A DNA stretch of 64,000 nt from Candidatus Poribacteria bacterium (GTDB lineage Bacteria; Poribacteria; WGA-4E; WGA-3G): positions 2,752,001 to 2,816,000 of the forward strand of contig OZ219753.1 of NCBI GenBank assembly GCA_964291315.2, in the 5' to 3' direction. Below, in pieces: positions 1-64,000 of the stretch (positions are counted from its first letter, which is position 1; every line of letters begins with the position of its first letter). Made by a program: the position numbers and the translations under genes. A model generated the notes under the pieces. It was not told the origin of the DNA. It did not search any database and saw only the letters and a list, made by a program, of their open reading frames with translations.

Positions 1-245
<245 letters not shown>

Positions 246-270
246 CTTTCTACTTTATTTTCTCGGTAGT

Positions 271-303
271 GAGGTGGGTATATTTACCTGCCTCTTTTTT
301 TTT
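271..303 (+). terminator. Intrinsic terminator after P-II gene
   Basis: GAGGTGGGTA-tatt-TACCTGCCTC stem (with G-U pairs) followed by T9. Confidence 0.85.
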
Positions 304-444
304 CCTCGAACCCAAGAACATCGTTGCGGTGATAATGTGTTCGTCGAAGATATCAATCTTTTTTACTGTGAGAGCGTGTCCATGTGCTCTCCATTCATGT
401 GGACGTTGTAATCTGTCACTGCTAGTTTTGACCTTAATTTTGAT

Positions 445-473
445 TTGACATCCTCAATTTTTTATGCTATTAT
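445..473 (+). promoter_or_regulatory. Sigma70-type promoter of ABC operon
   Basis: TTGACA-N17-TATTAT with extended -10 TG. Confidence 0.65.
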
Positions 474-584
474 TTTATAATATATTTTATTCTTTACACG
501 GCACGGGTTGAAAGAAATATCTTTCGTTCATTTTCCAAGGCGTAATCTGCAAGACTGTATGAGGAAATTAGAAGATTAAAGCGT

Positions 585-1523
585 ATGATTGAAGTTAGAG
601 AACTCACAAAATCTTACGGCACGACAGTTGCTGTCAATCAGGTCACATTTGAGGCACACGCTGGCGAGGTGCTTGGTTTTCTCGGTCCCAACGGTGCGGG
701 TAAGACCACAACGATGCGTATTCTTACCTGCTATCTCTCGGCTGATGCTGGTAGTGCCACTGTTGCTGGATACGATGTATTTGAGGAATCCGTTGAAGTC
801 AGGAAGCATATCGGTTACTTACCTGAAAGTGCTCCGCTTTATACCGATATGGGTGTTATTGAATACCTAAACTTCATGACGCAGGTACGAGATATTCCGA
901 AAAGTCAGCGGAAAGAACGGACACGAACAGTTATCGACATCTGTGGACTTGAGGATGTTATCCAAAAAGACATCGGTGAACTCTCAAAGGGTTACCGCCA
1001 ACGGGTCGGTTTGGCACAAAGTCTCATTCATGATCCGCCTATTTTAATTTTAGATGAACCCACTTCTGGACTTGACCCCAGCCAAATCATCGAGATTCGG
1101 AACTTAATTAAGAATATCGGGCAAGAGAAGCTCGTTCTCTTCAGTACACACATTTTACCTGAAGTCTCTGCGACGTGTAGTCGGATTCTGATTATCAACA
1201 ATGGAACGATTGTGGCGAATGGTACACCAGAGGAGCTCTCCCATCAGGCAAAAGGCGAAGAAATTGTGCATATCACCATCCGAGGTGTGAAAGAGGCGAT
1301 TGAGGCTGAACTAGGCGAGCTAGAATTTGTCTCGCAGTGGAACTGTGTGGGGACGGATGATGGTACAGCTAGCTACCAGATCAATGCGGATCACGGTAGC
1401 GATGCTGCGGAGGCACTGTTTCATATGGTAGTGGAGAATAGGTGGAGTCTCACAGAGCTCCGTCAGGAATCCGTAGACTTAGAGGATGTCTTCCTCAATT
1501 TAACACATAAGGAGCAGGCATAG
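585..1523 (+). CDS. ABC transporter ATP-binding protein (GldA-like)
   Basis: Walker A GPNGAGKTT, signature LSKGYRQR, Walker B ILILDEPT, H-loop STH. Confidence 0.93.
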   Translation: MIEVRELTKSYGTTVAVNQVTFEAHAGEVLGFLGPNGAGKTTTMRILTCYLSADAGSATVAGYDVFEESVEVRKHIGYLPESAPLYTDMGVIEYLNFMTQVRDIPKSQRKERTRTVIDICGLEDVIQKDIGELSKGYRQRVGLAQSLIHDPPILILDEPTSGLDPSQIIEIRNLIKNIGQEKLVLFSTHILPEVSATCSRILIINNGTIVANGTPEELSHQAKGEEIVHITIRGVKEAIEAELGELEFVSQWNCVGTDDGTASYQINADHGSDAAEALFHMVVENRWSLTELRQESVDLEDVFLNLTHKEQA

Positions 1524-1564
1524 CATTACGAAAGTAAAGAGACTGCTTCTACAAACGAAAAATC

Positions 1565-2281
1565 ATGAATAATATTACAGCCATCCTTAAAAAGGAATTT
1601 AAAAGTTATTTTAACTCACCTATTGCGTATATCTTCATCACATTTTTCCTCGGTATCTCTGCCTGGCTCTTCTTTCGTAGTTTTTTTCTTGTAAACCAAG
1701 CGGAAATGCGTGGGTTTTTCGGGCTAATGCCGTGGATTTTCCTATTTTTTATTCCTGCTGTTACCATGAAACTCTGGGCTGAAGAAAAGAAACTCGGCAC
1801 GGTAGAAGTGCTTATGACACTGCCGATTCGGGATTATGAGGTCATCTTGGGAAAATTCTTAGCAAGTTTTGCCTTGCTGGTTGTAACTGTCCTGCTTTCA
1901 CTCGTGCTGCCTTTTTCGGTCATGTATCTTGGGGATCCTGACGGTGGTACATTGATCTCGGGGTACATCGGTCTTCTCTTAATGGGGGGTGCGTATCTTG
2001 CAATCGGGATTTTTGCTTCGACGTTGACCGAGAACCAAATCATCGCTTTTATTTTCGGGATTACTGCTAGCTTCGTGTTGCTCATTATCGGTGAAGATAT
2101 TGTGCTTTTCAATGCGCCGAATTGGCTGTACCCGATCTTCAGCTATCTTGGGCTTGGTGCGCATTACAGTAGTATTCTACGCGGTGTAATCGATTCTCGC
2201 GACATTATCTACTATTTGTCGCTGATCGGTTTCTTTTTATATTTAAGCACATTGTCGGTTGAAAGCCGCAAATGGCGTTAA
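1565..2281 (+). CDS. ABC-2 permease (GldF-like)
   Basis: KKEFKSYFNSPIAY, WAEEKKLGTVEVLMTLP, GKFLA motifs; about 6 TM segments. Confidence 0.9.
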   Translation: MNNITAILKKEFKSYFNSPIAYIFITFFLGISAWLFFRSFFLVNQAEMRGFFGLMPWIFLFFIPAVTMKLWAEEKKLGTVEVLMTLPIRDYEVILGKFLASFALLVVTVLLSLVLPFSVMYLGDPDGGTLISGYIGLLLMGGAYLAIGIFASTLTENQIIAFIFGITASFVLLIIGEDIVLFNAPNWLYPIFSYLGLGAHYSSILRGVIDSRDIIYYLSLIGFFLYLSTLSVESRKWR

Positions 2282-2299
2282 AGAAGGAGGAGAGCTGCT

Positions 2300-3922
2300 T
2301 TGGTTAGCAAGCTGAAATATGGTGGCAACACCCTCGCTTTTGTAGCAATCATTTTTGGCATTCTCGTGCTGATTAACTTTTTGTCCACACGGCGTTTTAT
2401 CCGTGCGGATCTCACTGAGGACAAACGCTACACAATTTCGAAAGCGACGAGAAACGTATTAGACACGCTAGACGACATTGTAACAATTACCGCCTATTTT
2501 TCGACAAATACGGCAGAGGTTGCGAAGCTCCGGCGCGACGTTAGAGATGTGTTGGACGAATACAATGCTTTTTCCAAAAATCTTCAGATCGATTTTGTGA
2601 ATCCTGCTGATTTAGATGATGGACAGAAACAAGAGCTCCGCTTCAAAGGGATTCCTGAAGTGCAAGTTAATGTTGTGAGAACAGATAAAGCGGAGATCGC
2701 GAACGTCTACATGGGGATATCCGTTGGTTACAGCGGTAAAGAAGAAACGCTGCCGATAGTGCGCACAACTGCTAATCTAGAATACGAACTCACCTCTACG
2801 ATTCTCAAAGTTACAACTAAAGAGGCAAAAACTGTCGGGTTTTTGACAGGGCACGGTGAGTTCGATATCAACGATCAAAATTATCAGCAGTTTCGTCAAC
2901 TTTTGGATAAAACTGCCCAAGGTCAATACAATCTGATGTCTGTGAGTTTAGGAGATGGAAAAGGGGTGGATCCGAGCGTTGCGACGTTGATTATTGCAGG
3001 TGCAAAGCGACTGCTCACAGAACGTGAGAAATACGAGATTGATCAGTTCATCATGCGGGGGGGTAGAGCGGTTTTCTTAGTGGATCCGATCCAATTACAA
3101 CCGGGTACTTTGCAAGGTTCGCCGCTAAGCACGGGTCTGAATGATCTGCTTGAACATTACGGAGTTAAACTTGGGAATAATCTCTTGTTGGACCGCAAAT
3201 TCCACGACACTGCGAGATTCCAACAAGGTTTTATGACTGTTATTCAACCGTATCCGTATTTTGTCAAAATTATCAAAGAGAATTTCTCGGTAGAGAACGT
3301 GGTTACCAATGAGTTGGAAACGATGACGCTGCCCTGGACCAGTTCCTTAGACGTTCTTACAAAAGAGGGCATCACAGCGACGCCGTTGGCAAAAACGAGT
3401 GAATTTGGACAGAGCGTTCAAAGTTATTACAACCTGATGCCGAATTCCCCGCTTCCTGAAGCCGAGCTTCAAGTCTACACTGTTGCTGCGGCTCTGGAGG
3501 GGAAGTTTAAGAGCTTCTATGCGGATAAAGAAATTCCGCCGGTGGTGACTGCCACAGATGATGAGGGAAGCGAGGCAGGTGCTTCTGTAGAAGTCGCTGA
3601 GGCACTTCCGATTCAGACTGAGGGTGAACAGACACAAATTGTTATTGTCGGCACGTCGCAATTTCTCACCCAGCTGCGTCCGGATGGCATCAATTTTTTC
3701 TTAAACACCGTGGACTGGCTGACTCTCGGCGATGCGCTTATCGGTATCCGCTCGCATGCTATTACGGATCGCCCCCTCCGAGAAACGGGGGGAATTGAGA
3801 GGGATTTTATCAGATATTTATGTACTATAGGTCTTCCGCTCTTGGTTGTGATTTTTGGACTCGTTCGATATTACCTAAAGCGACGTGCAAAACAATTGGT
3901 AGAAACGTACGGTTCGATATAA
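2300..3922 (+). CDS. GldG-like ABC transporter auxiliary component
   Basis: N-terminal TM, DLTEDKRYTIS, FLTGHGE, DQFIMRGG, NTVDWL, C-terminal TM; TTG start with AAGGAGG RBS. Confidence 0.88.
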   Translation: MVSKLKYGGNTLAFVAIIFGILVLINFLSTRRFIRADLTEDKRYTISKATRNVLDTLDDIVTITAYFSTNTAEVAKLRRDVRDVLDEYNAFSKNLQIDFVNPADLDDGQKQELRFKGIPEVQVNVVRTDKAEIANVYMGISVGYSGKEETLPIVRTTANLEYELTSTILKVTTKEAKTVGFLTGHGEFDINDQNYQQFRQLLDKTAQGQYNLMSVSLGDGKGVDPSVATLIIAGAKRLLTEREKYEIDQFIMRGGRAVFLVDPIQLQPGTLQGSPLSTGLNDLLEHYGVKLGNNLLLDRKFHDTARFQQGFMTVIQPYPYFVKIIKENFSVENVVTNELETMTLPWTSSLDVLTKEGITATPLAKTSEFGQSVQSYYNLMPNSPLPEAELQVYTVAAALEGKFKSFYADKEIPPVVTATDDEGSEAGASVEVAEALPIQTEGEQTQIVIVGTSQFLTQLRPDGINFFLNTVDWLTLGDALIGIRSHAITDRPLRETGGIERDFIRYLCTIGLPLLVVIFGLVRYYLKRRAKQLVETYGSI

Positions 3923-4027
3923 TTTCCCCTATTCGTAAAGAAACAGAATTCACTATAAATATTGCTTATAGGCAAAAAGCGGGTTGATTCTAGATGTCAA
4001 CCTGCACGGAGATTCGACAGTTAGAAA

Positions 4028-4996
4028 ATGAAAACGAAACAACTCCTTATATTAGGCGCTATTTTTGTTGTTCTGGCAATTGTTATTCTGCTCTTCGAGA
4101 ATCCTTTTGGGCAGAGCGAGTACGAGAAGAAAGTTGAAACAGCGACCCCGCTGTTCCCAAACTTCAATAAGGGACAGGTTACAAAAATAGAAATTAATGC
4201 TGATACTGAAAGCACAATACTCTCAAAACAGGACGGCAATTGGGTTGTTACCTCAATGGACGACTATCCGGCAGATAGTGAAGGTATCTCGGAGCTGCTG
4301 TCCAAAGTGGCTGAATTTAAGAACACGCAGCGCGTCTCTAATAACCCGGAAAAACAGGCAGAATTTGAGGTTGATAGCACAGGGGTCGAAGCGAAACTGT
4401 TGGCTGCAGACGATACCCTCCTAGCACACCTATTTGTCGGGAAAACAACCCCTGGATTTCTGAGTAGTTATGTTCGCGTTGCTGATTCCAACGATGTCTA
4501 TGTGGCGCAAGGCTACCTCCAATCTATGTTCAACAAAGGGGCACGGACTTGGAAAGATAGGGCTATCTTCGATTTCAATAAAGGCATTGTCACGCAGTTG
4601 AATATCACTATGCCTGAAGAAAGCGTCGAACTCCGCATTGATGGGGATGGCACGTGGCAGATGCTCAAACCGACTGCTTCGGCTGTCAAGCAAGACGAGG
4701 TTGATTCTCTTCTCACAACCCTTAGCGGATTGGATACCGATGATTTTGCCGAAATGCCAGAGGAGCTCGGCGAATACGGATTGGATACACCGGAATCTAC
4801 TATATCTGCTCTACGCAATGACGGCACAACGGTGACGCTGCACATCGGAAGAGAGGAAGAAGGTAAATACTACGTCAAACGCGATGACAAGGATACTATC
4901 TTCAGACTCTTCAAATCAAATGTTGATAGTTTGATAAAGAAGTCTGATACGCTCCAGGCGGAAGAAGAACCACCAGCCTCAGAGGGAAACGAATAG
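4028..4996 (+). CDS. DUF4340 domain protein
   Basis: N-terminal TM; two repeated units (YPAD.../EYGLDTP..., YVR/YVK); typical last gene of gldAFG-like operons. Confidence 0.8.
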   Translation: MKTKQLLILGAIFVVLAIVILLFENPFGQSEYEKKVETATPLFPNFNKGQVTKIEINADTESTILSKQDGNWVVTSMDDYPADSEGISELLSKVAEFKNTQRVSNNPEKQAEFEVDSTGVEAKLLAADDTLLAHLFVGKTTPGFLSSYVRVADSNDVYVAQGYLQSMFNKGARTWKDRAIFDFNKGIVTQLNITMPEESVELRIDGDGTWQMLKPTASAVKQDEVDSLLTTLSGLDTDDFAEMPEELGEYGLDTPESTISALRNDGTTVTLHIGREEEGKYYVKRDDKDTIFRLFKSNVDSLIKKSDTLQAEEEPPASEGNE

Positions 4997-5053
4997 TGAA
5001 CTTGTTTGGTCGCAAACAACGCGGTGGGGTTGACTGCACCGAAGGAAATTGTT

Positions 5054-5791
5054 GTGAAAAAATTAAAATTTTTGTGTTTATGGGGCATTGCCCTGACTGT
5101 TATAATGTTCATCGGGTGCGATCCACAAATTGTGGCTCCCTTGTTAACGTCCCCGGAGAGTAGGACTATTCATGTCACTGGAAGTGGTTCAGTCGTTGCT
5201 GCCCCGGATATAGCGATGCTCAATTTAGGTGTGTCTGCCGAAAAAACCTCGGTTGCGGAAGCGCGCGAGGCAGCTGCGAGCGCGATGGCAGATGTCATGG
5301 AGTCTCTAGCGGGTAACGATGTCGCTGAAAAAGACATTCAGACCACAAATTTCAGTATCTACCCGCAATACGACTACACGGACAACGGGCGCGTATTGCG
5401 TGGATACACGGTGAGCAACACTGTCAATGCGAAAGTGCGCAAATTGGAGGGGCTCAGTGATATAATTGACGATGCTGCGGCGGCAGGTGGCGATACTGTT
5501 AGAGTAGACGCTGTTCAATTTATGATTGAAGATCCTACGGCGTTACAGACTCAGGCGAGGGTTTTGGCAGTAAAGAAAGCCGAGATGAACGCGGTAACCT
5601 TAGCAGAAGCGAGCGGTGTTACTCTCGGAAAACCTATCACTATCACAGAGAGTAGCTCTGGTGGCAGCAACCACATTGCTTTTGCGGAGCAAGCATCACT
5701 CGCTGATGATAGTTCTCGGAGTTCAACGCCAGTTCAAGTGGGCGAACTCACGGTTACCGTGAATGTCACTATTGTCTATGAAATTAATTGA
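5054..5791 (+). CDS. SIMPL (DUF541) domain lipoprotein
   Basis: GTG start after AAGGA; lipobox FIGC; IHVTGSGSVVAAPDIA, DIQTTNFSIYPQY, GVTLGKPITITE. Confidence 0.88.
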   Translation: MKKLKFLCLWGIALTVIMFIGCDPQIVAPLLTSPESRTIHVTGSGSVVAAPDIAMLNLGVSAEKTSVAEAREAAASAMADVMESLAGNDVAEKDIQTTNFSIYPQYDYTDNGRVLRGYTVSNTVNAKVRKLEGLSDIIDDAAAAGGDTVRVDAVQFMIEDPTALQTQARVLAVKKAEMNAVTLAEASGVTLGKPITITESSSGGSNHIAFAEQASLADDSSRSSTPVQVGELTVTVNVTIVYEIN

Positions 5792-5915
5792 GATTTTTCG
5801 CAGCTATGAGATGAGGTGCCTGCTTAGGTTGTATCGGTAAATTGGTGGAGATGTTAGCGTGCCGGCATAATGTGGTGGAGTCTCATAAATCTGTCGGCAT
5901 TTCCAAAGGTCGACT

Positions 5916-5945
5916 TGACAAAAAAGCGGCATTGATAGTATGATG
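5916..5945 (+). promoter_or_regulatory. Putative promoter of defence operon
   Basis: TTGACA-N18-TATGAT upstream of 6030. Confidence 0.5.
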
Positions 5946-6029
5946 AAGTTAGGGTTGACATAACGAATACGACTTTTCACGTAAATCTGATGGCACAATA
6001 CTGTTGCTTGATGCACGCTATAAATAGTT

Positions 6030-7988
6030 ATGATAACATACGAACAATGGAATAAAGCAATAATATCTTACTTTTTTGAAGAGAACGAATCAGGTCAAAT
6101 TGTTTTCTTGCAAACCAATGCTGAAGTTCTTTCTGAAATTGCAGAACTTTTCGATTTCGACATAGCAGATGCCGTCGCGAGTTTTAAAGAATCTGTCAGA
6201 AACAAGGTGGTTGCTTCGAAGACAGTCAACCTCTGGACAGTCAACCCTAATTCTATATTGTCGGAAGACCACTCCGAAAAATATCCACCCCAAGTTGCTT
6301 TTCTTGCTCTCACAGTACTTGCAGCGAGTCTGATGGACGCTGAAGGTTCTGTTGGCTCTCATAATTATTACATTCGTCTCAATGAGTTATTGTTTGAGCA
6401 GTCGGTTAAAGGTGCACCCAAAGGTTTTGATCACGCCCAATTTGAAAATTTCTGGAAGCATCTCCGAAGATGGGCAACTGATCGGCAGGATGTTGAACTC
6501 TATCTAACCCCAGGTTCATCAAGCAGTAGGTACGTCTGGTATCCAAAGTCACAATGCTTGATTAGTAAGCGTGATCGAAGGGCCATTTATCGGTTCTTTC
6601 GCGAGTACGACTTAAATCCCTTTTCAAAAATGTCAGATAACCAACTTGAAAGAAATCTTCGTGCTTGGTTACGAAGACCTGCCGGATCTACCAAGATTGA
6701 ACGTTATTTCTCCAATAGATCGTATAAAAGGTCAATTATCAGTCAGGTTAAATCGATTCTGGAACATTGGGATAATGAAATTCCACCTGACCCGCCTCGC
6801 GATGAAAAACAGACTAGTGCCTCAATCCATGTTGAAATTCGATTCGATCCACCTGACAATAATGCCGAAATTCGCTACTGGTTCCCAAGACGCGGTAGAG
6901 ATGAAACACTTTGCAAAACTAATCTCCTAGAGTTTCAATATCTACAACCGTCACCCTTAGAAAAATGGTTTCGACCAATTATTGATAGCAGCGGTACGTT
7001 TTGGTCCCTACGAGATACTCTGCAATTGCAAACGGATGAGGCCAACTCAATAATTTATACACTAAGTTATTCCGATATCTGGATTTTCAGGAAAGACCCT
7101 GATCGTGACGATAGTTGGCTGTCCCAACGAAACATGCAGAGGTATGAAGATCATTTAATAATATTTCACAAGCGGCTCGTTGATCAGGTTGTAGATTGCT
7201 TAAGACAAACTTGTGAACAAGAGTTTGAAGAATGCAATACTATCCATGTTAATGGGAAAGAAAACGATTGGTTGTACCTGCAAGTTGAGCCCACCAAATT
7301 TGCCTCTTTTCCAGAGAAAGATCTCTGGAAACTTTCTGTCGTTTCGAGTAAGCGGATAGGTCTTATTGGTGGACTATCGGTCACAAACCAAAATGGCCGC
7401 AAGGCTTATGTTGATTTCTGCCTTCCCACTGTTTTCGTTCCTGATCTCGGGCTTCCTGATAAAGAAAATTTGTGGATTGGTGGACGAGCGTTTGCAGTTG
7501 ACGCAGATAGGCGTATTAAGCTAGATGGTGTACTGGATCCGGGATCTCATCTGCTTACCTATGCGGAGCAAACAAGAGAATTACATGTTATTTCTCCGGA
7601 ATGTTCATTGGCACATCACGAACGCACTTTAATTGCCTTTATATCCGAAAACCGGACAACAATGCCTACGTATGCTGTAAAAGAGATTTCAGAAATTTCG
7701 GAGGGATCAAATACCTGGTTTACAGGTGCAAAACTTATAGGAGATATTCCCCCCCTACCTCCAGTTAATGAAGAATTCTTTAGAATTCCTGCACATATTA
7801 TATCGTCTGTTGTGAAAATAGCGATTGATCTTAAACAGAACAAGAATTCAACCCCAGAATGGTTTGATGAGCTAATTGAATATTTGGACCAGAACGTTAT
7901 CCTCCGAGCATTTGTTGAAAAAAAGTTAAATATCTACAACGAGACAGCCTTGTCTTATGCGGAACTCCGGAAACAAATAGGTAGATAG
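6030..7988 (+). CDS. Druantia-like accessory protein 1 (hypothetical, 652 aa)
   Basis: YEQWNKAIISYFF N-terminus of the type seen upstream of DUF1998 helicases; AT-rich; first gene of a tightly packed operon. Confidence 0.6.
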   Translation: MITYEQWNKAIISYFFEENESGQIVFLQTNAEVLSEIAELFDFDIADAVASFKESVRNKVVASKTVNLWTVNPNSILSEDHSEKYPPQVAFLALTVLAASLMDAEGSVGSHNYYIRLNELLFEQSVKGAPKGFDHAQFENFWKHLRRWATDRQDVELYLTPGSSSSRYVWYPKSQCLISKRDRRAIYRFFREYDLNPFSKMSDNQLERNLRAWLRRPAGSTKIERYFSNRSYKRSIISQVKSILEHWDNEIPPDPPRDEKQTSASIHVEIRFDPPDNNAEIRYWFPRRGRDETLCKTNLLEFQYLQPSPLEKWFRPIIDSSGTFWSLRDTLQLQTDEANSIIYTLSYSDIWIFRKDPDRDDSWLSQRNMQRYEDHLIIFHKRLVDQVVDCLRQTCEQEFEECNTIHVNGKENDWLYLQVEPTKFASFPEKDLWKLSVVSSKRIGLIGGLSVTNQNGRKAYVDFCLPTVFVPDLGLPDKENLWIGGRAFAVDADRRIKLDGVLDPGSHLLTYAEQTRELHVISPECSLAHHERTLIAFISENRTTMPTYAVKEISEISEGSNTWFTGAKLIGDIPPLPPVNEEFFRIPAHIISSVVKIAIDLKQNKNSTPEWFDELIEYLDQNVILRAFVEKKLNIYNETALSYAELRKQIGR

Positions 7989-7990
7989 AT

Positions 7991-10036
7991 ATGCAAGGAA
8001 AACCATATCCAGAAGCAAAGCGAAGAATTTTAGTAAATCTCAGTATAGCAAATTTCATCACTTTTTTAGAAGAAGTGACAGATTCTCAAGGAAAACTATT
8101 TATTTCACATCAATTACTCCCAAAAAATGTGAAAGGATTTCGCAAGGGGCGGGCCCCATTCAAACAAACAGTTCCAAAGTTGATTGCAAAATTAAAAAAA
8201 GAACAAGAACTCACAAATAGGGATTCCCCAATTTGGGATTCGTTCGAGAAAGTCTGGATGTTCTGGATTAAATCTTATCCTGAATTAGATAAAACCCTAA
8301 GAGTATTTGACAATAAAAAAGACTTTGATGATGACTACAACTGTATCATACCACCGAATAGCGACTTAGATATTGAGTGCTTTAAATTTTTGTTAAAAGC
8401 TAGTCACAATGCTCCGATTCATCAGGAGATGGTTACTTGCTTTTACGAATATGGTTACTTCAATGAAGATGAACGGATTCAAAATTTAATCAACCAAATA
8501 CCCTCTCGTGAGGAAATTCAACGGAGAGAACAATTAGCAGAGCTGCCATGTAAAGTTGATGAATTGTCCCAGACTATTGATGTTTTTTTTCAAAATATTG
8601 AAAATCTTAAGTCGCGAATTTCCGCCATGGAATCTGCCAATGAACTAGGAACAAAGCTCACTGAACAAATAGCAATAGTGCGTCAGTACTTTGATACTGA
8701 ACTGCAACAACTTGAACAAACAATGATAAACAAACATAGCCAATTTGACAATCGGATTTCTAGTATAGAGTCGAATTCTAAGCAGTCGGTTGGCTTGATA
8801 AGAAGAGGAATCAGTTCACTTAAGGCAGAGCTTTTCGACCTTAGCCAATCGGTTAATTCATTAGCAAATGAACTTACTGAGATAAAATCTGTCAATAGAG
8901 AGGAAATTGATAGATTGATAAATCAGCAAGTGCAAGGTAGAATCAAACAACTAAACTCACAAATGCCACGGGGGATCGAATCTTTTGAAATGAGACTCGC
9001 GGCAGCAGAGAACGCTATTTCTGAAATTAAATCAGAAATGACTGATGGACCCAAAATGTCTATTCAAGCTCTAAAAATTGGAAAAAGGCACAAAACCACA
9101 TTAAAGAAAAAAGCAGAACGTTACTGTGATGAAAATGAGTATCTGGACGATTTCTGCCATTGTCTACAAAGATTTGGCATAATTGATTACGCAGATAAAG
9201 AAATAGCTCCTGCTATTCATATCGCGCTGAAAACGTTTCCTGCAATTGAGATTATTGATGATGCACGAATTATTAAGGTTTGGAGGTTAATGTGCGATCA
9301 CCACTTTCAACTTACAACCATCAATGTAGAAATGGGATGGCTTGGATTACAAGATTGGTTTCCTACTCTTTTTGCCCAACAGTGTTTCGGAGAAAGACTA
9401 GAGCCTGTTGAGCTTGAGGCTTCCATTAAGAAAATGATTGAACTTGGAGATATGCCGTGGGTGATATATTTCCGCTATTGCGATAGGTCATTTCCAGATA
9501 TTTATCTGTCAGGTTTTCTGGACTGGATTGGCGGTTCTTGCCACAAAGGCATTAAAACGTTCCTAATACGTTGTTCCGGAACTAATCGTTGCAAGACGAA
9601 CGAAAATTTTTATGAGCGAATAGCGCGTTTGCCCAAACCCAAGGATCATGCTCCTATTGAGTCAATGAACTTAAAACCTTCTAGGATTCCTCTTACATTA
9701 TCTAAATGGCACTCTTGGTGTCAATCGAATCCTAATATCGCCCCCCAATACAGAGAACCCGATGACCTTCTTGAAAAAATGAGATCGGTCGTTGGAAAAA
9801 GGGGGTGGGAAATTCCAAGAGTGCTTCTTAGAGAAACCCAACATTACCTTCGACTTTCACACAATATTATGGCTCCAAAGCGCGCGCTTGATTGGGCATT
9901 GACCTTACGATTTTTGCCATGGATTGGAAACCGACACCGGTTGATTGAAACAGTACAAGACCTCCTTAATAACGGTAATCAAGAATTACCTCATTTTCAA
10001 GAAGGTCTACAAATAGCACGAGAGGCAGGCGAATGA
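7991..10036 (+). CDS. Druantia-like accessory protein 2: coiled coil plus degenerate McrB-like AAA domain (681 aa)
   Basis: Heptad-rich central region. C-terminal motifs INVEMGWLGLQDWF, PWVIYFRYCDRSFPDIYLSGFL and ALDWALTLRFLPWI parallel McrB-family AAA motifs, with no Walker A/B. Confidence 0.55.
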   Translation: MQGKPYPEAKRRILVNLSIANFITFLEEVTDSQGKLFISHQLLPKNVKGFRKGRAPFKQTVPKLIAKLKKEQELTNRDSPIWDSFEKVWMFWIKSYPELDKTLRVFDNKKDFDDDYNCIIPPNSDLDIECFKFLLKASHNAPIHQEMVTCFYEYGYFNEDERIQNLINQIPSREEIQRREQLAELPCKVDELSQTIDVFFQNIENLKSRISAMESANELGTKLTEQIAIVRQYFDTELQQLEQTMINKHSQFDNRISSIESNSKQSVGLIRRGISSLKAELFDLSQSVNSLANELTEIKSVNREEIDRLINQQVQGRIKQLNSQMPRGIESFEMRLAAAENAISEIKSEMTDGPKMSIQALKIGKRHKTTLKKKAERYCDENEYLDDFCHCLQRFGIIDYADKEIAPAIHIALKTFPAIEIIDDARIIKVWRLMCDHHFQLTTINVEMGWLGLQDWFPTLFAQQCFGERLEPVELEASIKKMIELGDMPWVIYFRYCDRSFPDIYLSGFLDWIGGSCHKGIKTFLIRCSGTNRCKTNENFYERIARLPKPKDHAPIESMNLKPSRIPLTLSKWHSWCQSNPNIAPQYREPDDLLEKMRSVVGKRGWEIPRVLLRETQHYLRLSHNIMAPKRALDWALTLRFLPWIGNRHRLIETVQDLLNNGNQELPHFQEGLQIAREAGE

Positions 10037-10908
10037 ATCGCGTGGAAACGAACGTCTTTGATGGACTGCTTTATTACTTATCGCACACAGGAAAGTTAAG
10101 TTGGGGAAACTTCAAGGAAGCAATTAGGTGCCTGACGAGGGATAATCCAAGCTTTAAACAATCCACCTACCTCATATCTCTTGCCCGCCTGGGGCATCTT
10201 GATTTTGACCCGATGCTTTTATCCTATGTCAATATTGCTCCGGCTGTTCTTGTGGAAACAGCAATGGAAAATCAATATGTCCTTGTAGGTAGTCGAGTAC
10301 CCAGTTTTCTTGCAGACGTTAAGGAATGTGTTTCCAGAAATAGTGGAAAATTCCTATTAATCCCAGAAAAATATGCTCCGACGACTGTTGTCTTAAGTGA
10401 ATTGACAGAAAAAGCGTTGGCATCCCTCGAAAATTTGGGTATTCATATTAGTTTTGAATTTTCGGAAAAACTGTCACGCATATTGCCTCGGCCAAAACTC
10501 ATGGATCTTCAAAGTAAACCACCTTCTGTTCCCAGCCTGATAAAAAAGTTTAATCTTACTACATTGGACTATGAACCAATAAATGATGGGGAGCACATAA
10601 ATGGACTCTATCAAGTTCCACAACATGGACCTGATGTTTACATTTTAAGATTTGGGAATCATGAGCGAAGAGTACCACGTGATTGGGCAGAATGGAATGT
10701 ACTTGCTGGAACTTCTGGATTAATCTCTTACGAAGAAAAATCTCAAATATGGCGTATCACGAACAAATTGCGTGTACCAATAATTGTAGATCGGTGTGCG
10801 ACACTTTGCTCAGGGCATCCACCAAAGGTAAGGGATAATTTCGTCTGTTATTCCAATGTGCCAGTTGACGTAGCAAAACGATTAACAAAATCGCTCTATC
10901 AAAATTAG
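10033..10908 (+). CDS. Druantia-like accessory protein 3 (hypothetical, 291 aa)
   Basis: LLYYLSHTGKLSW, LARLGHLDFD, RCATLCSG.P; ATGA overlap with the previous gene. Confidence 0.6.
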   Translation: MNRVETNVFDGLLYYLSHTGKLSWGNFKEAIRCLTRDNPSFKQSTYLISLARLGHLDFDPMLLSYVNIAPAVLVETAMENQYVLVGSRVPSFLADVKECVSRNSGKFLLIPEKYAPTTVVLSELTEKALASLENLGIHISFEFSEKLSRILPRPKLMDLQSKPPSVPSLIKKFNLTTLDYEPINDGEHINGLYQVPQHGPDVYILRFGNHERRVPRDWAEWNVLAGTSGLISYEEKSQIWRITNKLRVPIIVDRCATLCSGHPPKVRDNFVCYSNVPVDVAKRLTKSLYQN

Positions 10909-10919
10909 GAGACTGTTAT

Positions 10920-13900
10920 ATGTCAGATCCTTTTGAGACTTACAAACGGCTCCGTGAGGGGTACATCCGCTATATCGAGACGGCTATGAGCTTCAACAGT
11001 GAAGAGCTAGAAGAAGAACGTAGAAAGTTACTGAAGAAAAACGGATTGCTTTTTCAAGAACCTCGCTTTGAACCAATTTTCCCTTATCCTTCCTCAGGCA
11101 AAACATTGTCTCAGTTATGCACGGATTTAAAACTACCCGCAGAACTTGGAGAATTTCTTGCAGTAGGAGGTAAAGACGGGCTTGCTCCAATAGACCGCAC
11201 ACTCTATGAACATCAGGCAGAAGCAATCAAAACATCAGTTGTTGATGGTGAGGATGTCGTTGTTACAACTGGCACCGGTTCTGGAAAAACAGAATGTTTT
11301 TTGTTGCCAATCTTCAGCTATCTTATCAAGGAGTCCCGAAACTGGGACGTTTACGGAGAAAGAAAATCACGTCTCTGGTGGCAAAAAACCCAGTCAAAGC
11401 GTATTCCACAGCGGGAGGGCGAAAACCGCCCCGCCGCTATCCGTGCGTTAATTTTGTATCCGCTCAATGCACTTGTAGAAGATCAACTTATGCGACTCCG
11501 GCGTGCTTGTGATAGTCCAGAGGGACATCAATGGCTTAGAAACAACAGAGGCGATAACCGGTTCTACTTCGGGCGGTATACCGGTTTGACACCTGTAACA
11601 GGAGAAGAAAAAAGTGAAAACGCCCGAAAACTCCGGTACCGACTTGAGAAACTACAGAAGCAAGCTGAAAAAGCTAAAGAAACCAAGGAAACACGCTATT
11701 TCTTCCCATCCGCTGATCCTGACGCGTCTGAGATGTGGTCGCGTTGGGATATGCAAGATCATCCACCTGACATTTTAATCACAAACTATTCAATGTTGAA
11801 CATCATGCTCACCCGTGATTTGGAGCAATCAATCTTTGAAAAGACTAGGGAATGGCTAGAAGAACCAGAGAGTGTTTTCCATCTGGTTATTGATGAACTT
11901 CATTCCTACCGCGGCACAGCGGGTTCGGAAGTGGCTTATCTGCTTCGAACCCTATTTAACCGGCTCAACCTTGACCCTAATTCACCTAAATTACGTATCA
12001 TTGCGTCAAGTGCATCCCTTGAAGACGGTGAAGGTCGCAAATACCTTCATCAATTTTTCGCACGACAGAAAGATTTTAAAATCATTGCTTCGCCTCCACA
12101 CCCTGATAAAAATGATGAACTTGAGGAGTGCCTCAAACACGCAAAAGACTTTGAAACATTTAATTCAAATGGCGAGTCCGCTCATTTTGAAGATCTTTCA
12201 AAAGAGTGCGTCAAATCTGCCGTAGCACAACTTTGTAACCGTAACGGTAGGTTGCACGCCTCAACGATTGAAGATATGCATGAGGCTGCAAACAAAGTTG
12301 CTGCGACACCGGTTTCCAAGAGCGCTCTCCGTGGACTAATTCAGTACTTGATTCAACAGAAGGATGAAGCAAATACAGAGAAAGCTCTGTTGCCACTCAG
12401 AGTGCATTATTTCTTTAAAAACTTTGAGGGATTATGGGCATGTAGCAATTCAGACTGCCAATCCCGGAGTTCTAAAAGGTCGATCGGCAAACTGTTTGCT
12501 AATAGACGTGTTTTATGTGATGCGTGTGGTTCACGAGTCTTAGAATTGTTAACTTGCGAAACGTGTGGAGACATTTTCCTCGGAGGATACAAACACAAAA
12601 TATCGGAAGGTGAACAAGGTTGGTACCTCAGTAGTGATTATCAAGATTTATTGGGCCTGCCTGAAAAAGGGGTTAGAGATCGGAACTATGATACTTATGC
12701 CATTTTTTGGAAGAACACACAAGACCCAGCTAAAAAGAAAGCTTGGACAAAAAATGGTATTAAAAGACAGTGGGCTTCTGCTGAACTTTCACATTCGGAT
12801 GGAAGGCTGATTCCGGATACCTCGTCTAAGTCCAATGGTTATTACTACAAAATTAATGATTCAGAGGATTGGTGCTCGGAAATTCCTAAGTTTTGTCCCA
12901 ACTGTGGTGATCTACGAGATTACAAATCGGAAAAAAATCTTATCAACGGAAAAGAACAGGCACCTTCCATAATCCGAACTAGTAGGACTGGTTTGCAAAA
13001 AATAATCCAAATTTTCACCCAAACCTTGCAAACGACTGTCAAAGAGCAATCAGATCGAAAGACAATTATCTTTTCTGATAGTCGGCAGGACGCTGCAAAA
13101 TATGCAGTGGGTATTCAATGGTCTCACTATCAGGATATGATCCGACTCATTGCTATCGAAGCAATGAAAGAACAAGTAAAAGATGATGACTTGGAATTCC
13201 TCCAAATGTTCGAAGCTGGTAAAGACGATTTCCGCACTGCCCGAGAGGTAGCCCGCAATCTACGAGAGGTAATCCGTAATCTAGTTGAGAAATATTCTGA
13301 TCATAAGGAATTATTTTATTCTATTGAGGACGCTTTCGATGATGGAAAGCCTTTAACGCTTGAGCAAAAAGAGGGGCTTTCTGAACTGGGAGGCAACTAT
13401 CCGTTCACGGTTCTTCAGGATGCTTGCTTTGATGCTTTTATCAATCTCGGTATGAATCCTGGAGGCTACGGTAAAGATGTGGAAATTTCTTGGGAAAAGG
13501 GTCGGCGAAATACACTGATTCAGCATAAATGGGAAGAAATATTCAAATGGGATGAAGATCCTATATCAGCACGCCAGCTACGTCTGCTTGAAGAGCATCA
13601 ACGACAGCTTTTGATGAATATCCAAGCGGAATTAAAAAGAATGATAACGGAACAGCTTCTGTTTGCACAAAGAGATATGGGATTAGAAGGGCTTGGACTC
13701 GCTTGGTGTGAACCGGAAACTAATTCGGACAAATGGCGAATTCAGGGAATTGATGTTTCTGAAATGATGTCCGCTGTTACCCGAATCCTTGCTGAACGTA
13801 GACGTACAAGGATTTACCGCCCATATACTGACGAAGAGAAAACGCCAGATTTTCTCCGAGCCTACATCCGGAAATCGGCGACACAAATTAGATACCATGC

Positions 13901-16376
13901 TGATGAACTCATTAGAGCAGTTGAGGAACAACTAGAATTATCAGAGAGTTTTGAAAACGGCTTTGTCCTTGTTGAAAAACTTAATCTTCGCCTTTCACAA
14001 GGAAACACGATCTTCCGATGTTCCAAATGCCGGCGCAAGCATCTCTACGAAGCAAGTAGGATTTGCACAAACACAGTGTGCTTGGGAAAATTGGAGGAAA
14101 TTAATAGAGACGAAGACACTTTTGAAAAATACGGTAACTATTATGCCAATCAGGCGAATTCAGGTATACAACGGTACCGTTTCCATTGTGAAGAATTGAG
14201 TGCACAAACGGATTCAGAGGAACGCCCAAACCGTCAACGGTGGTTCCAGGGGGTAATTCTAGACGATGAGAACCTGCGAACGGATGAAATAGATCTCCTT
14301 AGCGTAACAACAACGATGGAAGCAGGTGTTGATATTGGCGCTCTCTCGCTAGTTTTGTTAGGGAACGTTCCTCCACAACGTTTCAACTATCAACAGCGCG
14401 TCGGACGCGCTGGACGGCGCGGGGAACCAGTAGCATACTCTTTGACGCTCTGCAGTCTTAGAACCCATGATGATCACTACTTCTCCCATACAGGTGAAAT
14501 TACAAATACTCCAACCCCCTCACCTTATTTGGACCTCCGGAGCCGAGACATTATCAAAAGAGTACTAGCCAAGGAAGTTCTGTTCCACGCTCTCCCGAGA
14601 CACTCGATTGAAACTTCAAAGGAGAGAAACGTCCATGGTGCATTTGGAAAAGTCTCCGGTTGGGCCACTAACCGCGAGAAGCTCTCTGAATGGATCAAGA
14701 CTCAACAAGGGCAGATTCAGCAAATCGTGCGTGTGCTCACTGCGCAAACAGAACCAAATATCCAAAATGGGACAGACGCACTGACAAACTGGATTACTAA
14801 CAAACTTGAAACCGCAATTAACGAGTGCGTCGAGAATCATGAGCATGAAGATGATGATTTAAGCCAGGTCCTTGCGGAATCTGGTTTATTACCTATGTTT
14901 GGATTTCCAACAGGTGTGCGTTTATTGTATCATCAACGACCTCTTAGTTCTAATTGGCCTCCAACATCAGGGGTTGTTGACCGCGACATTGAACTAGCGA
15001 TCAGCCAATTTGCGCCGGGCTCGGAAACCATCAAGGATAAAAAAATCCATACATCAATAGGTCTTGTATCCTATAAACGAGAACAAAACCGAATCGTGAC
15101 CGATAAAGGTATAGCGCAGGAAAAAACGATAGGTTTTTGTGAAAACTGCAAAGCCGTTTTTGAGAATGCTGACAAAGATGAAAATACTTGTGAAATTTGT
15201 GGAGATAGCAAATATAAGCCAATTCGAGGGATTGAGCCAAAGGGTTTCCTATCTAATTTTGATAAACCTGCTGATGCCCATGAATCTTTCAATTGGACAC
15301 CGCGCTCAACATATTCTCGCTTACCTTCGGACGTACTTAAAAACAACCTGAAACACGAGCACAATTTCCTATGGGATACAGCAGACAAATTAAAATTGCT
15401 TTCAATTAACACCAACAGCGGCCGGTTGTTTACTCTGCAAAAAAAGCGAAATAGCCAAGCACTTGTATCTCCTGAAGTTTGCAAGGAATTGGATTTAGAA
15501 ATCGATTTCGAAGGGGAACCATCCAAAGCCGCACTTTACGCTGCTAAGACCACAGATGTTTTGCTAATCGAAGTTAACGAAATTCCAATAGGTATTCTCC
15601 AAAATCAAGGGAAAGAATATTGGCGAGCTGCCCTTTATTCTTTCGGGTTCTTGTTCCGTCAATTTGTGGCGAGTCAATTGGATATATCGCCTGACGAGCT
15701 ACGAGTTGAGCTTCGTCCTATGCAGGTAGAAGAGGGAACATATAAACAACAAATCTTCATCGCCGACGCTTTGGCCAATGGAGCCGGATATTGCCGTCAT
15801 ATAGGTGAAGCTGGTGAAAATGAAGAACCATTCCGATTAATGCAATACCTACGCAATATGGTTGATCCCAATCACAATTTCGCAAAAGGGTTCATCGAAC
15901 ATGGAAATGACTGCGATTCATCTTGCTATAACAGAGGTTGCATGCGTGACTACTTCAATATGCCTTACCATCCGTTTCTAGATTGGAGGCTGGGGCTTGA
16001 TGTGACAAAACTGTGTCTTGACAAAAACTATCAGATGGATCTTCAAAAAGACTATTGGATTTCTCTTACAGACATAATTGAAAAAAACTTCATTGAGCTT
16101 TTTCCGAATCTTAAACGTAACGATCGTAACGGAGTGCATGTTTTTGAGGATGAAGCAGAGGGGAGAGCTTTTATCTTACATCATCCTTTGGCTGCAAGCG
16201 GAGATCGTGCAGGGCCAAACATCAAATTCGCTATTGTTGATCTTGAAGAATCTGGATTCAAAGTAGAATATATTAACATTTTCGATGCCATTCGTAGGGT
16301 TAGTGTTGTAATAAATATTATGAGTCCCCGAGGTGGGTCTGGTTTTCTAGCCGCGCCTGTCACGATGTCTAAGTAA
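10920..16376 (+). CDS. Large SF2 DEAD/DEAH-box helicase with DUF1998 (DruE-like), 1818 aa
   Basis: LYEHQ, TGTGSGKT, YPLNALVEDQ, TNYSMLN, DELH, SAS, TTTMEAGVDIG, QQRVGRAGRR; several CxxC zinc motifs; C-terminal DALANGAGY...CDSSCY...C (DUF1998). Confidence 0.9.
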   Translation: MSDPFETYKRLREGYIRYIETAMSFNSEELEEERRKLLKKNGLLFQEPRFEPIFPYPSSGKTLSQLCTDLKLPAELGEFLAVGGKDGLAPIDRTLYEHQAEAIKTSVVDGEDVVVTTGTGSGKTECFLLPIFSYLIKESRNWDVYGERKSRLWWQKTQSKRIPQREGENRPAAIRALILYPLNALVEDQLMRLRRACDSPEGHQWLRNNRGDNRFYFGRYTGLTPVTGEEKSENARKLRYRLEKLQKQAEKAKETKETRYFFPSADPDASEMWSRWDMQDHPPDILITNYSMLNIMLTRDLEQSIFEKTREWLEEPESVFHLVIDELHSYRGTAGSEVAYLLRTLFNRLNLDPNSPKLRIIASSASLEDGEGRKYLHQFFARQKDFKIIASPPHPDKNDELEECLKHAKDFETFNSNGESAHFEDLSKECVKSAVAQLCNRNGRLHASTIEDMHEAANKVAATPVSKSALRGLIQYLIQQKDEANTEKALLPLRVHYFFKNFEGLWACSNSDCQSRSSKRSIGKLFANRRVLCDACGSRVLELLTCETCGDIFLGGYKHKISEGEQGWYLSSDYQDLLGLPEKGVRDRNYDTYAIFWKNTQDPAKKKAWTKNGIKRQWASAELSHSDGRLIPDTSSKSNGYYYKINDSEDWCSEIPKFCPNCGDLRDYKSEKNLINGKEQAPSIIRTSRTGLQKIIQIFTQTLQTTVKEQSDRKTIIFSDSRQDAAKYAVGIQWSHYQDMIRLIAIEAMKEQVKDDDLEFLQMFEAGKDDFRTAREVARNLREVIRNLVEKYSDHKELFYSIEDAFDDGKPLTLEQKEGLSELGGNYPFTVLQDACFDAFINLGMNPGGYGKDVEISWEKGRRNTLIQHKWEEIFKWDEDPISARQLRLLEEHQRQLLMNIQAELKRMITEQLLFAQRDMGLEGLGLAWCEPETNSDKWRIQGIDVSEMMSAVTRILAERRRTRIYRPYTDEEKTPDFLRAYIRKSATQIRYHADELIRAVEEQLELSESFENGFVLVEKLNLRLSQGNTIFRCSKCRRKHLYEASRICTNTVCLGKLEEINRDEDTFEKYGNYYANQANSGIQRYRFHCEELSAQTDSEERPNRQRWFQGVILDDENLRTDEIDLLSVTTTMEAGVDIGALSLVLLGNVPPQRFNYQQRVGRAGRRGEPVAYSLTLCSLRTHDDHYFSHTGEITNTPTPSPYLDLRSRDIIKRVLAKEVLFHALPRHSIETSKERNVHGAFGKVSGWATNREKLSEWIKTQQGQIQQIVRVLTAQTEPNIQNGTDALTNWITNKLETAINECVENHEHEDDDLSQVLAESGLLPMFGFPTGVRLLYHQRPLSSNWPPTSGVVDRDIELAISQFAPGSETIKDKKIHTSIGLVSYKREQNRIVTDKGIAQEKTIGFCENCKAVFENADKDENTCEICGDSKYKPIRGIEPKGFLSNFDKPADAHESFNWTPRSTYSRLPSDVLKNNLKHEHNFLWDTADKLKLLSINTNSGRLFTLQKKRNSQALVSPEVCKELDLEIDFEGEPSKAALYAAKTTDVLLIEVNEIPIGILQNQGKEYWRAALYSFGFLFRQFVASQLDISPDELRVELRPMQVEEGTYKQQIFIADALANGAGYCRHIGEAGENEEPFRLMQYLRNMVDPNHNFAKGFIEHGNDCDSSCYNRGCMRDYFNMPYHPFLDWRLGLDVTKLCLDKNYQMDLQKDYWISLTDIIEKNFIELFPNLKRNDRNGVHVFEDEAEGRAFILHHPLAASGDRAGPNIKFAIVDLEESGFKVEYINIFDAIRRVSVVINIMSPRGGSGFLAAPVTMSK

Positions 16377-16408
16377 TTTTAAAACGTATTATAAAAGGGA
16401 GATTTTCC

Positions 16409-17446
16409 ATGTATAAAACAGCGATGTTAGGGTGCGGTGGTCGCGCCCGTGCCCATGCAGATGCGTATCGTTTCGTCAAAAACGGCAAACTTGCCGCAAT
16501 CTGTGATATGAATACCGAGCTTCTGAACAAATTCGGAGATGATTTCGGTATTTCTTCACGCTACAGCGATCTGGATGTGATGCTTGAAAAGGAAAAACCG
16601 GACGTGCTTCACATCGTTACGGCCCCGGTGTTGAGAGGTAGCAACGAGCGAATTCGCTATTCGCTCATGAAGCAAGCTTCTGACCACGGGGTGCCAGCAG
16701 CGATTATCGAAAAACCGATCGCTGTTGAAAGCGAAGATTGGCGGCAGATCGCAGGATTAGCGGAAGAAACGAAAACCAAGTTTGTCGTCAATACACAGCT
16801 TAACTTCCATCCGCAAAATCTGGAATTGAAGCGGGATGTTGCAGAGGGGCGCATTGGAGACATCAAGTTCATCGATGCGAGCGCACGCAGCACTCCGGTC
16901 GATCAAGGTCCACATGTGCTGCAATTGGTATCTTCCTATATTGACAATTCTCGGCCAACGCGGGTGCTGGGACAGATTTCGGGAAGCGAGCAGCTAGATT
17001 CGGCGCAACCGTCTCCGCAATATGCTAGTGCTCGCGTTCAGTACGAGAACGGGCTGCATGTGTCTGTTGCCTTTGGGACAGCGATCGCGCCAGCTGCGTC
17101 CGATGATCCTGGTATTTTTTGCCACAAACGCGTTTTTGTCATTGGAACGGATGGATTTGTGCATTGGCGGTTCAGCAATTGGGAGCGTTCAACCCGAGAG
17201 CGTGGCTACGAAAGCGGTCTGCTTAACTACGGAGAGCAGGATGTTGTGGCACAAGGGAACCTCACGGAGGCTGTTTTTGACTGGCTTGATAATGAGAGCA
17301 AGGTACATCCGACACACCTCAAGCAATCTCTTGCAGAGTTCAACCTCCTTTTGGGAATTTATTATAGCGGTATCACAAACGAGGTGATTGAGCTCCCGTT
17401 TGATCCACCCGATAAATTGATGGATTCGCTGAGAGCGAAGTTGTAG
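16409..17446 (+). CDS. Gfo/Idh/MocA family oxidoreductase
   Basis: GCGGRA Rossmann motif, IIEKPIA, DQGPH. Confidence 0.88.
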   Translation: MYKTAMLGCGGRARAHADAYRFVKNGKLAAICDMNTELLNKFGDDFGISSRYSDLDVMLEKEKPDVLHIVTAPVLRGSNERIRYSLMKQASDHGVPAAIIEKPIAVESEDWRQIAGLAEETKTKFVVNTQLNFHPQNLELKRDVAEGRIGDIKFIDASARSTPVDQGPHVLQLVSSYIDNSRPTRVLGQISGSEQLDSAQPSPQYASARVQYENGLHVSVAFGTAIAPAASDDPGIFCHKRVFVIGTDGFVHWRFSNWERSTRERGYESGLLNYGEQDVVAQGNLTEAVFDWLDNESKVHPTHLKQSLAEFNLLLGIYYSGITNEVIELPFDPPDKLMDSLRAKL

Positions 17447-17566
17447 CCGGTGCTTTGTCCTTTCATTATTTAACCGAGAGGCGTTTGGACACCTTGTGTG
17501 GTGGAAGCTACTGATCGGTTGCGAGTAACGGCTGTAACAACTCCTAAACGGGCAGAGATGTTAATC

Positions 17567-17604
17567 CTAGGATGGAAACAGTGGAATGCCTGTTTCCGTC
17601 CTAG
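17567..17604. repeat. 15-bp inverted repeat / hairpin
   Basis: CTAGGATGGAAACAG-N8-CTGTTTCCGTCCTAG (one G-U pair). Confidence 0.7.
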
Positions 17605-17779
17605 ACTCCTAAAAAGGAGATTTCTCAGGCTCCGTTTTACTACTAAGGAACTCAATAGAGAACCAATGACAATGGATGAGGTTAGCGCTTTATAGGAGCC
17701 GATAATAGTTTTCAACCGGTGGCATCCCGGCAAATCTGAAAACCTAACTTCTAATTTTTCCGTTTTAAAAATAAGGTGC

Positions 17780-17808
17780 TTAACACAGTGAATGTTTTAT
17801 GATATAGT
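17780..17808 (+). promoter_or_regulatory. Promoter upstream of leader ORF / FGE gene
   Basis: TTAACA-N17-TATAGT with extended -10 TG. Confidence 0.55.
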
Positions 17809-17845
17809 ATTAAAAAAGTATAGAACTTAAGGAGAGAAATAATCT

Positions 17846-17980
17846 ATGAAAGTTTTAGACACTTATACTTCCGTTGAGATTTCGAGAGGGTTTAGCGAAG
17901 ATTTCCCTCCGCGGTGCCCTTTGCATCGGCTAAATTCTGTTGTCGGGTTATTTTTTAATAAGCATCACCCCCCCCTTTAA
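17846..17980 (+). CDS. 44-aa leader ORF containing a C8 tract (out of frame with the downstream FGE gene)
   Basis: AAGGAG RBS, then ATG 17846; MKVLDTYTSVEISRGF...NKHHPPL*; C8 at 17968-17975. Confidence 0.6.
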   Translation: MKVLDTYTSVEISRGFSEDFPPRCPLHRLNSVVGLFFNKHHPPL

Positions 17981-18042
17981 CTTCACAAATAACAAGCAAT
18001 AAATATACATCTGTGTATCTTCACAGAGAAAAGAAGCATAAA

Positions 18043-19899
18043 ATGAAAAGAACATTAGTGGTTTTTTCCGTGCTTGCCGCGTTTATGTTTGCAAGCGCCC
18101 CGTTCGCAGCGGCAGAATGGCAAGAGAACATGGTAACCAATAACACGCTTGAAGAGATCTATGTGATCAAGAGCACCTGGCAGGCAGCAGATGATAACAA
18201 AGGTATCCCTGCAGGGTTCTGGACGCGCGGCTCTTACCGGCTTGCTCCCGGGAAGTCTAGGATTTTCCATTCCTGGGACACCAACAGCATCTATTTCCGT
18301 ATTTCAAACGCACAGGGTGCGATAAAAGCGAACAGCGGCACGACGGCTTTTGCGTTCTGGTCTCATCCGGGTCGCTCCTTCCGCGTTGTCTCACAGACGT
18401 TCGATGCCTCTGTGACGACGGATCAGCTGCTCTACTCTGATCGTTCGCCGGGTCAGTTGGCTCAATTGGAGGGATTTGTCAGCTATACAGGCGGCTCGGC
18501 AGTGGTTGTCACTCCGACGTGGGTGTCGCTAGATGGACAGCCGACTGCTCCGCCGAATGACGAACTCGGAGACGATGGGGGTCGGCCTGGTGAAGATGTT
18601 GCGCCGCCTGCGTGGGTAGCGAGCGTGATAACAAATGCCACGGAAGCCGACCTATATGTAGTCTACGCGACGTGGAAGTTGGAGAACTCGAAGAAAGGGT
18701 ATCCGGAGGGATTTCGGACGCGCGGCACGTATCGCATTCGTTCAGGGAAGGGGCGCGTATTTCATGCCTGGGCGGATAACGAGATCTATTTTCGGATTGC
18801 CAATGCTGCGGGAGCGTTAAAACCGGAGGCGAGCTCGGAGACGTTTGGGTTCTGGTTGCATCCGAGTCGTTCGTTTCGGCTGGTCTCGGATCAGATTTCT
18901 GCGACTGTAGCCACGTCAAGCTTGAGTTACTCGGATCGTTCGGTGTCGAAGTTAGAGCGTTCGGATGGCTTTATGGTGTATGAGAGCGGTTCTGACGTGA
19001 CGGTGACTGCTGATTGGGTGCCGGTCTCTCCTGTTGAGGTCGGGAATAATGGTAACGGGAATGAGGGTGACGATGGCGCTCCACCGCCTCCCAAAACCCC
19101 AACCCCGCCAAAAACCCCAGTAGTTCCTGCAGGCATGGTGTTGATCCCTGCAGGCACCTTCCAGATGGGCAGCACTATAGGCGATGCAGATGAAAGCCCC
19201 GTCCACGCTGTGTCTTTAGACGCATTTTATATGGATACACACGAAGTGACAAACGCAGAATACGTCGCGTTTCTCAATGCGGCCAAATACACAGATATCC
19301 TTACTTATGCGGTTACCCCTCAGGCCAGTTGGGCACACATTGCATTAGTAGATGGTGTGTATCGTGCGAAGGCGGGGTATGCGAATCGTCCCGTTGTTCA
19401 TGTGAATTGGTATGGTGCGATGGCGTATGCTGCGTGGGCAGGAAAACGACTCCCCACCGAGGCAGAGTGGGAGTATGCCGCCCGAGGCGGGTTAGCTGGA
19501 AAGGAATATCCCTGGGGAAACACCATAGATAAAACCAAGGCGAACTATAACTATGATGACAGCTTCGGCGATGGTTTGACGGCAGTCGGTAGTTATCCGG
19601 CGAATGGGTATGGTCTGTATGATATGGTAGGTAATGTCTGGGAGTGGTGTCTGGATGCGTATGATAGGGAGTTCTATGCGAAATCTGCTGCCGAGAACCC
19701 GTTATCGGGTGGTTCCAGTATTCAGTGGTTATTAGATAACTACCCAGACCGCGCCTTGCGTGACACTTACCGCGTCTTGCGTGGCGGCTCCTGGCGCACT
19801 TCAGCCCAGGATGTGCGGGTCGCCCAACGCGTCTACAATGCGCCCAGTTTCTTGGGCCCCTTTAATGGGTTCCGTTGTGTGAAGTCAGTGTCTCCTTGA
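18043..19899 (+). CDS. Secreted FGE-sulfatase (SUMF1/CLec-fold) domain protein with two tandem N-terminal beta domains
   Basis: Signal peptide MKRTLVVF...AAA; two approximately 150-aa repeats; Pro-rich linker; MVLIPAGTFQMG, EVTNAEY, RLPTEAEWEYAARGG, NGYGLYDMVGNVWEW, RGGSW, GFRCV. Confidence 0.9.
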   Translation: MKRTLVVFSVLAAFMFASAPFAAAEWQENMVTNNTLEEIYVIKSTWQAADDNKGIPAGFWTRGSYRLAPGKSRIFHSWDTNSIYFRISNAQGAIKANSGTTAFAFWSHPGRSFRVVSQTFDASVTTDQLLYSDRSPGQLAQLEGFVSYTGGSAVVVTPTWVSLDGQPTAPPNDELGDDGGRPGEDVAPPAWVASVITNATEADLYVVYATWKLENSKKGYPEGFRTRGTYRIRSGKGRVFHAWADNEIYFRIANAAGALKPEASSETFGFWLHPSRSFRLVSDQISATVATSSLSYSDRSVSKLERSDGFMVYESGSDVTVTADWVPVSPVEVGNNGNGNEGDDGAPPPPKTPTPPKTPVVPAGMVLIPAGTFQMGSTIGDADESPVHAVSLDAFYMDTHEVTNAEYVAFLNAAKYTDILTYAVTPQASWAHIALVDGVYRAKAGYANRPVVHVNWYGAMAYAAWAGKRLPTEAEWEYAARGGLAGKEYPWGNTIDKTKANYNYDDSFGDGLTAVGSYPANGYGLYDMVGNVWEWCLDAYDREFYAKSAAENPLSGGSSIQWLLDNYPDRALRDTYRVLRGGSWRTSAQDVRVAQRVYNAPSFLGPFNGFRCVKSVSP

Positions 19900-19915
19900 A
19901 GCTTTATTGCTGAAT

Positions 19916-19939
19916 GCGATTTATCTTGAGATAAATCGC
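19916..19939. repeat. Perfect palindromic hairpin 16 nt after the FGE stop codon
   Basis: GCGATTTATC-TTGA-GATAAATCGC. Confidence 0.8.
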
Positions 19940-19964
19940 TGAAAGGCACTAAAGATACAAACCA

Positions 19965-20013
19965 GGGCGTGATAGCGGTTAGGCTTTTGCTGACGGCTCT
20001 CACGCCCGTTTTT
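19965..20013 (+). terminator. Hairpin/terminator conserved with the paralog at 59392-59419
   Basis: GGGCGTGA...TCACGCCC followed by GTTTTT. Confidence 0.65.
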
Positions 20014-20146
20014 ATTGCTGGATACGCTAAATCTAGCGAATCATAGGTAAGGTTGACAAGCGTATCAAATCCAGATAAAATCGTTGACATCAGCGCTATA
20101 TGTCAACTATAATTGCCTAAAATCGTTAGAAAGATAGGTTTAAGTT

Positions 20147-21085
20147 GTGAAGAACAACGCAGCACCGAAAGTTGCGGTCGTTGGTAGTCTGAACATAGAT
20201 CTGGTCTGCTATGCAGCACGGTATCCTGAAAGAGGGGAAACGCTCATCGGCGATGCGTTCCATATTTTCACGGGTGGGAAAGGATTTAATCAGGCGACTG
20301 CTGCGGCGCGCCTGGGGGCTGATGTGGCGCTTGTCGGAAGTGTCGGCGTGGATACCTTCGGAGAGATGCTGCTCACAGCGACTGAAGACGAGCAGATTGA
20401 CAGCAGGTTTGTCAGAAAACGTGCCGATATTGGGACTGGTGTGGCGACGATCGTTGTAGAACCTGATGGTGACAATAGTATTATTGTAGTGCCGCGGGCG
20501 AACATGGCGCTAACGGTAGCAGACGTAGACGTTGCGGGGGATAGCATAGCGAACGCGGACGTGCTGCTTTTGCAGTTGGAAACGCCTATTGCAGCGTCTG
20601 AGCGTGCTGCAGCGATTGCGAAATCACACGGGACAACTGTGATATTAAATCCTGCACCTGCACAACCACTTCCTGATAGGCTATTGGCTTGTGTAGACAT
20701 TCTTACCCCGAACCAGTCTGAAACCCAATTACTGGCGCGGATGCAAGTAAGGAGTGATGAAGAGGCGTGCAATGCAGCATCGGTGTTACGTGCGCGTATG
20801 GCAGACACGGAAACATCTGCTGTCATCTTAACGCTTGGAGAACGCGGGGTCTTGATGTTAACAGCCACAACAACTGAAGTTGTTCCTGCACTCTCCGTTG
20901 AAGTTGTTGATACGACAGGTGCGGGTGATGCCTTTTGTGGGGCACTTGCAACGGCATTGGCGAGTGGTGAAACGCTGCATACAGCGGTTGCGTTTGCAAA
21001 CGCGGCAGGCGCAGCGGCGGTAACTGTTCCTGGGGCGACCCCCTCTATGCCGACACGCGCCGATGTCGAGCTTTTAATGTGCTAA
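20147..21085 (+). CDS. rbsK: Ribokinase
   Basis: GSLNIDL, GGKGFNQA, NPAPA, DTTGAGDAF (PfkB signatures). Confidence 0.92.
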   Translation: MKNNAAPKVAVVGSLNIDLVCYAARYPERGETLIGDAFHIFTGGKGFNQATAAARLGADVALVGSVGVDTFGEMLLTATEDEQIDSRFVRKRADIGTGVATIVVEPDGDNSIIVVPRANMALTVADVDVAGDSIANADVLLLQLETPIAASERAAAIAKSHGTTVILNPAPAQPLPDRLLACVDILTPNQSETQLLARMQVRSDEEACNAASVLRARMADTETSAVILTLGERGVLMLTATTTEVVPALSVEVVDTTGAGDAFCGALATALASGETLHTAVAFANAAGAAAVTVPGATPSMPTRADVELLMC

Positions 21086-21134
21086 TATCAAAAACTGTAT
21101 CTTTGAGAGCATCAAGATCTGAGGGAAATAGACG

Positions 21135-24083
21135 ATGAAAAAAATGAGAAAAAAGATCTTCATTCTTATTGTGTTAATCACATGCTTATGGGGCAATACA
21201 ATCGCGACACGAACATTTTCAGCGGAAAAATGGGAATCGAAGATGAAAAAAGACTTCGCCAAGGTGCTGCGAGAGAAGAAACGTCCCGCGGAGAAACACC
21301 GGGATTTCATTCGCAAATGGCAGAAGGAGGGACGCCTTTCTCCGCTCCTGACGTTGTATGAAACGGAAAAGGAAGATCGTGCCCCGTCTTCTGCGGTAAT
21401 CGAGGCAGCATTCTACTACGGTTTGGGCTATACACACGCGCTTCATGCCACGGAGATCGGTGAAACACTTGAGACTGCGATTACGTACTTAAAACATGCC
21501 GTTGAAATTGATCAGGATCTGTTCTGGGCACACTTCAACCTGGGTGGTATCTACGAGCAGCTGGAAGAGAACGAGTTAGCACTTAGCGAGTTTGGGATCT
21601 GTGTTCGTCTGAATCCGAACTACTATCCGACTCACTATCGCATCGGTGAGGTGCATTTGAAGCAGCAGAATTATCCGGAGGCACTCTACGCTTTTGACGC
21701 AGCGCGTCAGTTAAATCGAAAATGGGAATATCCACAGTACGGTATCGGTTTGGTGCGGTTTGCACAAGGCGAGTTGGACCGTGCACGAGAAACATTTGAA
21801 AATCTCACGCAACGGAAGAGCAAGTTTGCGCCTGCCTACTTCAAGTTGGGGCAGGTTCTTGCTGCTCAGGGTTTTTTCGACGATGCCTTGGAAGAATATG
21901 CTAAGGGCGCGCGCTATGAGCCTTACTCAGCGGAGGTTGTTTACGAACTCGCTGCTATCTTCGATGAAAAAGGTAACACAACAGGGGCTATTAAGTTGTA
22001 TGAACGCACGCTTGAAATTGAGCCGACACATGGACAGGCGCATCTATCGCTCGGAGATAACCTCTACGCCGTGGGCGACACAACAGGAGCTTTACAACAT
22101 TACCGAGAGGCGCTTTCCTTAATGCCGCATATTAAAGAGGATTTTTTTGAACCGCTTGACCCTTATTTTGCCGGATTAATGACAGTCGATGAAGCACTGC
22201 CTATTTTAGAGAAAGCGATGTTCGTTTTGCCCAATGATCCGCGTTCCTACTTTTACGCGGGTAACCTTGAGACTGATGCGGGGAACATCGAGAAAGCTAT
22301 TGAACATTACAAAAAGACTGTTCAAATTATTGAAGCGGATGCAAGTTATTTGCAAATAGAACTTCCTCTGGGAAGCTTAAACGACGTTTATTTTAAGCTC
22401 GGGGAACTCTATCACCGGCAAGGCGACATAGAAGAAGCAGTCTTCCACTTTAAACGCGCTTTGGCATTAGATCCGACGTTAGCAAATAGATTTATGTTAG
22501 AAGGGCAGGCGGCTTTCGATGCGGGGAACTACGCGGCTGCTATTGAGCCTCTAAATATGCATCTGCTGCTGTTTCCGAAGGATGTTACGGCCCTGTATCT
22601 GTTAGGACAAAGCTACGAGGCTAACGGCAATACAGAGACTGCTCTTATCTTTTATGAGCGTACGTTGGCGTTGGATTCGGAGCGCCCGGATGTGCTTTTT
22701 AAGATGGTTCACATCTATCGAGGACGCGAGGCGCACCAAGAGGTCGTTGAGGTTTTAGAGAAAGTTATTGAGATAGCCCCTGACACGACTGAAGCCCACT
22801 ATCTATTGGCTCTCTCCTATCTCACGTTGTCAGAAACTGATGCTGCCCTTTCTGCGTTTCTTGCGACGGTTCGGCTGGATCCGGATGATGTGGCGGCGCA
22901 CTACCACGCCGCAATTCTATTTGAAGGGCAAGGTAAAATAGATAAAGCCGTTGAGCACTATGAAAAAACAGTAGCGCTTGATACGACTTTACTCGAAAAC
23001 GCTGAAGGGCGCAGCTTGCAAAGTCCGTTGCCAAACGTCGAAGTAACCGCGGCGGAACCCTTTTTCCGTCTTGGGGCGATCTATCGTGGGCGCAATGACG
23101 AAGATAACATTATCCGCGTCTACCAACCAGCGTTGGAAATTGAGCCTGCACATCCGGAACTGCATCACCTGCTGGCGGTTATCTTTGAAGAACGGGGGGA
23201 TCGCGAGAATGCTATTCGCTACTACGGATTGGCGAATCATTACAATCCGGAAACCTTCGAGTGGCGCTACAGTTATGCCCGTCTACTTGATCAGCATGCA
23301 GAAACCTTGGGGGATAGTTATCACAAACATGCCGAGATGGCAGTTAAGGAATACACGGCTACGATTGCTTTGAATCCAAATTATGTGGAGGCTTACTTCT
23401 ACCGCGGTCTGCTCACACTCCGCTACAAGCAGATCGGCGATACACTCTATCGCTATAGCCAAATTTTGGAGGATTTCAGACAGGTCACAGAGCTGCAGCC
23501 GAGACATCGTGAGGCGAACTATCAGCTGGGTATTCTTTACCTTGAAATAGATCAGCACAAGCTTGCGAAAAGGCTTTTTGAAAACATGCGCTCTTACGCT
23601 CCCAAATATAGGGGTATCCACATGCATTTAGGAATAATTGCAGAATGGGAGCAGGCGTGGAGCGAGGCGGTTCAGTACTACGAAGCGGAAGTCAAACTAA
23701 TTGAGGAGCCGGCGAAGGAAGATGATGACATCGCTGCAAGGACCTATCAACGTCTCGGTAACCTTTACTATGCCCACACGCTGGATTATAATATGGCAAA
23801 AGAGACATTAGAAAAAGCACTGGCTTTGGATGAAACACATGTCCCGACGCTCCTCAACTATGCAAACAACCTCTTCAGTATGGATTTACTTGGGGCAGCA
23901 ACAGAACAATTTGAACGGGTGATACAGCTTGAACCGCGCAACTTAACGGCGAACTACAATCTCGCGCTGATGTATGAATATCGAGAAAAGTACCAACAGG
24001 CGAAAACGCAATGGAAACGTTTTCTCGAACTGAACCCGCCTGAGCAGTGGAAAATTGAGGCAGAGAAGCATTTAGGTCAATAA
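21135..24083 (+). CDS. Large tetratricopeptide repeat protein, probably secreted
   Basis: Signal-like N-terminus; many TPR units (AHFNLG, AYFKLG, ANYNLA) across 982 aa. Confidence 0.9.
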   Translation: MKKMRKKIFILIVLITCLWGNTIATRTFSAEKWESKMKKDFAKVLREKKRPAEKHRDFIRKWQKEGRLSPLLTLYETEKEDRAPSSAVIEAAFYYGLGYTHALHATEIGETLETAITYLKHAVEIDQDLFWAHFNLGGIYEQLEENELALSEFGICVRLNPNYYPTHYRIGEVHLKQQNYPEALYAFDAARQLNRKWEYPQYGIGLVRFAQGELDRARETFENLTQRKSKFAPAYFKLGQVLAAQGFFDDALEEYAKGARYEPYSAEVVYELAAIFDEKGNTTGAIKLYERTLEIEPTHGQAHLSLGDNLYAVGDTTGALQHYREALSLMPHIKEDFFEPLDPYFAGLMTVDEALPILEKAMFVLPNDPRSYFYAGNLETDAGNIEKAIEHYKKTVQIIEADASYLQIELPLGSLNDVYFKLGELYHRQGDIEEAVFHFKRALALDPTLANRFMLEGQAAFDAGNYAAAIEPLNMHLLLFPKDVTALYLLGQSYEANGNTETALIFYERTLALDSERPDVLFKMVHIYRGREAHQEVVEVLEKVIEIAPDTTEAHYLLALSYLTLSETDAALSAFLATVRLDPDDVAAHYHAAILFEGQGKIDKAVEHYEKTVALDTTLLENAEGRSLQSPLPNVEVTAAEPFFRLGAIYRGRNDEDNIIRVYQPALEIEPAHPELHHLLAVIFEERGDRENAIRYYGLANHYNPETFEWRYSYARLLDQHAETLGDSYHKHAEMAVKEYTATIALNPNYVEAYFYRGLLTLRYKQIGDTLYRYSQILEDFRQVTELQPRHREANYQLGILYLEIDQHKLAKRLFENMRSYAPKYRGIHMHLGIIAEWEQAWSEAVQYYEAEVKLIEEPAKEDDDIAARTYQRLGNLYYAHTLDYNMAKETLEKALALDETHVPTLLNYANNLFSMDLLGAATEQFERVIQLEPRNLTANYNLALMYEYREKYQQAKTQWKRFLELNPPEQWKIEAEKHLGQ

Positions 24084-24091
24084 ATAAGACC

Positions 24092-24814
24092 ATGGATACC
24101 AACCTGACACAGGAGGCACTTCAGACGGCGTTTATTGGGTGCAGGATTGAGCATTACCTGCAAGTTGCTTCTACGCATGATAATGCTATTGCGCGTGGAA
24201 AAGCTGGGGCAGCAGAGGGTACTCTTATCATTGCAGAGCATCAAACCGCTGGACGTGGTAGATACGGCAGGAGATGGGAGGCGCCATCAGGGAAAAGTCT
24301 CCTTGTATCTATTGTGTTCAGGCATCGGTTGCTGCGCGACCAAGTTGCGCTCCCCAATCTGATCGGAGCAATTGCAATTGCACAGGCAATTCGTGCGACA
24401 CATGGCCTTGATGCCTGTATTAAAGTGCCTAACGATGTCCGTATAGAGAGAAAAAAGGTGGCAGGTGTGCTTACAGAACTAGCCTATGATGTCCAGGATC
24501 AGTCCTTTTTCGTCTTAGGTTTTGGTGTGAATGTTAATAGCACTTTGGCGGATTTTCCATCTGAACTCAGTGAAACTGCGACCTCTGTGCGGATAGCTGC
24601 CGGTTGTGTAGGTAATCAGAATGCGTTAATCTGTCGAACCACACTGCTACGAAGCATACTCTGTCAATTGGAAAAGGTCTACCTGCAACTAAAGGCCGGT
24701 AAGATAGATTTAATCATGCAGCAATCTGAGGCATTACAGGAAACCGTACCAAATGAAAGTGCTTATGAGTGCTTGTCTTTTAGGGGTGCGCTGTCGATAC
24801 GACGGCGGTCATAG
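24092..24814 (+). CDS. birA: Biotin-[acetyl-CoA carboxylase] ligase, monofunctional
   Basis: AEHQTAGRGRYGRRW, KVPND, KKVAGVL, GFGVNVN; no HTH; C-terminal SH3-like domain apparently missing. Confidence 0.85.
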   Translation: MDTNLTQEALQTAFIGCRIEHYLQVASTHDNAIARGKAGAAEGTLIIAEHQTAGRGRYGRRWEAPSGKSLLVSIVFRHRLLRDQVALPNLIGAIAIAQAIRATHGLDACIKVPNDVRIERKKVAGVLTELAYDVQDQSFFVLGFGVNVNSTLADFPSELSETATSVRIAAGCVGNQNALICRTTLLRSILCQLEKVYLQLKAGKIDLIMQQSEALQETVPNESAYECLSFRGALSIRRRS

Positions 24815-25190
24815 TCGAAGCGAAACGGTGATGAGCTACGAGAAAGCGCATCGGTTAATTTCTGTCTGTCCAGAGCAAGCGGGCGGCTTGTCGACCCCCC
24901 GCCCGCCTGCGGAAATCGTTGGTGGTGACGGCGGTGCAGTCTTAGATGGCAAAGCAAAGGTTATGACTGTGGATGGCAGGGACGTAACAGAGGCATATTT
25001 GCGAGGCGCGTACCACACTTTAGCGGTTGCTCAATCGCAGGCGGTAACGCAGGTAATCCTCAAAGCGAGAAGTCCTGCCTGCGGTTGTGGGAACATCTAC
25101 GACGGCACTTTTTCGGGGACTCTCACGTCCGGTGACGGCGTGACTACTGCACTTCTGAAACGGCACGGTATCACCGTCACTTCTGTGTAG
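24753..25190 (+). CDS. DUF523 / 2-thiouracil desulfurase family protein
   Basis: SACLLGVRCRYDG, VCPEQAGGLSTPRPP, LKARSPACG. Confidence 0.9.
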   Translation: MKVLMSACLLGVRCRYDGGHSRSETVMSYEKAHRLISVCPEQAGGLSTPRPPAEIVGGDGGAVLDGKAKVMTVDGRDVTEAYLRGAYHTLAVAQSQAVTQVILKARSPACGCGNIYDGTFSGTLTSGDGVTTALLKRHGITVTSV

Positions 25191-25309
25191 TTCTGATGAG
25201 CGGAATTGGTTTGTAGCGCCCTCTAATAGTTTGGTGTACAACTTATACGGTTGACATGTGAAATGGTTCATTTAGTATGAATGAAGCGTTTAAGACTAAC
25301 CGGCGTTGT

Positions 25310-26101
25310 TCAAGAGACTAGACGGCGCACCTGCTCTCCAATATCGTGGCTTCGCATCAATGACTCACCGACAAGCATTGCGTGGACTCCTGCTTCTTGG
25401 AGCTTCGCAACGTCTTCCCGCGAGTAAATTCCACTTTCACTCACGACGATTTTGTCTGCCGGAATAGCTTCCTGCAGGCGGAAGGTTGTGGCGATGTCTG
25501 TATGAAAGGTGTGCAAGTCCCGGTTGTTTATACCGATCATTTGTGCATCGGCCTGCAATGCGATCGCCAATTCCTCTAGTGTATGTACCTCTACCAAAGC
25601 TGCCAAGGATAGCGAATTTGCGATCTCCATAAACTTCTGTAGCTGTGCCGGGGTCAATGCTGCGACAATCAGTAAGATTGCGTCTGCTCCGGCGGCACGC
25701 GCTTGATAGATATGATAGGGGTCAATCGTGAAATCTTTTCGCAGAAGCGGGAGATCAACGACGTTTCGAATTGTGCGTAGATGGTCGAGTTCGCCCGCGA
25801 AGAAACGTTTGTCTGTTAGGACAGAGATAGCAGCGGCGCCGTTTTCGCAGTAGGTTTTAGCGATGGATACTGGATGGAAATCTTCTCGAATGATGCCTTT
25901 ACTGGGCGATTTTTTCTTCACCTCTGCGATCAATTTGATGGGGGGATTTTTGGAGTGCGTGTTTTGGCCAACGAGCTGCCCCAGAAAGTCCCGCGTGGGT
26001 GGAAGGTTCTTGACTTCGGCCTTCAACTCCGTAAGGGGTACCTTCAATTGTTCAGCTGTTAGTTCCTTTTGTTTATGTGAGAGGATAGTGTCGAGTATCA
26101 A
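25310..26101 (-). CDS. trpC: Indole-3-glycerol phosphate synthase
   Basis: IAEVKKKSPSKG, LLRKDF, GINNRDL, VSESGI. Confidence 0.96.
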   Translation of the reverse strand: MILDTILSHKQKELTAEQLKVPLTELKAEVKNLPPTRDFLGQLVGQNTHSKNPPIKLIAEVKKKSPSKGIIREDFHPVSIAKTYCENGAAAISVLTDKRFFAGELDHLRTIRNVVDLPLLRKDFTIDPYHIYQARAAGADAILLIVAALTPAQLQKFMEIANSLSLAALVEVHTLEELAIALQADAQMIGINNRDLHTFHTDIATTFRLQEAIPADKIVVSESGIYSREDVAKLQEAGVHAMLVGESLMRSHDIGEQVRRLVS

Positions 26102-26105
26102 TCCA

Positions 26106-27167
26106 TCAACCTCTTTTTGTGACAGGTAAGTTATTTGAAAATGTTTTGAGTTTTTCTAACTTTGCGAGTGCCGCGCCTGAGTCGATGGATTCCGATGCAA
26201 GTTGGATACCGCCATCAAGACTACGGGCCTTGCCACTTGCAAGAATCGCTGCGCCAGCGTTTAGCACGACAATATTGCGTTTGGGGCCTTTTTCACCGTT
26301 TAGCATATCAACGATGATTTCAGCGTTTTCCTCGGGTGTGCCGCCCAATAGGTCCTGGTGTTCGGCTTTCGGAATTCCGAGCGTTGTGGGATCAAGCGTA
26401 TAGGTTTCGATGTTGCCGTTTCGGAGTTCCGAGACGCGTGTGGTGGTTGTCGTGGTGATGTCGTCTAAGCCGTCGTCGCCGCGCACAATAAAAGCGTGCT
26501 GGCACCCGAGGTTTTTCAGGGCATTTGCATGTGCCTCTGTTAGTTCTGGAGCATAGACTCCAATCACTTGTGCCTGTGGCCTCGCTGGATTGGTCAATGG
26601 TGCTATGGCATTGAAAATCGTACGGATTCCGATCTCTCGTCTTGGTCGGATGGCATGCTTCATGGCGCCGTGCAGGATTGGTGCAAAGAGAAAGCCGATG
26701 CCAACTTCGTTGATACAGTGTCCGACGTGTTCGGGATCGATTTCAATGTTCACGCCGAGTGCTGTTAGCACGTTTGCACTCCCGCTCTGTCGTGTCACGC
26801 CGCGGTTGCCGTGTTTTGCAACTGGTATGCCTGCTCCGGCAGTAACGATAGCAGAGGCGGTCGAAATGTTGAAGTGGTTTAAACCGGTGCCGCCGGTGCT
26901 ACATGTATCAACAAGTCGTGGGATTTGGGGCGTATCTTGTAAATCGGGCTTATGCCGTGTAGGGACAGGTGTAGCTTTGGCGCGCATTGCACGCGTTGCG
27001 CCTGTAAGTTCCTCTATTGTCTCCCCTTTGAGGCGTAGTGCGGTAAGAAAACAGGCGATCTGTGCATCTGTCGCCTTCCCTTCCATGATCTCGTTCATTG
27101 TTCCAACCATCTCTGCTTCGGTTAAGGCATTTCCTGCCATAACCTTCTGAATTGCTTCACGAATCAT
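26106..27167 (-). CDS. trpD: Anthranilate phosphoribosyltransferase
   Basis: DTCSTGG, FNISTAS, KHGNR, GIRTIFN; adjacent to trpC. Confidence 0.95.
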   Translation of the reverse strand: MIREAIQKVMAGNALTEAEMVGTMNEIMEGKATDAQIACFLTALRLKGETIEELTGATRAMRAKATPVPTRHKPDLQDTPQIPRLVDTCSTGGTGLNHFNISTASAIVTAGAGIPVAKHGNRGVTRQSGSANVLTALGVNIEIDPEHVGHCINEVGIGFLFAPILHGAMKHAIRPRREIGIRTIFNAIAPLTNPARPQAQVIGVYAPELTEAHANALKNLGCQHAFIVRGDDGLDDITTTTTTRVSELRNGNIETYTLDPTTLGIPKAEHQDLLGGTPEENAEIIVDMLNGEKGPKRNIVVLNAGAAILASGKARSLDGGIQLASESIDSGAALAKLEKLKTFSNNLPVTKRG

Positions 27168-27377
27168 GCAATGTCCCTCCTGAGAATATTGTATTTACAA
27201 TCATAGCAGATATCCGTAGGTTTTTCAAGTGCAACCGCTGAGTGCAACCTGCAGAAAATTTACTTTTGGCTCTATGCCTTAGCAGAAGGCGTGACACATC
27301 GCGTGACTCTCGTCAAAAAGGCAGGGATTGGGTATTCTCCGTGAAAAGGGCATCCATAGAGCAAAAGAATCTGTGTG

Positions 27378-29354
27378 CTAAAATAGAAATCGATACATCG
27401 GTTGATTCGTCGTAATTCCTATAATGCTCCATATACTGCCAATAATGAATTCACCTAAGATTAGGCCTAAGAAGAAGGGTATAAGTTTTCGGTGGGTGCT
27501 CACGCCGCCGTGGCGAAGGAGAATCCACTTAATAACGGAGCTCACCAAGATCGAGAACCAGAACACATTCATAGACCAGCTGCTGGAGATAGCGAACCCA
27601 GCTGGGTGAAAGGGCCACCAAAACAGTCGCATGCGCATGATCATTAAGAAACCGGTTATGAGGAAGCCGATACACATTGCAACGATTGCTGGAATATTTG
27701 GGTCTCTGGGTGAAGTCAACCAGCTCTGGAGGCGATTGAAAGGTCTGCCTGCGAACCAGTCTTGTGCGCCTTCAATGTAAGAGATATGGTAGAATGCCCA
27801 AAACGAAGTGAACGTTCCGACAACAATTGCAATGCACATTGCAATCAGGAGCCGGCGGTTGGAAATCTGTGTGCGTTCTGCCAATTTAAACCCCTCTAGG
27901 ATATGTGGCATCGGGTGTCCTCGATAGGCGCGGTTGAAGAAGAAGAGGTACGCCATTATTGTCAAGTTGCGTGGCCCGAGGGATCGCGTGCCAAAAATCT
28001 GGGGCATCATCTCATCGGGTCCAATGAAGTGCAGGTCGTGGACGGGTGAACCGAGTTCTGCTCGCATGCGAGTCACTGCTGTGGAGATAGCGTAATAGAT
28101 ACCGAAGAACACGAGTATTACCCAGACAGACATACCGGCTGTTTTGCAGAACCCGATGATGAAAACAGTGCTTGCGATGAGTGCGACTATTGTTGCCCGG
28201 TAGGACATCGGTTCGTCTGAGTCGTGGATACTCTGGTCATTTTTGAATAGCTTTTGTCCGACTTGTGTGAGGTGTTTTCGCGTGGCTATAATTGCGATCA
28301 TAAATAGGCCGAGGTAGGCGCCGAAGGATTGCTCATCGGTAAAAGGGAAGTTGGGTACGCCGTGCACCCCCAAAGCATCTCCAAAGATGCGTTCTGCTTT
28401 CCAGAAAAGATAGAAGAACCAGCAGGAGAAGGATAAATCGAGCGGGATAAAGAAGGCCATCCCGACAGCGAACGGAAAGACTGCGATTGGTGTCCAGCCG
28501 ATTGCGCTCCACGGTTTCTGTGTGAAGAATGGGCGTATATCGTAGAGTCTGCCTCCCAGGCTGGGTACGTTTGGATAGAGATGGTGTAGCCCATTGAGGA
28601 TATCAATTGCTCCTGCAATGCCGAAACCAAGCCACATCATTTTATTTGTGAGCAGATTTGTTCGGTTTCCGGTGTTTGTCAATTCAAGTGGCAATTGGAT
28701 GATAGGGTAGCTGAGTTTCTCATGTTCTGTCCACTGTTTGCGGACGAGGGTATTGATGCAAACCATCAAAAACACCATGATGCATAAGAAAGAGCCCCAG
28801 ACGAGCGTTGTGGTTAGCCATCCTTCGAGGGTTTCCCATTGGTAGAGAGTTGTTTCGCCCCGATAATAATCGGTCAGAAATCCCCGATCTTTCACAGCTA
28901 TCCAATCTGGTATGTACTGATGGAATAGGTGTGCCCAGTCGTTTTCTGGGGTTGCGTACCAGAAGGCGTAGGGGATCATTGGGATTAGGACGCGGAGTAT
29001 ATCGTGTCCTGCCAGTGAGGAGGCGATTGCCAACATGACGTAGACCGTCAGCAATTCGCCTTGTTGGAGCGCTATCTTGGGCGCGGTTCGGGTGAAGAAA
29101 AGATTGACACCGGTGATCGCAAATATGCAGAAAATGACGTTAAAGTAGAGGGAGATCGTGGTTGGGTAACCTTGCCCGGCCGAGTCCACAATCCAGTACA
29201 TGTTGGGGATGATGAGGACGGTTCCGAGCAAGATTGCTCGCCATGAGGTGCCAAGTCTTGCGCTATTGAAGCGTGAAGCTTGGTTTTGCCGGACGTTTCG
29301 GCTGTTTTGTTTGGATAGTTCTCTATGAGGTTGTGAAGTCAATTGGCTACTCAA
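27378..29354 (-). CDS. DUF6785/DUF6784-type polytopic membrane protein (putative transporter)
   Basis: GELLTVY, RKQWTEHEKLSYPI, RMRAELG, WWPFHPAG, PFFLGLILGE; many TMs; TTG start. Confidence 0.75.
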   Translation of the reverse strand: MSSQLTSQPHRELSKQNSRNVRQNQASRFNSARLGTSWRAILLGTVLIIPNMYWIVDSAGQGYPTTISLYFNVIFCIFAITGVNLFFTRTAPKIALQQGELLTVYVMLAIASSLAGHDILRVLIPMIPYAFWYATPENDWAHLFHQYIPDWIAVKDRGFLTDYYRGETTLYQWETLEGWLTTTLVWGSFLCIMVFLMVCINTLVRKQWTEHEKLSYPIIQLPLELTNTGNRTNLLTNKMMWLGFGIAGAIDILNGLHHLYPNVPSLGGRLYDIRPFFTQKPWSAIGWTPIAVFPFAVGMAFFIPLDLSFSCWFFYLFWKAERIFGDALGVHGVPNFPFTDEQSFGAYLGLFMIAIIATRKHLTQVGQKLFKNDQSIHDSDEPMSYRATIVALIASTVFIIGFCKTAGMSVWVILVFFGIYYAISTAVTRMRAELGSPVHDLHFIGPDEMMPQIFGTRSLGPRNLTIMAYLFFFNRAYRGHPMPHILEGFKLAERTQISNRRLLIAMCIAIVVGTFTSFWAFYHISYIEGAQDWFAGRPFNRLQSWLTSPRDPNIPAIVAMCIGFLITGFLMIMRMRLFWWPFHPAGFAISSSWSMNVFWFSILVSSVIKWILLRHGGVSTHRKLIPFFLGLILGEFIIGSIWSIIGITTNQPMYRFLF

Positions 29355-29501
29355 ATATTATTTTGATTTTTCTTTGTATATCCCGTATAATGTATAGGAT
29401 ACTTAGGATATTGATTCCAGGGTTGAGACTTGTTTCGGCACAGCTTGTCGGCCGAAAATTGGTATGCAAAAGTCAGTATGACTTAAAAGAGGATGAACTG
29501 T

Positions 29502-30338
29502 ATGGATACTACAACTGACGCTGCCCAGGCAGCGGTCTTTACAACAGAACATAAGGAATTTATTGAAAATAACGGTTATCTGCTGATTAAAAATGCGCTG
29601 CCTCGCGATGTCGTCACAGAAATTGATGCTGCCGTTGACGAGGTGTATGCCAAAGAGGAATCCGCCGGTCGCCTTGAGGCGGGCGGGAAGTTGAATCTTC
29701 GTAACTGCATTGTACATCATGAGGCATTTCTGCAACTGCTCGATTGGCAGAAGACAGTGCCGTTTGCCTATGGGGTGCTGAATTGGAATGTTCAGATGAT
29801 CACGTCGCATCTGATTGTTTTGCCCTCTAAAGAAAAACCGCCTGATGACGTAAAGAACCGTATTGGTTTGCATCGTGATGGTGGCACGTCGTATCGTGAG
29901 ATGCAGGAGCCTCATCCGCGGATCATGCTCAAGATCGCCTATGCGATCAGCGACCAATCTGATCCTGCTTCCGGTGCAACCGTTGTTGTGCCTGGGAGCA
30001 ACCGGTTAACGGGCAGGCCGCCTATTGATCCAGAGACAGGATGGGCGCGCGGTGCAATCTCTATGAACATCGATGCTGGCGATGCCTTCCTTTTTGAGCA
30101 GCGTACCTGGCATGGCATCGGACACAATTGGTCTGGTATGCCGCGTAAGACCATCTTTATGGGATATGCCTACCGTTGGGTGAAACCGATGGATTATATC
30201 GCGATGCCCAATGAGCTAGTGGCTAAGTGCAATCCGATCCAGAGGCAGCTTGTCGGGGTTGTCAGCGACCCGCTTAGCTACTATCTGCCGCAAGAGCAAG
30301 ACGTACCGCTAAAGGCGTTGCTCGATTCGGAGGCTTAG
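29502..30338 (+). CDS. Phytanoyl-CoA dioxygenase (PhyH) family Fe(II)/2OG enzyme
   Basis: LHRDG (HxD), VVPGSN, AGDAFLF..RTWHG. Confidence 0.88.
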   Translation: MDTTTDAAQAAVFTTEHKEFIENNGYLLIKNALPRDVVTEIDAAVDEVYAKEESAGRLEAGGKLNLRNCIVHHEAFLQLLDWQKTVPFAYGVLNWNVQMITSHLIVLPSKEKPPDDVKNRIGLHRDGGTSYREMQEPHPRIMLKIAYAISDQSDPASGATVVVPGSNRLTGRPPIDPETGWARGAISMNIDAGDAFLFEQRTWHGIGHNWSGMPRKTIFMGYAYRWVKPMDYIAMPNELVAKCNPIQRQLVGVVSDPLSYYLPQEQDVPLKALLDSEA

Positions 30339-30364
30339 TTAATGGGTTTTATATTGCTTAGTTC

Positions 30365-31264
30365 CTATTCGATCTCGCTTTTGAGCGAGAGGCTGTAGTC
30401 CAGTAATGCGTTTGCGTAGGGCATATTGTGGAGTCCATAACCGCTGTCGCCTTTGACCATGTCGTAGTTCAACTTTGCGTCGAGATAGGCCTGTGAGGTT
30501 TTGTTGGGTGCGGCATCAAGTAGCGCTTTGACGGCTTGCATCTTTGTCTCTATCTCAGCACGGTACTGCGGCAGTTTCACATCCATGTTGTTATCTGCGC
30601 TATCGTGACAGCCGGCAGTACTACATACGGATAACTTTGCAACGAAGGTATGACCGCCGTGTTGTGCGACTGTTTCTGGGTCTTCTTTTACCATATGGCA
30701 GGTGACGCATCGTTTCTTCATGATACGGACATGCGGTGACGGCATTCGTTTCACACCAATCCCTTCGCGTCCGAGGAACATTTCCGACTGAGATTGGTGA
30801 ACAATACCTGCTCCGGCGCATCCACAGTCCATCTTGTGGCAAGTGACACATAGATGCTTTGCGGGTTTCACCAATAAGTGTTCTGATCTGCTGGTATGCG
30901 AATGGCAGGAGGAGCAGGCAACTGCGTTCACTGCTGTCTCAATGTTATAGGTGTGTCCTGGATAGACTCGGTTACTGAACGTTTCGTAACCAGAAGAATG
31001 GCAGCTCAAGCAGGAGGTTCTGAGCTCATAAGGTCCCTCGATCAAGTTGACAAGTGCGTGGAAATGTCCGGCTTGCTGCCACTCTTGATAAGCAGGTTCA
31101 TGCCCATGACACTTAACGCATCCTTCGGCAAAGGGTGTTTTTGTATCAGGTGTCGTCTCGTCTGCTGCATGAACGGTAGTTATCTGATTGTAGCCACAAA
31201 GTGCGAAAATGGCGATTATTCCCATGAGTAGGGATGCCCCGAAAAATAATAAGGCTTGTTTCAT
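30365..31264 (-). CDS. Periplasmic multiheme c-type cytochrome (5 CxxCH plus 1 CX4CH)
   Basis: Signal/TM; CVKCH, CLSCH, CSSCH, CVTCH twice, CSTAGCH; C-terminal DSGYGLHNMPYA. Confidence 0.9.
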   Translation of the reverse strand: MKQALLFFGASLLMGIIAIFALCGYNQITTVHAADETTPDTKTPFAEGCVKCHGHEPAYQEWQQAGHFHALVNLIEGPYELRTSCLSCHSSGYETFSNRVYPGHTYNIETAVNAVACSSCHSHTSRSEHLLVKPAKHLCVTCHKMDCGCAGAGIVHQSQSEMFLGREGIGVKRMPSPHVRIMKKRCVTCHMVKEDPETVAQHGGHTFVAKLSVCSTAGCHDSADNNMDVKLPQYRAEIETKMQAVKALLDAAPNKTSQAYLDAKLNYDMVKGDSGYGLHNMPYANALLDYSLSLKSEIE

Positions 31265-31458
31265 GAATTTTAATTGTCCCCGTACTTTTGGTGCGCCTCC
31301 TCAGCCGGAAAGTAATATGCGGCTGAAAAGCGTTATTATATGAAAGCCTGTTTCTCCCCGCTGGGGCGATAGTGCTTATTGTACAATCCATGGTAATTTA
31401 GCATACATGATTTGCGGAAATATGTCAATTGTTTTTAGTGTATATAGGAGGTACTGTT

Positions 31459-32124
31459 ATGTCTGAAAACAGAAACGGGGTTAACCTTTTCAATGGTAAA
31501 GACATGGAGGGTTGGCTTGCCCGAGGAGATGTGTCAGCGCATGAATGGGACACGGCTGGCGGCATTGCTCTTAACCCAGCGGATTCCAAGCTTTTCACGA
31601 TAACGGCCGGTGAAGGTATTTTTTACAACGGTGCCGCTGGACGAACGCGCGATATCTACACCGAGGCAAGTTACGGAGATTGTGAATTGCGCGTGGAATT
31701 CATGGTACCAGAGGGTTCTAATTCAGGGGTCTACCTCATGAGCAGGTATGAGATTCAGATATTGGACAGTTGGGGTGAAACGGGGCTTCACTATGGCAGT
31801 TGTGGTGGTGTATATTGTCGCTGGATTGACAATCAGCCCGTGGATGGTGTTGCCCCGAGCGTTAATGCTAGCAAACCGGCTGGTGAGTGGCAAACGTATG
31901 CGATCACTTTCCGTGCGCCAAGGTTCGATGCTGATGGCAATAAGATTGCCAATGCTACCTTTGTTAAAGTGATATGGAACGGACAGGTGGTCCATGAGAA
32001 TGTAGAAGTTGCGGGTGTCACCCGCGGGGCGATGTTGGAAGATGAAGCCGCTACCGGTCCGCTGATGTTGCAGGGTGACCATGGCCCTGTAGCCTTCCGC
32101 AATGTCGTGCTGAAACCGGTTTGA
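31459..32124 (+). CDS. DUF1080 (3-keto-disaccharide hydrolase-like) protein
   Basis: LFNGKDMEGW, NSGVYL, YEIQILDS, GEWQTY, LQGDHGPVAFRN. Confidence 0.9.
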   Translation: MSENRNGVNLFNGKDMEGWLARGDVSAHEWDTAGGIALNPADSKLFTITAGEGIFYNGAAGRTRDIYTEASYGDCELRVEFMVPEGSNSGVYLMSRYEIQILDSWGETGLHYGSCGGVYCRWIDNQPVDGVAPSVNASKPAGEWQTYAITFRAPRFDADGNKIANATFVKVIWNGQVVHENVEVAGVTRGAMLEDEAATGPLMLQGDHGPVAFRNVVLKPV

Positions 32125-32164
32125 GCTATCTCAGCAAGAAATATATATATGGTAAGGAGACGTT

Positions 32165-33223
32165 ATGGAAAGACTAAAGCTTGGCGTTGTGGGTGCTGGT
32201 GGCATTGTTTGTCGGATGCACTTGCCTGACCTTGTGCGGGGCAGCGATTTTGAAGTAAGTGTCATCGGGGGCAGACGGGAGCATCGTCTTAAGCATCAGT
32301 GTCAGGAATTTGGCATCCCGCGCTGGACTCAGGACTATGAATCGATCGTTGCGGATGACACCTTGGACGCTATTTTGATTGGTACGCCGCATCCGTTGCA
32401 TGTTTCGTGGGGGGTGAAAGCGCTTGAAGCGGGCAGACATGTGCTTATGCAAAAACCGCTCTGTGGTGATATGGACGAAGCGAACCGGTTTGTTGATGTC
32501 ACTGAAGCGAGTGGTAAAACGGTGATGTGTCTCCCGCATTTCAACGCTGCTATCTACAAAATTCGTCAGTTGATTGCAGAAGAGGCAATCGGGCGTGTTT
32601 CTGGGGCGCGGATGCGGAGCAGCCACGGTGGTCCCGAAATCTACTATGCCGAGATTCGTGATATTTTCGGTGAGACTGGAGACGATTTGTGGTTTTTTGA
32701 CGCTAAGCAGGCGAGCGTTGGTGCGCTTTTTGACATGGGGGTCTACGCTGTTTCGGGTTTGGTTGCCATGCTGGGTACGTTTAAACGGGTAACCGGGCTT
32801 GTGTCGACGTTTGACAAACCGACAGAGTTAGAAGATGTTGGCACGCTTGTGCTTGAGATGCAATCGGGTGGTATTGTCACTGCGGAGACGAGTTGGTGCG
32901 ATCCTGCGCGGACGGGGGAAGCGAGCGTACACGGGACGGCGGGCAAATTCACGATGCCCGGCAAAGATGGTGCCACGCTCAGTCAGTGGACCCCGACGTC
33001 TTACACACGCGAGCACGCGCCAGTAGATGTCAAATCGGTTGACTGCTCAGATGCTGCTCCAAGCGGGATGCATGAACACTTCGCAGCGCATATCCGTGAA
33101 GGCACACAACCGCCGCTCTCAAACGTGTATACAGCGCGTCACGTCACTGAAATTTTGCTTGCGGGTCTTGAATCTTCGGCAGCGGGTAGGACAATAGAAC
33201 TGACAACAGAAGCGGACAAGTAG
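32165..33223 (+). CDS. Gfo/Idh/MocA family oxidoreductase
   Basis: GVVGAGGI, HVLMQKP, GALFDMGVY. Confidence 0.9.
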   Translation: MERLKLGVVGAGGIVCRMHLPDLVRGSDFEVSVIGGRREHRLKHQCQEFGIPRWTQDYESIVADDTLDAILIGTPHPLHVSWGVKALEAGRHVLMQKPLCGDMDEANRFVDVTEASGKTVMCLPHFNAAIYKIRQLIAEEAIGRVSGARMRSSHGGPEIYYAEIRDIFGETGDDLWFFDAKQASVGALFDMGVYAVSGLVAMLGTFKRVTGLVSTFDKPTELEDVGTLVLEMQSGGIVTAETSWCDPARTGEASVHGTAGKFTMPGKDGATLSQWTPTSYTREHAPVDVKSVDCSDAAPSGMHEHFAAHIREGTQPPLSNVYTARHVTEILLAGLESSAAGRTIELTTEADK

Positions 33224-33245
33224 TTAGGCGGGGAGACAGGTGTGT

Positions 33246-33278
33246 TTCATGTAGGCGCGGACAATGCGCCTACATGAA
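33246..33278. repeat. REP-like palindrome / bidirectional terminator
   Basis: TTCATGTAGGCGC-N7-GCGCCTACATGAA perfect 13-bp stem containing GTAG, between convergent genes. Confidence 0.7.
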
Positions 33279-33291
33279 GGTTCTCAAACGG

Positions 33292-33729
33292 TTAGCCTAA
33301 GCTGGCGTGAAATTCGTACCAGTCATCGAGGTTGTTGAGATTGACAGCGTCCAAGATAGAGCCGTGGTCTTCAATACCGTTCGCGCTGAGGATGCTTCCA
33401 CGGGTATCGTCGTCGTGATTGTACCCGGAAATTGCGGCGTTTAATGTATCAACGGCTGCTTGATCAAGAGTTCCGCCGTTCTGTTCCAAAACCCATGCCT
33501 CAAATTGCGGGTAGGTGGGCGAATTGTCGCTGATATATGCCAACGTGGTGTTCTTGTCGAGTCCAAGTGCATCTAATACCATTTGATCAAAGCCTGCGCC
33601 GCAAGCTGGGTAATCTTCATGTAGCACCCCTTTAGCGTCCATCAGCGCTTTTGACCAAAATCGGGGGAGGTGTAACACGCCGAGCGGTCCAGCAACCCCG
33701 GAACTAATTGTGGGAATCCTTCCTGCCAT
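33292..33729 (-). CDS. DUF5069 family protein
   Basis: GPLGVLHLPRFWSKA...DYPACGAGFDQMVL; AAGGAG RBS. Confidence 0.75.
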   Translation of the reverse strand: MAGRIPTISSGVAGPLGVLHLPRFWSKALMDAKGVLHEDYPACGAGFDQMVLDALGLDKNTTLAYISDNSPTYPQFEAWVLEQNGGTLDQAAVDTLNAAISGYNHDDDTRGSILSANGIEDHGSILDAVNLNNLDDWYEFHASLG

Positions 33730-33859
33730 TTCATTTCTCCTTTTTTGAAACGTTAGAAATAGAGAGTCGTTGCACAATAGGCGCTATTGCCTCTCGTTTA
33801 AGATACAGTGGTATTGTAGCACAACCTGTAAAGAAGTCAAGGAAAATTTGAAACATCTA

Positions 33860-35122
33860 TCACTCACGTATTTGACCGTCTCCGTATACGATGTACTTAT
33901 AAGTCGTTAACCCTTCAAGACCCATAGGCCCGCGGGAGTGGAGTTTTTGGGTGCTGATGCCGACTTCTGCTCCCAATCCGAATTCATAGCCGTCGGTGAA
34001 GACGGTGCTTGCGTTGACGTAGACAGCGGCAGAATCTACCTCTTTGAGGAACCGTTGTGCTGCGCTATAACTTTCGGTGATAATTGCATCGGAATGGTGT
34101 GATCCGTAGGTCTCAATGTGGTCAATTGCTGTGCTTATGTCGTCTACAACTCGGATAGATAAGATGTAATCGAGGTATTCGGTTCTCCAATCCTCTTCGG
34201 TTGCAGGTTTCGCCTTGGGACAGAGGGATTGTGTGCGTTTGCAGCCGCGAATTTCGACATTGGCATCCTGTAGGGACTCACAAAAAGTTGGAAGGAACTT
34301 GTCGGCTGTATCGGTATGGACAAGGAGTGTTTCTACTGCGTTGCAGACGGCGACTTTGTATCCGACTTTCGCGTTGATACAGATGTTGTGTGCCATTTCA
34401 GTGTCAGCGGTCTTGTCAACGTAGATATGACAGATACCGTCGGCGTGCCCGAGCACTGGGACATCGGATTCTTTCATCAAAGATTGGACGAATTCGTTGC
34501 TGCCGCGCGGAATGACGAGGTCGATGGACTCCGGTAGACGGATGAGCTCGTAGACCGCCTGCCGATCGGTGGTGTTAACAAACTGTATGGAATCTGGCAC
34601 TCCTTCTGCGGTGGCGGTATCGCTGAGGATGCTTGCAAGTGTTGCATTGGAGTGAATTGCCTCGGAACCGCCCCGGAGGATAACGCCGTTGCCGGATTTG
34701 ATACAGAGGGCGGATACTTCGACGGTAACGTCCGGGCGCGATTCATACACGACGGCGACAACCCCGATAGGGACGCGGACTGTACCGATTCTGAGTCCGT
34801 TTGGGCGTTCTGCCATGCTGATGACTGCTCCGATCGGGTCGGGAAGTGCGGCAACTTGGCGGAGGTTGTCTACCATTCGTTCTATTTTTTTGTCGTCGAG
34901 TAAGAGACGTTGCATGAGCGGAGCGGCGAGTCCTATCTTTTCGCCATTTTCAAGATCGATGCGGTTGGCTGCCTGAATTTTGTCTTTGGAATTCTGCAAG
35001 TTTTCAGCCATGGCTAAGAGTGCATGATTCCGGATGTCTGCGGAGCTTCGGGATAGAATCCGCATCGCTGATTTTGCCTTCCGCGCTTGTGATTGGATGA
35101 GTTGTTGGATGTTTTGGGGCAT
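33860..35122 (-). CDS. proA: Gamma-glutamyl phosphate reductase
   Basis: YESRP, LRGGSEA, VCNAVE, NASTVFTDG, ISTQKLHSRGPMGL. Confidence 0.95.
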   Translation of the reverse strand: MPQNIQQLIQSQARKAKSAMRILSRSSADIRNHALLAMAENLQNSKDKIQAANRIDLENGEKIGLAAPLMQRLLLDDKKIERMVDNLRQVAALPDPIGAVISMAERPNGLRIGTVRVPIGVVAVVYESRPDVTVEVSALCIKSGNGVILRGGSEAIHSNATLASILSDTATAEGVPDSIQFVNTTDRQAVYELIRLPESIDLVIPRGSNEFVQSLMKESDVPVLGHADGICHIYVDKTADTEMAHNICINAKVGYKVAVCNAVETLLVHTDTADKFLPTFCESLQDANVEIRGCKRTQSLCPKAKPATEEDWRTEYLDYILSIRVVDDISTAIDHIETYGSHHSDAIITESYSAAQRFLKEVDSAAVYVNASTVFTDGYEFGLGAEVGISTQKLHSRGPMGLEGLTTYKYIVYGDGQIRE

Positions 35123-35368
35123 AGTGTTCCTTCTAATGCTCAAGCGATAGATAATTAGGGGCTGGTTAATATTATAATGCAACACCTATAAAATTTGCAA
35201 GGGGGTTTGTAGTCAAACAGGATAGTATGCCAGGACTGGAATTTGGGAATCTTTGACCTTATTATATTTCTCTACTATACGCTCGACTTGCAATGCAATC
35301 TGGATAATGAAGCTGCATGTGTCTATTTTTCCTTGTGAGGCGTGCTATGGCAGTGAATTTATCCGAGG

Positions 35369-36202
35369 CTAAAGCAAGAGACGTAATCTATCTTCTGCGA
35401 CTTTGCAGTATTCGGGGGATATGTCTATTCCTATGTAGGAACGTTGATGTTTAAATGCGGCGACACAGGTTGTTCCGACACCTGAGAATGGGTCCAAAAT
35501 AATATCGCCTTTGAAACTGAACAGTTTTAGGACTCGGTGTGCTAATTCCTCGGGGAACATTGCGGGGTGTTTGAATTTTCCCATATTTCGTTCGGGTGCG
35601 ATTGTCCACTTTGCGGTTACCCACTCTTTGAATGAGTTGGCATCAATATCGGCATTTTTTGGGTCGCCTGCTTTTTTTAAATTTCCCTTGCAAAAGACCT
35701 CTAAGAACTCCCATGTGTATTTGAGATAGGGGCTAGATGGGCTTTTCCAGCTACCCCAGGCTGTGAATTTGCAGTTGTAGTGGTTTTTCTCCCATAAGAT
35801 CTCACCTTTCCAGATAAGTTTTTTCTGCATAAAGTGTTGAGAGATAAGATGATGTGTTGGAATGTAGTCTGAAAATAGGGGCTGAATGTTAACGATGATC
35901 CGTCCGCCATATTTCAAGACTCTGATACATTCATCAAAGATAGAGAATAGTACTTTGAAGTAAGAATCCCATGCGAAGGCATCTTCGGTATTCTCATAGT
36001 CGAGTCCGAAGTTGTAGGGCGGTGACGTGAAAATGAGGTCGATACAATTATCCGGTAGATTCTTGAGGACGACTTCTGAGTCGCCACAGATAATTTTATC
36101 GGTAAACCCAGGCGGCAGCGGGTTGTTTGCCTTTGTCCAATTATGGGTGTTGGCGTAATAGTGCTTTCCACGTGCTGCTTCTTTCTCTTTTCTGTTTTCC
36201 AC
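35369..36202 (-). CDS. Site-specific DNA methyltransferase, beta class, probably N4-cytosine
   Basis: Motif IV TSPPY precedes HPAMFP and motif I DPFSGVGTT; 15 nt downstream of res. Confidence 0.9.
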   Translation of the reverse strand: MENRKEKEAARGKHYYANTHNWTKANNPLPPGFTDKIICGDSEVVLKNLPDNCIDLIFTSPPYNFGLDYENTEDAFAWDSYFKVLFSIFDECIRVLKYGGRIIVNIQPLFSDYIPTHHLISQHFMQKKLIWKGEILWEKNHYNCKFTAWGSWKSPSSPYLKYTWEFLEVFCKGNLKKAGDPKNADIDANSFKEWVTAKWTIAPERNMGKFKHPAMFPEELAHRVLKLFSFKGDIILDPFSGVGTTCVAAFKHQRSYIGIDISPEYCKVAEDRLRLLL

Positions 36203-36217
36203 TTTGCGTTCTCTGTT

Positions 36218-38785
36218 TTATTTATCATCATTCAGCTGAGCGGAAATTTCAAGAAATTTATTCTCGCTGAATATCAATTGAAACATGCCTTTCCGTTTAG
36301 GTCCATCATGTACGACCATAGTTCCGGCGGCATTGAAAGCGCCCTCAAGCGTTTCCAGCACTTTGCGTTTATATTCGGTGTCAAGGTTGCCTGCAAGATG
36401 TTCTCCCTTTGTGTCAAAAATTAGGACGCGGGTTCCGCCGCTGGCTTCATTCGCCATGGCGACGAAATCGGGATAGATGCGTCCCTGTTTCCAACCTTGC
36501 AAGTAGTACTCACCGCGTTGACGCGCGGCGACTCGGTGCCACCATCGCAATGCTTTTTCTTCATCAAGATAGTAGGCAAATTTCTTTTCCAACTCGCTAT
36601 CAAATTGCTGTTCAAATACCGGCTCAAATAGACTTAGCTGCACGGGTTCATAGTTGCTGGTGAGTAGCGGTCTATCCTCCGTGTGTACGTGTATTTTGTA
36701 GCTATCCACTATTCGATAATTGGGTTCCCGCGTTTCTAAGTCAAATCGGATTTCGCCGCAATCGAGTTTGTTACGGAAGACCTGCTCCGCCTGTTTTTCG
36801 ACGGTGTGTTTTACGTGCTCACGCAGGAGATGTGCAAGGTAGGAGCGTCTATCGTAAATTTCGGATTCAGTTGTGCCTTGGGCTGTAAGCGTTTCGTGTA
36901 GCTGTTGTGCAACGCGAGCGGCTTGCCAGAGATTCGGTATAATATCAGACAGGCGTCGCGCGAAATCGGAAACTCCGAAGGTTTTGTCAATGTGGGGTTC
37001 TTGGTCGGGATGGAAAACAGGCGCTGTCTCGTCAACGTCCACGGTTGCAGATTGGCGTCGGACGCTTTGGGAGGCGGAGTCCGCTGGATCCGGCGGTTCA
37101 ATTGCACACCAATCTATATGAGGTAAGATATGTGCTTGATAATTGAGGCGTATCCAATTGCCGCGGCGATCTTTATGGAGTACCATGGGTAGGTAAATAG
37201 ACTGATTCTGAAATCTTTCACGGCGCTTTATAGACTGCGTCTGAATTTCTTGTTTATCCGCTAATTGTTGTGAATTTGATGCCCCCATTACTTCGTTTCC
37301 TAAACCGGTGAGTCCTTCGGATTCCAAGCCATTTTTGACTTGTGTGACAACGGTTCCGACCTCAACGTTATTGCAGTAGACGTAACACTGGTCCAATAGC
37401 TCGTTCCCGGTGCGTTGTGCATGTGGCTGTCGCATCACACGGCCCACGAGCTGCGTAATAGCTCTTTGTGCCTGTGTATTGTCGAGCATTACCAAGAGAT
37501 AGGCGAACGGGCAGTCCCATCCTTCCATGAGTGCGGATTTGGTGATGATCCAGCGGACCGGGGACAATTCTGAGAGGAGGTTTTCGCGTCCTAGTTCATC
37601 GTTTTCGGCTGACTTAACGCGAATTGCGTCCGGTGGTAATCCGAGTCTTATAAGGTATTCCCGAACATCTTCGGCATGGATATGATCTGTATCTCGTTGG
37701 TCTTTTCCGGTTCGTTCTACTCGTACAACGGCAATAGGGCGGATATATCGCCCGGTGCTGTTTTCAAAGGCCTTGGCTTCGGCATCAAGTCGTTCAAGCT
37801 CATCGACTGCTTGACTCAGTGTGAGCTGCCACTCGGCATTCGGGAACGAAGTTACCTGCACCGGCAGCTTAATCATCTCTTCTTTTTTGAGATCGGGGCC
37901 GCCGATATCTACGAGAAGATTGCTGATACCGCGGTTGGGCGTGGCAGAGAGTTCAATGACCATACGCGGGTCAAGGCGGTTGATGGATTTGGCAAATTCT
38001 TCGTTTGACACCCGATTTCTTGCGCCATAGGCTTTATGGGCCTCGTCTAAGACGACGACAGGCTGGAGCACCTTGAACACGTTGAACAAGCTCTGTTTGA
38101 TGAGGCCTCGTTCGGTATGACACTCCAGATCTGGATACATATTCAGCATTTCCGTATTGCGAAAGATTTCGTCTATGTCTGGGAAAAAAGTGGGATAGCG
38201 ACCCGTATCCCGAAACATCCGCAGGAATTCTTTGCCTTTCTGACGGTTTGCTGATGGCAACATGAGGAGCATGACACAGAGATAATTGGCAATGTCGTCT
38301 CTGTTGAAAGGGTCCTCTTTTTCGAGGAGCTTGATTCGCCCGCCACTTGCCCGGTTCAACATCTTACGGTACGGGTGTTGTTTGTTCCATAAGGCGGCTT
38401 TCGTTTGAGTATAGATTGCCTTGCTGGGCACAATCCACAGAACCAGACCGCGCTGCCAAGGCAGATGCTCTAACGCAGCGGCAGCAAGCAAGGTTTTACC
38501 GCCTCCCGTGGGAACTTTGAAGCAGATATGGGGTATAGGGCGGTTTGCATCATCGGTGCGGTCAACATATTCGCCGGCGGTCGCTGGAACGGCGTCGTTT
38601 TCTCTTAATTTTTTCCACGCAGCTTTCGGATAATTCCGCAACTCATCGGGGATCGGAATGTCAGTCGGTGTTTGTCTGAACACCTCCATCATTTTTTCTA
38701 ATTCATGTTGTGTCTCTGCAAGCGTCTCTAACCAACGTGCCAAGGCATCAAGGGCCTCGCGTTGATATTCTTTCAGTTCCATCAT
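36218..38785 (-). CDS. res: Type III restriction endonuclease Res subunit
   Basis: LKEYQ, KVPTGGGKT, DEAH, SATP, EGWDCP, QLVGRVMR; C-terminal PD-(D/E)xK nuclease YPDF...FDTKG. Confidence 0.92.
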   Translation of the reverse strand: MMELKEYQREALDALARWLETLAETQHELEKMMEVFRQTPTDIPIPDELRNYPKAAWKKLRENDAVPATAGEYVDRTDDANRPIPHICFKVPTGGGKTLLAAAALEHLPWQRGLVLWIVPSKAIYTQTKAALWNKQHPYRKMLNRASGGRIKLLEKEDPFNRDDIANYLCVMLLMLPSANRQKGKEFLRMFRDTGRYPTFFPDIDEIFRNTEMLNMYPDLECHTERGLIKQSLFNVFKVLQPVVVLDEAHKAYGARNRVSNEEFAKSINRLDPRMVIELSATPNRGISNLLVDIGGPDLKKEEMIKLPVQVTSFPNAEWQLTLSQAVDELERLDAEAKAFENSTGRYIRPIAVVRVERTGKDQRDTDHIHAEDVREYLIRLGLPPDAIRVKSAENDELGRENLLSELSPVRWIITKSALMEGWDCPFAYLLVMLDNTQAQRAITQLVGRVMRQPHAQRTGNELLDQCYVYCNNVEVGTVVTQVKNGLESEGLTGLGNEVMGASNSQQLADKQEIQTQSIKRRERFQNQSIYLPMVLHKDRRGNWIRLNYQAHILPHIDWCAIEPPDPADSASQSVRRQSATVDVDETAPVFHPDQEPHIDKTFGVSDFARRLSDIIPNLWQAARVAQQLHETLTAQGTTESEIYDRRSYLAHLLREHVKHTVEKQAEQVFRNKLDCGEIRFDLETREPNYRIVDSYKIHVHTEDRPLLTSNYEPVQLSLFEPVFEQQFDSELEKKFAYYLDEEKALRWWHRVAARQRGEYYLQGWKQGRIYPDFVAMANEASGGTRVLIFDTKGEHLAGNLDTEYKRKVLETLEGAFNAAGTMVVHDGPKRKGMFQLIFSENKFLEISAQLNDDK

Positions 38786-38797
38786 GTTAGCGTCTCT

Positions 38798-40416
38798 CTA
38801 CCTTTCGTGGAGTGCATCGGGAAGTTGGCAGAATACGATGCGCATGCGGGTGAGTTCCCGCTGCCCTATGTAATTGCCTGCTGCATAGACTATCGCCTTT
38901 CTGCCGGTCTGATCGCTCGCCTCCCGCACCCGCTCTGCACGCTCAATGTTGAGAATAGCGGCATCGCTGCGGAGGTATGCAAGATCGGGTTTGTAAATGA
39001 GATAATAGTCGTTTTCAGCGTCGCTGTGAAAAAGTCCGTCGTCATTTTTCGCCGTCAATGCGTTGGATCCGACAGAGGTGCCGGAGGTGGTATATAAGAG
39101 GTTTGCGGCGAGTGCGGCATATGAGGGCAGAGCCTCTCCGGTGAGCATTGTCTCTACCTCCATCGGTTTTCCGAGGGTGCAGTAAGTGAACGATCCGCCC
39201 AGGCCGTCGCGAAGAGCGGTGTCTCGGGCCTTAGGGACACCTTTGATGACGCGTCTGACGCGTTCCGCGGTGATGGTATCGGCATAGTTTTCGCACTCGA
39301 TGAGGATAAACTTCCGATTGCCACCATCCTCTCTGTTTAAAGCAAGAACGGCGTGGGCAGTGCTACCGCTACCAGCGAAGGAATCAAGGATAATAGCATC
39401 TTTGCTGTTTAACAACTCAAGTAAAAACTGAATAAATCTCACGGGTTTGGGCTGGGGGAAAACACCACCTTCACCAAATATATGCGAAGTTCGCGTGTCC
39501 CTTCAGAATTAAAACCTACAATTTCTGGTGAAAGGAATACGTCTGGCGGCTGCCCTTCTTGAACTTCAGACAGATAGCGTTTTACCCTCGGTTCATTGCC
39601 CGAAAAATCTATACGGCCCTCACTTTCCATACGGCGCAATGTTTCTTGCGCATAACGTGGATGCTGTCCAGAAGGGGGTGACCATACAACCCCATTTTTA
39701 AAAGTGAATGTGTAGGACGGGTAATAGTTTCTAGCACTGAGTGGATCAAGTTTATATTTGCCCCTCCCATCATTATCGTCATGCCGATAATTCGCTGACT
39801 TATCGATAACATAACGAATATATCGACTCTTATCTTCTCCAAACCATGATTTTTCTTTAGCATAGACCAAAGTGTAGTCAGCATTCAGATTAAAATCCTT
39901 GCTGGAGTTACGCACAGTATGCATTGCCCGTCGCGTAAGCACTGCAAAAAAGTTTTTCTCATCGAAAATCTCATTCATCAACATTCGGAGGTGGTGTACT
40001 TCATTGTCGTCAATAGAGACGAAAATGATACCGTCTTCTGAGAGGAGTTCCTTAAGAAGATGCAGCCTCGGCCACATCATGCAGAGCCATTTATCGTGGC
40101 GTTCCAAGTCCTCGTTATCCACGGGGGCGTTCTCCGTCAACCACTGCTGCATAAGGGGGCTATTCACGTTATCGTTATAGACCCAGTTCTCGTTGCCAGT
40201 GTTATAGGGTGGATCGATGTAGACGCACTTGATACGATTGGCATAGCGTGGGAGCAGTGCTTTGAGGGCGTGTAGGTTGTCTCCGTGAATAATGAGGTTG
40301 TCATCTGTATCGGATGGGTTGCAAGAGCGGTTTTCATCGGGTTCGAGGGGTCGATAAGGCACGGTGAGGTGGTGTGCGTAGATGTGCTGTTTGCCTTTGA
40401 ATTCAAGGGTCGGCAT
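38798..40416 (-). pseudogene. mod: Type III Mod subunit copy 2, frameshifted near 39483
   Basis: ORFs 39439-40416 (IDPPY) and 38798-39442 (DSFAGSG) are joined by a frameshift at CGC ATATAT TTG; the corrected frame reads ...IFGEGGVFPQPKPVRFI. Confidence 0.88.
38799..39322. repeat. Direct repeat, mod C-terminal arm (other copy at 40883-41406)
   Basis: About 524 bp; 3 mismatches found by eye. Confidence 0.92.
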
Positions 40417-40448
40417 ACCGGGAACTCCTTTAGAAAAGCACCAATGGA
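40011..40448. repeat. Direct repeat, mod N-terminal arm plus 5' leader (other copy at 42111-42548)
   Basis: About 438 bp; about 23 mismatches counted by eye, the coding ones nearly all synonymous. Confidence 0.92.
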
Positions 40449-40491
40449 ATAATGCATAAACGCTGCTTTTATAGGGTAACGTGTGGCGCTA

Positions 40492-40719
40492 CTATTCAGG
40501 TGCTTTCAGCTGTGAAGCGGAGAAACTCAGGCACTTATACATTTGTCCATTGTGGTCGCTAAATTCTACTTCAAATGCTTCTCCGTTTGAAAGGATTTCA
40601 ACGACGGTGCCGCTTTCTCCGCGTTTGAGATTATGATTAGGTAAGCCTTGTGTGAGCGCGACAACATCCAGAAGTTTGATTTTGTTTTTTTGAGTGTGTG
40701 CATGCTTGTGTTCAGGCAA
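40492..40719 (-). CDS. DUF4926 domain protein
   Basis: IKLLDVVALT...LKRGESGTVVEIL..GEAFEVEFSD.NGQ. Confidence 0.85.
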   Translation of the reverse strand: MPEHKHAHTQKNKIKLLDVVALTQGLPNHNLKRGESGTVVEILSNGEAFEVEFSDHNGQMYKCLSFSASQLKAPE

Positions 40720-40763
40720 TTTCAGCTTGTTCTCATCTATCTTGCTTTCAATTTGTTTAGTTA

Positions 40764-40793
40764 ATTATACTCAATTTGTTAAGCGGTTGTCAA
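40764..40793 (-). promoter_or_regulatory. Consensus sigma70 promoter driving DUF4926-mod2-res
   Basis: Minus strand TTGACA-N18-TATAAT. Confidence 0.7.
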
Positions 40794-40861
40794 GGTTTTC
40801 CGGTGGGTATCCGGACCAAGCATTTGATCGACAGGTAGTGCTGCGGACCCGCAATTGGCAC

Positions 40862-40885
40862 CGGCACATGGAGTGTGCCTATTAC
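40862..40885. repeat. REP-like palindrome at the mod1 stop codon
   Basis: CGGCACATGGAGTGTGCCTATTAC (GGCACA/TGTGCC stem). Confidence 0.5.
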
Positions 40886-42516
40886 CTTTCGTGGAGTGCA
40901 TCGGGAAGTTGGCAGAATATAATGCGCATGCGGGTGAGTTCCCGCTGTCCTATGTAATTGCCTGCTGCATAGACTATCGCCTTTCTGCCGGTCTGATCGC
41001 TCGCCTCCCGCACCCGCTCTGCACGCTCAATGTTGAGAATAGCGGCATCGCTGCGGAGGTATGCAAGATCGGGTTTGTAAATGAGATAATAGTCGTTTTC
41101 AGCGTCGCTGTGAAAAAGTCCGTCGTCATTTTTCGCCGTCAATGCGTTGGATCCGACAGAGGTGCCGGAGGTGGTATATAAGAGGTTTGCGGCGAGTGCG
41201 GCATATGAGGGCAGAGCCTCTCCGGTGAGCATTGTCTCTACCTCCATCGGTTTTCCGAGGGTGCAGTAAGTGAACGATCCGCCCAGGCCGTCGCGAAGAG
41301 CGGTGTCTCGGGCCTTAGGGACACCTTTGATGACGCGTCTGACGCGTTCCGCGGTGATGGTATCGGCATAGTTTTCGCACTCGATGAGGATAAACTTCCG
41401 ATTGCCGCCGTCCTCTTTATTCAGGGATACGACAGCATGTCCAGTCGTGCCGCTGCCAGCGAAAGCATCCAGAACAATCGAGTCTGGCGAGGTAGACAAC
41501 GAAACAAGCCGCTTTATTAGCTCAACCGGCTTGCTATTGTCAAAGACTTTCTTGCCGAAGATAGACTTCTGCTCGTTTGTAGCGTCGGTTGTTGTTGCGA
41601 GATCGTAGTAAATCGTGCGCTCTTTAATAACTTTGTCTTTATCTGCCATCTCGTCAAAATAGATGACCTCGTAAGGGGTCCAACGCCCACTTCTTTTGAT
41701 CCAATGAATATGCTCTTGATCTAAAGCTGCAGGACGAATTCTCCAACGCCCCTCATTTCCGTCTGGGGCTTGTGGAAAGAAAGGGTTGCCATCAGGGTCA
41801 TCGATCGGATAAAACATTGTTGGTCTATCGGTTCTATAGGCTCCGGATCCCCATTTTTCGAGTTTCAGGAATTTACATTTTCGCCCATTCTTGACTTTAG
41901 GGAACTCGGTTTGCGTTCGCTGTGAAGTTCTGAAGTTCATTGTGTATGCATCGGTTTTTCGGTAACAGAGGAGGTCTTCATGCTCTCTGGCGTAGTATTC
42001 AGAATCTTGTCCGCCGCCCGCCTTTTTTCTCCAGATGAGATGTGCGACAAAATGTGTTTCCCCGAAAATTTCGTCCATTAGCATCCGGAGGTGATGTTGT
42101 TCGTTATGATCAATAGAGATGAAAATGATACCGTCTTCTGAGAGGAGTTCCTTGAGTAGATGCAGCCTCGGCCACATCATACAGAGCCATTTATCATGCC
42201 GTTCCAAGTCCTCGTTATCCACGGGGGCGTTCTCTGTCAGCCACTGCTGCATCAACGGACTATTCACGTTGTCGTTATAGACCCAGTTCTCGTTGCCGGT
42301 GTTATAGGGTGGATCGATGTAGACGCACTTGATACGATTGGCATAGCGGGGGAGCAGTGCTTTGAGGGCGTGTAGGTTGTCCCCGTGGATAATGAGATTG
42401 TCATCTGTATCGGATGGGTTACAAGAGCGGTTTTCATCGGGTTCGAGGGGTCGATAAGGCACGGTGAGGTGGTGTGCGTAGATGTGCTGTTTGCCTTTGA
42501 ATTCAAGGGTCGGCAT
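40882..42516 (-). CDS. mod: Type III Mod subunit copy 1 (intact, m6A)
   Basis: MPTLEFKGKQ start with AAGGAG RBS; IHGDNL, YIDPPYNTG, TRD, KPVELI, DAFAGSGTT. Confidence 0.93.
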   Translation of the reverse strand: MPTLEFKGKQHIYAHHLTVPYRPLEPDENRSCNPSDTDDNLIIHGDNLHALKALLPRYANRIKCVYIDPPYNTGNENWVYNDNVNSPLMQQWLTENAPVDNEDLERHDKWLCMMWPRLHLLKELLSEDGIIFISIDHNEQHHLRMLMDEIFGETHFVAHLIWRKKAGGGQDSEYYAREHEDLLCYRKTDAYTMNFRTSQRTQTEFPKVKNGRKCKFLKLEKWGSGAYRTDRPTMFYPIDDPDGNPFFPQAPDGNEGRWRIRPAALDQEHIHWIKRSGRWTPYEVIYFDEMADKDKVIKERTIYYDLATTTDATNEQKSIFGKKVFDNSKPVELIKRLVSLSTSPDSIVLDAFAGSGTTGHAVVSLNKEDGGNRKFILIECENYADTITAERVRRVIKGVPKARDTALRDGLGGSFTYCTLGKPMEVETMLTGEALPSYAALAANLLYTTSGTSVGSNALTAKNDDGLFHSDAENDYYLIYKPDLAYLRSDAAILNIERAERVREASDQTGRKAIVYAAGNYIGQRELTRMRIIFCQLPDALHER

Positions 42517-42800
42517 AGAGGGAGCTCCTTTCGAAAAGCACCAATGGACGGCTGCGGTTGTGCAGATTCCGCTGTGAGTTTTGTTAACATTGCTTCGCTT
42601 GTGCGGGGGCATCATTGCTCTGATATTCTAGGCTTCCATGTTAGCATATTATTTCGCAAATGCCTAACATTTTTGATACTGTCTAAGCGAGAATTTAATC
42701 CAAATGTGTGTCGCAAAATTTGTTTTAAACGGCTATGTAGCGTATAATAGGGACACACTACAAAAACATGATTGAGTTCAGCTCGGAGGACGCTGCGATA

Positions 42801-44309
42801 ATGAAACATTTTGATACTCCTACATACACCCCGGTATTCCCAGGCCCCAATACAGAGCTGCTTGAGGCGCAAGCGAAGGTTTGCACGGGGCCGCATCAGA
42901 CGCGTCCGTTAGGTATAACGTCTTCGGATTCACCGCAGCCAGGGGCGCTCCTTGCGGTAATTTTAAAGTCTCTAGCAGGCGGACTCCCGGAAGCAGAGAC
43001 TGCTTCGGCGGCACAGATGGGTGCGTTTTTCGCAGCGATGCGGCTCCGCTCCTATTTTCCAGCATCAACACGGTGGAGCCCGGCAGAGGAAGCAGCGTTT
43101 CATAAATATCACTCGGCGCTCACAGAGCAATTACCGCCGGAGATTCAATACCTGATGAGTGCTGATCATGGCTACGCCGCGCGGAATCCGAGGGAGGCGG
43201 TTGTTGTGAAGGCGCTGGCAAAGATTTTACGGGCAGAACATCTGAGTTACATTGAGACCCGCGAGATGTGTGAAGCGATTCTTAGTGACGAAGTAGCGCC
43301 GGCGCTCAAAGGTGCTGCGTTGATCGGACAACGGATGAACCGCGAAACCTATGAGGAGGTACGCGGCTATTTAGATGCATTTTTTGGACCTGAAGCGGTT
43401 CAATCGATTGATATTGCCTCCCTCACGCATTTCGGACAACCTTACGATGGGGCGACCCGCTATTTTCGGCCCACGCTCTTTGTAGCAGCGGTGCGCGCAG
43501 CGCTCGGTGAAGCGTCACTCCTTCACAGTGTAGATGTGATGCCGCCGAAAAATGGGGTGACAGAAGAAGCTATCTTGAAAGCGCTTGGTGCCAACACCCA
43601 ACTCTCGCTTGAGCAGACGGTGTCACTGATTACGAACGAATTGGTAGGATTTGGGTATATTGGTCAGCGTGAATATAACCGTGCTGCTTATGATTTGCGG
43701 GAGTTGCGGGTGCACATCAAGAAACGTCCCCCTTGGGCGGCCACAGAGAAGGCGCAGCAGTTCTTTTCGGCGCGGGAGTCGAACTATATGGTGCTTGGCT
43801 ATTATCATATCGGTTACGAGAAGCCGCTTCTCCGGCTAGCGTGGGAGCGCGAATTTGACGCTGCCCTCGCTGTGAAAGGAGAAGAAGGGACGAGTCATTA
43901 TGCGCTACGGCTTGGTAAACCGTCTACAGCTGACAGAATGGCGGTCAATTATTCACAAGGTTTTCGTCGTGTGCGGGGAGACCGCGAAGACTTCGCTATG
44001 GATATAAACCCGGAAATTTACGGATTCGACTATGCGCGGAGTCCACGTCCGGAGGTCGTAAGTGCCCAGGCGTTTGCGGAAGCAGGTGTGGCGGCTCTCT
44101 CTGGCGAAAAAGGACATATCTACGATAGGATTTTGCTGAACGCAGCGATGGTTGACCATCTATTAGGAATCTGCCCGGAACCCGATGAGGCTTTTGCGCG
44201 TGCGAGATCTGTGATGGATGATGGAAGTGCTTTGAAGCATCTTCAGGCGTATGTAGCAAATAGCCGCAAGTTGCCTGCATCCAACGGTCACGGGAACTGC
44301 TGCCCGTAG
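42801..44309 (+). CDS. Anthranilate phosphoribosyltransferase-like (YbiB/TrpD2 family) protein, long form
   Basis: KVCTGPHQTRPL, AQMGAFFAAM, GQRMNRET, GQPYDGATR, MPPKNG, IKKRPP, VKGEEG; GGAGG RBS. Confidence 0.82.
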   Translation: MKHFDTPTYTPVFPGPNTELLEAQAKVCTGPHQTRPLGITSSDSPQPGALLAVILKSLAGGLPEAETASAAQMGAFFAAMRLRSYFPASTRWSPAEEAAFHKYHSALTEQLPPEIQYLMSADHGYAARNPREAVVVKALAKILRAEHLSYIETREMCEAILSDEVAPALKGAALIGQRMNRETYEEVRGYLDAFFGPEAVQSIDIASLTHFGQPYDGATRYFRPTLFVAAVRAALGEASLLHSVDVMPPKNGVTEEAILKALGANTQLSLEQTVSLITNELVGFGYIGQREYNRAAYDLRELRVHIKKRPPWAATEKAQQFFSARESNYMVLGYYHIGYEKPLLRLAWEREFDAALAVKGEEGTSHYALRLGKPSTADRMAVNYSQGFRRVRGDREDFAMDINPEIYGFDYARSPRPEVVSAQAFAEAGVAALSGEKGHIYDRILLNAAMVDHLLGICPEPDEAFARARSVMDDGSALKHLQAYVANSRKLPASNGHGNCCP

Positions 44310-44313
44310 TCAA

Positions 44314-45858
44314 TTACCATGGATGCGTCCGAAACGGCGATGCTGGTAGTCCGTCCTTGTTTATCAAATTGGGTTCGGCATTTTGATGCCAGCCGAATCG
44401 GGCTGCGATTGGCTTTGCGAGGGTGTGGCTGGAAACGACGACGGTATCGCCCTCAATTATTGCTTTTGCTTCAACGAATTTCTTGTTTTCACCGGCGATT
44501 TCAAACCATGTGAGTGGGTTCTCGTCTCGTGCCATCAATCCGCTACCGACGTGGTCGAATTTGAGTCGAATTGTGTTTCCCTCCACCGTCATGGATTCGT
44601 AGAGTGGCCCGGAATAGGTTGTATCCGCCTGCCCGTAAGTTTTGGCAAGGGCCCATAATGCTAATCGTCTCCCGACCTCTTGTTTGTTTTGGGGGTGGAT
44701 GTCGTTGAGGTTGCCGATGTCTGTGGTCACAACCATGCCGGTGTTTGGGACGGATAAGGTTGCGGTTTGTGCTTCCCAAATTTGTGGCAGAGAAAGTGGA
44801 TTTTTGATCCAACCGCTGTAATCGAAAGGTGCTAGTTGCACGAAATAGAAAGGGAAATCGCCTTGTTTCCAGACTTGGCGCCATCCTTTAATCAGGGCTT
44901 TCATCTTGTCATGATAGAGCATTCCATCTTGCAGATTTGATTCGCCTTGATACCAGAGTGCGCCTCGTATAGCGTATGGAACAAGCGGATGTACCATACC
45001 GTTGTAGAGCCCTGTGGGTCTTGCTTGGTGCCTCAACGGATGTCTATTGTCAGGCATCTGCGTAAGGTGTCTCCCGGTTTCTAACGCCTCTCGTGTCTCC
45101 GTTATCCATACCTCAATTTCTTTCATTTTTTTCGGCTGCTGCTGGCGGTAGGCGGAATGTACCTCCTGAATCTCTTTAGATATGGATTCAAGGGTCGGGA
45201 CACTGGCGAAACCAACAGGCGGTGTCCACGGTTCGATGCGGGTGCCACCCCAGGAGGTATTGATTAATCCGATCGGTACATCGAGGTTTTTATAGAGTTT
45301 CCGACCGAAATAGTAAGCGACGGCAGAAAAATTAGCGGCTGTCTCTGGCGTGGTTTCGGACCAGTCGGCTTCTACATCGTTCTGAAGCAATCCGGATGGA
45401 ACTCTCGGCACGTAGAACAGTCGGATATTCGGATAGTTCGCTGCGGCAATCTCTACTTCACTGTCTTTTGAGGCGCTGACAGACCACTGCATGTTTGATT
45501 GTCCTGAGCAGACCCAAACCTCTCCAAACAGAACGTTCGTCAGTTCAAGCGTGTTACGGCCAGCGACTCGGAGTGTATAGGGACCCCCGGCCTGCATAGC
45601 GGGAATTTTGATTTGCCAGTTGCCTTCTGCGTCGGCAGTCACGGTGGTTGAGAAAATGGGTTCGGCTCCTTCCTCGTCGGCGCTAAGATCTATTGTGACT
45701 TCTTCGCCCGCAGCGGCCCAACCCCAAATAGGGACCTCCCTATCGCGTTGCAATACCATGTTACTACCGATGATGTGTGGCAGGGTAACCTGAGCGTGGA
45801 CGAGGGGTTGTGTGAAAAGTAATAGAAAAGTGATAAGACATAGTTTGATTCGTTTCAT
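44314..45858 (-). CDS. Sialate O-acetylesterase (SASA) family, secreted
   Basis: GEVWVCSGQSNM, SWGGT, WYQGESN, DIHP.NKQEVG, PASPFRT. Confidence 0.92.
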   Translation of the reverse strand: MKRIKLCLITFLLLFTQPLVHAQVTLPHIIGSNMVLQRDREVPIWGWAAAGEEVTIDLSADEEGAEPIFSTTVTADAEGNWQIKIPAMQAGGPYTLRVAGRNTLELTNVLFGEVWVCSGQSNMQWSVSASKDSEVEIAAANYPNIRLFYVPRVPSGLLQNDVEADWSETTPETAANFSAVAYYFGRKLYKNLDVPIGLINTSWGGTRIEPWTPPVGFASVPTLESISKEIQEVHSAYRQQQPKKMKEIEVWITETREALETGRHLTQMPDNRHPLRHQARPTGLYNGMVHPLVPYAIRGALWYQGESNLQDGMLYHDKMKALIKGWRQVWKQGDFPFYFVQLAPFDYSGWIKNPLSLPQIWEAQTATLSVPNTGMVVTTDIGNLNDIHPQNKQEVGRRLALWALAKTYGQADTTYSGPLYESMTVEGNTIRLKFDHVGSGLMARDENPLTWFEIAGENKKFVEAKAIIEGDTVVVSSHTLAKPIAARFGWHQNAEPNLINKDGLPASPFRTHPW

Positions 45859-45986
45859 GTAGTTGCTCCTTATATGAATCAGCGAGGTTACTTGTTTGTT
45901 CTTCTAATAGTGTTGAGTCTTTCCAAATCCCGAGCGACCTTTCTCAGGGACTCAAACGTGTCATTTGGATCAAGGCAACGAATGTG

Positions 45987-48362
45987 TTAATTGCCATTCT
46001 CACTGCCTTGTAGACGTTCAGCGAGGTAGCTGTTACGTTCCATCACTTGATTATTTCGGATACAAATGGAGAGTGCTTGTTTGGTACCGACGATCACGAC
46101 GCGTTCTTTTGCCCGGGTAATACCGGTGTAAAGGAGGTTTCGTTGTAACATAAGATAGTGTTGCGTGTGTAAGGGGATAACGACTGCGGGGTACTCGCTG
46201 CCTTGTGCCTTGTGAATCGTTGTGGCGTACGCTAGGACGAGCTCGCCGAGGTCTGCTGTATCGTAAGCGACCTGTTTATCAGGGAACCGGACGCACACTT
46301 TTTTATCCACATGTTCGATTGCGACAATCCTTCCAATATCGCCGTTAAATACGTCGTAGTCGTAATTATTGCGGACCTGCATCACCTTATCGCCGATGCG
46401 GAAACCGCCTGCGGTGCGAGATCGGCTGTGGAACTGCGATACTTGCGGATCCGTACGAGGGGCGAAGCGTGCTTTTTCCAAGGGGTGGGTTGCTGGTGCA
46501 GCATATTCAGTGTTCAAAACTTCTTGAAGACGTTCATTGAGATTTTCGGTGCCGAGTGCGCCACGCCGCATTGGGCAGAGGAGTTGGATATCATCTATGG
46601 GATGGTAGTTGTAGTGTTGCGGCAGCCGGTGAGCAATGAGGGAGCATATTACCGTGACGATTTTGTCAGGGTCGTCCTCTTGTATAAAGAAGAAGTTTCG
46701 ATCGGCATTGCCAGTGAGTTCTGGGAAGTCTCCTTTGTTAATACGATGCGCGTTCATAACGATCATGCTCTCTTGTGCTTGCCGGAATATTTCAGTTAAT
46801 TCTATGACGGGGATCCGACGAGAGTCAATGAGCGATTTAAGCACATTGCCTGCTCCGACAGAAGGGAGCTGATCAACATCACCGATGAGGATAACGGAGG
46901 TCGTCGGCCGGATAGCTCGCATCAAACTATTCATTAAGATAATGTCGACCATAGACGTTTCGTCGACAATGACGACATCGGTGTTTAACGGGTTTTGGCG
47001 GTCTCGTTTAAATCTGTTAATGTGTGGCGAAAATTCGAGAAGGCGGTGAATCGTTTTGGCTTCCCCGGCGGTTGTTTCGCTGAGCCGTTTTGCGGCGCGT
47101 CCAGTGGGGGCGGTTAAGGTGACGTGTTTGCCTTGTGCTTCAAACAGGCGAATCATGCCGACAGTTGTTGTCGTTTTCCCGGTGCCGGGGCCTCCAGTGA
47201 GAATCATCGCTGGCGCGGTCATCGCTGTATGGATTGCCTCGCGTTGCTGGGGTGCAAAATGAATCTCCATTTCCGTCTCTAACTCAGTCAGGGCTGCATT
47301 ATTAATAAGCGAGGAAGGTTTCGGGGCTCCGTAATTGGGGGCGTGTGCTTTGTTAGATAGGAGTCTCAAGAGCTGGTTTGCGATTCCCATTTCAGCATAG
47401 TAAAAGGGTGCGAGGTAGATAGCAGAATGATTTTGAGGTGTTGACTGTTGGTCGTTGGTTGAGGGAGTCCCTGGAATCTCTTGTGGATCGCTAATTTTGT
47501 AGTTATCCAAGGGTTCTTCGACAGCAGCTTGTTGATCGGGGGGCATGGTGTCTGCAACGTCTAGACCGACGACTTCCTCTTTTTCGATGAGGGTGCGGAT
47601 GCCTTCTTCGATTGCTTCATGTTTTTGTTCAAGGATGGTTTGACACGTCTCAATAAGTTCCTTATGGTGCTGAAAGACGTGTCCTTCATCTGCTTTTTGG
47701 CTTAGAACGTATTTGATTCCTGCTTGGACTCTGTGGGGTGCGTCCTTTTCTATACCGAGCTTCTGCGCGATTGTATCGGCTGTCACGAATCCGATGCCGT
47801 AAATATCGTCTGCGAGCTGATAGGGATTCTCCGTGACAATGGCGATTGCATCGTTTTTGTAAGTTTTGTAAATTTTTGCGGCGTGCGTTGTGCTCACATC
47901 GTGAGATTGAAGGAAGAGCATAACGTTTTTGATTTCACGTTGTGCCTCCCATGCCTCTTTAATGATTTTCACCCGGTGCTGTCCGATGCCAGGGATACGC
48001 GCGAGCTTTTCAGGTTCCCGCTCGATGATATCCATGGTATCCATGCCGAATTTTTTAACGATGCGTGTTGCCATTTTTGGACCGATCCCTTTAATCAGAC
48101 CGGATCCGAGGTATTTCCTTAATCCGACTACATTTGCCGGCAAGATTGTTTCGTATTTCTCGATTTGGAACTGCCTACCGTATTTAGCGTTATCTACCCA
48201 CTCGCCTTGGAGAAGAAGGCTTTCCCCGGGGTTGACAGTTGCTAGATTACCGACGACAGTGATGAGTTCGGAGTGGGCGCGCGCTGCTAGTCGTCCGACA
48301 GTATAGCCGGTGTCAGGGTTCTCATAAACAATACGTTCAAGTATGCCGTGTAGCGTTTCCAT
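45987..48362 (-). CDS. recD2: ATP-dependent RecD2-type DNA helicase
   Basis: YLGSGLIKGIGP HhH motifs, GGPGTGKTT, APTGRAA, VDETSM, GDVDQLPSVG, TIHKAQGSEY, LYTGITRAK. Confidence 0.93.
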   Translation of the reverse strand: METLHGILERIVYENPDTGYTVGRLAARAHSELITVVGNLATVNPGESLLLQGEWVDNAKYGRQFQIEKYETILPANVVGLRKYLGSGLIKGIGPKMATRIVKKFGMDTMDIIEREPEKLARIPGIGQHRVKIIKEAWEAQREIKNVMLFLQSHDVSTTHAAKIYKTYKNDAIAIVTENPYQLADDIYGIGFVTADTIAQKLGIEKDAPHRVQAGIKYVLSQKADEGHVFQHHKELIETCQTILEQKHEAIEEGIRTLIEKEEVVGLDVADTMPPDQQAAVEEPLDNYKISDPQEIPGTPSTNDQQSTPQNHSAIYLAPFYYAEMGIANQLLRLLSNKAHAPNYGAPKPSSLINNAALTELETEMEIHFAPQQREAIHTAMTAPAMILTGGPGTGKTTTTVGMIRLFEAQGKHVTLTAPTGRAAKRLSETTAGEAKTIHRLLEFSPHINRFKRDRQNPLNTDVVIVDETSMVDIILMNSLMRAIRPTTSVILIGDVDQLPSVGAGNVLKSLIDSRRIPVIELTEIFRQAQESMIVMNAHRINKGDFPELTGNADRNFFFIQEDDPDKIVTVICSLIAHRLPQHYNYHPIDDIQLLCPMRRGALGTENLNERLQEVLNTEYAAPATHPLEKARFAPRTDPQVSQFHSRSRTAGGFRIGDKVMQVRNNYDYDVFNGDIGRIVAIEHVDKKVCVRFPDKQVAYDTADLGELVLAYATTIHKAQGSEYPAVVIPLHTQHYLMLQRNLLYTGITRAKERVVIVGTKQALSICIRNNQVMERNSYLAERLQGSENGN

Positions 48363-48421
48363 TTTTTTACGATGAACTCTGCGTACTGTTCCACTCCGTT
48401 AGTTCTCTGGATCATGAAAAG

Positions 48422-48488
48422 TTTTTTAACAATTGGGAAGGCTGCAAGGTCGACGGACGCAGCAACTTCGGCTTCAATTGTTAAAAAA
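48422..48488. repeat. Long inverted repeat between thrC and recD2
   Basis: TTTTTTAACAATTG ... CAATTGTTAAAAAA 14-bp arms with inner GCTGC/GCAGC stem. Confidence 0.75.
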
Positions 48489-48560
48489 AATGCCTTTGGC
48501 GATAGGCTGCTGTCTCCTGCTCAGTTTTTTAGTACTGTAAATAAAAGGAACGATTAAGGT

Positions 48561-49793
48561 TTAATTAATTTCTGTCATCAATTTCTGAAAAGCATTGAGT
48601 TGCGGGGGAATGGTATATGGTTTATCCGTTTTTTCTTGGAGAGCTTCAACGGTTTTGAGTCCGTTGCCTGTGATGGCGATGACTATCGATTCATCTCGTG
48701 CAATATGTCCGTTGTCTATCAATTTTTTGGTTGCGGCGAGTGTAACGCCGCCTGCGGTTTCAGTGAAGATTCCTTCTGTTGCGGCGAGGAGTTTGATTGC
48801 TTCTACGATTTCCATATCGGTAGCGTGTTCTCCGGCGCCGCCTGAGTTTCGAACGGTATCAACAGCATAGATGCCGTCTGCAGGATTACCTATGGCGAGC
48901 GATTTAGCGATCGTGTTGGGTTTCACAGGTTTTACAAAATCGCCACTTTCTTTGTATGTATTGACTATAGGGCCGCAGCCCTCTGCTTGGGCAACGTGGA
49001 TTTTGGTGTTGGGTTTATCTATTAACCCTAGAAGGTGGAATTCTTTAAGTGCTTTGCCAATTTTGGTAATAAGAGACCCCCCCGCGGCGGGTGCTACAAT
49101 ATGTGCGGGTGCTTTCCAGTCGAGTTGTTCGATAAGTTCAAAACAGAGGGTTTTTGAGCCTTCAGCGTAGAAAGGGCGGATATTGATATTGACAAATGCC
49201 CATGGGTAGACGCCTCCGATTTCGCTGCAGAGTCGGTTGACGTCGTCGTAAGTTCCGGTGATACCTACAACAGTGGGTCCGTAAACGAGGGATGCGACGA
49301 CTTTACCTACTTCGAGATCTGCTGGGATAAATAGGAAGCAATTGAGTTTGGCGATAGCGGCATGTGCGGCGACGGCGTTAGCAAGATTGCCTGTAGAGGC
49401 GCAGGAAACGGTGTCAAAATTGAATTCTTTTGCTTTGCTCAAGGCGACAGCGACAACCCGGTCTTTGAAGGAGAGTGTTGGATGGCAGACGGAGTCGTCT
49501 TTGATATAGAGCTCTTTGACACGGAGGGCCTCTGCGAGGTTTTTAGCCCGGATGAGGGGTGTAAACCCGGTGTTGTCGCCGTCGGTTGGTTCTCTGTCTA
49601 TGGGTAGGAGATCTGCATAACGCCACAAGTTTTCGGGTCCGTTTTCTATTGAACGTCTTGAGATGGATTTCTGTATCTCTTCATAGTTATAGTCTACTTC
49701 CAGTGGCCCGAAGCAGAATTCGCAAACGTGCAGTGGTTCTTTGGCATAGGTTTTATCACATTCGCGGCATCTGAGGCCCAATACTTTTTCCAT
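48561..49793 (-). CDS. thrC: Threonine synthase (PLP fold II, N-terminal CxxC pairs)
   Basis: CREC...CEFC, PTLSFKDR, ASTGN, NIRPFYAEGSKT, TGNGLK. Confidence 0.88.
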   Translation of the reverse strand: MEKVLGLRCRECDKTYAKEPLHVCEFCFGPLEVDYNYEEIQKSISRRSIENGPENLWRYADLLPIDREPTDGDNTGFTPLIRAKNLAEALRVKELYIKDDSVCHPTLSFKDRVVAVALSKAKEFNFDTVSCASTGNLANAVAAHAAIAKLNCFLFIPADLEVGKVVASLVYGPTVVGITGTYDDVNRLCSEIGGVYPWAFVNINIRPFYAEGSKTLCFELIEQLDWKAPAHIVAPAAGGSLITKIGKALKEFHLLGLIDKPNTKIHVAQAEGCGPIVNTYKESGDFVKPVKPNTIAKSLAIGNPADGIYAVDTVRNSGGAGEHATDMEIVEAIKLLAATEGIFTETAGGVTLAATKKLIDNGHIARDESIVIAITGNGLKTVEALQEKTDKPYTIPPQLNAFQKLMTEIN

Positions 49794-49911
49794 TGTTTTT
49801 TCCTTTGGATTTTGGCGCCGATTTTCCGTTTTCAAAACCGGATTTCTCAATAACCTTATCGCCTGTGAGGATAGATACAGCGTGATTTATGAATTATCTG
49901 CAGTTAAGAAA

Positions 49912-51249
49912 TCAGATCGACAGTTGAATGTTAAATTCGTTTTTTCCTGGTTGCAATGTGAGGCGGAGAAAAAGGAGGTGTTCGCCGATCCATTTGACAT
50001 CATCAGCGTTGGACTCTGTCAATTGCAAACCGTGGTGGTTGCCCCATATTGTTACGCCGTAAGGCATTGTGCTCGTTGATTCTACGGTGATAGCGATGTG
50101 TAGTTTTGTCCGGTGTCGCGTCGGTGAAAAGTCGATGAGTACTGGGTTTTGTGTAACGGCGTGCGTTGTCCGTTCGCCAGTATAATTTTTGATTTCAACG
50201 GGTTCCATGGTTCCTTCGACAAAGGTTAATTCGCAGTCTGCGTCGTAATAGAGCATTCTTAGCGCCGACTCTGGATCGTCAGTTTCGTGTTGTGCAGGCG
50301 TTGCCGGTTTTACAATAGCTGTTGGTTCGGTTCGCTTGCAATGTGCTATATAATCATCAACTATTTCAGAGAGCAATCGTGGTTTTGTAGTCTGATTAGC
50401 CACGACGTGAGCGAAGTATGCGTCCAATCGTTCTAGTCCGTCTTGCCCGAGTTGTGAGACGGTAAGGGGGTTCATGTGTTCCACGTAGCCGAGCCAGTTG
50501 TTCCATGGGGTGCTTTCTAGATAGATGTTGTAATGTTGTATGGCTGTTTCGTTTAAAAGCAGTGCGCGAAGATTATGAATGTCTTCGGCGAGATGTCTGG
50601 CGGTATAATAGGGCATGCCGACTATCTTCTTAAATGGGGCTGCGAGGTTTTCATGAGTATCAGTTTGGGTTAGGAAGGTATCGATATGTGTTGGATTTTC
50701 AAGCGGATAGAAGCATCCGAAGCCGCCTCTGTCGGTTTCCGTGGTGGATGCTTGAGTATCTGCGTGGGTATCTTCCTGTTTCCAGTGATAGCCCCAAACG
50801 CCTCGGAATGGTGTTTGTTCAAGTGCTTGGAGGAGAACATCATTTTTGAATGTTGCTCCTACGACGTTGGGTTCTGCCCAAGGGAGGATTCGCTTGAATC
50901 GCTCCCATTCTGTGTTGATATATTGTGGCAATCGTTCTCGCATTGTAACGAGATGTGATGCCATAGCTTCTGTGCTATTCGCGTGGTTAGCGGTTTGTTC
51001 TGCTTTCCAATTCGCGTCCCAGATTGGTTTAGTATCGAGCATGAGCAAAGGGGCATCGTTCCTATAATATTCGAAATCTGTGTGCCATGTTGTGAGCACC
51101 CTAGCGATGGATCGGGCGGACTTGGTGTCTGTTGCCCATGTTACCGGTATGTGGTGCTTGTGTGCGATTTCTGCAAGCGTCTGGACGCCTTGGAGCAGTT
51201 GTTTTCGGTCTTCGCCTATTGCTGTGCTTACCAATCCATAATTCAACAT
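49912..51249 (-). CDS. Hypothetical protein (445 aa)
   Basis: Long ORF co-oriented with neighbours; HHIPVTWA motif loosely resembles deacetylase/GH barrels. Confidence 0.65.
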   Translation of the reverse strand: MLNYGLVSTAIGEDRKQLLQGVQTLAEIAHKHHIPVTWATDTKSARSIARVLTTWHTDFEYYRNDAPLLMLDTKPIWDANWKAEQTANHANSTEAMASHLVTMRERLPQYINTEWERFKRILPWAEPNVVGATFKNDVLLQALEQTPFRGVWGYHWKQEDTHADTQASTTETDRGGFGCFYPLENPTHIDTFLTQTDTHENLAAPFKKIVGMPYYTARHLAEDIHNLRALLLNETAIQHYNIYLESTPWNNWLGYVEHMNPLTVSQLGQDGLERLDAYFAHVVANQTTKPRLLSEIVDDYIAHCKRTEPTAIVKPATPAQHETDDPESALRMLYYDADCELTFVEGTMEPVEIKNYTGERTTHAVTQNPVLIDFSPTRHRTKLHIAITVESTSTMPYGVTIWGNHHGLQLTESNADDVKWIGEHLLFLRLTLQPGKNEFNIQLSI

Positions 51250-51331
51250 ATCTGTGAACAGTCATCAGCAGTCGGCAGTGAGTTAAGAGGCGTTTAATGA
51301 CATTAGAGATACCTTCACTGTTTGGTAATCT

Positions 51332-52051
51332 CTAGGATTCTAAAAAGACGGTAACGCCGAGGTCAGCGTATTTTTGACGGGTGCCGGGGTTGCCGTTTCT
51401 AAAGCAGACAGCTGTCGTGGTTTCCTCCAGGGCTTTTGCGACGTATTCAACACAAGCGTCTACGGTTTGGAGTGCATGATTCGGGTGGCTCTCAATACTG
51501 AAGGTTAGGTCGGCGGGTCCGAAAGAGAGGCAATCCACGCCGGGTTTCGCGAGGTGTTGAGCGTGTGTGACAGCCTCTATGGATTCGATTTGCATCCAGA
51601 GCATGCCGTTGGTATTCCACCAATTGGCGTATTCAAGTCGTTCTCTTCCTTCAGAATTCACTCGGGCGGTGCCGCCCCAACTTCGGATTCCCTGCTGTGG
51701 GTAGTAGAAAGCAGCGATTGCTTCGTGTACAGTTTCGTCTAACTCAACCTGTGGCACTTCAATGCCAGAGGGGCCTAAGTCAAGATAGTTACCTATGAGA
51801 TATGCGTTCCGGGTATGCTTAATTCGAAAGTTGACGGGGATTCCGAGTTCGTTCGCCATATTACAGAAGGCGACGAGGCGATCCTCGTTGTACGCGGAAT
51901 GCTGACTATCTACGGAGACAAAATCATAGCCGCCGTTTTCGACTTTAGCGACGAGTGCTTCGGCTGTTGTTGCCATAGACACATTAGCCCCATAGACGTG
52001 TTTTCTGTTATGAATTCGCTGTTTTAAATTTGATGCTGACATTGTCGTCAT
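51332..52051 (-). CDS. HpcH/HpaI aldolase/citrate lyase family protein
   Basis: DFVSVDSQHS, LDLGPSGIEVPQV, MQIES, FGPADL. Confidence 0.88.
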   Translation of the reverse strand: MTTMSASNLKQRIHNRKHVYGANVSMATTAEALVAKVENGGYDFVSVDSQHSAYNEDRLVAFCNMANELGIPVNFRIKHTRNAYLIGNYLDLGPSGIEVPQVELDETVHEAIAAFYYPQQGIRSWGGTARVNSEGRERLEYANWWNTNGMLWMQIESIEAVTHAQHLAKPGVDCLSFGPADLTFSIESHPNHALQTVDACVEYVAKALEETTTAVCFRNGNPGTRQKYADLGVTVFLES

Positions 52052-52186
52052 CCCTTGCTTTTTTACTACAGTCTGTGAGCCAAAATTGGGTGTGAAATAT
52101 TGCCTGTGACACTTTTCTATGCTTCCGTTTTTCCATAATCTGAATTGAGGCAGACATTATACATCCAATTTAAATTTAGTATTATA

Positions 52187-52215
52187 ATTATACTCTAAAA
52201 ACGCTTTTCTGTCAA
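52187..52215 (-). promoter_or_regulatory. Consensus sigma70 promoter for the aldolase
   Basis: Minus strand TTGACA-N17-TATAAT. Confidence 0.75.
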
Positions 52216-52392
52216 TGGATTTGTGTTTGGCATTAGGCATACTTAGTTTTCGGCTTTTTTGTTTATTTTCATCGGAAAATCACGGGTGGAAGATTGTTCG
52301 TACAAGCTGCGGAATCTGTCCAATAGCGAGGGAAATTCGTTCTACAAATGGCTATCCGCTGCCAATGATCCTGTGTGTAGAACGTTAGTGTA

Positions 52393-52421
52393 TTGACAAG
52401 AGAGAATTTTCGGGGTATGAT
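52393..52421 (+). promoter_or_regulatory. Sigma70 promoter for archease
   Basis: TTGACA-N17-TATGAT. Confidence 0.7.
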
Positions 52422-52459
52422 ATTTGTGGCATGGGAAATCTGAAACGTTGGAGTGTTGC

Positions 52460-52879
52460 ATGAAACCTTATGAATACCTTGAACATACGGCTGATATGGG
52501 GCTTTTGGTTCGGGGTAAAAGTCTGTCAGAACTTTTGAGGAACGCGGCGCAAGGGCTCTTTGAGACGATAGCGGTGGTGGATACGGTTGATGAGACAGAC
52601 GCAATCGAGATTCAGCTCAGAGCTCCATCTGTGGAGGAGCTATTTGTGGCGTGGCTTGATGAGCTCATTTTTCGGCACGAGACAGAGGAGGTCTTTTTCT
52701 GTCGTGCGGAGATTCGCCGATGTAGTGAAACGGAGATGTGCGCAGTGGTCTATGGTGAATCTGCGAATTTTGAGAAACACGAAGTGTATACCGAGATCAA
52801 GAGCGTCACCTATCATCAATTGAAAGTTCAAGAAAAAGAGAATGGTAGTTGGTATGCGCAAGTAATTTTTGATCTCTGA
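52460..52879 (+). CDS. Archease
   Basis: YEYLEHTAD, WLDELIF, EIKSVTYHQL, C-terminal IFDL. Confidence 0.93.
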   Translation: MKPYEYLEHTADMGLLVRGKSLSELLRNAAQGLFETIAVVDTVDETDAIEIQLRAPSVEELFVAWLDELIFRHETEEVFFCRAEIRRCSETEMCAVVYGESANFEKHEVYTEIKSVTYHQLKVQEKENGSWYAQVIFDL

Positions 52880-52888
52880 TAGGCGGCT

Positions 52889-54811
52889 TTAGGGGTAGAA
52901 TTGATACATGGTGGTATTCAAAAGGATGTTCAGCAGGCTCCACGTGCTCCCTAACAGGTAATCGCCGAGGACTAACCCTAGGAAGAATGGGATTGCTCGT
53001 CGATAGCTCTGGATCCCGCCGTGTCGGAGGATGAGCCACTTCAATGTCAATGCAATCAATAGCGGGATCCAGAGATCGGACATCTCTTGGTTACTTGCCA
53101 TGACATATCCGAGTGGATGCAGGGGCAGCCAGAAGAATTTTATGCGTAGATAGGTTAGGATCATCATGACAGAAAAGCCGACTCCGATGAATGTTACGCC
53201 GATCCAGTCGGTGCTAAGGGGATAAGTGATCCAGTTGGTCAATCGCCCGAAGTATTCTCTGCCGTAGCCGAGTGCCCAAGGTCCAAAGTAGCCGGAATCT
53301 GCTCCAAATTGATAGTAGAGATGGAGTTGGACCCAGAAGGCGACGAGCCCGCCCAAAATAGTAGCGATGATGATTGTGAGTAGCATTTGACGTTGGTTAA
53401 TACGGGCGAGTTCGGCGATTTTAAACGCCTCCAATTGATGTGGCATCTGCTGTGGCCGGTAATCTCGGTTGAAAAAGCAGACCGAAAGTGCTGTTAAGTT
53501 TTGTGCCCCGAGGCGGTGTGTTCCGAGAATTGTGTTCAAGATGTATCGAGGGGCTTGCCAGTGATAGGCATGAACAAATATGCCGGATTCTGCCCGGATT
53601 CGTGTTGTCACCAAAGGTGTTATGAGAAATAGAATTGCGAAGGTAAGCGCAAGCCAGGGGGCCATTCCCGCCTTATAAAGTAAAAAAGCAAATAGCAAAA
53701 TACCGAAAACAAAACCGCACACAGCTACCCGATACGGCATCGGTTCATTCGTTTCTTCTAGATCAGGTGCAGGTCCACGGGAAGGTAGCGCGCTTCTCAA
53801 AATGTTGGCGAAATGACGTTTCCCGATCCAACCGAAGAAAACACAGAGTCCGGCAAAAGCCCCGATGGTCTGCTCATTTAGATACGGGAAATGAGGAATG
53901 CTACTCCATCCGACTGTTTTTGCTAAAGCGACCTCGTTACGATAGAGGAAGTAGAACAACGTTGTTGAAAAGAGAACATCCAACGGCATAAGGAACATAA
54001 TTCCGATAGCAAAGGGATAGAAGGCGGTGGTGATGGTACCGTAAAGACTGAAAGGGGGTTCATGAAACGTGAAAAAGCGGCGTGTTACGGGGATATGTGG
54101 AATGACGGGATAGAGATGACTTAACCCGTTGACAAGGCTGATGCCAGCGGCGATTGTAAAACCGACCCACATTCGTTTATTTCGGAAGAAACCCGAGGTG
54201 GGATTCGTCATTGCCAACGAAAGTTGGATAATCGGGAAGGTAAGACGTTCACGTTGTGTCCACTGCCGCCGGAGAATGGTGTTGAGGCAGAGGAAGATGA
54301 AGGCTATGACCGTAAATAGTAATAACCAAGCGCCAACCACGGGTACCCAAATTTGTAAGTGATGTGGGCGATACAAGCTGGATTCGCCAAGATAGTAGCC
54401 CCGGAGTGCATCTCTGTCTGAAACGGTGAGCCATTGCGGGAGGTGATGCCAAAATAGGGTGCGCCACTCATTTTCGTCTGTTGCGAACCAGAAACTATGT
54501 CCAATTACAGAGAGGACTGCTTGTAAGACATCACATCCGGCAAGTGTTGTGGCAAAGCTGAGGCTTACATAGAGAAGTAAGAGCTCGCCTTGGCCGAGGG
54601 CGAAACTACTCCTTAGGAGCCGGATGACCTCGTTGATCAATATCACCGCAATTAGGATGAAAATGACATTGGACAGCGGAACAACCCATGTCGGAAACGT
54701 ATAGCGCACTATTTCCATCTGAATGAGGAAATAGCAGTTAATGGGCGCGCTAACGGCAAAAATACACAAGACGCGCCAAGTCAAGGCACGTTGTTGCGGA
54801 GAAGGAGTCAA
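52889..54811 (-). CDS. DUF6785/DUF6784-type polytopic membrane protein (paralog of 27378-29354)
   Basis: GELLLLY, RRQWTQRERLTFPI, RIRAESG, WLPLHPLG, PFFLGLVLGD. Confidence 0.75.
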   Translation of the reverse strand: MTPSPQQRALTWRVLCIFAVSAPINCYFLIQMEIVRYTFPTWVVPLSNVIFILIAVILINEVIRLLRSSFALGQGELLLLYVSLSFATTLAGCDVLQAVLSVIGHSFWFATDENEWRTLFWHHLPQWLTVSDRDALRGYYLGESSLYRPHHLQIWVPVVGAWLLLFTVIAFIFLCLNTILRRQWTQRERLTFPIIQLSLAMTNPTSGFFRNKRMWVGFTIAAGISLVNGLSHLYPVIPHIPVTRRFFTFHEPPFSLYGTITTAFYPFAIGIMFLMPLDVLFSTTLFYFLYRNEVALAKTVGWSSIPHFPYLNEQTIGAFAGLCVFFGWIGKRHFANILRSALPSRGPAPDLEETNEPMPYRVAVCGFVFGILLFAFLLYKAGMAPWLALTFAILFLITPLVTTRIRAESGIFVHAYHWQAPRYILNTILGTHRLGAQNLTALSVCFFNRDYRPQQMPHQLEAFKIAELARINQRQMLLTIIIATILGGLVAFWVQLHLYYQFGADSGYFGPWALGYGREYFGRLTNWITYPLSTDWIGVTFIGVGFSVMMILTYLRIKFFWLPLHPLGYVMASNQEMSDLWIPLLIALTLKWLILRHGGIQSYRRAIPFFLGLVLGDYLLGSTWSLLNILLNTTMYQFYP

Positions 54812-54877
54812 ACTAGGTTTCCTCGATTAGTGTAGATTTGCAATGATCAGACCAGTGCCTTGTGTTGCGCTAACTCT

Positions 54878-56149
54878 TTACCACTGCCCATGCACTGGTG
54901 TCTCGCGTGCTTTCTCGAAGAGGTCTGCCCATTCGTCAGTGCCGTCGTCAAAGGTTAATTCAAGGCGTGCCCCATCTACTTGTGCCTCGCCGTTGCCGGC
55001 GTTGAAATAACTCAGTGCATCACCGGCCATGTGGATACAGCTGCCGTCAGGATAGACAGCGGTTTTGATAATGCGTGGCACCGGGTGAATTGTGTAACCG
55101 TCAGCATCTAATTTATCAAGGGGTACGCGGAAACGTTCAACTGCGTCTTCGTTGACTTCAACACCTAATCCGGGGGCATCAGGAACCTGATGGCACCCGT
55201 CTGAAACCTGTATGGGTTGCGTGAGTAGATGGTCACTGTAGAGATTAATGCAAGTGATTGCGGGCCATGTGGCGTGCGTAAGTACACTGCCGAGATGTCC
55301 TGCCCAGGTGGTTGTTAATCCGTTGCCGACGATTTGGAGCCAAAACGGCATATCGGCTGCGGCGCTGAGTTGTGCTTCATGCATTACTTGTGACTTACCG
55401 CCGCCGATGACAAAACCGGTGCACACATCCTCACGGATACAAGTGGTATAGGGAGGCGAGCCGAAGTGCATTGCTATTTGACAGTCGACTGTCTGGCGGA
55501 TCTGTCTGTTTCCATCAACATCGTTCTGTGGAATGGGGGTCTCAAACATCGCTACGTTTGGGTGTGCGGCGAGTTTCTGTAAGATCGGAATAGCAGTTTC
55601 TGCGTCGCGCAAGGAGCTGTTTGGGTCGAGATCCAGTTTGAAATCTGATGGAACGACTTTTGCGACAGCCTCTACCTGGGCGATGATATCCCACCATGGG
55701 CGCGGCTTATTTTTGAAACTAGTATACCCGTTTTTCACAGCATCTGCGGCTTCCGCTGCCCAGTTTTCGGGGGAAGAATCAATACACCACCATGAGATTG
55801 GCACTGCCTGACGACAGGGGTTGCTGATGAGTTGGTGGACGGGTACTTCTAAAATTTTGCCAACGACATCAAAGAGTGCCATCTGCAGGCCAGCACCCAG
55901 TGAATCATCATTCATGAGTGCTGCGGGGCTCTGTCCAAGGACTCGTTTGATGCTGGCATCGCTAACACGAGAATAGGTATAGTGAACGACGGTCTCGCCC
56001 CAACCGACATGCCCCGTGTCGGTGGTAACCTTACAGAGTTCAAGGATCGACCAGTTGTAAACGGTTGATACGCTTTGGGCGGTAATGTGTTGTTGTCGCG
56101 GTGTGAACGGGACATCTACGAGTAGGCGTTCAACATTTGTGACTTTCAT
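54878..56149 (-). CDS. Mandelate racemase/muconate lactonizing (enolase superfamily) enzyme
   Basis: GWGET, MALFDVVGK, FKNK, LDPN, FETP, VPDAPGLGVEVNE. Confidence 0.88.
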   Translation of the reverse strand: MKVTNVERLLVDVPFTPRQQHITAQSVSTVYNWSILELCKVTTDTGHVGWGETVVHYTYSRVSDASIKRVLGQSPAALMNDDSLGAGLQMALFDVVGKILEVPVHQLISNPCRQAVPISWWCIDSSPENWAAEAADAVKNGYTSFKNKPRPWWDIIAQVEAVAKVVPSDFKLDLDPNSSLRDAETAIPILQKLAAHPNVAMFETPIPQNDVDGNRQIRQTVDCQIAMHFGSPPYTTCIREDVCTGFVIGGGKSQVMHEAQLSAAADMPFWLQIVGNGLTTTWAGHLGSVLTHATWPAITCINLYSDHLLTQPIQVSDGCHQVPDAPGLGVEVNEDAVERFRVPLDKLDADGYTIHPVPRIIKTAVYPDGSCIHMAGDALSYFNAGNGEAQVDGARLELTFDDGTDEWADLFEKARETPVHGQW

Positions 56150-56214
56150 GGGCGGGCTCCTTAAGTATGAATGAAAGGAACAGCGTATGTGCCCTGGCAC
56201 ATCGCTGATAGAAA

Positions 56215-56257
56215 GAAAAAGGGCGAGAGGAACTGTTGAGATTATCCGCCTCGCCCT
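56215..56257 (-). terminator. Intrinsic terminator
   Basis: Minus strand AGGGCGAG...CTCGCCCT followed by a T run. Confidence 0.6.
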
Positions 56258-56266
56258 ATTAAGAGA

Positions 56267-57094
56267 TTAATACGAGGCTTTAACCGCGCTCCAAGTGGTG
56301 GCGAGTTTATCTTTAGCATCGACATTAAACCCGTTTGCGGTTGTGACGAGAATGCTATCGATTCTGCCCATTCCCCAGCTTTCGTGCCAGACGCCGACGC
56401 TACCGGCACTCGTGTTAGTGGCCTCGTTAAATTCAAGAGTAGGCTCGCCAAGTTCGCTAGAAGGGCCGAAAAGGTCTTTGACTTCCTCAAGTTTCATGTA
56501 CCAGATTTTGACGTTTTTGCCTTTAACTTCGACGCGCCCGAGATAGGGGACAGCGTGGGTCTGGTCGAGTCCGCCTCCTAGGCCGTGTGGTGCGCTGTCT
56601 AGTTCTTTGCCCCCGTTTTCACATCCACATTGGTCGAGACATTGTGCGGTTGGGCAACAGCCATCTGCCAGGCTCATGATAAGAACGAGCGGGGTCTCAT
56701 TATATCCGTAGACAACGAGATACCCTTTATCGTCGCCTTTCCTGCGGAACTGCACACCGAAGCTATCATCATCGCCAAAGGAGAAGACTACTTGTATAAT
56801 ACCGTCAGTGAAGTCCGTTACTTCTGGTAGTTCTGTGTTCCCGGAGATGCCGCATCCCTCGGCGGTTTGTGCCATTGCTGTGTTGCCGCCGATTTTGCCG
56901 CCGTTGAATTCGGCTTCAGCCCAGATTGTTCCGGCGTTCTCGGGTTTATACTTTTTGATGTCGTTGACACCCGCGTCGGGGATTGCGTCCTTAGAACCAG
57001 GCTCAAAATCTGCGTAAAACACAACTGCCGCGGTAGCGTGAAACGAAACAGATAGACTCAAAATGAAGGGTAAAAGAAAGAAACGTATTTTCAT
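56267..57094 (-). CDS. Secreted Cys-motif beta-sandwich protein with Poribacteria-type C-terminal motif
   Basis: Signal peptide; FYADFE; GCCPTAQCLDQCGCENGG; ends VDAKDKLATTWSAVKASY. Confidence 0.8.
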   Translation of the reverse strand: MKIRFFLLPFILSLSVSFHATAAVVFYADFEPGSKDAIPDAGVNDIKKYKPENAGTIWAEAEFNGGKIGGNTAMAQTAEGCGISGNTELPEVTDFTDGIIQVVFSFGDDDSFGVQFRRKGDDKGYLVVYGYNETPLVLIMSLADGCCPTAQCLDQCGCENGGKELDSAPHGLGGGLDQTHAVPYLGRVEVKGKNVKIWYMKLEEVKDLFGPSSELGEPTLEFNEATNTSAGSVGVWHESWGMGRIDSILVTTANGFNVDAKDKLATTWSAVKASY

Positions 57095-57271
57095 GAGATA
57101 TATCCTCTTTTTTATCAAGGGTTGTGTTGCTGTTCATTCATAAGTGACAATACAATGACAAGGGTTAGGGTGTTACTTATATTTCCATTAAACAGCGTCT
57201 TGGCCTAAAACTAATGAAGTAGCATTGGGCGGTGCCTGAGGGGCTCATCTAGCAAAGATAAGTAGGACAGC

Positions 57272-57304
57272 GCGGGGTGGCTCTGTTAGAAGCTTTCACC
57301 CCGC
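57272..57304. terminator. Hairpin between the tandem paralogs
   Basis: GCGGGGTG...CACCCCGC. Confidence 0.5.
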
Positions 57305-57349
57305 AAAGTCAGTGGATCTAAAGGTATTAGCTCATATTATGGAAGGTGA

Positions 57350-58174
57350 CTAATAGCTGCTTTTGACATTGCCCCAGGTTGTAGAAAGTTTAGCATGTGG
57401 GTCAACTGCAGTGAGGAGGCCAGGGCCGGTAACGAGGACACTCCCAACTCTGCCGTTGCCCCAACTTTCGTGCCAGATACCGACGGTCCCGGGGCCCATA
57501 TCATCGGCACCGTCCCATTCGATGCTCGGGTCACCGAGTTCATCGGAGTTTACAAAAATATCTGGGACATCGCCAAGTTCCATGTACCAGACCTGAATGA
57601 GGGTGTCAGCGACTTCAACACGGGCAAAATAGGCGACGCTGTTGTCTTGGGAGAGATCGGCCCCTAAACCGTGGTCGACACTAAGTTCTTCATTCCCGCC
57701 GTTTTCGCATGAGCATTGGTCGAGGCATTGCCCGGAAGGACAGCATCCGTCTGAGAGGCTCCCGATAATAATTTGGGATGTTTCGTTATAGCCGAATGCG
57801 ACGAGATACCCGGTATCCTCTCCGACACGGCGGAATTGGAATCCAACGCCGTCATCGTCTTGCCATGAAAAGACTGCTTGGATGATCCCGTTGGAGAAAT
57901 TGTCAACGTCGGGAAGCGGTGTATTACCAGAAACGCCGCAGCCTTCAGCAGTCTGATGTAAGGCGTTGCCACCATCGGGGAATTCGGTGGATTCCGCCCA
58001 AACGGTGCCAGCATTCTCCGGCACCCAGTTTGCGGGGTCGTTGACGCTAGCATCTGGGACGGCCTCAGTGGAACCGGATTCAAAGTCAGCATAGAAAATT
58101 ATTTGCCCACTCGCGTGACTAATTAGCAGAATCGGAAAAAGCGCGAGGAACATCGTAAGGTAGCTTCTTTTCAT
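57350..58174 (-). CDS. Secreted Cys-motif protein, tandem paralog
   Basis: Signal peptide; FYADFE; GCCPSGQCLDQCSCENGG; ends VDPHAKLSTTWGNVKSSY. Confidence 0.8.
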   Translation of the reverse strand: MKRSYLTMFLALFPILLISHASGQIIFYADFESGSTEAVPDASVNDPANWVPENAGTVWAESTEFPDGGNALHQTAEGCGVSGNTPLPDVDNFSNGIIQAVFSWQDDDGVGFQFRRVGEDTGYLVAFGYNETSQIIIGSLSDGCCPSGQCLDQCSCENGGNEELSVDHGLGADLSQDNSVAYFARVEVADTLIQVWYMELGDVPDIFVNSDELGDPSIEWDGADDMGPGTVGIWHESWGNGRVGSVLVTGPGLLTAVDPHAKLSTTWGNVKSSY

Positions 58175-58515
58175 TTTGTTACTCCTTTACTGGTTGATAT
58201 TTCCTAAAAACTTCAGCAGTGTGCCCTAAAGGCGCTTCTGTGTGCTAAGAGCAGACGTTATAAATAGAATGGTTTCTTGGGAAACCGCTATCCAAAATTT
58301 AGCAAAAATGTAAATTTTTGTCAATCAAAAAATATAAAATGGTTTCCAGCTGCCGGATCAAGTCTTTTTCGGATGACTCACCGACGAACGCTGTCCAAGG
58401 GAATTTTAGGCGAAAGGGGCGGACCTGCACAAGAGGTGCTGATAAGTCTACCCCGGCTGGCATTTGATTAATGGAAGGGGGTTCATTATTTTAAGCTGGC
58501 GGCTGCCTGACAGAG

Positions 58516-59292
58516 CTATTTACCCATCGCCTTTAGGGCTTTCAGGCAGCGTTCCACAGCTTCAAGCGGCGGGAAAGCGTCACTTTCGTATTCGACGATA
58601 TACCATTTTGTGCCGCCGGTGGTTTCGCAGACTCGGAAAATCTCACGCCACGGCACGCTATCCTCGCCAATAACGGGCCGGAAACCGGCACCTCTATCCC
58701 CCGCGCCGAGTGATTCTGTGTAAGGTTTGAGATGTACGGTGCCAGCGCGCCCTGGGTATCTCTCCAGAATGTCCACGAGATCTGCGCCCCCGGATAGGGC
58801 ATTGCCCATATCTAGCTGCATGACGACCCCCTCGTTGGTATTAGCAAAAAAGGTGTCCCACGGCATTTCGCCATCAAGTGGTGTAAATTCTACGTGGTGA
58901 TTGTGATAGCCGGTCACCATGTTGTGTAGAGCGAGCTTATCTGCAATTCGGTTGAAAATATCCGCTAACTTCAACCAGTCGGATCGCGATTGACGCAGGT
59001 TGGCTGGAATGCCCGGAACAATGATATAGCGGTTTTCCAAGATGTCGTTGAACGCAATTGTTTCGTCCAGGGTGTCGTCTTGGACGAGATTGAAGGGGGT
59101 GTGCCAACCGCAGCAGACTAAGCCGAACTCGTCTAACAAACGTTTCAACTCTTGTGCTGAATGTTGGGGTGGTCCGGCAAATTCGACGCCTTCGTATCCC
59201 ATTTCTGCGACCGCTTTCAACGTGCCGCGGGTGTCCTCAGCTAGCTCCTCTCGGACAGAAAACAGTTCCAAACCTATTGGTATTCTTGACAT
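58516..59292 (-). CDS. Sugar phosphate isomerase/epimerase (xylose isomerase-like TIM barrel)
   Basis: GYEGVEFAG, YHNHHVEF, QLDMGN, VHLK, IVEYE. Confidence 0.88.
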   Translation of the reverse strand: MSRIPIGLELFSVREELAEDTRGTLKAVAEMGYEGVEFAGPPQHSAQELKRLLDEFGLVCCGWHTPFNLVQDDTLDETIAFNDILENRYIIVPGIPANLRQSRSDWLKLADIFNRIADKLALHNMVTGYHNHHVEFTPLDGEMPWDTFFANTNEGVVMQLDMGNALSGGADLVDILERYPGRAGTVHLKPYTESLGAGDRGAGFRPVIGEDSVPWREIFRVCETTGGTKWYIVEYESDAFPPLEAVERCLKALKAMGK

Positions 59293-59391
59293 AATTTTCC
59301 TTTCAATTTTTCTTTAAGACAGAGAATCCTCTGCCGAGGGGATGCGTTAACCTCTGTAGGCCCCGCTATTTTCATGCCCTGATCGACAGAA

Positions 59392-59443
59392 GGGCGTGAC
59401 GGCCTCAGCCATCACGCCCCGGGGTGTATCTTTCGCTTATCTC
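59392..59443 (-). repeat. Conserved 3' element of the FGE paralog
   Basis: Minus strand GAGATAA..AAAGATACA..GGGCGTGATGGC-TGAG-GCCGTCACGCCC, matching the elements at 19928-20007. Confidence 0.65.
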
Positions 59444-59463
59444 GGGTGCTAATCTATGGAGCG

Positions 59464-61434
59464 TTAAGGCGTTAAAGGTTTCACACAACGAAAACCGACA
59501 TCATCCCGCTCTTGAAAAGTGGCGTGGACAGTGCGTCGATACACCCGTGCGTGTTCAATACGGCCCGCAAAACTCCCGCCGCGTATGGCGCGCTGCGAAT
59601 AGTTAGGTTGGCCCGATCGGTAGGAACCGATTGTTTCATAATTGTCCAATAAGTACTGGATACTGGGTTCACCCGCTAACGGATTCAGAGCAGGCGTGGT
59701 GTCCCGGGGGTTAATCGCCTCATCCAGACACCATTCACGGATATTCCCTATCATATCATACAAGCCGTAACCGTTCGGAGCGTAACTACCGACAGCCTTC
59801 GTACCACCGCTCCGGATGTTGGCTCGGGAGTAAGCCTCCCTATGTAATGGATACAGGTCGTCGTCGTCGTCGGGCCCGCCCCAGGAGAACGTCTTACCGA
59901 CTAAGCCGCCGCGTGCAGCATACTCCCATTCTGCCTCGGTGGGTAGCCGCTTGCCTGCCCACTCTGCATACGCCATCGCGCCATACCAAGTTACATGGGC
60001 AACAGGATGATTCTCATAACCCGAGGCTGCACGATACACCCCTGCTACTAACCCAATCTGCTTATTAGGCTCAGGATAGAGCCGCACAACACCTTCAGGA
60101 TCCTCAACCATCCGCGGATTAGGCCCACTGCCGATCCGCACCCAGGTACGTCCTGCCTGCTGATGTTTGCCTTTTGCATTCAGAAATGCCACGTATTCCG
60201 CAACGGTCACTTCATGCGTATCCATATAGAACGCCTCTAAAGTGACCATACGAGGAGACCAATCGGTATCCCTCAGATCAGTAGAGTCGCTCCCCATTCG
60301 GAACGTGCCGGCTTTGATCAAGACCATGCCGTCAGGAGCTGTGGGTACTTGGATGTTGGTGGGCTCCCCATCGTCCTCCCCATCCGACGGGTTCTCCCCA
60401 TCGTCATCGTCATCGTCATCGTCGTCCCCGTCCGACTCAGCTGGCGGAGAGACCGGCACCCATGCTGAAGTGACAGTCAATGTTGAGCCCCCCACGGTCT
60501 GCATGAAGCCGTCCGCCTGCACCAAATTAGCCGTGGAACGCTGGGAGTAGAGCAGGTCATTTGCCCCCACCGAAGCAGCCATAGCGGATGAGACAACCCG
60601 AAATGACTTTTTCGGATGCACCCAGAAAGCGAACGTTGGGGTGCTGCTTTGCGGTTTTATCGCACCCTGTGCGTTTGAAATACGGAAATAGATGTTGTTG
60701 TTGGACCACGAATGAAACACACGAGTCTTGCCAGGTGCAATGCGGAGGCGCCCGCGCGTCCGATACCCTTCCGGGAACCCTCGATCCGCATTTGCAGTCT
60801 TCCAGGTCGAACTGATCACATACAGATAGTCCTCTGTTGCGTTTGTTACAAGGTTCTCCAGCCATTGTGGCGGAATAGGATCGGCCACTTCCTCAGCGGC
60901 GCTGTTATCCTCACCTCCATCCGTTGGGGGTGCAGGCGTGCTATTTACAAGTACCCAGGCTGGAGTGACGGTCAATGTTGAACCCCCCGAATACTGCATG
61001 AAGCCGTCGGACTGGACCAAATTAGCCGTGGAATGATCGGAGTAGAGCAGGTCATTTGCCCCCACCGAAGCAGCCATAGCGGATGAGACAACTCGAAATG
61101 TCCTTTTCGGATGCATCCAGAAAGCGAACGTTGCGGTGCTGCTTTGCGGTTTTATCGCACCCTGTGCGTTTGAAATACGGAAATAGACACTGTTATCAGC
61201 CCATGAATAAAACACACGAGTCTTGCCGGGATCCACACGATAGGTACCCCGCGTCCAAAACCCTTGCGGGATGCTTTTGTCCGCATCCGCAGCCTTCCAC
61301 GTCGAACGGACCACATAGACAGTCTCACTCGTATTATTGGTTACAAAGCTATTCTGCCATCCTGCTGACGCTGATGAGACAAGCCCACACATGAGCGCAG
61401 CAAAAACGGATAGGCTCAATACTGTCCTTTTCAT
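59464..61434 (-). CDS. Secreted FGE-sulfatase (CLec-fold) protein, paralog of 18043-19899
   Basis: Signal peptide; two tandem N-terminal domains; poly-Asp linker; RLPTEAEWEYAARGG, NGYGLYDMIGN, RGGSF, GFRCV. Confidence 0.9.
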   Translation of the reverse strand: MKRTVLSLSVFAALMCGLVSSASAGWQNSFVTNNTSETVYVVRSTWKAADADKSIPQGFWTRGTYRVDPGKTRVFYSWADNSVYFRISNAQGAIKPQSSTATFAFWMHPKRTFRVVSSAMAASVGANDLLYSDHSTANLVQSDGFMQYSGGSTLTVTPAWVLVNSTPAPPTDGGEDNSAAEEVADPIPPQWLENLVTNATEDYLYVISSTWKTANADRGFPEGYRTRGRLRIAPGKTRVFHSWSNNNIYFRISNAQGAIKPQSSTPTFAFWVHPKKSFRVVSSAMAASVGANDLLYSQRSTANLVQADGFMQTVGGSTLTVTSAWVPVSPPAESDGDDDDDDDDDGENPSDGEDDGEPTNIQVPTAPDGMVLIKAGTFRMGSDSTDLRDTDWSPRMVTLEAFYMDTHEVTVAEYVAFLNAKGKHQQAGRTWVRIGSGPNPRMVEDPEGVVRLYPEPNKQIGLVAGVYRAASGYENHPVAHVTWYGAMAYAEWAGKRLPTEAEWEYAARGGLVGKTFSWGGPDDDDDLYPLHREAYSRANIRSGGTKAVGSYAPNGYGLYDMIGNIREWCLDEAINPRDTTPALNPLAGEPSIQYLLDNYETIGSYRSGQPNYSQRAIRGGSFAGRIEHARVYRRTVHATFQERDDVGFRCVKPLTP

Positions 61435-61472
61435 TCTACGTCTCCTTTAGATACACTTTTGTTAGATTTTTC

Positions 61473-61652
61473 AATAGAGTCTAACATATTTTAACGATTG
61501 ATGCACTTCTACCAGACTTTGTAATAGAGTTTAACATATTTTGACGATAAAGTCAAACATTTTTTTGATGCCGGCACGTTTTTTTTAGCGTTTTCAATAG
61601 GATCTAACACATTTTGCGGTAGAATCTAACATAAGCGTTGCATATTTTGATA
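61473..61652. repeat. Array of imperfect direct repeats (core AGAGTCTAACATATTTT)
   Basis: Copies at about 61473, 61523, 61551, 61596 and 61621, upstream of the FGE paralog. Confidence 0.7.
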
Positions 61653-61997
61653 ATAATTGTTTCCGGGGGCATCATGAGATAGTCTTCTGTCCTACTGAAT
61701 GGAGGATATGGTATCATGAGCGCATTATAGTGTCAAGTCAGCGGCTCAAATGAGCGAGGCGTTGGCGATCGTTCCTCTTATCAGCTACTGTTTCGCGAAT
61801 TTTGGCGATTCTTTAGAGGGCGGTGTCTGCTGTACAACGGGTGAGGATAGCGGTGGCATTGGGACAGCGGTCTTTTTAACGGTTACGGGGGTTTCCGCAT
61901 TTTTCTTGCTGTCAGGGGCTGTGTGTTGTATAATCATTATGTTTTGTATTCTTCAGACTGAATTCACGACAAATCATCATTACAATGGGAGAGATTT

Positions 61998-62798
61998 ATG
62001 CAGGTTGGGCTTATGGAGGGCACAATTCGGCGGGAGACGCTTAGCGAAACGCTGGATGCGGTTGTGGGGTACGGTGTGCGTCACTTACAGTATCATGCGC
62101 CTGTGGCACTACCACTTGCGGAGGTACGCCGAGAATTGGATGCTCGGCAGATGACAATATCAGGGCTCGGAGGCACCTACAATATGATTGATCCCGATGT
62201 TGAGAAGCGGGATGCCGGGTTGCGGAGGTTGCGCTCTATTGCGGAACAGTGCGGGCCGATGGGTACATCCATAATCACGCTCTGTACGGGTACCCGTGAC
62301 GCAGACAGCATGTGGCGCGCGCATCCTGATAATCATTCGGCAGCAGCGTGGCGGGATCTGGTGATGTCTATGCAGCAGGCATTGGAAGTAGCTGAGAGAC
62401 ATGAGGTGACACTTGCGTTTGAACCGGAAGTGGCAAATGTGATTGATTCGGCACAGAAAGCTCGTCGGTTGCTTGATGAGATGCAATCGCCGTATTTAAA
62501 AGTATGTATGGACGGTGCGAATATTTTTCACAAGGGCGAACTTCCAAAGATGCGTGAAATATTAGATGAAGCGTTTCAGCTGCTTGGTCCCGATATTGCA
62601 CTTGCACACGCAAAGGACTTGGATCGGGATGGGCAGGCTGGGCATCTTGCGGCTGGAACAGGGTTGCTGGACTATGAGCAGTATCTCGGCTTGCTAAAGG
62701 CGTGTGGTTATGATGGAGCGGTGGTATTACACGGTCTCTCGGAGGAGCAATTGCCTTATTGCACGGGTTTCTTGCGTGAGAGAATAGCTGCGCTGTAA
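61998..62798 (+). CDS. Sugar phosphate isomerase/epimerase family protein
   Basis: YNMIDPD, TLCTGT, AFEPE, MDGAN, AHAKD. Confidence 0.88.
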   Translation: MQVGLMEGTIRRETLSETLDAVVGYGVRHLQYHAPVALPLAEVRRELDARQMTISGLGGTYNMIDPDVEKRDAGLRRLRSIAEQCGPMGTSIITLCTGTRDADSMWRAHPDNHSAAAWRDLVMSMQQALEVAERHEVTLAFEPEVANVIDSAQKARRLLDEMQSPYLKVCMDGANIFHKGELPKMREILDEAFQLLGPDIALAHAKDLDRDGQAGHLAAGTGLLDYEQYLGLLKACGYDGAVVLHGLSEEQLPYCTGFLRERIAAL

Positions 62799-62858
62799 GC
62801 GTTGTCGCTTTTCGGTAATTTCTCCGGCTGTGGCGAATGGAATGCCTGATGTTTGGTG

Positions 62859-64000
62859 TTAGATGCCATCAGACATCCGTTCTGCTAATCGGGCGAGTGC
62901 GGGCGAGGTGTCCAATTTTTCGAGCTCCGCCTCGATCAGAGTAAAATGGCGTGTCTCAGCAAGTGCTGCTTTAATGGCGTTGTCAAATTCCCCTTCAGTT
63001 CGGACGTGGAACCCGCGTCCTGTTCCAAAGAGCGACGGTATGCCGCTATAGTTCCAGCAGCCTATATCATTGAAAGGGCCTTCAAGCAGTTGGCGCTCGG
63101 TGCCGTATCCGTGATTGTTTAGGACGAGGATGATCGGATTAAAACTGTGGCGTGCAACGGTTGAGAGTTCAGTGCCTGTCATCTGGAAGGCACCATCTCC
63201 TACGATAACAAGGCATCGGGTATCTGGCATGCTCAATTGTGCGCCGACAGACGCTGGCACCGCAAACCCCATTGAGGTATAGTAAGCGGGGCTGATAAAA
63301 TTGGTGTGTTGATGTATCTGTAGCTCTACGGCTCCGAAGAGGCTGTCCCCGACATCGGCGATAACTGTCAGTTCGTCGCTAATAAATTCGTTGAGATGTT
63401 GGAACAAACGGCTAACAGTGAGGGGTGTATCCGGTTCAACAGTGAATGGTTCGGCATCTCGGAGGGTCCAGTCTAGTTTCGGTTTCCGGCGTTTGCGGAG
63501 TTTCGGAGAGTTGATACCGTCAATGAAATCGGCGAACATCACATCTTCATAGGTGCGGTAGCGGACAGTGAGTTTTTCGGACGTAGCATAAATGGAGCGT
63601 CCACGATCGAGATTTGCGGTATAAATTCCGAGGTTCACGTCAGTCATGAAAGCCCCGAGGATGATGACACAGTCCGAATCTTCAACAAATTCTCTAACGT
63701 CCTTTTTACCCATTGCTCCTTCATAAATTCCCAAGTAGAGTGGATGTGATTCGGGTATCACAGATTTTCCGAGGAGTGTTGCCACGACAGGTATTCGTTT
63801 TTCTTCCACCAGCCGGATCAATTTGTCCTGATAGCCGAATCTGTGTAGTTCTACGCCTGCGAGGATTACGGGTTTTTTGCTCTTGTTGATAAAGTTGCAT
63901 GCGTCTTCAACGGCGGCGTCCAACACTTCTGGATCGCTAATATGTTGACTGGTTGAAGGCGCTTGATAGCGTGTGCCGCGGGCATCTACCCTATCGCGCG
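62859..64000 (-). CDS. ThDP-dependent alpha-keto acid (indolepyruvate/phenylpyruvate-like) decarboxylase, 5'-truncated by window edge
   Basis: Frame open to the window edge; GKSVIPESHP, ADVGDS, YYTSMGF, GDGAFQMTG...LNNHGY ThDP motif. Confidence 0.9.
   Translation of the reverse strand, partial: RDRVDARGTRYQAPSTSQHISDPEVLDAAVEDACNFINKSKKPVILAGVELHRFGYQDKLIRLVEEKRIPVVATLLGKSVIPESHPLYLGIYEGAMGKKDVREFVEDSDCVIILGAFMTDVNLGIYTANLDRGRSIYATSEKLTVRYRTYEDVMFADFIDGINSPKLRKRRKPKLDWTLRDAEPFTVEPDTPLTVSRLFQHLNEFISDELTVIADVGDSLFGAVELQIHQHTNFISPAYYTSMGFAVPASVGAQLSMPDTRCLVIVGDGAFQMTGTELSTVARHSFNPIILVLNNHGYGTERQLLEGPFNDIGCWNYSGIPSLFGTGRGFHVRTEGEFDNAIKAALAETRHFTLIEAELEKLDTSPALARLAERMSDGI

Follow-up and report, generated by a model that had tools for sequence, protein, structure and literature searches.

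A probable Druantia anti-phage operon of Candidatus Poribacteria with a type IV core and a conserved DruC-headed fourth gene

Druantia systems are among the commonest large defence systems. To our knowledge, type III, which consists of DruH and DruE, is the only Druantia type whose mechanism has been studied, and the multi-gene types are composed of proteins of unknown function. According to the type III study, DruE acts on phage DNA that is single-stranded or has ends, and unwinds it (10.64898/2026.05.12.722862). Type I has been linked to m6A patterns, for which the consulted section of the respective study leaves the responsible gene unknown (10.1101/2024.04.14.589459). In the passages of Payne et al. 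(2021, PMC8565338) that deal with type IV, this type is described as a set of DruF, DruL and DruE without DruM and DruG, which is represented by 168 instances in 11 phyla and an example locus of 8.6 kb. A different grouping is found in the Druantia-related passages of Bell et al. (2025, PMC12458937), where types I and II are combined as 'Type IV CoCoNuT'; members of this group are stated to contain homologues of CnuB, a McrB-like GTPase with a coiled coil, in an inactivated form, and their DruE proteins carry an inactivated Vsr-like domain at the C-terminus. The original CoCoNuT systems, as presented in the consulted part of Bell et al. (2024, PMC11090510), possess an active NxD GTPase and the McrC homologue CnuC, in which DUF2357 is combined with a PD-(D/E)xK nuclease.

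The cassette described here lies in a 64,000-nt stretch of a Candidatus Poribacteria genome, referred to as the window. The source genome has a size of 4.40 Mb, is assembled in 4 contigs with a completeness of 95.2%, and yielded a single DruE4-type helicase in a genome search. Candidatus Poribacteria are sponge-associated, uncultured bacteria. The cassette is likely to be a horizontally acquired Druantia anti-phage operon, in which a type IV core is combined with a conserved fourth subunit encoded between DruF and DruL. The present analysis established the family assignments of the proteins, the predicted fold and the P-loop loss of the additional subunit, the conserved order of the four genes and the link between the additional gene and one clade of DruE.

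All four genes are located on the forward strand at positions 6030-16376 of the window, and the list of open reading frames confirmed their sizes and tight coupling as given in the initial annotation, with gaps of 2, -4 and 11 nt. Gene 1 (6030..7988; 652 amino acids) encodes DruF, gene 2 (7991..10036; 681 amino acids) sits between the genes for DruF and DruL, gene 3 (10033..10908; 291 amino acids) encodes DruL and shares a 4-nt overlap (ATGA) with gene 2, and gene 4 (10920..16376; 1818 amino acids) encodes DruE, an SF2 helicase that resembles YprA and possesses Zn modules and a DUF1998/MZB domain. A promoter-like site on the forward strand is found upstream of gene 1 at positions 5915..5944, where TTGACA and TATGAT are separated by 18 nt. 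With 11 of 12 positions in agreement with the consensus, it is the best-scoring site within positions 5600-17600; as this region contains 22 such sites, no excess over the mean of 23.0 in shuffled sequences, the site is to be read as a consensus match only.

The description of the gene 4 product as an SF2 helicase with several Zn motifs and a C-terminal DUF1998 held up, since Pfam recognised the DEAD (6.9e-17) and Helicase_C (3.4e-09) domains as well as MZB/DUF1998, the latter with 24.4 bits and thus barely over the cut-off of 24.2, and six CxxC motifs were found. The helicase motifs I, II and VI are intact, with GTGSGKT at residue 118, DELH at residue 325 and QRVGRAGR at residue 1159. Among the seven DruE models of PADLOC, DruE4 (PDLC00051) gave the best match with 1682 bits, and residues 2-1801 could be aligned to positions 4-1823 of the 1829 profile positions; DruE2 reached 1565 bits, DruE1 670 bits and the DruE3 models 320-456 bits. 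Solved relatives of DruE are 9wae (6.8e-178), 9tu7 (6.8e-54) and the repair helicase YprA/MrfA (6znp, E 6e-11).

Gene 1 was matched by 11 DruF models of PADLOC, the top one being DruF4 (PDLC00052, E 4.3e-43), with residues 3-522 aligned to positions 9-535 of 692. No relative of gene 1 was obtained in sequence searches of Pfam, NCBIfam and the PDB. MunI was considered as a relative and dismissed, as its E-value of 0.072 is not significant, and the YjiT_N clusters retrieved in an Atlas search scored 0.85-0.87, which is below the 0.9 line and can serve as a lead only. The DruF protein has no catalytic motif: 51 alignment columns are conserved to at least 90%, nearly all of which are hydrophobic or aromatic, and D182 is the sole acidic residue among them. 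The conserved columns of gene 3 are likewise almost all hydrophobic or aromatic. Gene 3 matched DruL4 (PDLC00057) in PADLOC with an E-value of 5.3e-20 over positions 4-304 of 309, and no sequence relative was found for it in Pfam, NCBIfam or the PDB. The predicted model of DruL does not contain a nuclease fold, and a Foldseek search with this model returned nothing at E <= 0.001. The long DruF2 models, which describe a fused protein, also align with gene 3 through their C-terminal part (PDLC00016, positions 791-1028 of 1030). Type II-like systems thus seem to encode a fused protein with DruF as one end and DruL as the other; consistently, a single plasmid-encoded protein of 1013 amino acids is matched by both DruF and DruL models.

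Judged by these profile matches, the core of the cassette is the catalogued Druantia type IV, with genes 1, 3 and 4 assigned to DruF4, DruL4 and DruE4. A Druantia-family operon built around DruE without DruA and a methyltransferase had been proposed in the initial annotation, and the PADLOC matches agree with this: models for DruM, DruG and methyltransferases had no match among the four cassette proteins and 10 flanking proteins, and DruA (PF14236) was not detected in the cassette or its flanks. A search for DUF4338/DruA across the whole genome was also without a match, but the same search gave none in any control genome either. The further suggestion that the lack of DruA and a methyltransferase indicates an undescribed subtype was refuted, since this very absence belongs to the definition of type IV in the passages cited above (PMC8565338). 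The cassette shares with type IV the DruF4, DruL4 and DruE4 matches, the order of F, L and E, and the lack of DruA, DruM and DruG; however, the published set comprises three genes, whereas here DruF and DruL are separated by a gene for a DruC-like protein of 681 amino acids, with a locus span of 10.3 kb compared to 8.6 kb of the type IV example (PMC8565338). Three-gene loci of the phylum and of plasmids differ further from the cassette in that they encode a longer DruL of 413-466 amino acids and a DruE of another clade. As for type II, the DruF2 and DruE2 models match genes 1 and 4, but the methyltransferase DruM and DruG are absent.

The gene 2 protein consists of three parts, an N-terminal domain (7991..8485, forward strand; residues 1-165), a central coiled coil (8486..9097; about residues 166-369) and a C-terminal domain (9098..10036; residues 370-681), which is predicted to adopt an AAA+ fold without a P-loop. 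Its first half matched the PADLOC model DruC1 (PDLC00006) with an E-value of 1.2e-23. An exhaustive profile search, which covered 1.84 billion representatives, retrieved few full-length relatives, and about 35 clusters of 590-680 amino acids match only positions 1 to approximately 330; among these half-matching proteins, 24 of the 28 tested are DruC1, mostly along their whole length. Profile-profile alignment of gene 2 with DruC gave a probability of 100% and an E-value of 3.4e-52 over 526 columns, and the N-domains alone (residues 1-165) were aligned by hhalign with a probability of 100%, an E-value of 8e-50 and 36% identity. The C-halves alone, however, reached a probability of 1.9% and an E-value of 0.026, compared to 0.15 for a mismatched control, and thus show no significant likeness. 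At the level of profiles, the head of the gene 2 protein is DruC-like, and a relationship of the C-halves is beyond the reach of sequence comparison.

The DruC-like head raises the question of whether the cassette is a degenerate type I system, druBCDE, which remained after the loss of DruA, as the initial annotation had considered. Two type I operons encoded on plasmids of Ralstonia and Pseudomonas, whose DruA, DruB, DruC, DruD and DruE proteins comprise 413/477/623/371/1851 and 409/558/625/260/1841 amino acids, were used for comparison. Past DruA, both operons agree with the cassette in the number, order and sizes of the genes, both end with a DruE helicase, and their DruC proteins are of similar length as the gene 2 protein and share the N-terminal domain, which is followed by a coiled coil. 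When the profile of gene 3 was searched against the 10 type I proteins, both DruD proteins ranked first. Nevertheless, their E-values of 0.16 and 0.49 and a hhalign probability of 0.6% are not significant, no DruD model matched, and gene 3 is assigned to DruL4 and the C-terminus of DruF2 instead. In the case of gene 1, the 11 DruF models contrast with not a single match to a DruB model, an hmmsearch E-value of 1.5 and a hhalign probability of 0.2%, and the DruE score on the DruE4 model is far above that on DruE1. Homology between DruB and DruF and between DruD and DruL was therefore not supported by the comparison with these two operons, so that the proposed correspondence stood for C, through the N-domain of gene 2, and for E, and failed for B and D. 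A type I system that has lost DruA is thus an improbable origin of the cassette, which contains DruF instead of DruB and DruL instead of DruD.

The remaining parts of the gene 2 protein yielded little in sequence searches. PDB matches to profile positions of around 160-360 are all coiled-coil proteins, and weak matches to ZapB, Filament, Rad50 and SMC were obtained for this region in Pfam and NCBIfam. For the C-terminal domain, a profile search of the PDB returned a single match with an E-value of 1.5, Pfam searches with 23 family members hit six families with one member each, and NCBIfam gave coiled-coil-type matches only; Pfam searches with 22 DruC proteins likewise resulted in coiled-coil families only. 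Folding of residues 370-681 with an alignment of 23 sequences produced a model with a pLDDT of 81.5 and a pTM of 0.85, according to which the domain is an AAA+ module including the helical lid. Structural matches (score, aligned length and deviation in brackets) were found to the putative ATPase 2r44 (14.0, 257, 4.1), RavA (3nbx; 12.5, 250, 4.5), BchI (1g8p; 10.8, 226, 4.1), several dynein AAA modules (~9.4, 151-158, 3.9-4.2), BrxL (8emc; 8.6, 257, 4.9) and McrB (6hz4; 8.4, 148, 3.4), and Foldseek concurs with matches to ORC, MCM, BrxL and BchI at E-values of 1e-4 to 5e-3. A language-model search with this region listed AAA_5 and 'McrB family' clusters as top named neighbours with scores of 0.83-0.85, which is a lead only. 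The nucleotide-binding motif itself is lost: Walker A, searched for with a pattern (G....GK[ST]) that also misses the GTGSGKT of DruE, is absent from every member of the family, and matches to the permissive GK[ST], which were seen in 2 of 23 and in 5 of 34 sequences, fall at no conserved column checked. The loop past strand 1 reads I-[AT]-D-x-R instead, with invariant D424 and R426, one invariant aspartate is left at the Walker B position (C-D-R-S), and the sensor-1 position is occupied by an invariant asparagine. Without Walker A, the gene 2 protein cannot be an active GTPase.

With its coiled coil and an AAA+ fold without a P-loop, gene 2 resembles what is stated for Type IV CoCoNuT, and this part of the protein may correspond to the inactivated, McrB-like homologue of CnuB that Bell et al. 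2025 describe for types I and II; a dead McrB-like partner, as a general idea, has already been published (PMC12458937). As for the features of the original CoCoNuT systems, genes 1-3 have no Pfam family, the DruL model contains no nuclease fold and gene 2 lacks Walker A. Table S1 of Bell et al. lists OXI61_01905 and six more poribacterial helicases as 'Druantia Type II-like (Type IV CoCoNuT)' (PMC12458937). The adjoining gene OXI61_01910 encodes a DruL homologue, and OXI61_01915, which is two locus tags off, encodes a gene 2 homologue with 49% identity; a helicase of the cassette type has thus already been catalogued. Judged indirectly from these homologues at the OXI61 locus, the helicase of the cassette probably falls in the Druantia type I/II-like branch of YprA helicases.

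A survey of loci, which was carried out with the gene 2 family profile against one genome per species and was pattern-limited, resulted in 23 loci, 22 of which bear the title Candidatus Poribacteria, the remaining one being titled 'uncultured bacterium'; together with a few named proteins, these titles are the basis for regarding the system as confined to Poribacteria. DruF, gene 2, DruL and DruE are found in identical order and on the same strand in all 23 loci. Median identities to the window are 51% for DruF, 45% for gene 2, 53% for DruL and 64% for DruE. The gene 2 family comprises 156 clusters at 90% identity, and no informative name occurs among the listed members, which are mostly full-length (635-763 amino acids) with two shorter ones of 473 and 509 amino acids. 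Natural variants include a gene 2 split at the coiled coil into two open reading frames (genomes G118 and G119), the AAA+ domain alone (loci L005, where about residues 314-681 are retained, and L007) and a copy disrupted by IS1595 and DDE_3 transposase genes (locus L023). Across the phylum, a strong match to gene 2 was detected in 28 of 176 genomes and a weak match, which is restricted to the coiled coil, in another 18, and DruE4-type helicases are present in 38 of 176 genomes, including all 28 with gene 2.

A different form without gene 2, designated subtype B, is found in the remaining 10 of the 38 genomes with DruE4-type helicases, and some of the 28 genomes possess it as a second locus. 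At six of these poribacterial loci, genes for a GNAT protein, a protein of 286 amino acids and an AAA_16-like protein of ~1230 amino acids are followed by DruF (~575 amino acids), DruL (~460 amino acids) and DruE (~1915 amino acids). Outside the phylum, four plasmid loci were examined and none of them encodes a gene 2-like protein: DruM-DruF-DruL-DruE is found on a Nostoc plasmid, DruF-DruL-DruE on Calothrix and Deinococcus plasmids, and the fused DruF-DruL protein of 1013 amino acids adjoins DruE on an Alisedimentitalea plasmid. When the gene 2 profile was searched against the open reading frames of 10 gene 2-free loci, it matched just the coiled coil of a protein of ~1233 amino acids. In a tree of 32 DruE sequences, which omits loci L008 and L009 as they have no DruE open reading frame of at least 1500 amino acids, the 22 helicases from gene 2 loci are set apart by a single, fully supported split on a long stem, and the subtype B helicases cluster with those of Calothrix and Deinococcus.

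These data bear on the view that the cassette is an ordinary three-gene type IV system, in which gene 2 is a passenger without a role. Gene 2-free DruF-DruL-DruE loci do exist in Calothrix, Deinococcus and poribacterial subtype B, gene 2 evolves fastest among the four genes, and it is truncated or disrupted by insertion sequences at some loci. However, its position does not vary in any of the 23 loci, and in the window it is separated from gene 1 by 2 nt and overlaps with gene 3; it is bound to one DruE clade, and the helicase accompanies it in 28 of 28 genomes. In addition, its N-domain is shared with DruC, a bona fide Druantia component, and 108 columns are conserved to at least 97% across 34 sequences. 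As the gene 2 loci occupy a single DruE split, gene 2 is a fixed component of one DruE lineage rather than a passenger, and a role-free gene 2 is very unlikely.

As the initial annotation had noted, the cassette is richer in AT than its surroundings, with a GC content of 41.5% versus 49.0% in the remaining window; in 75 further windows of 10.3 kb, the GC content never fell below 48.1% (mean 0.493, sd 0.006). The neighbours are ordinary genes: those upstream encode an ABC transporter set and a SIMPL protein, and the downstream side has a gene for a GFO/IDH/MocA oxidoreductase. PADLOC gave nothing but generic ABC-ATPase and TPR similarities for 10 flanking proteins. The reported absence of an integrase is confirmed for open reading frames of at least 200 amino acids at positions 1-24800, where a Pfam scan covered part of the flanking frames. 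As further marks of insertion, tRNA genes were sought at positions 1-30000 and flanking repeats around the cassette; no tRNA gene and no convincing repeat were found. The flanking genes of the window were found at none of the 23 related loci, the neighbours of which differ every time.

The ordinary surroundings, in which defence or mobility genes were not found nearby, together with the similarity of DruE to YprA/MrfA, could be taken to mean that the four genes form a housekeeping module for DNA repair or genome maintenance around a YprA/MrfA-like helicase. Such a module would hardly be expected to show the patchy occurrence in the phylum that was observed for gene 2 and for DruE4-type helicases, changing neighbours, a GC content markedly below that of the surroundings and relatives inactivated by insertion sequences. 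Moreover, the best matches of the helicase are, by a wide margin, those to defence models, and in the YprA tree of Bell et al. (2025, PMC12458937), helicases of this kind belong to the defence branch, all of which makes a housekeeping function highly doubtful. The reading of genes 1 and 3 as halves of a DruH-like protein with a new gene between them was rejected, since none of the four proteins matched a DruH model in PADLOC at E <= 0.01; what survives of it is that the two proteins are halves, namely of a fused DruF-DruL protein. The cassette resembles type III in its YprA-like DruE core with intact ATPase motifs, but it has three other accessory proteins in place of DruH.

For the Druantia operon with a type IV core and a fourth subunit, a mechanism can be proposed by analogy. 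DruE would act as the ATP-driven motor, which loads on invading DNA and unwinds it. DruF, the gene 2 protein and DruL, in which no catalytic motif was recognised, may function as sensor, scaffold or regulator, and could sense the invader or license DruE; a nuclease was found neither in gene 2 nor in gene 3. DruL might add a winged-helix module for binding DNA. The gene 2 protein might hold the partners together via its coiled coil and via a dead AAA+ domain that possibly forms a ring. Discrimination between self and non-self would probably be based on DNA structure, such as free ends, single-stranded DNA or replication intermediates; since the cassette encodes neither a methyltransferase nor DruA, a structural mode appears more likely than one that depends on modification.

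A published description of an operon of DruF, a DruC-like gene, DruL and DruE was not found in the searched text of the literature. What is new is a conserved fourth gene that brings a part of type I into the frame of type IV; otherwise, the core is known and the cassette is a modest variant. Its practical value is limited by the uncultured hosts, the helicase clade has already been catalogued, and the presumed function of the system is unchanged. However modest, the operon combines parts that databases assign to separate types, a DruC-type head, a dead AAA+ domain on a coiled coil and the DruF/DruL pair, which is a single fused protein in some systems and two proteins in others. The combination suggests the hypothesis of a shared architecture. 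Loci with a full-length gene 2, a split gene 2, the C-domain alone or no gene 2 are natural variants with which the parts could be dissected. It is conceivable, though this is put forward tentatively, that the cassette represents a distinct subtype bridging types I and IV, found so far only in Candidatus Poribacteria, in which a DruC-headed gene 2 protein has been inserted between the DruF and DruL halves and, as an adaptor, connects a sensor formed by DruF/DruL with the motor DruE. If this were true, types I, II and IV would share a four-component ground plan, and the form present in the cassette would need no DNA modification.

The second gene of the four-gene Druantia cassette, which encodes the DruC-like protein, is not intact in all related loci. 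At L023, a related locus, it is broken up by two transposase genes, one of the IS1595 family and one encoding a DDE_3 protein (10001-14095), and this copy of the cassette is therefore probably decaying. In two further loci, L005 (10007-11122) and L007, the gene encodes a protein of 371 amino acids, which consists of the AAA+ domain alone. Two separate open reading frames, split at the coiled coil, are found in the poribacterial genomes G118 (C89) and G119 (C24).

The helicase gene also varies. In the related loci L008 and L009, the DruE match (about 12810-19275) is divided between two segments that extend over 6.3-6.5 kb. Together with the lack of any open reading frame of at least 1500 amino acids in this region, this suggests that the gene carries an insertion or break. 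DruE of the window contains a highly charged, helix-like stretch at residues ~225-262 (window 11590-11705), located between motif I (residue 118) and the DELH motif (residue 325). Bell et al. (2025; PMC12458937) described a coiled-coil insertion in RecA1 of type II DruE, and the charged stretch may be its equivalent, judging from the sequence. Downstream of the DruE stop codon, only 32 nt (window 16377-16408) precede the next gene, a housekeeping gene encoding a GFO/IDH/MocA oxidoreductase; since this spacer lacks a terminator-like site, transcription could possibly read through from druE into the oxidoreductase gene.

Other arrangements surround the DruF, DruL and DruE genes elsewhere. On a plasmid of Nostoc sp. 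C052 (L025:2806-13589), they follow, in this order, a gene for a cytosine methyltransferase of 716 amino acids, which matches the DruM2 model. This is a type IV arrangement with a linked methylase, intermediate between PADLOC types II and IV. Another Druantia form, the second one in Poribacteria, is kept in six genomes (L029-L034; e.g., L029:403-15313). It starts with a GNAT acetyltransferase (473 amino acids), followed by a 286-amino acid protein and a protein of ~1230 amino acids, which has a weakly AAA_16-like N-terminus and a long coiled coil; DruF (573 amino acids), a long version of DruL (459 amino acids) and DruE (1910 amino acids) complete the order. The system of these poribacteria may include the three genes upstream of druF.

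What the first reader, a model, noticed from the sequence alone, without database searches (positions are those of the whole stretch)
7991..10036. Coiled coil fused to an apparently dead McrB-like AAA domain inside the helicase operon
Seen: a long heptad-rich segment (about aa 170-350), then motifs in the same order as McrB-family AAA domains. These are ALKTFPAIEI (where a Walker A would follow but is absent), INVEMGWLGLQDWF (cf. V.PDW.D..DLLG), PWVIYFRYCDRSFPDIYLSGFL (cf. LDEMNLA.VEYYFSDFL, Walker B lost), NENFYERI (cf. S.KVLDRA) and ALDWALTLRFLPWI (cf. ALD.QI.QKILP.I). No McrC is nearby. Inference: a pseudo-NTPase scaffold or sensor, reminiscent of coiled-coil McrB (CoCoNuT-type) architectures, repurposed to partner a DruE-like helicase.
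Basis: inference. Interest (0 to 1): 0.7.

Follow-up and report, generated by a model that had tools for sequence, protein, structure and literature searches.

The report
Druantia coiled-coil subunit, dead AAA domain
This gene encodes the coiled-coil accessory subunit of a Druantia anti-phage operon, and its tail end most likely keeps the shape of a McrB-type motor domain while having lost the residues needed to burn GTP or ATP, a kind of protein already reported for other Druantia types.

Summary
The ORF 7991-10036 (+, 681 aa) is real. It is gene 2 of a tight four-gene operon: DruF4, this gene, DruL4, DruE4 (PADLOC). The order is the same in 23 of 23 related loci.

The protein has three parts:
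- An N-terminal domain and a coiled coil, both homologous to type I Druantia DruC (hhalign Prob 98.4%, E 6.4e-15).
- A conserved 307-aa C-terminal domain.

That C-terminal domain has no Walker A in 0 of 144 family members, against 83 of 83 McrB controls.

Every sequence test against McrB was null: Pfam, PDB profiles, and hhalign with shuffle controls.

The ESM Atlas models of two homologues (43% and 49% identical) tell a different story. Their nearest structural neighbours over residues ~345-677 are AAA_5/McrB clusters, with TM up to 0.64. [quoted passage not shown]

This is a diverged lineage, mostly Poribacteria, sitting in a type IV gene set.

The parts
5915..5944 (+). Promoter-like site (TTGACA-18-TATGAT, 11 of 12) in the 238-nt gap before the first gene of the operon
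   Evidence: It is the best-scoring site in the region, but the total count (22) is no higher than in shuffles (23.0 +/- 3.7), so this is weak evidence.
6030..7988 (+). DruF4-like gene (652 aa), first gene of the operon
   Evidence: PADLOC DruF4, E 4.3e-43. No Pfam family at E<=1. Found upstream of X in 23 of 23 loci.
7991..8485 (+). X N-terminal domain (aa 1-165), DruC-type
   Evidence: Conserved across the family. hhalign against Ralstonia DruC gives Prob 92.8% and against the DruC family 98.4%. PADLOC DruC1 E 1.2e-23 over aa 8-352.
8486..9115 (+). X coiled-coil region (aa ~166-375), variable in sequence and length
   Evidence: Hits to coiled-coil families only. Heptad power reached by 17 of 2000 shuffles. 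Most alignment gaps fall here (947 columns for ~680-aa proteins).
9116..10036 (+). X C-terminal domain (aa 376-681, plus stop codon): probable P-loop-less AAA+ (AAA_5/McrB-like) domain
   Evidence: Mean column identity 63% across 23 loci. Only 20 representatives match it among 1.84 billion. 0 of 144 members have a Walker A. Atlas structural neighbours of homologues P0104 and P0051 are AAA_5/McrB clusters. No sequence-level AAA signal.
10033..10908 (+). DruL4-like gene (291 aa); its start overlaps the stop of X by 4 nt (ATGA)
   Evidence: PADLOC DruL4, E 5.3e-20. Follows X in 23 of 23 loci and in a Planctomycetaceae contig. Not McrC-like by profile.
10920..16376 (+). DruE4 helicase (1818 aa, YprA family, with MZB/DUF1998)
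   Evidence: PADLOC DruE4, E = 0, 1682 bits. Pfam DEAD 6.9e-17, Helicase_C 3.4e-9, MZB 4.8e-5.

Best explanation
The gene, called X here, encodes the DruC-like accessory subunit of a four-gene Druantia defence operon: DruF4, X, DruL4, DruE4.

X has three modules:
- a DruC-type N-terminal domain (aa 1-165);
- a segmented coiled coil of about 200 aa;
- a 307-aa C-terminal domain that most likely keeps the AAA+ (AAA_5, McrB/CnuB-like) fold but has lost the P-loop and the Walker B acidic pair, so it cannot hydrolyse NTP in the canonical way.

Shown:
- operon membership and conservation;
- homology of the N-domain and coiled coil to DruC;
- absence of the NTPase motifs;
- AAA_5/McrB structural neighbours for the Atlas models of two homologues.

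Inferred: X is a non-catalytic assembly or adaptor subunit.
- The coiled coil dimerises X or reaches DruE. DruE4 carries a short charged helical insert at aa ~229-262 in RecA1, the place where Bell et al. predict a coiled coil in type II DruE.
- The dead AAA module is a docking surface for the translationally coupled DruL4 and/or for DruE.
- The only motor activity in the system comes from the DruE helicase.
- X would then couple recognition of a phage cue to DruE loading or licensing, rather than doing mechanical work itself.
For: Operon:
- PADLOC hits: DruF4 4.3e-43, DruC1 1.2e-23 (N half), DruL4 5.3e-20, DruE4 E = 0.
- Gaps and overlaps between genes are 2, -4 and 11 nt.
- The same order is seen in 23 of 23 loci and in a Planctomycetaceae contig.

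DruC homology: hhalign of the X family against the DruC family gives Prob 98.4%, E 6.4e-15, X 7-400 aligned with DruC 7-371. The DruC reference was verified as type I (PDLC00006 854 bits, flanked by DruB1, DruD1 and an annotated DruA).

Dead NTPase: Walker A in 0 of 144 members against 83 of 83 McrB controls. hhhhDE in 12 of 144, none at the candidate strand, against 82 of 83 controls.

Fold:
- Atlas model of P0104 (43% identical to X): 7 of 10 listed neighbour rows are clusters carrying AAA_5 or AAA. Two of these are annotated as McrB or as the GTPase subunit of a restriction endonuclease. The alignments end at residue ~670-677 and mostly start at ~340-355.
- Atlas model of P0051 (49% identical): 9 of 10 rows are AAA-related by Pfam family or by name, with best TM-by-row 0.64 over 337 residues.
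- The domain is 307 aa, against 298 aa for the E. coli McrB-S GTPase module.

Against: - No sequence method links the C-domain to any AAA family. Pfam AAA_5 matches 0 of 23 members at E<=10, and one member hits AAA_lid_14 at E 0.2.
- A PDB profile search found only one hit at E<=10, a histidine kinase at E 1.4.
- hhalign against the McrB profile gives Prob <=0.4%.
- Scores for X-C against McrB, DruC-C against McrB, and even X-C against DruC-C do not exceed 40 column shuffles. The only exception is a marginal global score reached by 2 of 40.
- The PADLOC DruC1 model covers only X's N-terminal half.
- The Atlas models are of homologues, not of X. Their mean pLDDT is 0.57 and 0.49, and TM by query is 0.39-0.45. 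The tool itself calls its results leads.
- I saw only the sentence in the preprint. The data are in figures and supplements that I could not see, and it names types I and II, not this gene set.
- In 4 of 27 genomes the frame holds only the C-domain (loci L019 and L021), so the N-domain and coiled coil are not always needed.
- No binding evidence of any kind was obtained.
Confidence: 0.68

Rival explanations
1. The C-terminal domain is not an AAA+ domain. It is a lineage-specific alpha/beta domain of another or a new fold, and the Atlas neighbours are an artefact of low-confidence language-model structures of a long helical protein.
For: - Every sequence and profile test is null.
- Atlas pLDDT is 0.49-0.57, and TM by query is below 0.5 in all 20 rows.
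- X's C-domain shows no detectable profile similarity even to DruC's C-domain.
- The family is very narrow: 20 representatives in 1.84 billion.
Against: - Two different homologues independently give AAA_5/AAA clusters as nearly all named neighbours. The alignment is confined to the C-terminal ~320 residues, and TM-by-row reaches 0.55-0.64 for short AAA_5 proteins.
- No competing fold family appears among the rows.
- The domain size matches McrB-S.
- The preprint statement about DruC-class proteins agrees.
Confidence: 0.2
2. The domain is an AAA+ fold, but it derives from another AAA_5 lineage (MoxR-, dynein- or NorQ-like) rather than from McrB/CnuB. The resemblance to CoCoNuT architecture would then be convergent.
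For: - Most Atlas neighbour clusters are generic AAA_5/AAA or 'dynein-related' clusters. McrB-labelled clusters are 2 of 10 rows in each call.
- There is no McrC/CnuC partner.
- The GTPase signature motif could not be aligned.
Against: - The arrangement of a variable N-terminal domain, a coiled coil and an AAA_5 module is that of CnuB (PMC11090510, passages).
- A distant relative, P0139, carries a different N-terminal module, as McrB-family proteins typically do (established knowledge).
- Bell et al. assign the Druantia proteins to CnuB.
Confidence: 0.1
3. X is not inert. It still binds a nucleotide or a nucleotide-like signal through a non-canonical pocket and acts as a ligand-gated sensor switch.
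For: The C-domain keeps many invariant polar residues across relatives only ~20% identical: H410, K414, E420, D424, D498, S500, R527, N532, D634 and R640. That is more conservation than a passive scaffold strictly needs.
Against: There is no P-loop in 0 of 144 members and no Walker B.
Confidence: 0.12

Closest known systems
DruC of type I Druantia (PADLOC PDLC00006; example on Ralstonia solanacearum plasmid pUW163a, locus L146)
   Same: - Homologous N-terminal domain and coiled coil, running into the start of the C-domain (hhalign Prob 98.4%, E 6.4e-15).
- Similar size: 623 against 681 aa.
- The gene sits two places upstream of DruE with one small gene between.
- No Walker A in either protein.
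   Different: - The C-terminal ~300 aa show no detectable profile similarity.
- The partners are DruF4, DruL4 and DruE4 rather than DruA, DruB, DruD and DruE1.
- DruL4 against DruD1 and DruF4 against DruB1 show no similarity.
- DruE here scores 1682 bits on DruE4 against 670 on DruE1.
Inactivated CnuB homologues of 'Type IV CoCoNuT' (Druantia types I and II; Bell et al. 2025, PMC12458937)
   Same: A coiled-coil protein with a catalytically dead McrB-like module, encoded beside a YprA-family DruE helicase (passages).
   Different: - The preprint names types I and II. This operon has the type IV gene set (DruF4, DruL4, DruE4), with no methyltransferase next to it.
- I could not see the preprint's figures or supplements, so this variant may be covered there.
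PADLOC Druantia type IV (DruF, DruL, DruE; Payne et al. 2021, PMC8565338)
   Same: DruF4, DruL4 and DruE4 are all present and in order.
   Different: - Type IV is defined as lacking DruG and DruM and has no coiled-coil gene (passage).
- Reference-like loci go straight from DruF to DruL: the Nostoc plasmid L147 and Poribacteria L114.
- Here X lies between DruF and DruL.
McrB / CnuB AAA+ GTPases (Pfam AAA_5)
   Same: - Probable fold of the C-domain.
- Overall layout of CnuB: N-terminal module, then coiled coil, then AAA_5.
- Module size is about 300 aa.
   Different: - No Walker A or Walker B.
- No profile similarity.
- No McrC/CnuC partner.
- The partner motor is a helicase.

Membership tests
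McrB/CnuB-type AAA+ GTPase (Pfam AAA_5) | AAA+ alpha/beta core plus helical lid fold | tested here: inconclusive
   The result is positive but indirect. Atlas models of two homologues (43% and 49% identical to X) have AAA_5/AAA/McrB clusters as 7 of 10 and 9 of 10 listed neighbours, with TM-by-row up to 0.64. Model pLDDT is 0.57 and 0.49.
McrB/CnuB-type AAA+ GTPase (Pfam AAA_5) | Significant sequence or profile match to AAA_5/McrB | tested here: not met
   Pfam AAA_5 matches 0 of 23 members at E<=10. hhalign Prob is 0.09-0.4%. Scores are not above column shuffles. No AAA hit in the PDB at E<=10.
McrB/CnuB-type AAA+ GTPase (Pfam AAA_5) | Walker A GxxxxGK[ST] and Walker B hhhhDE | tested here: not met
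   Walker A in 0 of 144 family proteins, against 83 of 83 McrB controls. hhhhDE in 12 of 144, none at the candidate strand, against 82 of 83 controls.
McrB/CnuB-type AAA+ GTPase (Pfam AAA_5) | GTPase signature NxxD (McrB) or NxD (CnuB) | tested here: inconclusive
   No reliable alignment exists on which to locate the position. N532 is invariant, but its equivalence to the signature Asn rests on eye alone.
McrB/CnuB-type AAA+ GTPase (Pfam AAA_5) | Adjacent McrC/CnuC (DUF2357) partner | tested here: not met
   DruF4 and DruL4 have no Pfam family at E<=1. DruL4 profile against McrC profile gives Prob 0.6%.
CnuB (CoCoNuT) | Extended coiled coil N-terminal to the AAA module | tested here: met
   Coiled-coil-only hits at aa ~150-376. 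Heptad periodicity reached by 17 of 2000 shuffles.
DruC (Druantia type I) | Homology to the DruC family profile | tested here: met
   PADLOC DruC1 E 1.2e-23 over aa 8-352. hhalign A1 against A7 gives Prob 98.4%, E 6.4e-15, over X 7-400.
DruC (Druantia type I) | Match over the whole length, including the C-terminal domain | tested here: not met
   The PADLOC match stops at profile position 332 of 626. C-domain against C-domain gives Prob 0.06-0.18%, not above shuffles.
DruC (Druantia type I) | Operon with DruA, DruB, DruD and DruE1 | tested here: not met
   The neighbours are DruF4, DruL4 and DruE4. There is no similarity to DruB1 or DruD1.
Druantia type IV (PADLOC) | DruF4 + DruL4 + DruE4 co-located | tested here: met
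   E-values 4.3e-43, 5.3e-20 and 0. X is an extra gene that is not part of the PADLOC definition.

The most novel reading that the evidence does not exclude
The X family defines a separate Druantia subtype with the gene order DruF, X, DruL, DruE, so far seen in Poribacteria and a Planctomycetaceae MAG.

In this subtype a DruC-derived, P-loop-less AAA module has diverged beyond all sequence recognition. It forms an obligate 'dead motor plus partner' pair with DruL, analogous to McrB-McrC, and that pair licenses the DruE helicase.

The N-terminal domain and coiled coil would be an exchangeable sensor arm. It is absent in 4 of 27 genomes and replaced by another module in P0139.
Probability: 0.25. 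Interest if true: 0.55.

Novelty: new variant of a known kind. Interest (0 to 1): 0.4.

Why it matters
Types I, II and IV of Druantia have no known mechanism, and their DruE is predicted to lack an active nuclease (PMC12458937, passage).

This locus shows that a DruC-class pseudo-NTPase can be plugged into the type IV gene set, between DruF and DruL. It therefore links types I, II and IV through a shared module.

The same phylum also offers natural dissection material:
- X-less operons;
- C-domain-only forms of X;
- a copy of X disrupted by insertion sequences.

The operon is compact, at 10.3 kb and four genes, and could be used to test what a dead McrB-like module does for a helicase-based defence. 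The general idea is already in print, however, so the gain is incremental.

Tried and rejected
Structure tools:
- Complex prediction (X C-domain with DruL4) was unavailable and nothing was folded.

Sequence links to AAA/McrB, all null:
- Pfam on X and on 23 C-domains.
- NCBIfam.
- PDB profile searches.
- hhalign against E. coli McrB-S and against an 83-sequence McrB profile, in local, low-mact and global modes.
- The four distant relatives alone against McrB.
- A McrB HMM run with --max against the C-domains.
- Column-shuffle and reversal controls.

By eye I saw tempting relics: 'DINRS' in P0138/P0139 and 'ANRS' in DruC against McrB 'EINRA', and 'GVT[KR]G' in DruC against 'GVGKT'. They are not above chance, so I do not count them as evidence.

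Other searches:
- The exhaustive C-domain profile search found only the family itself plus four distant relatives, then noise.
- The word-index search with the N-domain profile ('longer') found no DruC.
- DruC1 was not found in 401 sampled genomes of one class nor in E. coli K-12. It was finally reached through a weak tblastn hit on a plasmid.
- A metagenome scan for P0136 found nothing.
- A PF07728 scan of 61 relatives returned mostly frames of ~320-420 and ~860-920 aa; I did not characterise them and they did not serve the McrB comparison.

Comparisons that gave nothing:
- DruL4 against McrC.
- DruL4 against DruD1.
- DruF4 against DruB1.
- X against the 1233-aa protein and against the long DruL of the X-less variant.
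- The 655-aa gene after DruE on plasmid L148 is UvrD/GajB-like, not DruG, and is unrelated to X. I therefore never obtained a DruG to compare.

Also:
- The literature search for DruA-DruG was swamped because 'DruG' matched 'drug'.
- Sequencing runs: no RNA holder was listed.
- Supplements of PMC12458937 and PMC11090510 were closed. They may hold the domain evidence for the 'inactivated CnuB' claim and may already list this variant.
Full report
WHAT IS THERE. The window holds a single ATG ORF at 7991-10036 on the + strand, 681 aa. I call it X. It is the second gene of a tight co-directional block:
- 6030-7988, 652 aa;
- X;
- 10033-10908, 291 aa, whose start overlaps the stop of X by 4 nt;
- 10920-16376, 1818 aa.

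PADLOC names the other three genes DruF4 (E 4.3e-43), DruL4 (5.3e-20) and DruE4 (E = 0, 1682 bits). X matches the type I model DruC1 at 1.2e-23, but only over aa 8-352 against profile positions 8-332 of 626.

Pfam sees DEAD, Helicase_C and MZB in DruE. It sees nothing in DruF4 or DruL4. In X it sees only sub-threshold coiled-coil families.

The flanking genes are ordinary: an ABC transporter set, SIMPL, a GFO/IDH/MocA oxidoreductase, FGE-sulfatase, a PfkB kinase and a TPR protein. GC content drops to 0.36-0.42 across the first half of the block (~6-11 kb) and is 0.42-0.47 over DruE; the flanks are 0.43-0.48 upstream and ~0.45 then 0.49-0.54 downstream. This is therefore an isolated four-gene Druantia island with no methyltransferase beside it.

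HOW WIDESPREAD.
- A word-index search found 156 full-length homologues at E<=0.001. The 120 listed are 42-69% identical.
- In one genome per species, 23 loci encode a relative. 22 are titled Candidatus Poribacteria and one 'uncultured bacterium'.
- All 23 have DruF4, X, DruL4 and DruE4 in the same order and orientation.
- Within the window's phylum, the C-domain of X is present in 27 of 176 genomes and 8 of 31 genera. DruL4 is present in 36 of 176. This patchiness is typical of defence genes.
- An exhaustive profile search with the C-domain over 1.84 billion representatives found only 20 proteins at E<=0.001. Among them are four distant relatives (P0136-P0139, ~20% identical) with no Pfam or PADLOC name.
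- One of these lies on a Planctomycetaceae contig. There it is followed by a DruL4 homologue (hhalign Prob 98.7%) and by DruE (51% identity over 355 aa). The association with DruL and DruE therefore holds outside Poribacteria.

ANATOMY. The 56-sequence alignment shows two conserved blocks, aa 1-165 and aa ~378-681, around a variable, gap-rich middle.

The middle is coiled-coil-like:
- All NCBIfam and PDB-profile hits, and 21 of 23 Pfam hits, fall in aa ~150-376 and are to coiled-coil proteins.
- Its heptad periodicity is reached by 17 of 2000 shuffles.
- Several Gly/Pro residues suggest it is segmented.

The N-domain and coiled coil are homologous to DruC. To show this I located a bona fide type I locus on a Ralstonia plasmid: an annotated DruA, then DruB1, then DruC1 at 854 bits, then DruD1, then DruE. 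I collected 146 DruC relatives at E<=0.001, of which 120 were listed. I then compared profiles. The X family against the DruC family gives Prob 98.4%, E 6.4e-15, with X 7-400 aligned to DruC 7-371.

IS THE C-DOMAIN A DEAD McrB-LIKE AAA DOMAIN? Two kinds of test disagree.

Sequence tests are uniformly negative:
- Pfam AAA_5 matches 0 of 23 C-domains at E<=10. One member hits AAA_lid_14 at E 0.2.
- The PDB profile search has a single hit at E<=10, a histidine kinase at E 1.4.
- hhalign against E. coli McrB-S, and against a profile of 83 McrB GTPase modules that I collected, gives Prob 0.09-0.4%.
- With 40 column-shuffled controls per comparison, none of three pairs stands out: X-C against McrB, DruC-C against McrB, and X-C against DruC-C. 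The local scores are reached by 36, 10 and 36 of 40 shuffles. The best case is one global score reached by 2 of 40.

Different runs also put the lost Walker A in different places.

The NTPase motifs are certainly absent. Walker A occurs in 0 of 144 family proteins against 83 of 83 McrB controls. hhhhDE occurs in 12 of 144, never at the candidate strand, against 82 of 83 controls.

Structure-based leads are positive. I could not fold X. However, the ESM Atlas holds models of two homologues.
- For P0104 (43% identical to X), 7 of the 10 neighbour rows are clusters carrying AAA_5 or AAA. One is annotated 'GTPase subunit of restriction endonuclease' and one is a MrcB_N + AAA_5 cluster. The alignments end at ~670-677 and mostly begin at ~340-355.
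- For P0051 (49% identical), 9 of 10 rows are AAA-related by Pfam family or by name. The best TM-by-row is 0.64 over 337 residues, and two rows are McrB clusters.
- No other fold family competes in either list.
- The models are of modest confidence (pLDDT 0.57 and 0.49). The tool calls its output leads.

Independently, Bell et al. [quoted passage not shown] X is a DruC homologue with a C-domain of the same size in the same position. I therefore put about 0.75 on an AAA+ fold and about 0.65 on McrB/CnuB ancestry.

WHERE IT FITS. PADLOC defines type IV as DruE + DruF + DruL without DruG or DruM (PMC8565338, passage). Two reference-like loci go directly from DruF to DruL:
- a Nostoc plasmid with dcm, DruF4, DruL4 and DruE;
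- a Poribacteria variant with a longer DruL and extra upstream genes.

PADLOC's long DruF2 models span both DruF4 and DruL4, so in type II the two are fused. Here a DruC-like gene sits exactly between them. The locus is thus a mosaic: a type I-class coiled-coil pseudo-NTPase inside a type IV gene set. DruL4 shows no similarity to McrC or to DruD1, and DruF4 shows none to DruB1.

HOW IT PROBABLY WORKS (inference). X cannot be a canonical NTPase. The only recognisable motor in the operon is DruE.

[quoted passage not shown] In types I/II its C-terminal nuclease is predicted to be inactive (PMC12458937, passage).

I propose that X is an assembly or adaptor subunit:
- The coiled coil dimerises X or contacts DruE. 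DruE4 has a charged helical insert at aa ~229-262 of RecA1, the site where Bell et al. predict a coiled coil in type II.
- The dead AAA module docks the translationally coupled DruL4.
- The N-domain is an exchangeable input module. It is missing in 4 of 27 genomes (L019 and L021). In P0139 it is replaced by an unrelated N-terminus.

NOVELTY AND LIMITS. The concept is already in print for types I and II. The new points are:
- the placement of this gene in a type IV gene set;
- the extreme divergence of the C-domain;
- the lineage, Poribacteria plus a Planctomycetaceae MAG;
- the natural truncated, X-less and IS-disrupted forms.

The main weakness of this report is that the fold claim rests on third-party models of homologues and on one sentence of a preprint whose data I could not inspect.

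Noticed in passing
L019:10001-11119, L021:10001-11089; also G137, G085, G118, G119: Natural C-domain-only forms of X. The frame is 363-401 aa and starts right after DruF4, lacking the N-domain and most of the coiled coil. The operon is otherwise intact.
   Followed up: partly
L022:10001-14095 (= G172): X is interrupted by two insertion sequences, each with a reverse-strand transposase: IS1595 family (E 4.2e-36) and DDE_3 (E 1.4e-28). DruF4, DruL4 and DruE4 remain intact there.
   Followed up: partly
L114:403-15313 and L115 (same phylum, genomes without X): A second DruE4-type operon lacks X. Its genes are DruF (573 aa), DruL (459 aa, with a 158-aa N-terminal extension) and DruE (1910 aa). Upstream lie a GNAT protein with a weak DpdA-model hit, a 286-aa unknown, and a 1233-aa protein with a weak AAA_16 hit. 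It is unrelated to X by hhalign.
   Followed up: partly
window 6030-7988 and 10033-10908; L148:5586-8624: The PADLOC DruF2 models of 1011-1030 positions match DruF4 at their N-terminus and DruL4 at their C-terminus. A 1013-aa fused DruF2 exists on an Alisedimentitalea plasmid. DruF and DruL are therefore split halves of type II DruF, and here X is inserted between the halves.
   Followed up: partly
P0139 residues 1-~230: This distant relative of X has the same coiled coil plus C-domain but an N-terminal region with no similarity to the X/DruC N-domain (hhalign Prob 0.5%). This suggests swapping of the N-terminal module.
   Followed up: partly
window 10920-16376, DruE4 aa ~229-262: A short, strongly charged helical stretch (EKSENARKLRYRLEKLQKQAEKAKETKETRY) lies between the Walker A and DExH motifs of RecA1. 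It is possibly the coiled-coil insert that Bell et al. describe for type II DruE. This was read from the sequence only.
   Followed up: no
window 6001-16376 against its flanks: The four-gene block has lower GC in its first half (0.36-0.42 over ~6-11 kb; 0.42-0.47 over DruE) than the flanks (0.43-0.54). It is flanked by housekeeping-type genes, with no integrase or tRNA seen within about 6 kb on either side. tRNAs were not scanned.
   Followed up: no
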